IMG/VR virus record: IMGVR_UViG_3300037424_000597
Coordinates: 1-26,978 of that record
Source: a virus
Lineage: Duplodnaviria; Caudoviricetes
DNA: 26,978 nucleotides
Strand: one strand, 5' to 3'
In this document: positions 1-26,978 of the stretch, piece after piece
How positions within the stretch are numbered: position 1 is the first letter of the stretch
How the letters are laid out: each line of letters opens with the position of its first letter
Position numbers and translations under genes: made by a program
The notes under the pieces: generated by a model
The model's database searches: none
What the model saw: only the letters and a program-made list of their open reading frames with translations
Told to the model about the DNA's origin: nothing

Positions 1-458
1 CAAGAGTAGGTAGGAAAATCTTTTAATACATAGTTAATGGGGTCTCTTGTAAGACCCTTTGTGTTGTTTAGGTAAACATTCCTGCAAGGTTTATGGTACA
101 TATTAGTACTTGTATGACCTTGTTTGGTAAGGTTTTCTACATAGTCATACCTTCTGCAAAAGATACAATGTCTTTTGTGAACGTCTCCACTATGACGCAG
201 AGCCTCCTCTCGTATATGCAGTAGCTTATGATATTCAGAAGAGTCGCAAATTACAATCTTTGTATTGTCTGCTCGATCACCATAATGGTGTACATCCTCT
301 CCGTTACGAAGATACCTTCCTATTAACCTCTCTGCAATTAAAATATGCTCAAACACATATCCACTATTGTTAGCTCTTGGATGTCCTGCACATAGTACAA
401 ATACGTACCCACCATGTAGCAGCGGACCATTTTCTGGGCGTCTCTTAGGTCGTGGCAT
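1..458 (-). CDS. HNH endonuclease (HNH_3-like), runs off the left edge of the window; missing from the ORF track
   Basis: Manual translation from ATG at 458: MPRPKRRPENGPLLHGGYVFVLCAGHPRANNSGYVFEHILIAERLIGRYLRNGEDVHHYGDRADN... This matches the 'HP.A...GYV.EH.L.AE..IGR.L...E.VHH....DN' pattern of phage HNH proteins. Frame is open to the window edge. Confidence 0.8.
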   Translation of the reverse strand, partial: MPRPKRRPENGPLLHGGYVFVLCAGHPRANNSGYVFEHILIAERLIGRYLRNGEDVHHYGDRADNTKIVICDSSEYHKLLHIREEALRHSGDVHKRHCIFCRRYDYVENLTKQGHTSTNMYHKPCRNVYLNNTKGLTRDPINYVLKDFPTYS

Positions 459-460
459 TA

Positions 461-1387
461 TTAGTCGCCTCCATTTTCTACAGTCTCCATCCAGGGGAGG
501 AAAGGATCTAAGACATAGTTTGCCTCTACTAGTCCTTTTGGGACATTACGAGTACACAAATCAAGGAACTGACACGGGTTTGTCAAGTTAAAATAGCAAC
601 GGCTTGTGTTGGTAGCAAACCCTTGCCAGAGTTTATTACTCATAGTAAGCTCCATGTTCTCCTTAAACCTCTCGCCTATGAATAATCCATGGTGTTGGTA
701 ATAGGAGATAAGCTCCTCACCTATCTCAGTAACCTCTCTTATAAACTGTTCTGTCTCCCACTCTTGAATAGGTATCCTCAAGCTCTCTACACACGGATAG
801 GCTTTTCCTCCTCGACCCTCTTTTTGTGGATAGACTCCAGCTCCAAGCACAACCACTGCATTAGCCTTTCTAGCCCATGCATATCCACGGATACTGTTAT
901 GCCCCCACCATTGTTGTAGATATGGCATGGCGTTTCCGGAGGAGTTGTAGAGATAGTAAGTGGTCTTCCATTCACCAATATCTCCATCTTTAAATTGACG
1001 ATCACACCGTCCAGCGTAGTTGATACGTGGGGTGAGTGGTTCATTAAAGGCTATCTCCATAGTTGAGGGGCTGGTTTGGGTGAAGAGCCAACGCTTTTTG
1101 GATACATACTCTTGGTAGGCAAGGAGTAACTCTCTCGCCCTAACCAGAGTTCGGACTTTGTCATCTGGATAGGAGAACATCTCAGTAAACTGAGCCATGG
1201 CGGAGTTTATGTCTCCGGTTATGTCGAGAGTCTCTGAGGAGGCATGAAAAGCAGAACCAAAGGAAAAGCCTGCTGAGTCAGGGGTGGCTTTGCGGATGCC
1301 TAGTCCATGACGGAAGAAGTGGTTACGCTTGCAGGATTGCCAACAAGAGCGTTGTGAGTGATCGAAGGTTAGAATGGGGTTAGACAC
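461..1387 (-). CDS. PD-(D/E)XK (Cas4/RecB-like) exonuclease, probably Fe-S
   Basis: N-terminal S...W.SC, FGSAFH, E...GRCD......EWKTT nuclease motifs, and C-terminal C-x7-C-x5-C (RCYFNLTNPCQFLDLC), as in phage Cas4-like nucleases. Confidence 0.85.
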   Translation of the reverse strand: MSNPILTFDHSQRSCWQSCKRNHFFRHGLGIRKATPDSAGFSFGSAFHASSETLDITGDINSAMAQFTEMFSYPDDKVRTLVRARELLLAYQEYVSKKRWLFTQTSPSTMEIAFNEPLTPRINYAGRCDRQFKDGDIGEWKTTYYLYNSSGNAMPYLQQWWGHNSIRGYAWARKANAVVVLGAGVYPQKEGRGGKAYPCVESLRIPIQEWETEQFIREVTEIGEELISYYQHHGLFIGERFKENMELTMSNKLWQGFATNTSRCYFNLTNPCQFLDLCTRNVPKGLVEANYVLDPFLPWMETVENGGD

Positions 1388-1580
1388 TTTTATTCTCCTT
1401 AATATCTTCTTTTAACTGTTTTAATCCAGATTCTAAACACTTAATACATATAAAGAATTTTCTTTCAAAAGAAAGACCATCTAGTACAACTTCGAATCCT
1501 GCAAATATAATACCTATATTGAAAGTCTGCTTACAAGAGTTACAGTGGTATAAGTCTTGTTCGTATGGAAATGTTTGCAT
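1380..1580 (-). CDS. small Cys-rich (CxxC...CxxC) hypothetical protein
   Basis: CNSC and CIKC motifs; start and stop overlap the neighbouring genes. Confidence 0.7.
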   Translation of the reverse strand: MQTFPYEQDLYHCNSCKQTFNIGIIFAGFEVVLDGLSFERKFFICIKCLESGLKQLKEDIKENKSV

Positions 1581-1765
1581 TATTCTCTCCCCTCCCTTAC
1601 TCTACTCACATAACTCTGAAACCTCTTAAAATTAAACCTCTCATTATCCTTCTCCAAGAACTCTCCAAACCTCTCAGTTAGGTCTTGGACTATGGAATCA
1701 TGACGGTCTAAGTTACCGAGAAGTTCAGCAAGTGCCCGATGGTGCTTGGATGTAAAGACTGGCAT
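1580..1765 (-). CDS. hypothetical phage protein
   Basis: AGGAG SD upstream; packed in the operon with a TAATG overlap to the next gene. Confidence 0.7.
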   Translation of the reverse strand: MPVFTSKHHRALAELLGNLDRHDSIVQDLTERFGEFLEKDNERFNFKRFQSYVSRVREGRE

Positions 1766-1768
1766 AGA

Positions 1769-1975
1769 TTATCTCCTATATAATTGATATTCATCAACCA
1801 ATGCAGATAATCCTCCACAACCAGGACAACGAATTTCTCTTACAGTTAAATCTGAGAATACAATATGTTTATCATACTCTCCCTCTATAGCTAACTTATT
1901 ATGGCCCCACTGCATTGAGCAATTTAAGCACCTTAGTTGGTATTTTTTATCAAACTCTTCTCTTGTACTAGGCAT
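1769..1975 (-). CDS. small zinc-ribbon-like protein (start reassigned to ATG 1975)
   Basis: AAGGAG SD before MPSTREEF; CLNC and CPGC motifs. Confidence 0.7.
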   Translation of the reverse strand: MPSTREEFDKKYQLRCLNCSMQWGHNKLAIEGEYDKHIVFSDLTVREIRCPGCGGLSALVDEYQLYRR

Positions 1976-2100
1976 ATGTATTCTCCTTTCTTTATAACAG
2001 GCTCCCACCTAAAGTAAGCCTCTTCCTTACACCACTTAGCTATATAGTCTTTCATCAAACACTCTGGACCCCATCGACAGTTTAGACAGTTCTTAGTCAT
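1933..2100 (-). CDS. 55-aa Cys-rich microprotein (below ORF-track cut-off)
   Basis: MTKNCLNCRWGPECLMKDYIAKWCKEEAYFRWEP...; GGAG SD; fills an operon gap. Confidence 0.55.
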   Translation of the reverse strand: MTKNCLNCRWGPECLMKDYIAKWCKEEAYFRWEPVIKKGEYICLVQEKSLIKNTN

Positions 2101-2143
2101 ACACTAACTCCATGCACTCTATGCGAGTTTTATTTAATTTTTC

Positions 2144-2281
2144 TTATAAACAATACTCACAAAGTATATCACCAGTAGCTACCTCGTCTAGAACGTAGAA
2201 AGAGCTTATCTTCATCATTCTACTATAACTAGTAGGATTAGTTTGATACCCACACACTCTGCAAGTCCATATTATTGACAT
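2144..2281 (-). CDS. 45-aa zinc-finger microprotein (possibly cut short by a nonsense codon)
   Basis: AAGGAG SD; MSIIWTCRVCGYQ...DILCEYCL*. Confidence 0.6.
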   Translation of the reverse strand: MSIIWTCRVCGYQTNPTSYSRMMKISSFYVLDEVATGDILCEYCL

Positions 2282-2438
2282 AGTCAAACTCCTTTCTTGG
2301 GAGGAATAGAATAAAGCCTCTATGGGTTAATGGAAAGTACCCAAATCGAAAGCACCAGTGTTCTATGGAAACAGGACTGCTAACCGTTTGCATTTTAAAC
2401 GGATTGGAGGTTTGAGTTAAAAGACTAAGCGAAGCCAT
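2238..2438 (-). CDS. hypothetical protein (doubtful)
   Basis: Starts right after the upstream stop with a GAGG SD, but overlaps the next gene by 44 nt and has no recognisable motif. Confidence 0.35.
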   Translation of the reverse strand: MASLSLLTQTSNPFKMQTVSSPVSIEHWCFRFGYFPLTHRGFILFLPRKEFDYVNNMDLQSVWVSN

Positions 2439-2439
2439 T

Positions 2440-2727
2440 TTATAGTTCCTCTACGTTACTAAGTCTAAAGCATTGACTCCACCAGAGTTCGGCTTGAGTA
2501 GAGATACACTTAGGACACCATTTGGAATTATAATTCTCATAGAGATTGTCCATTCCTACTATACAGGTCATAAAACCAGTATAGGTGATGTTACAAGTAG
2601 AACAGTGTATAATAGCATGGCGTTGTTCGTATTGAACTGGTTCATAAGAGTAGCCTGTTTTAGGTTGTTTGGATACTATAGACTCAGCTGCTTGGAGGAG
2701 AGAGGTTAGGTCTAGGTCTTCGGTCAT
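2440..2727 (-). CDS. zinc-ribbon-containing hypothetical protein (start reassigned to ATG 2727)
   Basis: MTEDLDL... begins at an ATGA overlap with the upstream stop, where composition returns to AT-rich; CSTC and CPKC motifs. Confidence 0.65.
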   Translation of the reverse strand: MTEDLDLTSLLQAAESIVSKQPKTGYSYEPVQYEQRHAIIHCSTCNITYTGFMTCIVGMDNLYENYNSKWCPKCISTQAELWWSQCFRLSNVEEL

Positions 2728-2930
2728 TTTGTGGTCATGGCTGCAGCCAGAGGGCGGCGGTGAGCATCCAGGAGGCCGGGAGGATAGTTGAGGTTGAAGG
2801 GATAGCCCCGCAGCCAGCAGTGGAGGCACCCGGGGCTGCAAGGGGTGCAGCCGTCCACCAGGGACCAGGCCCGGGTCCAGAAAAGACCCTTGGCCCGGTG
2901 GGCGGGGGTGAGGATTTGGAAGATGGTCAT
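2724..2930 (-). pseudogene. truncated DUF5131 (phage Gp37/Gp68) family gene
   Basis: W...WSLVDGCTPCSPGCLHCW is the N-terminal Cys motif of DUF5131 proteins. The ORF is only 68 aa, whereas family members normally exceed 200 aa. The DNA is GC-rich. Confidence 0.7.
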
Positions 2931-3025
2931 GGGGTCGTTCGCGGTCGGTCATATTACCCCCACAAAGCCCAGACCCAGATCAGGGCCGCGGCCAGTGGAG
3001 GGCGCGCATTTGGGACGGTCGCAGT

Positions 3026-3448
3026 TCATGGGGTGTCCTCTTTGTGTCTGGTGCTGGCTTCTGCCATTAAATTCCAGACAGTTTCTCCGATCGGGTCAGA
3101 AGTAAAATAGCGGATATTGAGATCCTTGGATTGAGCGTAGGCAATTTCCCGGGTGGTGCTTTCGCCGATGTAATTGGAGACGTTGACCACAAAGATTTCC
3201 TGGGCCAGGTCGATTTTTCTCAGGTGCAGTTCATCCATGGCTGCGGCCACGCCTTCATACTCCGCTAAATGGCTGGTGGGCAGCTCTTCGCCGTACCACC
3301 AGGGCAAGAGATGCAGGCCCATGGTGATGGCCTGTTCGTTTTTTTCTAAGAGCCAGGCACAGACGGCCATAACATCGCAGAATTTGGAGGAGCCACAGAG
3401 GACAATGATTTTGGGCTGATTCATTTTTTCACCATTAATGTTTGCCAT
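3026..3448 (-). CDS. nucleoside 2-deoxyribosyltransferase-like / DUF4406-like fold phage protein (start likely 3448)
   Basis: KIIVLCGSSKF ... DELHLRKIDLAQEIFVVNVSNYIGESTTREIAYA pattern; GGAGG SD before ATG 3448. Confidence 0.65.
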   Translation of the reverse strand: MANINGEKMNQPKIIVLCGSSKFCDVMAVCAWLLEKNEQAITMGLHLLPWWYGEELPTSHLAEYEGVAAAMDELHLRKIDLAQEIFVVNVSNYIGESTTREIAYAQSKDLNIRYFTSDPIGETVWNLMAEASTRHKEDTP

Positions 3449-3529
3449 AACCTCCCTCCTATTATTGCTTTTGGCGGTTTTCGTTAATAAAGATTTACCT
3501 CGATTCACTCACGCCCACTAAAATAAACG

Positions 3530-3685
3530 TTACCGAGATGGACTTTTACAAAGTTCACAACTCCACCGCTGTATAAATACCTGATCTTTATTGGTAGCCC
3601 TCATTAAAACAAGGTGTCCAAGTTTACCGCAATGAACACAAGTGGCGGTATTTTTCATAAACTTGCGCATTATGCCGTCGCTCAT
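3530..3685 (-). CDS. 51-aa zinc-ribbon microprotein (below ORF-track cut-off)
   Basis: MSDGIMRKFMKNTATCVHCGK...WSCELCKSPSR*; AAGGAGG SD and ATGA overlap with the upstream gene. Confidence 0.6.
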   Translation of the reverse strand: MSDGIMRKFMKNTATCVHCGKLGHLVLMRATNKDQVFIQRWSCELCKSPSR

Positions 3686-4101
3686 TTTTCCTCCTTTGGT
3701 TCGAGCACGCTAACAACTATTTCATTAATTTGCAGCGATTCTGCTTTATTATAGTTCTTAGTAGAAAGGTCATAAATGTTTACAGACAGGCTTCGTATCT
3801 TCTCTAAGGCATCTCGCCTCACCACCACCCACTTAGTTGGGGTCTGGTGGCAGATGAAGGCTTGAGTTTGTTCCTTTAAATCTACTTGGTAATCGCAGGA
3901 TAAAAGTTTGGCCCATCGAGTCAACAGCCACTCCGCCTCTGCTAACCTCTCTGCCAGGGCTTCGCACTTAGAACAAGACGGATCAAACACGCCTAAATGT
4001 TTAGCTGGATCATATTGTGTGTTCTGTTTATTTAAAATAGGGTCTGTTTTTAGTAGACCAATTTCATCAGTTCCCATCTTGGGGCTCCTATAGTTTGTCA
4101 T
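3682..4101 (-). CDS. hypothetical protein (start 4101 or 4077)
   Basis: Two in-frame ATGs, each with an AGGAG SD; ATGA overlap with the upstream gene at 4098-4101. Confidence 0.65.
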   Translation of the reverse strand: MTNYRSPKMGTDEIGLLKTDPILNKQNTQYDPAKHLGVFDPSCSKCEALAERLAEAEWLLTRWAKLLSCDYQVDLKEQTQAFICHQTPTKWVVVRRDALEKIRSLSVNIYDLSTKNYNKAESLQINEIVVSVLEPKEEK

Positions 4102-4325
4102 TTTGGCTCCTGTTTCATATCCTTCAAAACCAACTTCACCTCTTGTCCACATTCACGACACTCACAATTTTCTATGTAGTCTTCATCATTAATAAAATTA
4201 GTATCTTTACACTTGGGACATTTCCATTCGTATTCCTGCGGGATTAAATCTACTTCTATTTCTTTATAGAAACAGTCAATGCCATTACAGCACTTTTTAC
4301 CACAGTTAGAACATGGTTCAGCCAT
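4098..4325 (-). CDS. Cys-rich zinc-ribbon protein (start reassigned to ATG 4325)
   Basis: AAGGAG SD; CSNC, CC, CPKC and CREC motifs. Confidence 0.7.
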   Translation of the reverse strand: MAEPCSNCGKKCCNGIDCFYKEIEVDLIPQEYEWKCPKCKDTNFINDEDYIENCECRECGQEVKLVLKDMKQEPK

Positions 4326-4336
4326 TTTGGGGCTCC

Positions 4337-4531
4337 TTATGATTTGGCACAAAAAAACAATAGAAGTAAAAAACAAATAGGAAGCAGTAAAAGTAAAAAT
4401 AAAGGGGTCATTTCTTTCCAACTATAGTTGTTATTATTATTGTGATCTCCAGAGGTTAAAGTCAAACGAGCTCTAAATTTCCTCATATTTCTTTCGGGCT
4501 TACTTTCAAAAGCATAAAGTAACCAATCCAT
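4337..4531 (-). CDS. small protein with C-terminal hydrophobic (membrane) segment
   Basis: TAATG coupling to the upstream gene; LFLLLLLPICFLLLLFFC stretch. Confidence 0.5.
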   Translation of the reverse strand: MDWLLYAFESKPERNMRKFRARLTLTSGDHNNNNNYSWKEMTPLFLLLLLPICFLLLLFFCAKS

Positions 4532-4824
4532 TATTTGGCCCCACCATAGACTTTGTTAAGAATATCACCGGGCTTGAATGTTTTAGTTTGGTCGTAGGCG
4601 GTAAGGGCTTCTTTTAATTCCTGCCAATTAGAATTATAACCATCGGTTGAAAGATATTTTCTAATAGCCAAAACCAGTTTGTCTTTAGCCTCCAACTCCT
4701 TCGCCTGCTCCTCAATCGTCTCAGCAGCTTGATTAAGGTGCTTGGCTATATCCTCAGCCGGCCCTTCATCAGCCGCTACATAAACGCACATTGCACATTT
4801 TCTTAATTGATCAGGGGCGATCAT
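4531..4824 (-). CDS. hypothetical coiled-coil protein (start reassigned to ATG 4824)
   Basis: GGAGGAGGAGGA SD ends 6 nt before ATG 4824. The 5' extension in the ORF track coincides with the structured RNA. Confidence 0.7.
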   Translation of the reverse strand: MIAPDQLRKCAMCVYVAADEGPAEDIAKHLNQAAETIEEQAKELEAKDKLVLAIRKYLSTDGYNSNWQELKEALTAYDQTKTFKPGDILNKVYGGAK

Positions 4825-4838
4825 AATTAATCCTCCTC

Positions 4839-4945
4839 CTCCATCATCAGAGCAAGACTTACTTGCTGACAGTGGAGTTAGAACAGGAAGCTTAGCAACC
4901 CTCACAAGACGCTCGGCGACTCGTGCTAACCCCACCGTTTCGGAG
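4839..4945 (-). ncRNA. type II hammerhead ribozyme
   Basis: Minus strand reads: CUCC (4945-4942), GAAA (4941-4938), stem III ACGGUGGGGUUAG/CUAACUCCACUGU (13 bp, 2 GU), GUC cleavage triplet (4870-4868), stem I AGCAAG/CUUGCU with UAAGU loop, CUGAUGA (4850-4844), U, then GGAG pairing with CUCC (stem II). The full core is present in the correct order and the element is wholly intergenic. Confidence 0.88.
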
Positions 4946-4948
4946 TTT

Positions 4949-5428
4949 TTACTCAGGATACACGGCCGAGGTATCCAACTGTATCCTCTCCTTGTTATCC
5001 TTTCCGGTTTGCTTACTCACCCTTCCATGGAACCTTAACCCGACGGTCTTATCTAAATCCACTTCGCCATCAGTTAAGTAATCATCTAAAATAACTGCCT
5101 CATTCCCATCCTTCACAGCTGCTCCGATAGCAGCCATAAATTGATAGAAAAAACCTTGAGGGTCATAAGGTCTCTTAGCCATAGCGATCTTCTCCGGTGA
5201 GGCGTAGAACATAGTAGAATGGAAGAAAGGCTTACCACTAAACTCCTCGGGTTGTAAGACCCTAAGCCTCCAGTTAATAAAAGACATGGTGAGCTTGGGG
5301 TTATCCTGGTCAGAGACTTCGCTAATCCATCCTTTGTCTCCAGGCTCACCAACCTCAAAAAGATAATCACCTACAGGTAACTCATCAAACATTTTCCCTT
5401 TGGGACCAAGTCCTTCTAGAATTGCCAT
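4949..5428 (-). CDS. DUF669-like single-stranded DNA-binding protein
   Basis: FDELPVGDY.FEV ... INWRLRVLQPEEFSGKPFF ... VGLRFHGRV pattern; same operon as a Sak4-like ATPase; strong AAGGAGG SD. Confidence 0.65.
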   Translation of the reverse strand: MAILEGLGPKGKMFDELPVGDYLFEVGEPGDKGWISEVSDQDNPKLTMSFINWRLRVLQPEEFSGKPFFHSTMFYASPEKIAMAKRPYDPQGFFYQFMAAIGAAVKDGNEAVILDDYLTDGEVDLDKTVGLRFHGRVSKQTGKDNKERIQLDTSAVYPE

Positions 5429-5431
5429 TGT

Positions 5432-5602
5432 TTAAAATTCCTCCTTTATGCCTTCAAGTAGTTGTTTTGCTTCGTCCAAAAGCTTGTCCTTTTGGGACTG
5501 TTGGAGTTTAAGTTTAGGTTTCTTAGCTTGGAGAGGATATGGACGCTCTCGGCTGGTGCGAAGTTTGGATAGTTCGAGCATTAAGTTCTCACGTAGGCTC
5601 AT
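5432..5602 (-). CDS. 56-aa basic hypothetical protein (below ORF-track cut-off)
   Basis: MSLRENLMLELSKLRTSRERPYP...IKEEF*; fills the operon gap exactly. Confidence 0.6.
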   Translation of the reverse strand: MSLRENLMLELSKLRTSRERPYPLQAKKPKLKLQQSQKDKLLDEAKQLLEGIKEEF

Positions 5603-5620
5603 TTCATAGGGTTCCTCCTT

Positions 5621-5836
5621 TTAGGACCAACGTTTGATGGCTTTGTCTATAGCCTCTTCTAGGCTGTCAGCATATTCACAGTCCTCAGAGTCTAGATGGT
5701 CTGAGTCAGTTTCATAGGAATCAAAGTAACCAACTCCAAACTCTCCTGCTCGTGTGAATAGTATTAATTCCATTCCATCCGATTTGTGTTGTCCTTGTCT
5801 TTGGAGTAGCTCTTCCAATCCTTTAGTCCTCTCCAT
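5621..5836 (-). CDS. hypothetical acidic protein
   Basis: Operon-packed ORF ending in the common phage 'ADSLEEAIDKAI' type motif. Confidence 0.65.
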   Translation of the reverse strand: MERTKGLEELLQRQGQHKSDGMELILFTRAGEFGVGYFDSYETDSDHLDSEDCEYADSLEEAIDKAIKRWS

Positions 5837-6008
5837 CTTCTAAGTCCTTCTCTTCTACAGGTTCTACCCCACAGCATGGAGTAGTATACTCAACACACTC
5901 TTTCCAAACCTTACTCCCCATGCAGTCCTCATGCGCTCCAAGGTCTTCGGAGTCTATATCTTCGAGGGAATAAGACTCTTGACAGATTGGGCAGGTGTAG
6001 GTTGGCAT
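5823..6008 (-). CDS. small acidic Cys-rich protein
   Basis: YTCPIC ... TPCCG motifs. Confidence 0.65.
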   Translation of the reverse strand: MPTYTCPICQESYSLEDIDSEDLGAHEDCMGSKVWKECVEYTTPCCGVEPVEEKDLEDGED

Positions 6009-6012
6009 AGGG

Positions 6013-6747
6013 CTAGTCCCTCTTAATTTTCTCTAACCAATCTATCATATCTGATACCCCCATATAATACCCAACCCAGCCATTAAAGAAAGGAGATCTT
6101 AATATCTCTTCGTCTTCATCATTAATCAACCAGCCTGAAAAGTTTAGTTCCTTAGAGAGTTGAGGACTCATAAGTAGTGCACCGTTTATGATAGCAAAGT
6201 GCTTGTCCACATTTTGGCTGTCAATCTTCTCTTTAAACACCTCTGGATAAAGATTCTCTAAGGCTTTCTTGGTAGCAGAGCAACCCTCTGCATGGGTCTT
6301 GAGGATGTTTTCTTTGGTGGTGGTGATGGTTTTATCCTTCCATTCTGTTAGGTCTGTTTCTGGATAGCCATTTCTAGTGCCATCAGCCCATTGTACTGAG
6401 TACCAGTCCGTAGGACCTGGTACTTTGATTATAGTTCCAACTCCTATTTCTTGGGTTTTATAGCTTGGGTTGGATAGTTCGTCTATTGATTTTAGAACCA
6501 CTCTGTCTCCTGCTTTAAAAGTTGGCATGGTTTCTTTCCTCCCTTTTATTATTTGCTCTGCCCATTGTTGGGCCTTTAAGTACTCACCTTTGGTTCCATG
6601 CATGGTATCTATGGGGTCTATGTATACTCTGCCTTTATACAAACGCCACTCATGAAATGTATAACTACCTAGCCAAGCTAAAGAGTAACCTTCTGTATGG
6701 TATATACTTTGAGTAGAATAACCTTCTTGCTTTTTCCATTTCATCAC
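6013..6747 (-). CDS. modular hypothetical protein with an SH3-like central domain
   Basis: FKAGDRVVLK...GVGTIIKV...YSVQWADG....Y...DL is SH3/KOW-like; internal SD + ATG at about 6528. Confidence 0.65.
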   Translation of the reverse strand: MMKWKKQEGYSTQSIYHTEGYSLAWLGSYTFHEWRLYKGRVYIDPIDTMHGTKGEYLKAQQWAEQIIKGRKETMPTFKAGDRVVLKSIDELSNPSYKTQEIGVGTIIKVPGPTDWYSVQWADGTRNGYPETDLTEWKDKTITTTKENILKTHAEGCSATKKALENLYPEVFKEKIDSQNVDKHFAIINGALLMSPQLSKELNFSGWLINDEDEEILRSPFFNGWVGYYMGVSDMIDWLEKIKRD

Positions 6748-7559
6748 TTTCTACCCTCCCATGCTTTTAGTATTGTACTCCAATCCTCACTCCACTCTTT
6801 AGAGAGCACCACCTTAGCAGGCAACTGTCTACTCGTATCCTGAGCATCCCAATATTGAGAAGGTTGAAAGTGAATTACTCGGGTGTCAGAGGTCTCTATG
6901 GTTTGATGCTTGGCAAGACCTATTAAAGCAGCATCAGGAGCTACGACCTTTCGTAAATCCTTTTCTTGCTCTCCTATTGGTAGGTCAATGGTTAGATAGC
7001 CTACTATATCAAAAGCCTCTTTGATTTTACGGTAGGTTGATGTTGCACCACTTCCTACGAAGGATGGGGTGGCCTTTTGGAACTTTCGGGCTTTTATTTC
7101 TACCTCTACCATATTAACATGGCAAGTGCCTACAAGAGGAAGCCCTAAGTTTCCCATGTCTCGAAGCCATCCTATAAACTCCTTGGTGATAATAGCCCAC
7201 CCTTTTCCATGGCCTTTGCCGCCGTCTAGGTCGGAGGGGTAAGCTACTTGCATACGCTTACACTCGTGGGTATAACAGAACTCGTAGATTACATTTAAGA
7301 GGTCAATGCCTATCCAAGAGTAGGGTTTAATATTCTCTCCTTGTTGGAGTGTTTTGAGTAAGTCTTTGCAGTCCATCCAATTCCGAACTTGGACTACATA
7401 GCCAGGTAGAGCTTGACAACCCGAGTCTGGGTCGGTTATAAGGATGTCTGGGATAGAGGCAAGAAAGCTACTCTTACCCATTCCAGACTCAGCCATAATA
7501 AGCCATTTGAAGGCTGTTGGAGAGAGGTTGGGGGATTGTGGTGAGGTTGGGAGTTTCAT
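6744..7559 (-). CDS. AAA_24 / Sak4-like P-loop ATPase (phage recombinase)
   Basis: Walker A AESGMGKSS, ILITDPDSG, Walker B WIGIDLL, 'G.GW', LVGTCH, FDIVGYL; lies with SSB and exonuclease genes. Confidence 0.85.
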   Translation of the reverse strand: MKLPTSPQSPNLSPTAFKWLIMAESGMGKSSFLASIPDILITDPDSGCQALPGYVVQVRNWMDCKDLLKTLQQGENIKPYSWIGIDLLNVIYEFCYTHECKRMQVAYPSDLDGGKGHGKGWAIITKEFIGWLRDMGNLGLPLVGTCHVNMVEVEIKARKFQKATPSFVGSGATSTYRKIKEAFDIVGYLTIDLPIGEQEKDLRKVVAPDAALIGLAKHQTIETSDTRVIHFQPSQYWDAQDTSRQLPAKVVLSKEWSEDWSTILKAWEGRK

Positions 7560-7708
7560 TAGGTTAAACTCTCCTTTAAATACTGTAACAACTCCTGTTT
7601 GGTTTTATACACGTTAGTGGTAATATATTGTGGGTTAGCTGGCCACGAGATTTTTAGGATAAAACCGTTGCTTGCTACTTCTATAGAGAGTATTGTTCCT
7701 GTTTTCAT
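7559..7708 (-). CDS. 49-aa hypothetical protein (below ORF-track cut-off)
   Basis: GGAGG SD; MKTGTILSIEVASNGFILKI...; TAATG overlap with the ATPase start. Confidence 0.65.
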   Translation of the reverse strand: MKTGTILSIEVASNGFILKISWPANPQYITTNVYKTKQELLQYLKESLT

Positions 7709-7767
7709 AGTTCCTCCGGCAGTTCAAAGGAGTTTAGTTTGTTTGTAACTTCTGGATGGTTATCTGT

Positions 7768-7893
7768 CTACAATAGAACACATACAACAACCGACACTAG
7801 GTCGTCAAGAGTTAATAACGCTTTTACTTTGTTATGAAGAGTAGTAAAAACTTCTGAGTTGTCTAAATCATCATAGTAGTCTTGTACTTTCAT
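7768..7893 (-). CDS. 41-aa hypothetical protein (possibly nonsense-truncated)
   Basis: AAGGAG SD; MKVQDYYDDLDN...VVCVLL*; the frame stays open after the TAG up to the TGA at 7705-7707. Confidence 0.5.
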   Translation of the reverse strand: MKVQDYYDDLDNSEVFTTLHNKVKALLTLDDLVSVVVCVLL

Positions 7894-7944
7894 AAAAGCT
7901 CCTTTCTGGTTAAATTATAAACGGTTTAAGAGTAGGCTACAATG

Positions 7945-8922
7945 CTACTTCCTCTCTACTTCTTTCTCCTGGACTTCATAGAAAACAATCATACCATCCT
8001 TGACAGCGAGAATGATTTTACCGTCTTGCATAGTACGGCCTATGACATTCTCTATTGGATACGTATTAAATTCCGAAAGGTTGAAAAGGTCAGTACTGGA
8101 GTTATAGATGTACGGCTCTCCGGTTACCTTGCCTATAATCACATAGCCTTTCTTATGGATGATTGAAGGCTTAGGCACCTCTTTATAAAGCAGAAATGGA
8201 CACTCCCCTGCTTTGTGCCCGTCAGCAAAGCGCAGCGATCCGTCTTTCATCACGGCGCAGCAAAAATCAACAGGCTGGCCGAGGTTGGAGGAATCGTGGC
8301 AGTCCCATTTCGCTCCGTGGAAGAGCTTATGGACCTCTGGTTTGGAGCCTGTTAGGTAGGGAGAGCAGTTGGGAACACCACAGTCCAGCTCCCAACCATG
8401 GCCATTAATAACGGAACTATACCCAGCAGCTTTCCACATTTGCCAGGCCTTTTTAGTAATATCAGCTAAATCTACTTCTTTCACTTCTATGCCTTCCTCC
8501 TTTTCCAACCCGGAGCCGATTTTGGTGATGGTGTAGTCTTGCCACAGGATGTCTTTGGTGTTTATTGAAACCTGATCAGGGCCTTGGTTTGGTAGGAGGT
8601 GCTCGGGTGACCAAAAATCATTCCAACTCAAGGACCGCAGATAGGGGGCTCCGTCTTTCCATACTATCTTTCTACTAACCCCCTTGAAATCAAACTCCGT
8701 CCCTACCGGAAACAAATCCCCCTTCTTCACCTTCGTTCCTACCCGGGATTGGGGTTTCTGGAGTTCACGGGCACGGATGGTTTGATCGGCCCAGGCTTGG
8801 GCTTCAACGATTTGATGGGGTAGAAGCCCTATGACACTTTTCAGACAAAGAAGTGTATAGTCCCCTTTAGTAAAAGCGTGTGTAGGTCCCTTCCAATTAT
8901 CTGAAACGTCTTCCCATTCCAT
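7945..8922 (-). CDS. mosaic hypothetical protein
   Basis: 325-aa ORF with AGGAG SD, patchy GC content and a Cys/His cluster in the C-terminal half. Confidence 0.75.
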   Translation of the reverse strand: MEWEDVSDNWKGPTHAFTKGDYTLLCLKSVIGLLPHQIVEAQAWADQTIRARELQKPQSRVGTKVKKGDLFPVGTEFDFKGVSRKIVWKDGAPYLRSLSWNDFWSPEHLLPNQGPDQVSINTKDILWQDYTITKIGSGLEKEEGIEVKEVDLADITKKAWQMWKAAGYSSVINGHGWELDCGVPNCSPYLTGSKPEVHKLFHGAKWDCHDSSNLGQPVDFCCAVMKDGSLRFADGHKAGECPFLLYKEVPKPSIIHKKGYVIIGKVTGEPYIYNSSTDLFNLSEFNTYPIENVIGRTMQDGKIILAVKDGMIVFYEVQEKEVERK

Positions 8923-8958
8923 AACCTATTCTCCTATCAAATTAGATTAGAGCCTTAA

Positions 8959-9711
8959 TTACTTTCCTTCAAAAGTTATTTGTTTAGTCCTCCCACTTCT
9001 ATAACCTAAGAGCTTAGAGCTGATAAGCTCCATGGTTATACTTATATCCTTAAGAGTAGTAATACACTGCTCAGGGATTCCAAGTTTTAAGCCTTGGTCT
9101 TTGTACCAACTTGGAGAGCAGTAGATGAATTGCCATCCTAAGTCTAACTTTTGTTCTATCAGGCTCCGAGCTCCTTCGAGACCTCCTTGAGTGTCCTGAC
9201 CATCAGTAATTATAATAACTACTACATCAGAAGGACTATTAAGAGCTAAATCTATATCCTTGATAGTAGAGGTTATAGTCTTGTATAATGGAGTTCCACC
9301 CCCACAAGCATAGTCCTTTAGACGGAGCTTCTGAGCGTCACTTAACGGAGTTATCTCTCCTTTTTGAGTGAAGGTAGTTAAGGCGAAGGTATTACTTCCA
9401 AAACCTGTATCTTGAGTAGAGACAAACTTGTTATAAGCTCCTATACTCTGATGTCTGATTATCTTCATGCTACCTGAGTTGTCAAGTATAATAGAGATAT
9501 GAGTTTTAGATTTTTCAAGCTGTTTTAGCTCGTTGTAATATGCATTGACTTCTTGCATTTTCTCTGCGTTTTCTGGATGAAGGTCAGGGTGGTAGAGTTT
9601 AGCAAAAGCTTTGTAAACCATTTTAGCAGCTTCTTTTTTAATGTTAGGTTTAGAAGTCTTAGGAGTAGTAGATTTAGGAGTAATGACTAAGTCCATCTTT
9701 TGATCCTCCAT
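8959..9711 (-). CDS. J-domain (HPD) / von Willebrand factor A fusion protein
   Basis: YKAFAKLYHPDLHPENAEKMQEVNAYY (DnaJ helices II-III), followed by IILDNSGSM (MIDAS DxSxS), GGTPLY and IIITDG. Confidence 0.85.
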   Translation of the reverse strand: MEDQKMDLVITPKSTTPKTSKPNIKKEAAKMVYKAFAKLYHPDLHPENAEKMQEVNAYYNELKQLEKSKTHISIILDNSGSMKIIRHQSIGAYNKFVSTQDTGFGSNTFALTTFTQKGEITPLSDAQKLRLKDYACGGGTPLYKTITSTIKDIDLALNSPSDVVVIIITDGQDTQGGLEGARSLIEQKLDLGWQFIYCSPSWYKDQGLKLGIPEQCITTLKDISITMELISSKLLGYRSGRTKQITFEGK

Positions 9712-9713
9712 GG

Positions 9714-9998
9714 TTATACCTTTGTTTGTCTTAAAATCAGCTTTCTTTTAATTTTGATCGCTGGTTTATGTTTATATCCCATAGCTTTTAGTTGTTCTCT
9801 TACATAATTTTTACTCTTTCCAAGTACAAATGATGCTATAAACCAAGTGGGTATTCCCATTAGTTTTAAGGTATAAACATGAATAGTTTCAAGTGCTGGA
9901 CACACTTTTGGAGGTATAAATGTTCTTGGAATAGGCAAAACTCTTGCCTTGGAACTTGCTATTATCTCTGCCAATACCTCTGGACTTGTTTTACTCAT
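9714..9998 (-). CDS. basic hypothetical protein, possible HTH
   Basis: LKLMGIPTWFIASFVLGKSKNYVREQL resembles a helix-turn-helix. Confidence 0.6.
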   Translation of the reverse strand: MSKTSPEVLAEIIASSKARVLPIPRTFIPPKVCPALETIHVYTLKLMGIPTWFIASFVLGKSKNYVREQLKAMGYKHKPAIKIKRKLILRQTKV

Positions 9999-10297
9999 TA
10001 TAGCTCCTCCAAGGCCCTTCTCGCCTCGGCCATTACATCCAAGTCTATATGCTTATCCTGTCTTGGCGCCTTTCTAACCTTTTTAAAGAAGTCCTCATAA
10101 AGAGTGATCTTCTTAGTTATAGTCTTACCTGAGTTCTTTCTCCAATCTAAGACTTGGAGTTCTAAGGTTAATGATTCAAGCTCGGCACTTATGGCTAGTT
10201 GGAATTGAAGTAGTTCCTCATGACGCTCTTTAAGGAGTTGGGTGTAGGCACATTTGTCGTAGTCTAATAGAGCTGAGTAGGTATAAGATGGGATCAT
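9998..10297 (-). CDS. hypothetical coiled-coil protein
   Basis: Operon-packed with TAATG overlap. Confidence 0.65.
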   Translation of the reverse strand: MIPSYTYSALLDYDKCAYTQLLKERHEELLQFQLAISAELESLTLELQVLDWRKNSGKTITKKITLYEDFFKKVRKAPRQDKHIDLDVMAEARRALEEL

Positions 10298-10300
10298 GGG

Positions 10301-10399
10301 TTAGTCCTTATACTCAAGTGGTAAAACTTCCATAGCTACTTTCCAACCTATTCCCTCTTTAGCTTCTGGTATTCTAAAGGATGAGTATTCTAGGTACAT
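10301..10399 (-). CDS. 32-aa microprotein
   Basis: AAGGAG SD; MYLEYSSFRIPEAKEGIGWKVAMEVLPLEYKD*; fills an operon gap. Confidence 0.45.
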   Translation of the reverse strand: MYLEYSSFRIPEAKEGIGWKVAMEVLPLEYKD

Positions 10400-10417
10400 A
10401 AGAAGACTCCTTTCTTG

Positions 10418-10750
10418 TTAGGGGGTGGAGGGCTTCTTAGGCATACCAAGCCCGTCTGTAATACAGTTTATAAAGACTCCTTGATTATATAGTCTAAGTA
10501 GCTTATCTAACTTCTTCAACCTTCCTGATATTCCTCCTTTCACTTCATTCCAGTGTAATGTTTGATGACAGGATTGACACAATGTTTGAGTGTTGGTTTC
10601 ATCATTATTTGTCCAGTCGCCATCTTTGTGATGGACACTTAGAGCATTTCGTTTTATTCCTTCTTCTATTCCACAGATTTCACAACAATCCTTTCTAAAC
10701 TCTACTGCTGCTTCTTGAAAGGCTTTAGGTCTATATGGTTTCTTACTCAT
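10418..10750 (-). CDS. HNH endonuclease
   Basis: CEICG ... LSVHHKDGDWTNNDETNTQTLCQSCH motif. Confidence 0.9.
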   Translation of the reverse strand: MSKKPYRPKAFQEAAVEFRKDCCEICGIEEGIKRNALSVHHKDGDWTNNDETNTQTLCQSCHQTLHWNEVKGGISGRLKKLDKLLRLYNQGVFINCITDGLGMPKKPSTP

Positions 10751-10928
10751 TAGTTTCTATTTTACCACTAAGAATATTATTTAGCTTAGTAATATTTACA
10801 TATACTCTTCCTCCAAGTCTTTCAAATATATCTTGGTGTGTTTTTCCATTTGCGCTCCATTTATATAAAGTTGACTTACTAACTATTAAACCATCTGCTT
10901 TGGATAATCTAACTAATAGGTCTTCCAT
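10743..10928 (-). CDS. excisionase/AlpA-like winged-HTH DNA-binding protein
   Basis: 61 aa with VSKSTLYKW ... FERLGGRVYVN; first gene of the leftward operon. Confidence 0.7.
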   Translation of the reverse strand: MEDLLVRLSKADGLIVSKSTLYKWSANGKTHQDIFERLGGRVYVNITKLNNILSGKIETNE

Positions 10929-11049
10929 TTTTCCTTTCCTTTGTTATAGTGGTCTTTCCAAACTTAGTAGTTTACTGTTTTATGTTTTAGAAACAATAAT
11001 AATTTCTCCTATCCTGGCACATGGGCCGCTTATAAGTGATATTCTTTAA

Positions 11050-11065
11050 TGCAATGTTTGGGCCA
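11050..11065 (-). promoter_or_regulatory. sigma54-type -24/-12 promoter candidate (leftward)
   Basis: Minus strand TGGCCCAAACATTGCA = GG-N10-GC with TTGCA, about 120 nt upstream of the first leftward gene. Confidence 0.55.
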
Positions 11066-11167
11066 TTTTGGAAGATTTTGAGAAATTAATCATAAGTTAT
11101 TGGAATTATTTAGAAAATAAGACAAGTTGGAGTAGGTTAGAGGACTTGAGAGTAGAGTACTTGATTT

Positions 11168-11271
11168 TGGGGAGAAATGTTCCAGGTGATGGGGTAAAAC
11201 ACCCCATTTTAAGTTATTGGATTTATTGCAGATTTTGGATTTACGTCTATGGCATGGGGAGAAATGTTCCA
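11168..11271. repeat. 17-bp exact direct repeat TGGGGAGAAATGTTCCA (11168-11184 and 11255-11271)
   Basis: Seen directly; the copies start 87 bp apart, between divergent operons. Confidence 0.85.
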
Positions 11272-11297
11272 TCAATCTTCCTTTTTTAACCAAAATC

Positions 11298-11326
11298 ATT
11301 ATAACATATCTCGGCGCATGGGCCAA
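11298..11326 (-). promoter_or_regulatory. sigma70-type promoter candidate (leftward)
   Basis: TTGGCC-N17-TATAAT with an extended -10 TGn. Confidence 0.55.
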
Positions 11327-11346
11327 GGAAATAATTTTACCAATAA

Positions 11347-11359
11347 AATCAACCATTTA
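11347..11359 (+). promoter_or_regulatory. IHF consensus site
   Basis: AATCAACCATTTA matches WATCAANNNNTTR exactly, about 50 bp upstream of the -24 element at 11406. Confidence 0.5.
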
Positions 11360-11404
11360 AGACCAAAATTATATTTTATTATTTTCCTCTAAAAAGTAGC
11401 TATT

Positions 11405-11420
11405 TGGCATATATAGTGCT
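11405..11420 (+). promoter_or_regulatory. sigma54-type -24/-12 promoter candidate (rightward)
   Basis: TGGCATATATAGTGCT = GG-N10-GC, 46 nt before the ATG at 11467. Confidence 0.55.
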
Positions 11421-11466
11421 ATATACATAGGTAGAAATAAACCAAAACTTAAAGGAGACTTAAAAC

Positions 11467-11898
11467 ATGAGTGAAGCCGTAGAGATTAAGAAGAAAACCA
11501 AACCGAGCGCAGGAACTAAGGTTACTTTTAAGGTTGCTCAGTACGTTCCTGGTATGGAGAAAGACCCAGAGTTTGAAGGTGTAAGTTTTGCCCGGGCCAT
11601 TCCTCCGGGGATGAAAGCGGCAGGGGACCAGAAACCCATCAATGGGCTGCGCCAGGGGCTGATGGCTGATAAGTGCAAGGCTTATGGGGTGAAACCCCTG
11701 GGTGCGGCAAGTGCGCCGGCTGGTGGCATTACGGCGAAGGTCAAGGCATGGGTCGAGGCTGTTGCCACAGCCCAAAAAGAGGCGGGCCAGAAAATTGACG
11801 CCGCTATTATCATCCGGCTCACCAAAACCAAGCACGGCACGGAGCTAACCCCGGAGCAAGTTAAGGAAATCCTGGTGGAAGCTAAGATGGTGAAGTAA
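11467..11898 (+). CDS. Lys/Ala-rich basic hypothetical protein
   Basis: AAGGAG SD; 143 aa; first gene of the short rightward operon. Confidence 0.8.
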   Translation: MSEAVEIKKKTKPSAGTKVTFKVAQYVPGMEKDPEFEGVSFARAIPPGMKAAGDQKPINGLRQGLMADKCKAYGVKPLGAASAPAGGITAKVKAWVEAVATAQKEAGQKIDAAIIIRLTKTKHGTELTPEQVKEILVEAKMVK

Positions 11899-11910
11899 AG
11901 GCTGGAGTTG

Positions 11911-11982
11911 TATTTGGTTCTTTTAACAGCCCCTTGGAAAAAGTTAGACAATATTCCAAGGGGAGATTAAGGGAACTAAATA
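11911..11982 (+). other. long intergenic RNA hairpin (RNase III-site-like)
   Basis: 16-bp lower stem (11911-11926/11967-11982, 3 GU pairs), 3x3 internal loop, 10-bp upper stem CCCCTTGGAA/TTCCAAGGGG; no U tract follows. Confidence 0.65.
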
Positions 11983-11998
11983 AAAGGCAGGTGATTCT

Positions 11999-12112
11999 AT
12001 GCAAAACCTCTTACAAATCTTAACTCTAATCGGATATGGTGTAATTATGGGAGTAGGCATGGGCCTTAGTTTATGGATAATGCAGGCAATAGGAGTGATA
12101 ATAGGAGGTTAG
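11999..12112 (+). CDS. 37-aa hydrophobic membrane peptide (below ORF-track cut-off)
   Basis: MQNLLQILTLIGYGVIMGVGMGLSLWIMQAIGVIIGG*; AGGTGA SD; ends 3 nt before the next gene. Confidence 0.6.
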   Translation: MQNLLQILTLIGYGVIMGVGMGLSLWIMQAIGVIIGG

Positions 12113-12115
12113 CTC

Positions 12116-12334
12116 ATGAAAACACAAGGCGGTTTAATTTATCAGAAAGATGGAAAGCAATTTGTTAAAATCGCCAGAAATGAAAAGATAAGGTCTGGTG
12201 CTATGCATTCTTGGTGTGGTGGAGAATTACAACCTATTATGCACGATGAAACAATAGGTCAAACTCCTGATGATTTCTCGGATGAAAGAGAGTTCTTTAA
12301 TCCTTGGAATCCGTACTCTTATAAGGAGCAATAA
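12116..12334 (+). CDS. hypothetical protein
   Basis: AGGAGGT SD; operon-packed. Confidence 0.75.
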   Translation: MKTQGGLIYQKDGKQFVKIARNEKIRSGAMHSWCGGELQPIMHDETIGQTPDDFSDEREFFNPWNPYSYKEQ

Positions 12335-12336
12335 AG

Positions 12337-12570
12337 ATGCTAAAACACACCTGGTTCCAACGCACTTTGTCTAAGGCAACTCCTTTACAAAAGGATATAG
12401 CAACTAAGCAGTTTAACGCCTTGTGGATCGAGTATCATCAAGCCACAGAGCATATTCGCCAGCTATGGCAGGATAGGAAGATAGGAGTTACTCAGTATAG
12501 GGAAGCAACAAAGAGTAAGTTCCGGGAGTTGAGGCAGGAGCTTAGGGCGAGATTGGAGGTGGTGATATGA
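12337..12570 (+). CDS. hypothetical helical protein
   Basis: AAGGAG SD; ATGA overlap with the next gene. Confidence 0.75.
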   Translation: MLKHTWFQRTLSKATPLQKDIATKQFNALWIEYHQATEHIRQLWQDRKIGVTQYREATKSKFRELRQELRARLEVVI

Positions 12571-12779
12571 GTTATACAACTAAGGATTTTCGTAAAAAGA
12601 AAGAGTTAAAAGACGCTCTTTCTAATGGTGAAGTAGTTACTTGCTATAATCCTGGTCTTGGCCCTGATTTATCTAACTACTCAGGAGTAGTCTATCTTGA
12701 AGGCCCGCATTATCCCAAATCTCATACTTGGTATGCTCAAGGTATTATGGAGCATGGGAGGTTGGTCAAGGTTAAATAA
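12567..12779 (+). CDS. conserved-looking phage hypothetical protein
   Basis: GGAGG SD; KKELKDAL..GE.V...NPG ... LEGPHYP..H.WYA motif, recalled from other phage hypothetical proteins and not verified. Confidence 0.75.
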   Translation: MSYTTKDFRKKKELKDALSNGEVVTCYNPGLGPDLSNYSGVVYLEGPHYPKSHTWYAQGIMEHGRLVKVK

Positions 12780-12798
12780 GGTTGGTAAGATACCCCCC

Positions 12799-12833
12799 AG
12801 GAGCTATAGTCCCTCTATAGCTCCTTTTCTTTT
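12799..12833 (+). terminator. intrinsic terminator between convergent genes
   Basis: Perfect 11-bp stem AGGAGCTATAG/CTATAGCTCCT, 5-nt loop, followed by TTTCTTTT. Confidence 0.85.
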
Positions 12834-12843
12834 GGGGTTAGTT

Positions 12844-13533
12844 CTAACTTTTGCTCTTTACAAAACTTTCTAACAACTCCTCATGCTTTGCTACTCTCTT
12901 AAGTTCTTTATTAGAATTTTCTTCTACCATTTCCTTTCTTGGCCTGCCTCTTTTACCACTTCTTACTAACCCCTTGCTTTCTTCTTTAGCTCTCCGTGCT
13001 GCTATGGTATTCTCCCTTGCTTGCTTAGTATTGACTATTTCATTTATAATATTACTATGCTTATAGCCATATATTTCATAGTAGAATCTTCCTTCCATCT
13101 CCTTTAAGTATCTTTGTATATCTTCAGTGAAATAAAACCAGCCATTTTGCTTTGCATCTCTCTTAAACCTTTGATGGAAGTCTTGGATTAGTTCTTCCTC
13201 ATTATATCTTTGATTCTTGTTGTTGGGTATATATAACATAGTTAAATCAAACCCCTGTGCTTTCTTTATATAACTAAGCCTTTGACTTGGGGCTAATGCC
13301 TCACCTATTCTTATTAACACTAATCCCTCAGTAAAGATAAAATACACTCCACTATGGAACTTCTCTTTGTTCTTCTTTGCTTCGAGCCTTGTTTCTTCTT
13401 TTATTAACTCTCTAAGTCTTGCCTGTGCTGCTTTCTTCTCCTCTTTTCTTTCCTCTTGAGTTTTGATAATAGCACTTTCTCCATATAACTCTTTTAGCTG
13501 CTTTACTCCCTTGCTCTCAGCCTCTTTGTCCAT
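12844..13533 (-). CDS. T5orf172/MUG113-type GIY-YIG domain protein with C-terminal AT-hook
   Basis: GVYFI....LIRIG.A..P..RL ... E....FH.RF ... GWF pattern; KRGRPRK AT-hook; AAGGAG SD. Confidence 0.7.
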   Translation of the reverse strand: MDKEAESKGVKQLKELYGESAIIKTQEERKEEKKAAQARLRELIKEETRLEAKKNKEKFHSGVYFIFTEGLVLIRIGEALAPSQRLSYIKKAQGFDLTMLYIPNNKNQRYNEEELIQDFHQRFKRDAKQNGWFYFTEDIQRYLKEMEGRFYYEIYGYKHSNIINEIVNTKQARENTIAARRAKEESKGLVRSGKRGRPRKEMVEENSNKELKRVAKHEELLESFVKSKS

Positions 13534-13574
13534 AACTTAGCTCCTTTTTGTTTAAAAATTTTAACTGTTTACTT

Positions 13575-13603
13575 ATTTTACCATATATTTCAAGGGTTTT
13601 CAA
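13575..13603 (-). promoter_or_regulatory. sigma70-type promoter candidate
   Basis: TTGAAA-N17-TAAAAT with a TGn extension, about 40 nt upstream of ATG 13533. Confidence 0.55.
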
Positions 13604-13636
13604 GTAGTTTTTAGGGAAAAATTAAATATCCCCCTA

Positions 13637-13652
13637 TGCAATCCCCGTGCCA
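13637..13652 (-). promoter_or_regulatory. sigma54-type -24/-12 promoter candidate
   Basis: Minus strand TGGCACGGGGATTGCA is a full match to TGGCACG-N4-TTGCW and faces the 13533 gene. Confidence 0.65.
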
Positions 13653-13719
13653 AGATTACATGGGGAACCATCTTAAAACTCCCTATCCTCCACTCTTACA
13701 CTTTTGTTACCTTTCCCCT

Positions 13720-14116
13720 TCTAAATAAATCTAAATAAACCCCAAATTATCCAATTAAACCAACCCCTTACTAAAAAGACCTAAATCCTTTAGGTGCAAG
13801 TTATTGATTTAGGGGGATATTTAGGTTTTAGCTAAATATTTGGGTGGCTCTCCAGGGTCTTTCTAAGTATTTAATATATATATATATATTATAAAGAGAA
13901 GAAAAAACAGAAACAGAGACTTAGGTGATTTGTTTAAAAAAGAGAGTAGAAAGAAAGATTATCTCAAAGTCGACCAGCCACGGAAAGACCTAAATACCTA
14001 AACATATTGAAATGATTAGGGAAAATATGGAGGATTTAGGGGTTGGTTGGATTTAAGTAGTTATTCTAAGTAGTTAGGTTTTTCTTTTTGAAAATATTTA
14101 GGTTTGGAACCTAAAT
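13720..14116. repeat. cluster of CCTAAAT/ATTTAGG repeats around an (AT)8 tract
   Basis: Exact heptamers at 13780, 13807, 13819, 13989, 14034, 14096 and 14110, plus variants; (AT)8 at 13874-13889; IHF consensus CAAGTTATTGATT at 13797-13809. Confidence 0.7.
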
Positions 14117-14433
14117 TTATTTCACAAAAGAACTATGAAGCCCTATGTTATTTCCCATGCCAAGGCTAATTGGCATGGTATTTGATATGCCATTAAGCCT
14201 ACCCAAGTCTCTATCCATCCGGTTATACAATTACACATATGTTCATAACTCGTTTGTAAGATGCTGAAATGATTAGATAAGTCCCTTGAAGCTCTCCAGT
14301 GCCCCAGGCTGAACCCTTAAAAGACCCTGGCACTTACCCTTGCCTATGCCCCCAGCGTCGATCCTGGGGCAATCTGAGCATCCATAATTGAGGCACTTGG
14401 AGTTTAACTCGCCTCCCATGCTAAATACCAGAG

Positions 14434-14594
14434 TACTCTATATCTACTACTCTGTGCCCATAGCACATGGGTGGCTTAGACTACTTAGATATCCTATACT
14501 CTCCATACTCTTGATAACCCTCACCCCACAAGCTATGCCCTCATAGCATGGGCATCTATGACTATCATAGTACTCTCACTACTCTCACTACTCA
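14434..14594 (+). repeat. TACTCT short-repeat cluster
   Basis: TACTCT at 14434, 14448, 14497, 14506, 14571 and 14580; tandem TACTCTCAC units at 14571-14593. Confidence 0.65.
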
Positions 14595-14732
14595 AGCTGT
14601 CTGCTCCAGCATGGCTATTACTCGAAGCCCCACCATGACCCCCATGTTTAGAGCGACGTGGAGATGAAAAGGCTCGTTTAGCTATCTACGCAGAGTACTA
14701 TACTGTTTAAAATGTTGAAACGGTTATTAGAG

Positions 14733-14761
14733 TTGACAAATAAAATATTCTTTTTTATAAT
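14733..14761 (+). promoter_or_regulatory. consensus sigma70 promoter of the packaging/structural operon
   Basis: TTGACA (14733-14738), 17-bp spacer, TATAAT (14756-14761), 40 nt before ATG 14802. Confidence 0.85.
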
Positions 14762-14801
14762 TAAAGAAAATAAAACTTTTTGTTTATTTAAAAGGTGCTC
14801 C

Positions 14802-15113
14802 ATGCCGCAGGTACCAGAGGTAGTAACCGAAGCTGAACTCCATGACTCTCTAAGAGATGAAACTGGGAGAGTGACTCCTACTGTTATAACCTCCATGGAA
14901 GCAGAGATTAGGGTTAGTAGGACTAAGACCATCAAGGCTCTATACGATGCTAAGCCTCCGGAGGTTATCAAAGCCGAAGCTGAACTTATGCCTCTTGATC
15001 CATGGAGCAGGGTGGTGGCTAGGTTGGATAAGGAGCAGAATATTAAGGTGGACCACACTATAACTGCCATGGGCATCTTAGGATTGTTTCCAGTGGCGGT
15101 GAGGGAGGAATAA
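14802..15113 (+). CDS. probable terminase small subunit (start reassigned to ATG 14802)
   Basis: Size and position upstream of TerL; AAGGT SD; C-terminal 'EQNIKVDHTIT' strand typical of TerS. Mainly a positional call. Confidence 0.5.
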   Translation: MPQVPEVVTEAELHDSLRDETGRVTPTVITSMEAEIRVSRTKTIKALYDAKPPEVIKAEAELMPLDPWSRVVARLDKEQNIKVDHTITAMGILGLFPVAVREE

Positions 15114-15114
15114 A

Positions 15115-15291
15115 GTGCCCACAGTAACCCATGTTAAGAAGTACGAAAAGAAACTCCTCTCAGATGCTTACCAAATCCGTATCCCATGCTGTGAGGAGCT
15201 TAGAGAGGTTAACCCTAAGTGGAGAACTTGTCCTTATTGTGGTCAGGAGATTACTATAGAGGAGTTGCAAGAGGTTGTGGTGGAGGTTTGA
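15115..15291 (+). CDS. 58-aa zinc-ribbon microprotein (below ORF-track cut-off)
   Basis: GTG start after GGAGG; IPCC ... CPYCGQEI. Confidence 0.65.
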   Translation: MPTVTHVKKYEKKLLSDAYQIRIPCCEELREVNPKWRTCPYCGQEITIEELQEVVVEV

Positions 15292-15349
15292 CTGACTCCA
15301 TGTACTGAAGACACCCCTCAATAGCTTAAACAAGTATAATGGTTTTAAT

Positions 15350-16927
15350 GTGCTCAAACTAGACTTCACTCCTATAGAGAATTGTAACTACAAGAATGAC
15401 TACGAGTCCATTCTCCAGTCTCTCTATGCCCATGCTCTTTATAATGACATTCCTAAGATGGCGAGTGAGCTTAGGGAACTGTGTAAAACGGATTTGTTCT
15501 TTCTCCTCTACTTCGTCCTTGGGGTCAAGACTATAAACCATCCATGGATAGTAGACCGAGTTCGAGAGGTAGAATCACTCCATGATAGAACATTGGATTT
15601 GTGGTCGAGGGAACATTTTAAGTCAACTATCCTCACCTATGGATTAATAATTCAAGAGTTCCTTAATGACCCTGAAGCTAGAATCGCTATCTTCTCCCAT
15701 ACAAGAGGAATCGCTAAAGCTTTTCTTAGAAGAATTAAGCTCACCTTTGAATCTAATGATCTCCTCAAGACTCTCTTTCCAGATATACTGTACTCCGATC
15801 CTAAAAATCAAAGCCCTAAGTGGTCAGAGGATGATGGGATTATTATCAACCGGAAGGGTGTTTACAACGAAGCATCTTTAGAGGCATGGGGGTTGGTGGA
15901 TGGTATGCCTACCTCTAGGCACTATACTATTAGAGTTTACGATGATGTAGTGACTAAGGATTCTGTTTCTACTCCTGAACAGATCAAGAAGACCGATGAA
16001 GCCTTTAAGCTATCTCAGTTCCTAGGTGCCAGAGGGGGTACAGTTAGAGTAGTAGGCACTCGGTACCATTTTGCAGATCAGTATTCTAAAATGCTAGGTA
16101 CTGGAGCATGGGCGGAGAGGATTAGAAAGGGCGTAAACAATGGGGTCTCTGTCTTTCTTACTCAGAAAGAGCTAGATGATTTCAAGACCATAGTCTGTGA
16201 AGGTAATACCTACGTTTGGAACTGCCAAATGCTCCTAGACCCTGTAGCTGAGGAAGCTCAGGAGTTTAAGAAAGCGTGGCTTAGGTACTATCGGACCCTC
16301 CCAGACCGAGCCATGAACATTTATCTCTTCTGTGACCCTGCTAATGAGAAAAAGACCCAAGGTGCTGGCTCAGACTACACTGTCTTTTGGGTATGGGGCT
16401 TGGATCCTTTAGGTAACTTCTTTTTAGTAGACTTAGTCCGAGAGCGTCTTAACCTCTTTGAGCGTTGGAAAGCTCTTTCTAAACTCATGCGCAAGCACCC
16501 AACTATTCGCAAGGTTCTCTACGAACAATATGGCCTCCAAGCTGACATAGCTCACTTTCAACACATGATGAAGGAGGATGGTATCTATTTTACGATTGAG
16601 CCTTTGGGGGGTAAACTTAAAAAGGAGGATCGTATTAGGAAACTCGTTCCTTTATTCGAGAATGGAAAGGTGTACTTACCTGAAGCTCTTTACTCGGAGG
16701 TTGATGGTCGGGATTATATTAAGGAGTTTGTTGAAGAGGAGTATCTCCTCTTCCCATATGCCTCCCATGATGATGGACTAGATGCAGCGTCTCGGGTAAA
16801 GGACGAGAAAGCAGAGGTTTACCCCCCTATGGCTTTTCCTAACGAAGAGCAAGATGAGGATGATAATGTGGTGGTGATGAATACTTGGGCTCAGAGGAAG
16901 GCTAATAGTAAGTGGGCTAATATGTAG
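15350..16927 (+). CDS. terL: terminase large subunit
   Basis: Deviant Walker A SREHFKST, Walker B IRVYDDVV, coupling motif VVGTRYH, and RNase H-like nuclease motifs FCDPA, SDYT and HDDGLDA. Confidence 0.95.
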   Translation: MLKLDFTPIENCNYKNDYESILQSLYAHALYNDIPKMASELRELCKTDLFFLLYFVLGVKTINHPWIVDRVREVESLHDRTLDLWSREHFKSTILTYGLIIQEFLNDPEARIAIFSHTRGIAKAFLRRIKLTFESNDLLKTLFPDILYSDPKNQSPKWSEDDGIIINRKGVYNEASLEAWGLVDGMPTSRHYTIRVYDDVVTKDSVSTPEQIKKTDEAFKLSQFLGARGGTVRVVGTRYHFADQYSKMLGTGAWAERIRKGVNNGVSVFLTQKELDDFKTIVCEGNTYVWNCQMLLDPVAEEAQEFKKAWLRYYRTLPDRAMNIYLFCDPANEKKTQGAGSDYTVFWVWGLDPLGNFFLVDLVRERLNLFERWKALSKLMRKHPTIRKVLYEQYGLQADIAHFQHMMKEDGIYFTIEPLGGKLKKEDRIRKLVPLFENGKVYLPEALYSEVDGRDYIKEFVEEEYLLFPYASHDDGLDAASRVKDEKAEVYPPMAFPNEEQDEDDNVVVMNTWAQRKANSKWANM

Positions 16928-16953
16928 TTGGAAACTGTTTAAAAGGCAAACGA

Positions 16954-18324
16954 ATGGCGACCTTTAATCTATCCCAAGGTACTCAAGACCTCTACTCTCA
17001 GTTTAGAGAGTATCTTACTGGCGCTGCTAGTGAGAAGCTTAAGGGTGTTTATGGTGGTGGAAAGAAGGAAGCGCAGGAGGATATTAGCAGGTTGTTATCC
17101 CTTATTGGGTTTGATGAGAGTCCTAAGCAAGCCTTTGCTAGTGGTATTATGAATATTCAACCTGGATACTTAGCTTCTAACTTTAGGACTCCTCAACAAA
17201 TTCAAGCCTTAAGGAAGATGATAGCGGAGGAGATGAGGAGTAGGGGTAGTGTAAGCCAAGTAACATCGAAGCAGTTTGTTCATACTGGAGATATGTATAA
17301 TCCAGAAGTTATAAAAAAACAGCTAGATAAGGGGTCAGCCCCCTTATATGGTTATGATCCAATAGGAGCCTCGTCTATTGAAAAAGTTCCTGATCCTATA
17401 GACCAAATCCTTCGTGGTAGTTGGTATCATGGGATGAGTAGTCAAGCAAGAGACAAAACTTTGGGCTTTTCGTTAGATAGAACTATAGGTGGTAAGGCTG
17501 GAGAAACGCCTCTTATGTTGGCAACAGAAAGAGGGTTTCCACAATCATTGCATGATACTCAATCCATCTCCAATAAACTAGGTGAGCCAGCGGGTGTATC
17601 TATCTCCATGCTACCAACTAAAGCCAAACAGTTCTCAGCCGATGAGTACATCCATAGGGTGCTTCCTCAATCTGGTGGGAGTCCTATGGAGCGGACTGTA
17701 AACTTGATGACTTCTGAGGGTAGGAAGGCGTTGAATGATGCTTATGATGTGGTGGCAAACAAAGTGCTTTTTGTAAAAGAGCCAGTGCTTGGTAGTGAAT
17801 TTAGTAGAGCAGATATAATAAAAGACATTATAAGAAGAGATAATATGTATGTTCCACCTACCAATGTAGAGAAATTAATTCAAGAAGGCTTTACATCTAT
17901 GCCGAGTACGGGCCCCTTCAACCAACAACTCTCTTCCCAACTACAATCCTCCGGCTACCGAGGCATCCTCTACAATCCCAAACGTTGGGACGAGTACGAG
18001 ATGTTGATGTTTGATCCTAAGTATGTATTGCCGTTGGATTATAGAAAGGTTGGGGAGTATGCAAGTCCTGTCAGAAGGCGGGTTGGTTATGAGTTTAATC
18101 CACAAGCAGCGTCTTCTCCTGAAGTGAATGCGACTCCAGGAATCCAACGAGGCCTCTCCCAAATCCAAGACGACATGGCAAAGAATGCCTCTCGTCTAGG
18201 AGACATCTACTCCGAGCGTCCATGGAGTCAAAGACTTAGTACTGAAAACAAGAACTCCTTGTTAGAACTAATAGACGAACGTTATAGAGAATCTGTAGGC
18301 AACCAGTTGTTTGGAGGATTTTGA
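16954..18324 (+). CDS. putative ADP-ribosyltransferase-fold protein (ART-PolyVal-like)
   Basis: WYHG ... GVSIS.....A..F ... L...GYRGILY ... DEYEMLMFDP motifs occur in ART order. Confidence 0.55.
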   Translation: MATFNLSQGTQDLYSQFREYLTGAASEKLKGVYGGGKKEAQEDISRLLSLIGFDESPKQAFASGIMNIQPGYLASNFRTPQQIQALRKMIAEEMRSRGSVSQVTSKQFVHTGDMYNPEVIKKQLDKGSAPLYGYDPIGASSIEKVPDPIDQILRGSWYHGMSSQARDKTLGFSLDRTIGGKAGETPLMLATERGFPQSLHDTQSISNKLGEPAGVSISMLPTKAKQFSADEYIHRVLPQSGGSPMERTVNLMTSEGRKALNDAYDVVANKVLFVKEPVLGSEFSRADIIKDIIRRDNMYVPPTNVEKLIQEGFTSMPSTGPFNQQLSSQLQSSGYRGILYNPKRWDEYEMLMFDPKYVLPLDYRKVGEYASPVRRRVGYEFNPQAASSPEVNATPGIQRGLSQIQDDMAKNASRLGDIYSERPWSQRLSTENKNSLLELIDERYRESVGNQLFGGF

Positions 18325-18326
18325 CT

Positions 18327-18473
18327 ATGAAAGGTGACAAGACCAAGAAAACTCACAAGATGCCAGACGGCGATATGATGCCGGATGAAGAGATGGCTAA
18401 GATGATGAGCAAGAAGAAAAAGCAAATGAAACAAAAAGGCTCTGCTGATGGTAGAGTCTATTCGAGGACCTAA
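18327..18473 (+). CDS. 48-aa Lys/Met-rich microprotein with HxMPDGxxM motif (below ORF-track cut-off)
   Basis: GGAGG SD; MKGDKTKKTHKMPDGDMMPDEEMAKMMSKKKK...; abuts the portal start. Confidence 0.7.
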   Translation: MKGDKTKKTHKMPDGDMMPDEEMAKMMSKKKKQMKQKGSADGRVYSRT

Positions 18474-20489
18474 GTGGCAGACCTAACAGGCCCTACAGGT
18501 TCTATCTTTGGAGCAGAGGAATCTACCCTCCCCATCTCTCCAGAGCTATTCTCTGAGGCAACCACTCATCTAGAGAATCGTATTAGAGAGCTAGGCAACT
18601 ATGTTCGAGTACTATTCGATCGCTTTGATGGGTCTTCTACTAGGAAGAAAATCCTAGACACAGTCGCAGCCTCTAGAAAAGCCTATTACCAAGAGACTGA
18701 AACTACTAACTTCCCATGGGACAACGCCTCAAATATGATAGCTCCTCTAACCACCATGGGTGTGGATGAGGTAGAGCCTAGATTAGTTAATGCTGTTATA
18801 GGTAAAGAGCCTTTTATAAAAGCTAAACCTAACAAAGGAGCCTCAACCAAAGAAGAGGCCCAACAGATTACAGAGTTTGATAACCACGTTCTAAAGAATT
18901 TAGTTAAGATAGAAGAGTTAGTCCCTCAACTAATCCACGAGAAGCTCATAGATGGAACCATCTATCCTCTTTTGTCATGGGAGACTAAGACTAAAAAGGT
19001 AAAGAGATTAGTTCAAAACCCAGAAGCCCCTAATGGTTGGGGTAGAGAGATTCAAGAGTACAAAATAGACAAGCCTTGTATTGAACTAGTACCCATAGAA
19101 TATGTTTGGCATGAGGATCATCTCAACGACGAGGACTGGGAAAACGCACCTGTAATACGCTATGTGGGTAACATCACCATAGGTGAGATTCTTGATAGAG
19201 CAGAGCAAGGCGAGATAGGTTGGTTAAATCCTGAAGGTGGAGAGATTCCTGACAGAGAGGGGTTTCAGAAGATTCTAGAGTCCTATGTGGCTACTGAGAT
19301 AGAAAAAACCACCCAACAAAAGACCGAATCAACCCAGGATTACTTCTCAGACTTTCAACCTCGCCAAAAACCCATAGAGTTTTACGAGGCTTTTATAAAG
19401 TTCGACTTCTTTGGCGAGGACCAGAAGGATGAGAACCTTATAGTTCTAGTTGAAAAAAACACCTTCACTCCATTCCGCATCCGAGAGCAGATAGAAGTAA
19501 TAGACGAGAACATAAAACCTCTCCGCCGCCAAAGATTCCTAAAGCGTCGAGGTATCTCTTGGGGTTATCCTCTCTACACCCTTATAGCTGGGATCCAACT
19601 AGGTGTTGATGCCATGTGGAATAGGTGTGTCAACTCTGCAGACGTCACCATGACTCCATGGGGCTTTGTAAAGAGAGGACTATCTGGACTTCTAAGCAAC
19701 AAGCCTAAGATTTACCCTGGAGCTTTGAATGAGGTAGAGGGCAACCCATCTGACTCTGTGTTCTTTCCTAATCTCCAAATGTTCCAACCCCAACAATTCA
19801 TACCTCTAATCATGCAATACATCTCCTTCTTTGAGCGCACTCTTAATGTAACAGACTTTATGCAAGGCCGTGAGTCTGCTCAGGTGGGAAAGAAGGGTTC
19901 TACTGCTACAGGTACTTTAGCTATACTTCAAGAGGGTAAGATTAAGTTCGAGTACCGTGGAGGTTTAACCCACTTAGAGTTCCTAGACCTCTTCAAGAAC
20001 ATCCATGACCTTTGTGTCTCCAATATGCCTGTTGAGGAGCATATTAAGATTACCGGAGCACCTATAACTCAGTACTCTTGTTCTGAAATCTACATCTTTG
20101 ATCTAGTAGGCTCTGATCTAGTCTCTAACCGTTTCACCGAGCGCCAGGAGATAGAGTCCTTGGCTATGCTCTCTCAACAGTTTATACAGATGGGAGTAGC
20201 CAATCCTATTCCTGTGTACACTGACGTCTTAAACTCTTACAAATCTACTACTGATAGAGAACCCGAAGAGTATATAGACCCCGAGCTTTCAGCTATGATC
20301 CAACAGTTCCTCCAAATACGTAAGAACAAACAAGAGATAATGGCAATGGGTATCCCTGAGGAGATAGCTGCTCAAGCCGCTCAACAGGGATTTGATGCAA
20401 AAACTGTCAAGACTTACCTAGAACAGCTTGGTTCACAAGCTGGGGAGGCACAATTTGGAACTGGAGAATCTAAGGGAGCTATTCAATAG
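18474..20489 (+). CDS. portal protein (large, podovirus/P22-like)
   Basis: 671 aa downstream of TerL; FPW.NASN, WGYPL...I, N..D.MQG ... TATGT..I features and a Q-rich helical tail. Confidence 0.85.
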   Translation: MADLTGPTGSIFGAEESTLPISPELFSEATTHLENRIRELGNYVRVLFDRFDGSSTRKKILDTVAASRKAYYQETETTNFPWDNASNMIAPLTTMGVDEVEPRLVNAVIGKEPFIKAKPNKGASTKEEAQQITEFDNHVLKNLVKIEELVPQLIHEKLIDGTIYPLLSWETKTKKVKRLVQNPEAPNGWGREIQEYKIDKPCIELVPIEYVWHEDHLNDEDWENAPVIRYVGNITIGEILDRAEQGEIGWLNPEGGEIPDREGFQKILESYVATEIEKTTQQKTESTQDYFSDFQPRQKPIEFYEAFIKFDFFGEDQKDENLIVLVEKNTFTPFRIREQIEVIDENIKPLRRQRFLKRRGISWGYPLYTLIAGIQLGVDAMWNRCVNSADVTMTPWGFVKRGLSGLLSNKPKIYPGALNEVEGNPSDSVFFPNLQMFQPQQFIPLIMQYISFFERTLNVTDFMQGRESAQVGKKGSTATGTLAILQEGKIKFEYRGGLTHLEFLDLFKNIHDLCVSNMPVEEHIKITGAPITQYSCSEIYIFDLVGSDLVSNRFTERQEIESLAMLSQQFIQMGVANPIPVYTDVLNSYKSTTDREPEEYIDPELSAMIQQFLQIRKNKQEIMAMGIPEEIAAQAAQQGFDAKTVKTYLEQLGSQAGEAQFGTGESKGAIQ

Positions 20490-20748
20490 CCCAGGATGGG
20501 AGGCTTATAGAGAACAAGCAGAGGAGACTGTCTACAACCTCTTCATCGCCATGCTTGATCTTGAGCCGAATGATCCTCAAAGCTTTATTACTTTCCTCCA
20601 ACTAAAGACTCGTATTAACCAGATACGAGATATGACCTACATCTTAGAATCAAACCTTGCGGTTTCGCCTGACAAAGTAGAAATCATTAATGAGACCTAC
20701 AAAGGCATATTCCGCAGACTAACCAAAAAATTATTCCTAGGAGAATAA
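20455..20748 (+). CDS. small head-module protein following the portal (start likely TTG 20455)
   Basis: GGGAGG SD; 'LRELFNSPGWEAY' motif typical of genes between portal and scaffold. Confidence 0.65.
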   Translation: MELENLRELFNSPGWEAYREQAEETVYNLFIAMLDLEPNDPQSFITFLQLKTRINQIRDMTYILESNLAVSPDKVEIINETYKGIFRRLTKKLFLGE

Positions 20749-20749
20749 C

Positions 20750-21568
20750 ATGGCTGGTGAAGATAAAGCCACGGTAGAAGACAGGGTAGCTGATGTCCAT
20801 GCCCCAATGACTATTAACGTAGATGATTTTGATTTGGGGGGTGTGGACGAAGATAAAGAGAAGGAAGTTAGTTCTAAAGAAGATAAAGAAGTTGAGATTG
20901 AAATTGAGGGCAAAGAGTCTAAGGTTGAAAAAGAAGAGTCTGAACTTACCAAGCTCCAAAAGCAAGTAAACACTCTCACCGAGGAGCTTCTAAAGGTCTC
21001 TACTAGAAAGCCCGAGAGAGTAATAGAGACTAAAGAGGAGAAAAAGGAGAAGCTAACCCAGGCTCAACTAGTAGGAATAATCAAAGAGAACAAAGACAAG
21101 GACAACTTTCCTGAGATTCTAGCCAATGTAATGGCTTATATAGCCGAAGACACTGCTTCTAGTATAAAGAACAAAACCATGGAGGAGGTAAGCCACAACC
21201 AGTGGAAGACTAACCTCTCTGGAAAAGCTAATAGAATACTATCAGAGGACCCAGGTGGCTACCTAACTGCCAATCCAAAGATTAAAAGTGAACTTCCTGA
21301 AATGGCTAAGAACTTAGGTCTTGCAGATCACCCTGTTGGTGAGCTAGCAGCCTATGGAATCTATAAGCTCTTAGAAGACGCTAAGGCTAAGGACGCTAAG
21401 GTTGATAAACTTAAGAGTTCTTCAACTAATAATTCATCTAGAGTCATGGATAAGACTCGGGTTTCTTCTCAAACTGGCAAAGTAACTTTAACTCCTGAAC
21501 AGATAGCCGTTGCTAAGAAGTTTGGAGTTAAACCAGAAACCTATGCTATGTTTGTAAGGAAATCTTAA
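20750..21568 (+). CDS. capsid scaffolding protein
   Basis: Acidic N-terminus, coiled coil, C-terminal LTPEQIAVAKKFGVKPETYA; position in the head module. Confidence 0.75.
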   Translation: MAGEDKATVEDRVADVHAPMTINVDDFDLGGVDEDKEKEVSSKEDKEVEIEIEGKESKVEKEESELTKLQKQVNTLTEELLKVSTRKPERVIETKEEKKEKLTQAQLVGIIKENKDKDNFPEILANVMAYIAEDTASSIKNKTMEEVSHNQWKTNLSGKANRILSEDPGGYLTANPKIKSELPEMAKNLGLADHPVGELAAYGIYKLLEDAKAKDAKVDKLKSSSTNNSSRVMDKTRVSSQTGKVTLTPEQIAVAKKFGVKPETYAMFVRKS

Positions 21569-21579
21569 GGGGGTAAGAG

Positions 21580-22128
21580 ATGGTTAAAACTAAAGAAGAT
21601 AAAGTACTCGACGACATTCTGGCGCCCAAACCAACAGACAAGGACTTCATTTCTGAATTGGTCCAGTCTCAAGAAGACCTTTTTCCCCAAGCCTCGGATA
21701 TAGAGGTGACTTACAAATACCAAGACCCATTCGAGATTCCAAAGTGGTGTAACCAAAAAGACTATGCCTTTGCCTGGGCAGACATTCGTGATGATATTAC
21801 TCGTCATAGAGTCTTTGAGGTTCAGTACTTTAAGTTAGTAAACCGAATGAGCCCATGTATTATTAAGGAAAAGATGCTTCATAGAGACTTTCGAGACCAT
21901 GGAGCAGTAGAACGTCAAGGGGTTTTTCTAATCTACCGTCCTATAGAACTAGATGAAAAACTCCGTACCTATCCTGTCCTCCGTCATGCTGAGATGGTTA
22001 GTGCTATAAGAGATGGAAAGAGTGGACAAGGCTACGAAATCTCTCAAAAGAAAGGTGAGGACACTGGCTCTAATATCGAAGTCATTGCTGCTGAGGAGGC
22101 TGGAACCGAAGGCATAAAGATGGTCTAA
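21580..22128 (+). CDS. head-module hypothetical protein
   Basis: Lies between scaffold and capsid genes; good ORF. Confidence 0.7.
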   Translation: MVKTKEDKVLDDILAPKPTDKDFISELVQSQEDLFPQASDIEVTYKYQDPFEIPKWCNQKDYAFAWADIRDDITRHRVFEVQYFKLVNRMSPCIIKEKMLHRDFRDHGAVERQGVFLIYRPIELDEKLRTYPVLRHAEMVSAIRDGKSGQGYEISQKKGEDTGSNIEVIAAEEAGTEGIKMV

Positions 22129-22160
22129 CCGTTTAAATTGCAAACAAATAGGAGTACACA

Positions 22161-22796
22161 ATGGCAAATACTAATACCCCTTGGGGCTTCAAGCCCTTGT
22201 TTATGACTGAGGCGAGGAAAACTTGTCTCATTCTTCCCATTACTAATAACTATGGGACTGCTTTATATATCTACGACCCTGTTGTGGCTGTCACTGCAGG
22301 TACTATTGAGCGTGGAGCTACTAATGCTGAGTGGTGTGGAGTTATCTTAGGTCTTTACAAAAAGCTCGGACCTACTGCTACATACCGTCCTGAGCACTTA
22401 GAGCCAGTACAATATATGGGAGCTACTCCTGGAGCTACTTATGACTATGCTGCCTTAGTAGCAGTTGATCCTAATATCTTCCTAGTAGCTCAAGAGGATG
22501 GTGATACTGCTAGTTTACAGATTGCAGACAACTTCGGTAACTGCGATGCTGTCTTTACTGAGACTGCAAGTACTACTACCGGCATCTCTGCTGCGGAGAT
22601 CGACTCCAACTCAGCAGACAACACCGCCACTCGTCCCATTAAGCTGATCCTCCCTTGGACCGCCTACTACGACCCCATTGCCAACGCTTACAATGCTATC
22701 TCCACCACTGGTACTGCACTCAACTACTGCAAGTGGATTTGTAAAATCAACAACCATCAGTTTGGGCCTGGTTCCCTCGCTGTTGGTTTGGCGTAA
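22161..22796 (+). CDS. probable capsid decoration/cement protein
   Basis: MAN.N.P.GF.P start, Ala/Thr/Gly-rich, immediately upstream of the major capsid gene. Confidence 0.6.
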   Translation: MANTNTPWGFKPLFMTEARKTCLILPITNNYGTALYIYDPVVAVTAGTIERGATNAEWCGVILGLYKKLGPTATYRPEHLEPVQYMGATPGATYDYAALVAVDPNIFLVAQEDGDTASLQIADNFGNCDAVFTETASTTTGISAAEIDSNSADNTATRPIKLILPWTAYYDPIANAYNAISTTGTALNYCKWICKINNHQFGPGSLAVGLA

Positions 22797-22807
22797 GGAG
22801 TTAAACT

Positions 22808-23722
22808 ATGACTACTGAAAATCGTTCAATGTTTGTAAATAACTACACTCCTGCGCTGTTTGGCTTGGCAGTTGAGGAGTATAAACGCTATCCCGAGGTC
22901 TGGAGGCAGATTGTCCGGGTGGAGAGTAGCTCTAAGTACAAAGAAGAGATTGCCTTTAATGCCGGTTTGGGGCTTGTTCCTAAAAAGGGTGAGGGTGATC
23001 CTATTGCTACCGACCGTAGGCTAGCTGGTCCTAAGAAAGCATGGGTCCATGACACCTATGCTCTCTCAGGTCGTATCACCGAAGAGGCTATCGAAGACGA
23101 TCAGTATGGTACTATGCGAGACTTCGCTAGAGAACTTGGTGTCTCTGCTCGTGAGACTAGGCACATCATTGTAGCTGAGCCTTTTAACACTGGCTTTGTT
23201 ACTACCTACCACACCGCTGGTGACACAGGGGCTTTGTTTGCGTCCTCTAGGACTAAGCTTGGTGGAGGTACTTGGAGCAACTTAGCTACAGCATCGGCTC
23301 TTAGTTACTCTACTCTCCAAAACGCCATCCTTGCCTTTGAGTCCCAAACCGACCATCGTGGCAAGCGCATTATGCAAACGCCTATGACTCTCTTGGTTCC
23401 GCCGGCTTTAGAGTACAAAGCCCTCCAACTCTTAGAGTCCGTAGGACAACCTGAGTCTGCAAATAACGACATCAATGCCACCAAACGTGCTCGGCCTTCT
23501 TTGAAGCTCATCGTATGGCCCTACTTGACCTCTACCACTGGATGGTTCTTACTTGGTGAGAGTGTCAATAGCTCTGTGGGCCTAATCCACTTTGAGCGTG
23601 TTGGTGTGCAGTTTGGCAAGGAAGGAGACTTCATGACCGGGGATGCTATGTTTAAGACTCGGTTTAGGAACTCCATTGAGTGTAACAATCCTATTAATAT
23701 GTATGGTAATGCAGGAGCTTAA
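22808..23722 (+). CDS. major capsid protein (HK97 fold, Mu gpT-like family)
   Basis: 304 aa; K.EG.PI, YAL...ITEEAIEDDQY, P.TLLVPPALE..A..LL.S, WPYLTS...WFL motifs. Confidence 0.9.
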   Translation: MTTENRSMFVNNYTPALFGLAVEEYKRYPEVWRQIVRVESSSKYKEEIAFNAGLGLVPKKGEGDPIATDRRLAGPKKAWVHDTYALSGRITEEAIEDDQYGTMRDFARELGVSARETRHIIVAEPFNTGFVTTYHTAGDTGALFASSRTKLGGGTWSNLATASALSYSTLQNAILAFESQTDHRGKRIMQTPMTLLVPPALEYKALQLLESVGQPESANNDINATKRARPSLKLIVWPYLTSTTGWFLLGESVNSSVGLIHFERVGVQFGKEGDFMTGDAMFKTRFRNSIECNNPINMYGNAGA

Positions 23723-23733
23723 GGAGAAAACCA

Positions 23734-25341
23734 ATGGCCATGAGTAATTTCCCAAATGGGTTTCAACATGGGTTAACCGTTCGTAATCAGCCCATCCTCT
23801 CTACCCACTCTGGTACCATCTTTTGGGTAGGTAAAACTCCCGAGGGGCAAGCTGGTTCTAACGGCTACGATGGAACCTACAACTGGCCTTTTGCAACGAT
23901 TGATTTTGCTATTGGTAAGTGTACTGCTAACCATGGCGATATTATTGTTGTTAAAGCTGGACACACTGAGTCCATCACAGGCGCTGCTGGTATTGCTGCT
24001 GATGTGGCTGGTGTTTCTATTATAGGTCTTGGTTCTGGTGCAGATAGACCTACGATCACCTTCTCCAGCACCGATAACTCAGCTACCTTCACCATCACAG
24101 CAGCTAGTATAACCATCGAGAATATTATCGGGGTTGGAAATGATGATGCTCTCACTACTGGCTTTAGTGTAACTGGTTCCGACTGTTGGTTGGATATTGA
24201 ATGGCAGGATACCTCTGCTACTGTAGAAGCTGCGAGGGCAGTCACTGCGACTACAGTGAGTAGGTTCTACTGCAAACTAAAGTATGTTGGTTTCATTACA
24301 GGCAATGCCTGTGTTAATGCAATTCGATTAGTGGAAGTAACTGGAGCTAGAATCCTTGTAGATGCCTATGGTGAGTTCTCTACTGGTGTAGTAGAGATGG
24401 TCACCACGGCTAGTACTGATGTTCTAGTCTCTGGGTACTTCTACAATGACAATGCTGCCTTGACTAAGAATGTGGTTAATACAGGTGGTTTAGCCTGTAC
24501 CTGGTATGCTTATGGCTATGATGGCAAGGGAGGTTATAGCTTCTCTGGTGGCTCTGCTATTGCCCTAGCTGCTGATGATGTAAGCTCTGGCTCGGCTGTT
24601 CCGAGTGCTGACAATACTGATAATACCTTTACTAGGGATGTTATTGGTAATAAATCTGATGCTGCCGCCTCTGGTGCAGTTACAGCAACCGATACTATAA
24701 CCGCATATGTCAAACAACTGGTTACTGAACTAGCTGTAGTAGATGGGTACTTTGATGTACCTACTGCGGATGCAGCACCTGATACTACTATGCGAGATGT
24801 TGTTGGTAGAAAGACTGATGCAGCAGTTGCGGCAGTTACTACTAATAAGTCTCTAATGGGCTATGTTAAAGGACTATTAAATAGTAGTGTCCAACGTAAG
24901 ATGGTTATCTCTGATGCTCTTGTAGCTGCTGATATTACTGGTACTGCTACTCGTTTTACCATTTCAGGTGGTCCTATTAGAGTCTTAACTCTAGGTGCTT
25001 GGGTATCTACAGCCCTTCCTGCTGGAGCCAACACCATGCAGTTTGGCTACACTCCTGCTGGTGGTGCTGGAGCCAACACTCTAAGCGGTGCTACTGATAC
25101 TGCTTCTGCTGGCGCAGATCAGTTATTTTTACTTGATGGCGTTAAAGCTACTGGACCTGTTAAGACCACTGATGTTGGTGTTTTAGCTGGCGGCCAGTTG
25201 TTGGTTAGTACTCCAGTCCAAGGTGTATTGCTTGCTCCTGGTACAATTTCTACTATTTTTTCTGCTGGGCCTCCTGCAACTGGAGCTATAACTGTGTTCA
25301 TGGAGTATGAACCCATGACTCCTAGTGCTGCTGTAGCTTAA
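23734..25341 (+). CDS. virion structural protein with beta-helix (pectin-lyase-like) domain
   Basis: DGT...PFATIDFAIG.C.AN.GDII.V..GH.E ... GVSIIGLG.G..RPT motif; Ala/Thr/Gly-rich; two internal repeats of about 42 aa. Confidence 0.7.
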   Translation: MAMSNFPNGFQHGLTVRNQPILSTHSGTIFWVGKTPEGQAGSNGYDGTYNWPFATIDFAIGKCTANHGDIIVVKAGHTESITGAAGIAADVAGVSIIGLGSGADRPTITFSSTDNSATFTITAASITIENIIGVGNDDALTTGFSVTGSDCWLDIEWQDTSATVEAARAVTATTVSRFYCKLKYVGFITGNACVNAIRLVEVTGARILVDAYGEFSTGVVEMVTTASTDVLVSGYFYNDNAALTKNVVNTGGLACTWYAYGYDGKGGYSFSGGSAIALAADDVSSGSAVPSADNTDNTFTRDVIGNKSDAAASGAVTATDTITAYVKQLVTELAVVDGYFDVPTADAAPDTTMRDVVGRKTDAAVAAVTTNKSLMGYVKGLLNSSVQRKMVISDALVAADITGTATRFTISGGPIRVLTLGAWVSTALPAGANTMQFGYTPAGGAGANTLSGATDTASAGADQLFLLDGVKATGPVKTTDVGVLAGGQLLVSTPVQGVLLAPGTISTIFSAGPPATGAITVFMEYEPMTPSAAVA

Positions 25342-25355
25342 AAGGAGCTTTACTA

Positions 25356-25715
25356 GTGCCCATTTATGAGTACTACTGCTCAACTTGCAACGAAACCTTT
25401 GAGAGGTTGGAGTTATCTATTATTGAAATTCCGACCTCTCAATGTCCAAAATGCAAGGGGGTAGGTTCTAAGGTCATTTCAAGTCCTGCTATCGTGTATG
25501 ACTTATTTGACCCAACTGCTGTCCACAAACTACCTGATTGGCACACACAAAATGAAAAGGCCAAGGTGCATGATGCGAAAGTTAAGAGGCAGTTGAGGAA
25601 CCTACCCCCATTGCAGTATGATCGAGGTGCCGGAACTAAAGTCTATGAGACTGAGTTTGGAACCTCTGAACGAAGAAAACTTGAGTCTAAAGCTCAACTA
25701 GACAATATGCCATAG
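25356..25715 (+). CDS. FmdB-family zinc-ribbon protein
   Basis: MPIYEYYCSTC...FE ... CPKC.G..S.VIS signature. Confidence 0.85.
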   Translation: MPIYEYYCSTCNETFERLELSIIEIPTSQCPKCKGVGSKVISSPAIVYDLFDPTAVHKLPDWHTQNEKAKVHDAKVKRQLRNLPPLQYDRGAGTKVYETEFGTSERRKLESKAQLDNMP

Positions 25716-25725
25716 GAGGAAGGAG

Positions 25726-26046
25726 ATGGCTGATACAATTACTATAATTAATGAAATTATACAAATTGTTCCAAATGCTGCTGGCATTTCTAACTTTGAC
25801 ATCACCACGTACTTTCCTAATGGTATTAGACTGTCTGGAATAGGATGGACCGGTTCTGCAGCAACTGATGTGTTAAAAGTAAGAAATAGGACTGGTACTG
25901 GAGCTTTTATTACTAACCCTACTCTTACCAATACTCAGGATGCCATCACTTTTAATCCTCCTTTGGATTGTTTTCCTTATATCTTAGCCTCTGAGCAAAC
26001 TCAAGGCACTCCTGCTAATTGTATTATATCATTGTTCTTTTGTTAG
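25726..26046 (+). CDS. hypothetical structural protein
   Basis: AAGGAG SD; beta-rich composition; lies in the structural operon. Confidence 0.65.
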   Translation: MADTITIINEIIQIVPNAAGISNFDITTYFPNGIRLSGIGWTGSAATDVLKVRNRTGTGAFITNPTLTNTQDAITFNPPLDCFPYILASEQTQGTPANCIISLFFC

Positions 26047-26055
26047 AGGTATAAT

Positions 26056-26490
26056 ATGCCAGAAAAACTTGAAATTCCTAGGGCTTGGCTCAATACTACT
26101 GACTCCACGCTTGCAGGCGGCAGCGGCAAGGTGCCGAGTGATGGAATGGTGTCGGCTTTCGTTCGGGCCTCTGGGACTGTTACCAGCAGTGCCACACCTA
26201 CACCATCAGTAGGGACGGCAGGAGCAAGAATATTCTATACCGTGATGGCCTTAGCCGTAGGAGCAACTTTTGGTGCGCCCACAGGCACACCTGTTGATGG
26301 ACAGGAACTCATCATCAGGATTAAAGATAATGGTACTTCGCAGGCATTGGCTTGGAACGCAATTTACCGGACGGGGACCGATGTTATTTTACCTACTGCT
26401 ACAACTATAAGTAAAACTATGTATATTCAGTTTTGCTTTAATGGTGCTGATACCAAATGGGATATTGTTGGTAATGTTGGAGGATACTAA
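26056..26490 (+). CDS. fibre/spike-associated structural protein
   Basis: APTGTPVDGQELIIRIKDNGT..AL.WN..Y ... LPT.T...K..Y..F.FN..D.KWD domain typical of fibre proteins. Confidence 0.65.
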   Translation: MPEKLEIPRAWLNTTDSTLAGGSGKVPSDGMVSAFVRASGTVTSSATPTPSVGTAGARIFYTVMALAVGATFGAPTGTPVDGQELIIRIKDNGTSQALAWNAIYRTGTDVILPTATTISKTMYIQFCFNGADTKWDIVGNVGGY

Positions 26491-26978
26491 TGGCTTTCTT
26501 TGGTAGTGGCCGTTGGCAATCTATATTAAATAAATTTAACTCTATAACCAATCAGGTTGGGTTTCGGCGGGAGTGGGGAAATGGCAGAACCTTTATTGTC
26601 TCTCAGAATTTAGGAGAAGACCGGTTCTTGAATTACGAGCTTGCGGTTGGAGACGGGGCGGAGCCGACTTTGGGTGTAAATGCTATTCGTATTCAAACCG
26701 TAAAGGTTAAAAAATTGTATGGAGCTTATAATGATACCGATGCCCAAATAACAAAAAGTACTTCATGGACAGATGGCATAAACTCTGTCTATTTTGGAGG
26801 AAGAACTACTTATGCAAATGCTACCGGCCAATACATCGAGTTTACTACCCCATCAGGCATAACAGAGGTTGGTATAAATATATCCACTGGAAATAACTGT
26901 GGTGTAGCCAAAGTTGCTATTGATGGGGACTTAACTTTAGCAACTGGATTGCCAACTGCACAGCAATTAGTTGATGCT
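26490..26978 (+). CDS. structural protein with carbohydrate-binding-like module, runs off the right edge; missing from the ORF track
   Basis: ATG at 26490 (TAATG overlap, GGAGG SD), open to the window end; D..IT.S.SW ... GG...Y....G.YIEFT ... G.AKV.IDG pattern. Confidence 0.7.
   Translation, partial: MAFFGSGRWQSILNKFNSITNQVGFRREWGNGRTFIVSQNLGEDRFLNYELAVGDGAEPTLGVNAIRIQTVKVKKLYGAYNDTDAQITKSTSWTDGINSVYFGGRTTYANATGQYIEFTTPSGITEVGINISTGNNCGVAKVAIDGDLTLATGLPTAQQLVDA

Follow-up and report, generated by a model that had tools for sequence, protein, structure and literature searches.

A probable but atypical type II hammerhead ribozyme with a conserved three-way junction in stem III, located between two small genes of a tailed phage

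Thousands of copies of the hammerhead ribozyme class are known in phage and bacterial DNA. Operon transcripts can also be processed without such a core, as between the early genes of phage T7, where hairpins are cut by a host enzyme, RNase III, and a hammerhead core is unneeded. Type II hammerheads are described as common in bacteria, and prophage genes flanked by hammerheads have been reported, with a role in mRNA processing proposed (PMC3088659). This account upholds the premise of an earlier reading of our locus, made from its letters alone and called here the sequence-only reading, that hammerheads occur in the intergenic regions of phages and bacteria. The same report describes, for most type II hammerheads although not for all, a pseudoknot of at least four pairs between loop I and the 3' tail that is critical for speed. 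The hammerhead of CChMVd(+) carries an extra A between A9 and G10.1, and changing this base to U raised trans-cleavage 3- to 4-fold (De la Pena and Flores 2001, as related in PMC3705267), so that the earlier statement that an extra base after A9 occurs in a viroid hammerhead is borne out as well. In engineered hammerhead switches, the ribosome binding site stays masked as long as the ribozyme is uncut (reviewed in PMC12192606), and ribozymes lying just upstream of open reading frames in eukaryotic RNA viruses are reported to promote translation (PMC13725137). Most genomic ribozymes were called functional orphans in a 2019 review, which describes their roles as mostly undefined (PMC6765202).

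The locus we describe lies in a 26,978-base IMG/VR virus record, IMGVR_UViG_3300037424_000597, with an estimated completeness of 31%. We analyzed this stretch of DNA as a whole and refer to it as the window. It comes from a tailed phage and contains a plus-strand module, from 15350 onward, that encodes terminase, portal, and capsid proteins, and a minus-strand module that encodes a Sak4-like AAA_24 protein, a PD-(D/E)XK nuclease, and an HNH protein. The minus-strand genes are tightly packed, and among them a spacer of 124 nt between the stop codon of one small gene and the ATG of the next is conspicuous (Table 1). One sequencing run, probably from the source sample, was listed as containing this sequence, and RNA runs were absent from the listing; the contig of that run is identical to the window over 4700-5100, with zero variants. 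No tRNA or tmRNA was detected by ARAGORN, either in the window or in 12 loci.

The protein encoded upstream of the spacer has 30 homologues, and its closest relatives (P0001, P0002, and P0003) share 95%, 77%, and 65% identity with it. The sequence-only reading had labeled this gene SSB, and the label found backing from one side only: Pfam and PHROGs searches with the 159-aa protein returned no match, while its AlphaFold model, with a mean pLDDT of 87.9, is predicted to adopt an OB fold whose best match in the PDB is the ssDNA-binding protein PrgE (E of 4e-4), followed by bacterial SSBs with weak scores. For the downstream protein, an exact copy is recorded from another assembly (P0031), and P0033 and P0034 are among the closest protein relatives.

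A hammerhead-like element fills the spacer on the coding strand, as an RNA of 107 nt that runs from 4945 to 4839. Every part that had been picked out beforehand (CUCC-GAAA, a 13-bp stem III, a GUC triplet, a 6-bp stem I, CUGAUGA, an extra U, and GGAG) is in place. The core bases C3, U4, G5, A6, N7, G8, and A9, together with G12, A13, and A14, are all present (the latter three as the GAA at 4941-4939); A4938 and U4869 form the A15.1-U16.1 pair, and position 17 is C4868, a base other than G. Loops close stems I and III, and stem II is open, which is the type II architecture. Three helices are able to form around the core, stem I with 6 bp, stem II with 4 bp, and stem III with 13 bp, and comparative support exists for stem III alone. 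The 13 pairs of the outer helix of stem III are contiguous, comprise 10 Watson-Crick and 3 G.U pairs, and enclose about 44 nt, within which two small hairpins, A at 4925-4903 and B at 4901-4885, complete a three-way junction. A second copy of the stem III core was not found in the window with up to 3 mismatches allowed.

Table 1. Features of the spacer and of the genes on either side of it, with positions numbered along the window
Feature	Position	Strand	Remarks
Upstream gene, 159 aa, stop UAA at 4951-4949	4949..5428	-	predicted OB-fold ssDNA-binding-like protein
CUCC, 5' strand of open stem II	4942..4945	-	begins 4 nt past the stop codon; identical in L012
GAAA core (G12 A13 A14 A15.1)	4938..4941	-	from the letters and the Rfam alignment; identical in L012
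Stem III domain	4869..4938	-	outer 13-bp helix pairs 4938-4926 with 4881-4869
GUC triplet (G16.2 U16.1 C17)	4868..4870	-	predicted cut 4868/4867; AUC in L012
Stem I hairpin AGCAAG / CUUGCU, loop UAAGU	4851..4867	-	4867-4862 with 4856-4851
CUGAUGA core (C3 to A9)	4844..4850	-	from the letters and the Rfam alignment
Extra U between A9 and G10.1	4843	-	insert in the Rfam alignment
GGAG, 3' strand of stem II	4839..4842	-	first unit of the purine run
GGAGGAGGAGGA Shine-Dalgarno run	4831..4842	-	distal end 6 nt ahead of the ATG
Downstream gene, 97 aa, ATG at 4824-4822	4531..4824	-	from the ORF list; without known family (Pfam, PHROGs)

The GGAG that closes stem II had been taken for the first unit of the Shine-Dalgarno run of the next gene. 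It is indeed the first unit of that purine run, but the stretch best placed to act as a Shine-Dalgarno sequence is GGAGGA at the distal end, which precedes the ATG by 6 nt, and this part of the run is free of stem II. We also considered a transcription terminator at this position and rejected it, as no U run follows stem III and a terminator scan lists none at the site.

The Rfam search that the sequence-only reading had proposed as a check gave a divided answer. In a permissive scan of 4780-5000, Hammerhead_II (RF02276) aligned over model positions 1-66 of 66 and in the expected register, and the alignment was regular except for a 55-nt insert in the loop of stem III and one inserted U. The score, however, was 20.2 bits against a gathering score of 37, with an E value of 0.061 for 221 nt and 4227 families, which by our own arithmetic rescales to about 0.002 for one family across the whole window. 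A scan of the window at the gathering thresholds reported no Rfam family, Hammerhead_II included, and Hammerhead_II was absent from a 68.6-kb scan at E values up to 5 and from a genome search on the window's own record. Subthreshold matches (E up to 10) also turned up among the controls of that genome search, in 11 of 14 ordinary genomes, and a score below the cut-off therefore carries little weight alone. A rival view, the look-alike explanation, is that the resemblance arose by chance and that the spacer has no RNA function under selection; it is favored both by the low score and by the occurrence of such matches in ordinary genomes.

We compared the element with chance expectation using a descriptor of our own, which demands in one register a GAA and a stem III closed by an A-U pair, a U followed by a base other than G, an abutting stem I hairpin, CUGANGA, zero or one inserted base, and a closing stem II. 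Exactly one site in the window matched, with both strands searched and at every threshold tried. Among 300 dinucleotide shuffles there were 0 matches with stem I of at least 5, stem II of at least 3, and stem III of at least 5 pairs, and 0.023 per shuffle at 4/3/4, while 106 Mb of first-order Markov sequence held 39 matches at 4/3/4, 6 at 5/3/5, 3 at 5/4/5, and 0 at 6/4/6. The site is improbable within one window. Scanning many windows nonetheless yields some chance sites, as the look-alike explanation would have it, and a handful of equally good ones is expected over about 250,000 windows; the motif alone is therefore not proof, and comparative evidence is needed.

For this comparison we aligned at least 15 loci that encode homologues of the 159-aa protein (L001-L015), among which three pairs are duplicates and L015 is a weak partial match. 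The scan covered 44 of the 64 parts of the metagenome contigs, so more relatives may exist in those contigs. Among the matches listed, L012 alone carries the same spacer element, which lies directly after the stop codon. A relaxed form of the descriptor run over L001-L015 gave weak matches with stems of 2-4 pairs, except for a 7-pair stem III in L010, and most of these matches are clearly within coding sequence. The Rfam family Hammerhead_II was found in 0 of 3 related virus records. Searches of phage records with positions 4400-5500 (blastn, 'distant') and with the 159-aa protein (tblastn) returned no match. In viral contigs, three patterns (the stem III core, the 5' core plus the base of stem III, and a gapped whole hammerhead) had 0 matches each, and a search for the Sak4-like protein found none; in genome contigs, one pattern had 0 matches and a protein-guided scan found none.

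More distant relatives, at the loci searched, hold other, unrelated structured RNAs in the same slot, without a hammerhead. These spacer RNAs had no Rfam match at the gathering score. Scanned alone, the L009 spacer gave nothing at E values up to 10, and the L002 spacer gave five weak subthreshold Rfam matches and nothing else.

L012 belongs to a fairly close relative with a mosaic genome, in which the Sak4-like protein is 81% identical to that of the window (BLASTP) and the OB-fold protein merely 48-55% identical. Its contig ends 4 nt beyond the predicted cut, and the comparison spans 83 nt, up to the AGCA with which stem I starts. The sequencing run mentioned above yielded nothing that matched L012. 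Within the element, 70 of these 83 nt are identical, whereas fourfold-degenerate sites match at 51 of 93 positions in the Sak4-like gene and at 12 of 32 in the OB-fold gene. Overall identity in the best-conserved gene is 77%. At the A preceding CUCC, identity rises abruptly to the level of the element, having been near 50% toward the 3' end of the gene before it. Given that the spacer is better conserved than the fourfold-degenerate sites of either gene, we conclude from this pairwise alignment that the spacer RNA is under purifying selection.

Of the 13 differences, five fall in loops or the junction and eight within six base pairs, and five of the six changed stem III pairs are still standard pairs. 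Two double changes preserve pairing (4936/4871 from G.U to C-G, and 4895/4891 from C-G to U-A), and three G.U pairs have turned Watson-Crick. The remaining pair, C15.2-G16.2 (4937/4870), is broken, and the resulting C.A mismatch adjoins the core and makes the triplet AUC. Unchanged are CUCC, GAAA, U16.1, C17, and AGCA, as well as 18 of 18 nt in the interior of stem III at 4913-4896. As far as two aligned sequences can indicate, the stem III domain covaries with its one known homologue. The sequence-only reading would have been weakened by homologous spacers lacking the core or the stem covariation, and in this respect L012 speaks for it with the 5' half of the core and with the covariation of stem III, and against it with the C.A beside the core. 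An AUC triplet is described as catalytically good when position 16.2 is paired, yet as almost absent from natural hammerheads (PMC1636495).

These results bear directly on the look-alike explanation. A spacer with no selected RNA function would hardly share 70 of 83 nt with L012 when its best-conserved neighboring gene matches at 51 of 93 fourfold sites, nor would the changes that did occur be expected to be compensatory or confined to loops, and the fold z-score of the spacer RNA is -2.7. On this evidence we consider chance without function very improbable and largely refuted.

We examined how readily the complete hammerhead is predicted to fold. In a 134-nt transcript (4822-4955), the hammerhead fold has an energy of -43.8 kcal/mol versus -45.5 kcal/mol for the minimum free energy (MFE) structure, in which the purine run is taken up by the 3' strand of stem I, leaving stem II unformed. 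In a 171-nt context that includes downstream sequence, pair probabilities are 0.83-0.97 for stem III and 0.60-0.95 for stem I, and that of stem II is 0.011; stem II is weak here, since codons 3-6 of the downstream gene are the favored partner of the purine run. For a nascent transcript ending at 4822, the hammerhead fold, stem II included, is the MFE structure. In these models a kinetic window for the active fold exists, though it is short.

A pseudoknot of at least 4 bp between loop I and the 3' tail was not found. The maximum is 3 bp, and four pairs are reachable only if the closing pair of stem I opens. Because this tertiary contact is absent, cleavage at cellular Mg2+ concentrations is expected to be slow. 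The sequence-only reading had itself cautioned that stem II is only 4 bp long and that loop I makes no clear tertiary contact, and both cautions stand, the former reinforced by the low pair probability in the 171-nt context and the latter by the 3-bp limit on pairing with the tail.

Alternatively, selection may act on a conserved structured RNA that does not cleave itself, consisting of the long stem and the three-way junction, with the hammerhead-like core being a coincidence or a decayed remnant. Such an RNA might be a processing site for a host nuclease (about 22 pairs are stacked), in the manner of the RNase III sites of T7, a stabilizer of the 3' end, or an operator bound by a protein or acting on translation. 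In that case the purine run would be masked by CUCC, which is conserved, and by the pyrimidine-rich strand of stem I. The interior of stem III is conserved beyond what a hammerhead needs, and L012 has its mismatch right beside the core, both as this explanation would predict, yet L012 retains GAAA and UC, which are single-stranded, without change. The missing tertiary contact, the unformed stem II in both the 134-nt MFE structure and the 171-nt context, and the Rfam score below the cut-off would likewise fit an RNA that does not cleave; left unexplained, however, is the full core in register, given 0 matches at 6/4/6 in 106 Mb of random sequence. The unrelated structured RNAs in the same slot of distant relatives are in keeping with roles of this kind, but the stem lacks a terminator-like U run after it. 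Overall, we regard a noncatalytic RNA as a possible explanation, though an unlikely one.

We conclude that the element is probably a real yet atypical type II hammerhead, whose stem III contains a conserved three-way junction. The type II reading is strengthened by the matching register of the Rfam alignment and by the retention of the 5' half in L012, and it is weakened by the score under the cut-off, the lack of a tertiary contact, and the mismatch in L012. Since a conserved, folded RNA here holds every core base of a type II hammerhead, the operon mRNA is likely cut in two.

In the mechanism we propose, the leftward operon transcript would be cut between C4868 and A4867. Stem III and then stem I would fold cotranscriptionally. 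A transient closure of the core by the short stem II, in which CUCC pairs with the first GGAG of the purine run, would come next, and cleavage would follow. At its 3' end, the message of the upstream OB-fold gene would carry the stem III junction and a 2',3'-cyclic phosphate, and the downstream message would start with a 5'-OH and the stem I hairpin. After the cut, stem II would be an intermolecular helix of 4 bp, which should dissociate, and the downstream ribosome binding site would thus be released from the upstream RNA. Because the conservation of stem III exceeds what a hammerhead needs, a second role for this domain is likely, such as 3'-end protection or protein binding.

The position of stem II also suggests how translation could affect cleavage. 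One strand of stem II would be covered by a ribosome terminating at the upstream stop codon and the other by a 30S subunit on the purine run; judged by the size of the ribosome footprint, a 30S subunit at the distal GGAGGA would reach as far as GGAG. Since each of these ribosome positions would block one strand, translation and cleavage are predicted to be mutually exclusive. It is conceivable, although in our view decidedly doubtful, that the element is a natural translation-gated hammerhead, in which terminating and initiating ribosomes decide whether the mRNA is cut and the stem III junction serves as a second regulatory domain, for example as a binding site for the adjacent ssDNA-binding-like protein. 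If so, nature would offer a parallel to the engineered hammerhead switches, in which the ribosome binding site is masked.

If the element cleaves, it would be a clean test case, since it lies alone between two small genes and its closing helix has a stop codon on one side and a ribosome binding site on the other; simple reporters could then show how cleavage, translation, and mRNA stability affect one another. The probable hammerhead, if real, would also reveal a blind spot of Rfam, as members with large conserved insertions drop below the curated cut-off, and ribozyme counts in viral metagenomes would for that reason be underestimates. In addition, a slot that holds unrelated structured RNAs in related phages may be a hot spot for new RNA classes.

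Set beside the described systems, the candidate shares one feature or more with each. Like the RNase III hairpins of T7, it places a long interrupted helix in an early-operon spacer, and after a cut the upstream message would be left with a 3' hairpin. It has in common with the CChMVd(+) hammerhead one extra nucleotide at exactly the same position of the core; the latter, however, belongs to the type III viroid ribozymes, has loop-loop contacts, and serves rolling-circle replication, whereas we describe a type II candidate in the operon of a DNA phage. The engineered switches are the nearest functional analogue of the stem II arrangement, as here too a hammerhead helix would involve the ribosome binding region, which cleavage or refolding would free. 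Those switches are designed, whereas in this phage only the upstream GGAG of the 12-nt purine run is used and the distal GGAGGA stays free. The closest relatives are the type II hammerheads themselves (RF02276; Perreault et al. 2011, PMC3088659), with which, as that report presents them, the element shares a complete consensus core and an intergenic position on the coding strand of a phage operon. It departs from them in its score of 20.2 against the cut-off of 37, in the roughly 55 extra nt in stem III with their conserved three-way junction, in the U after A9, in lacking the loop I/tail pseudoknot of at least 4 bp, and in a stem II whose 3' strand is part of the purine run of the next gene. 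Hammerheads in the gaps between phage genes are already known, and this probable member is set apart by the unusual conserved junction of its stem III.

In more distant relatives of the phage, found among the listed loci that carry homologues of the 159-aa OB-fold protein, the slot that follows the OB-fold gene is taken up by a structured RNA, 130-200 nt long and unlike the one in the window (see table). Near its 5' end lies an invariant hairpin, CCCGG-CGGGAA-CCGGG, and towards the 3' end is a helix capped by a loop that contains the conserved sequence GUACUAAGAAUC; in L003 the loop at this place is longer and different. The outer closing helix shows covariation, with double changes at 5 of 16 predicted pairs. 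Rfam gave no match to this RNA at the gathering score and none at E ≤ 5 in a wide scan, and the L009 copy, scanned alone, had no match at E ≤ 10. These elements may represent an undescribed RNA class.

Elements of the slot and repeated upstream motifs in relatives of the phage
Feature	Locus	Coordinates	Remark
Structured RNA	L001	3160-3292	
Structured RNA	L003	3046-3252	
Structured RNA	L004	2988-3132	contig end cuts element
Structured RNA	L009	2986-3146	
Structured RNA	L014	697-880	
Structured RNA	L010	1150-1265	partial likeness
GGCCCGCCCCAAGGCGCUACUAAGG	L009	3135-3160; 3401-3426	2 copies
Hairpin then AAAAGGAG	L002	3082-3140; about 3335-3375	2 copies
CAGCCAGCCUAAUG	L010	1383-1396	common to L010 and L014
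CAGCCAGCCUAAUG	L014	921-934	common to L010 and L014

The slot is occupied by other elements elsewhere. A tRNA-like element fills it in L002 (2984-3080) and likewise in L006; the L002 copy has an acceptor-like helix of 7 bp (GCUGCGG/CUGUAGC) and a canonical-looking T arm, GGGGUUCGACUCCCC. ARAGORN called no tRNA in L002, and the tRNA-like Rfam matches to the element were insignificant. At L013:1271-1359, the freshwater-2 RNA model (RF02980) is matched over its full span, at a sub-threshold 32.7 bits (cut-off, 49.9), with the stop of the OB-fold gene directly before the match and the start of the next gene at its end.

Short motifs also recur directly 5' of consecutive genes in four relatives (L002, L009, L010, and L014). 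The hairpin-containing motif of L002 gave a weak DUF2815-RNA-like match (16.2 bits). These motifs are possible phage promoters or processing signals.

At 4800-4850 of the window (minus strand), folding predictions pair the Shine-Dalgarno purine run and start codon of the downstream gene with that gene's codons 3-6, GAUCGCCCCUGAUC. Most G residues of the run had a predicted unpaired probability of 0.02-0.06, both in the full-length transcript and in the expected 3' product of cleavage. Such pairing could possibly act as a translational brake independent of the hammerhead.

Protein comparison of window 5432-7559 (minus strand) with L012:394-3025, a related phage locus, revealed mosaic relatedness. 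This suggests recombination inside the module, because the Sak4-like protein and a 56-aa protein are 82% identical, versus 55-62% for the proteins between and after them.

In gene order, the Sak4-like annealase gene is followed by three small ORFs and then the OB-fold gene (4949-5428, minus strand), whose product has 30 metagenomic homologues. The sequence-only reading had labelled this protein an SSB. Pfam and PHROGs searches assigned it to no family. Its predicted structure is a confident OB fold (pLDDT, 87.9): the closest structural match is the plasmid ssDNA-binding protein PrgE (E, 4e-4; TM, 0.48-0.57), followed, with weak scores, by bacterial SSBs.
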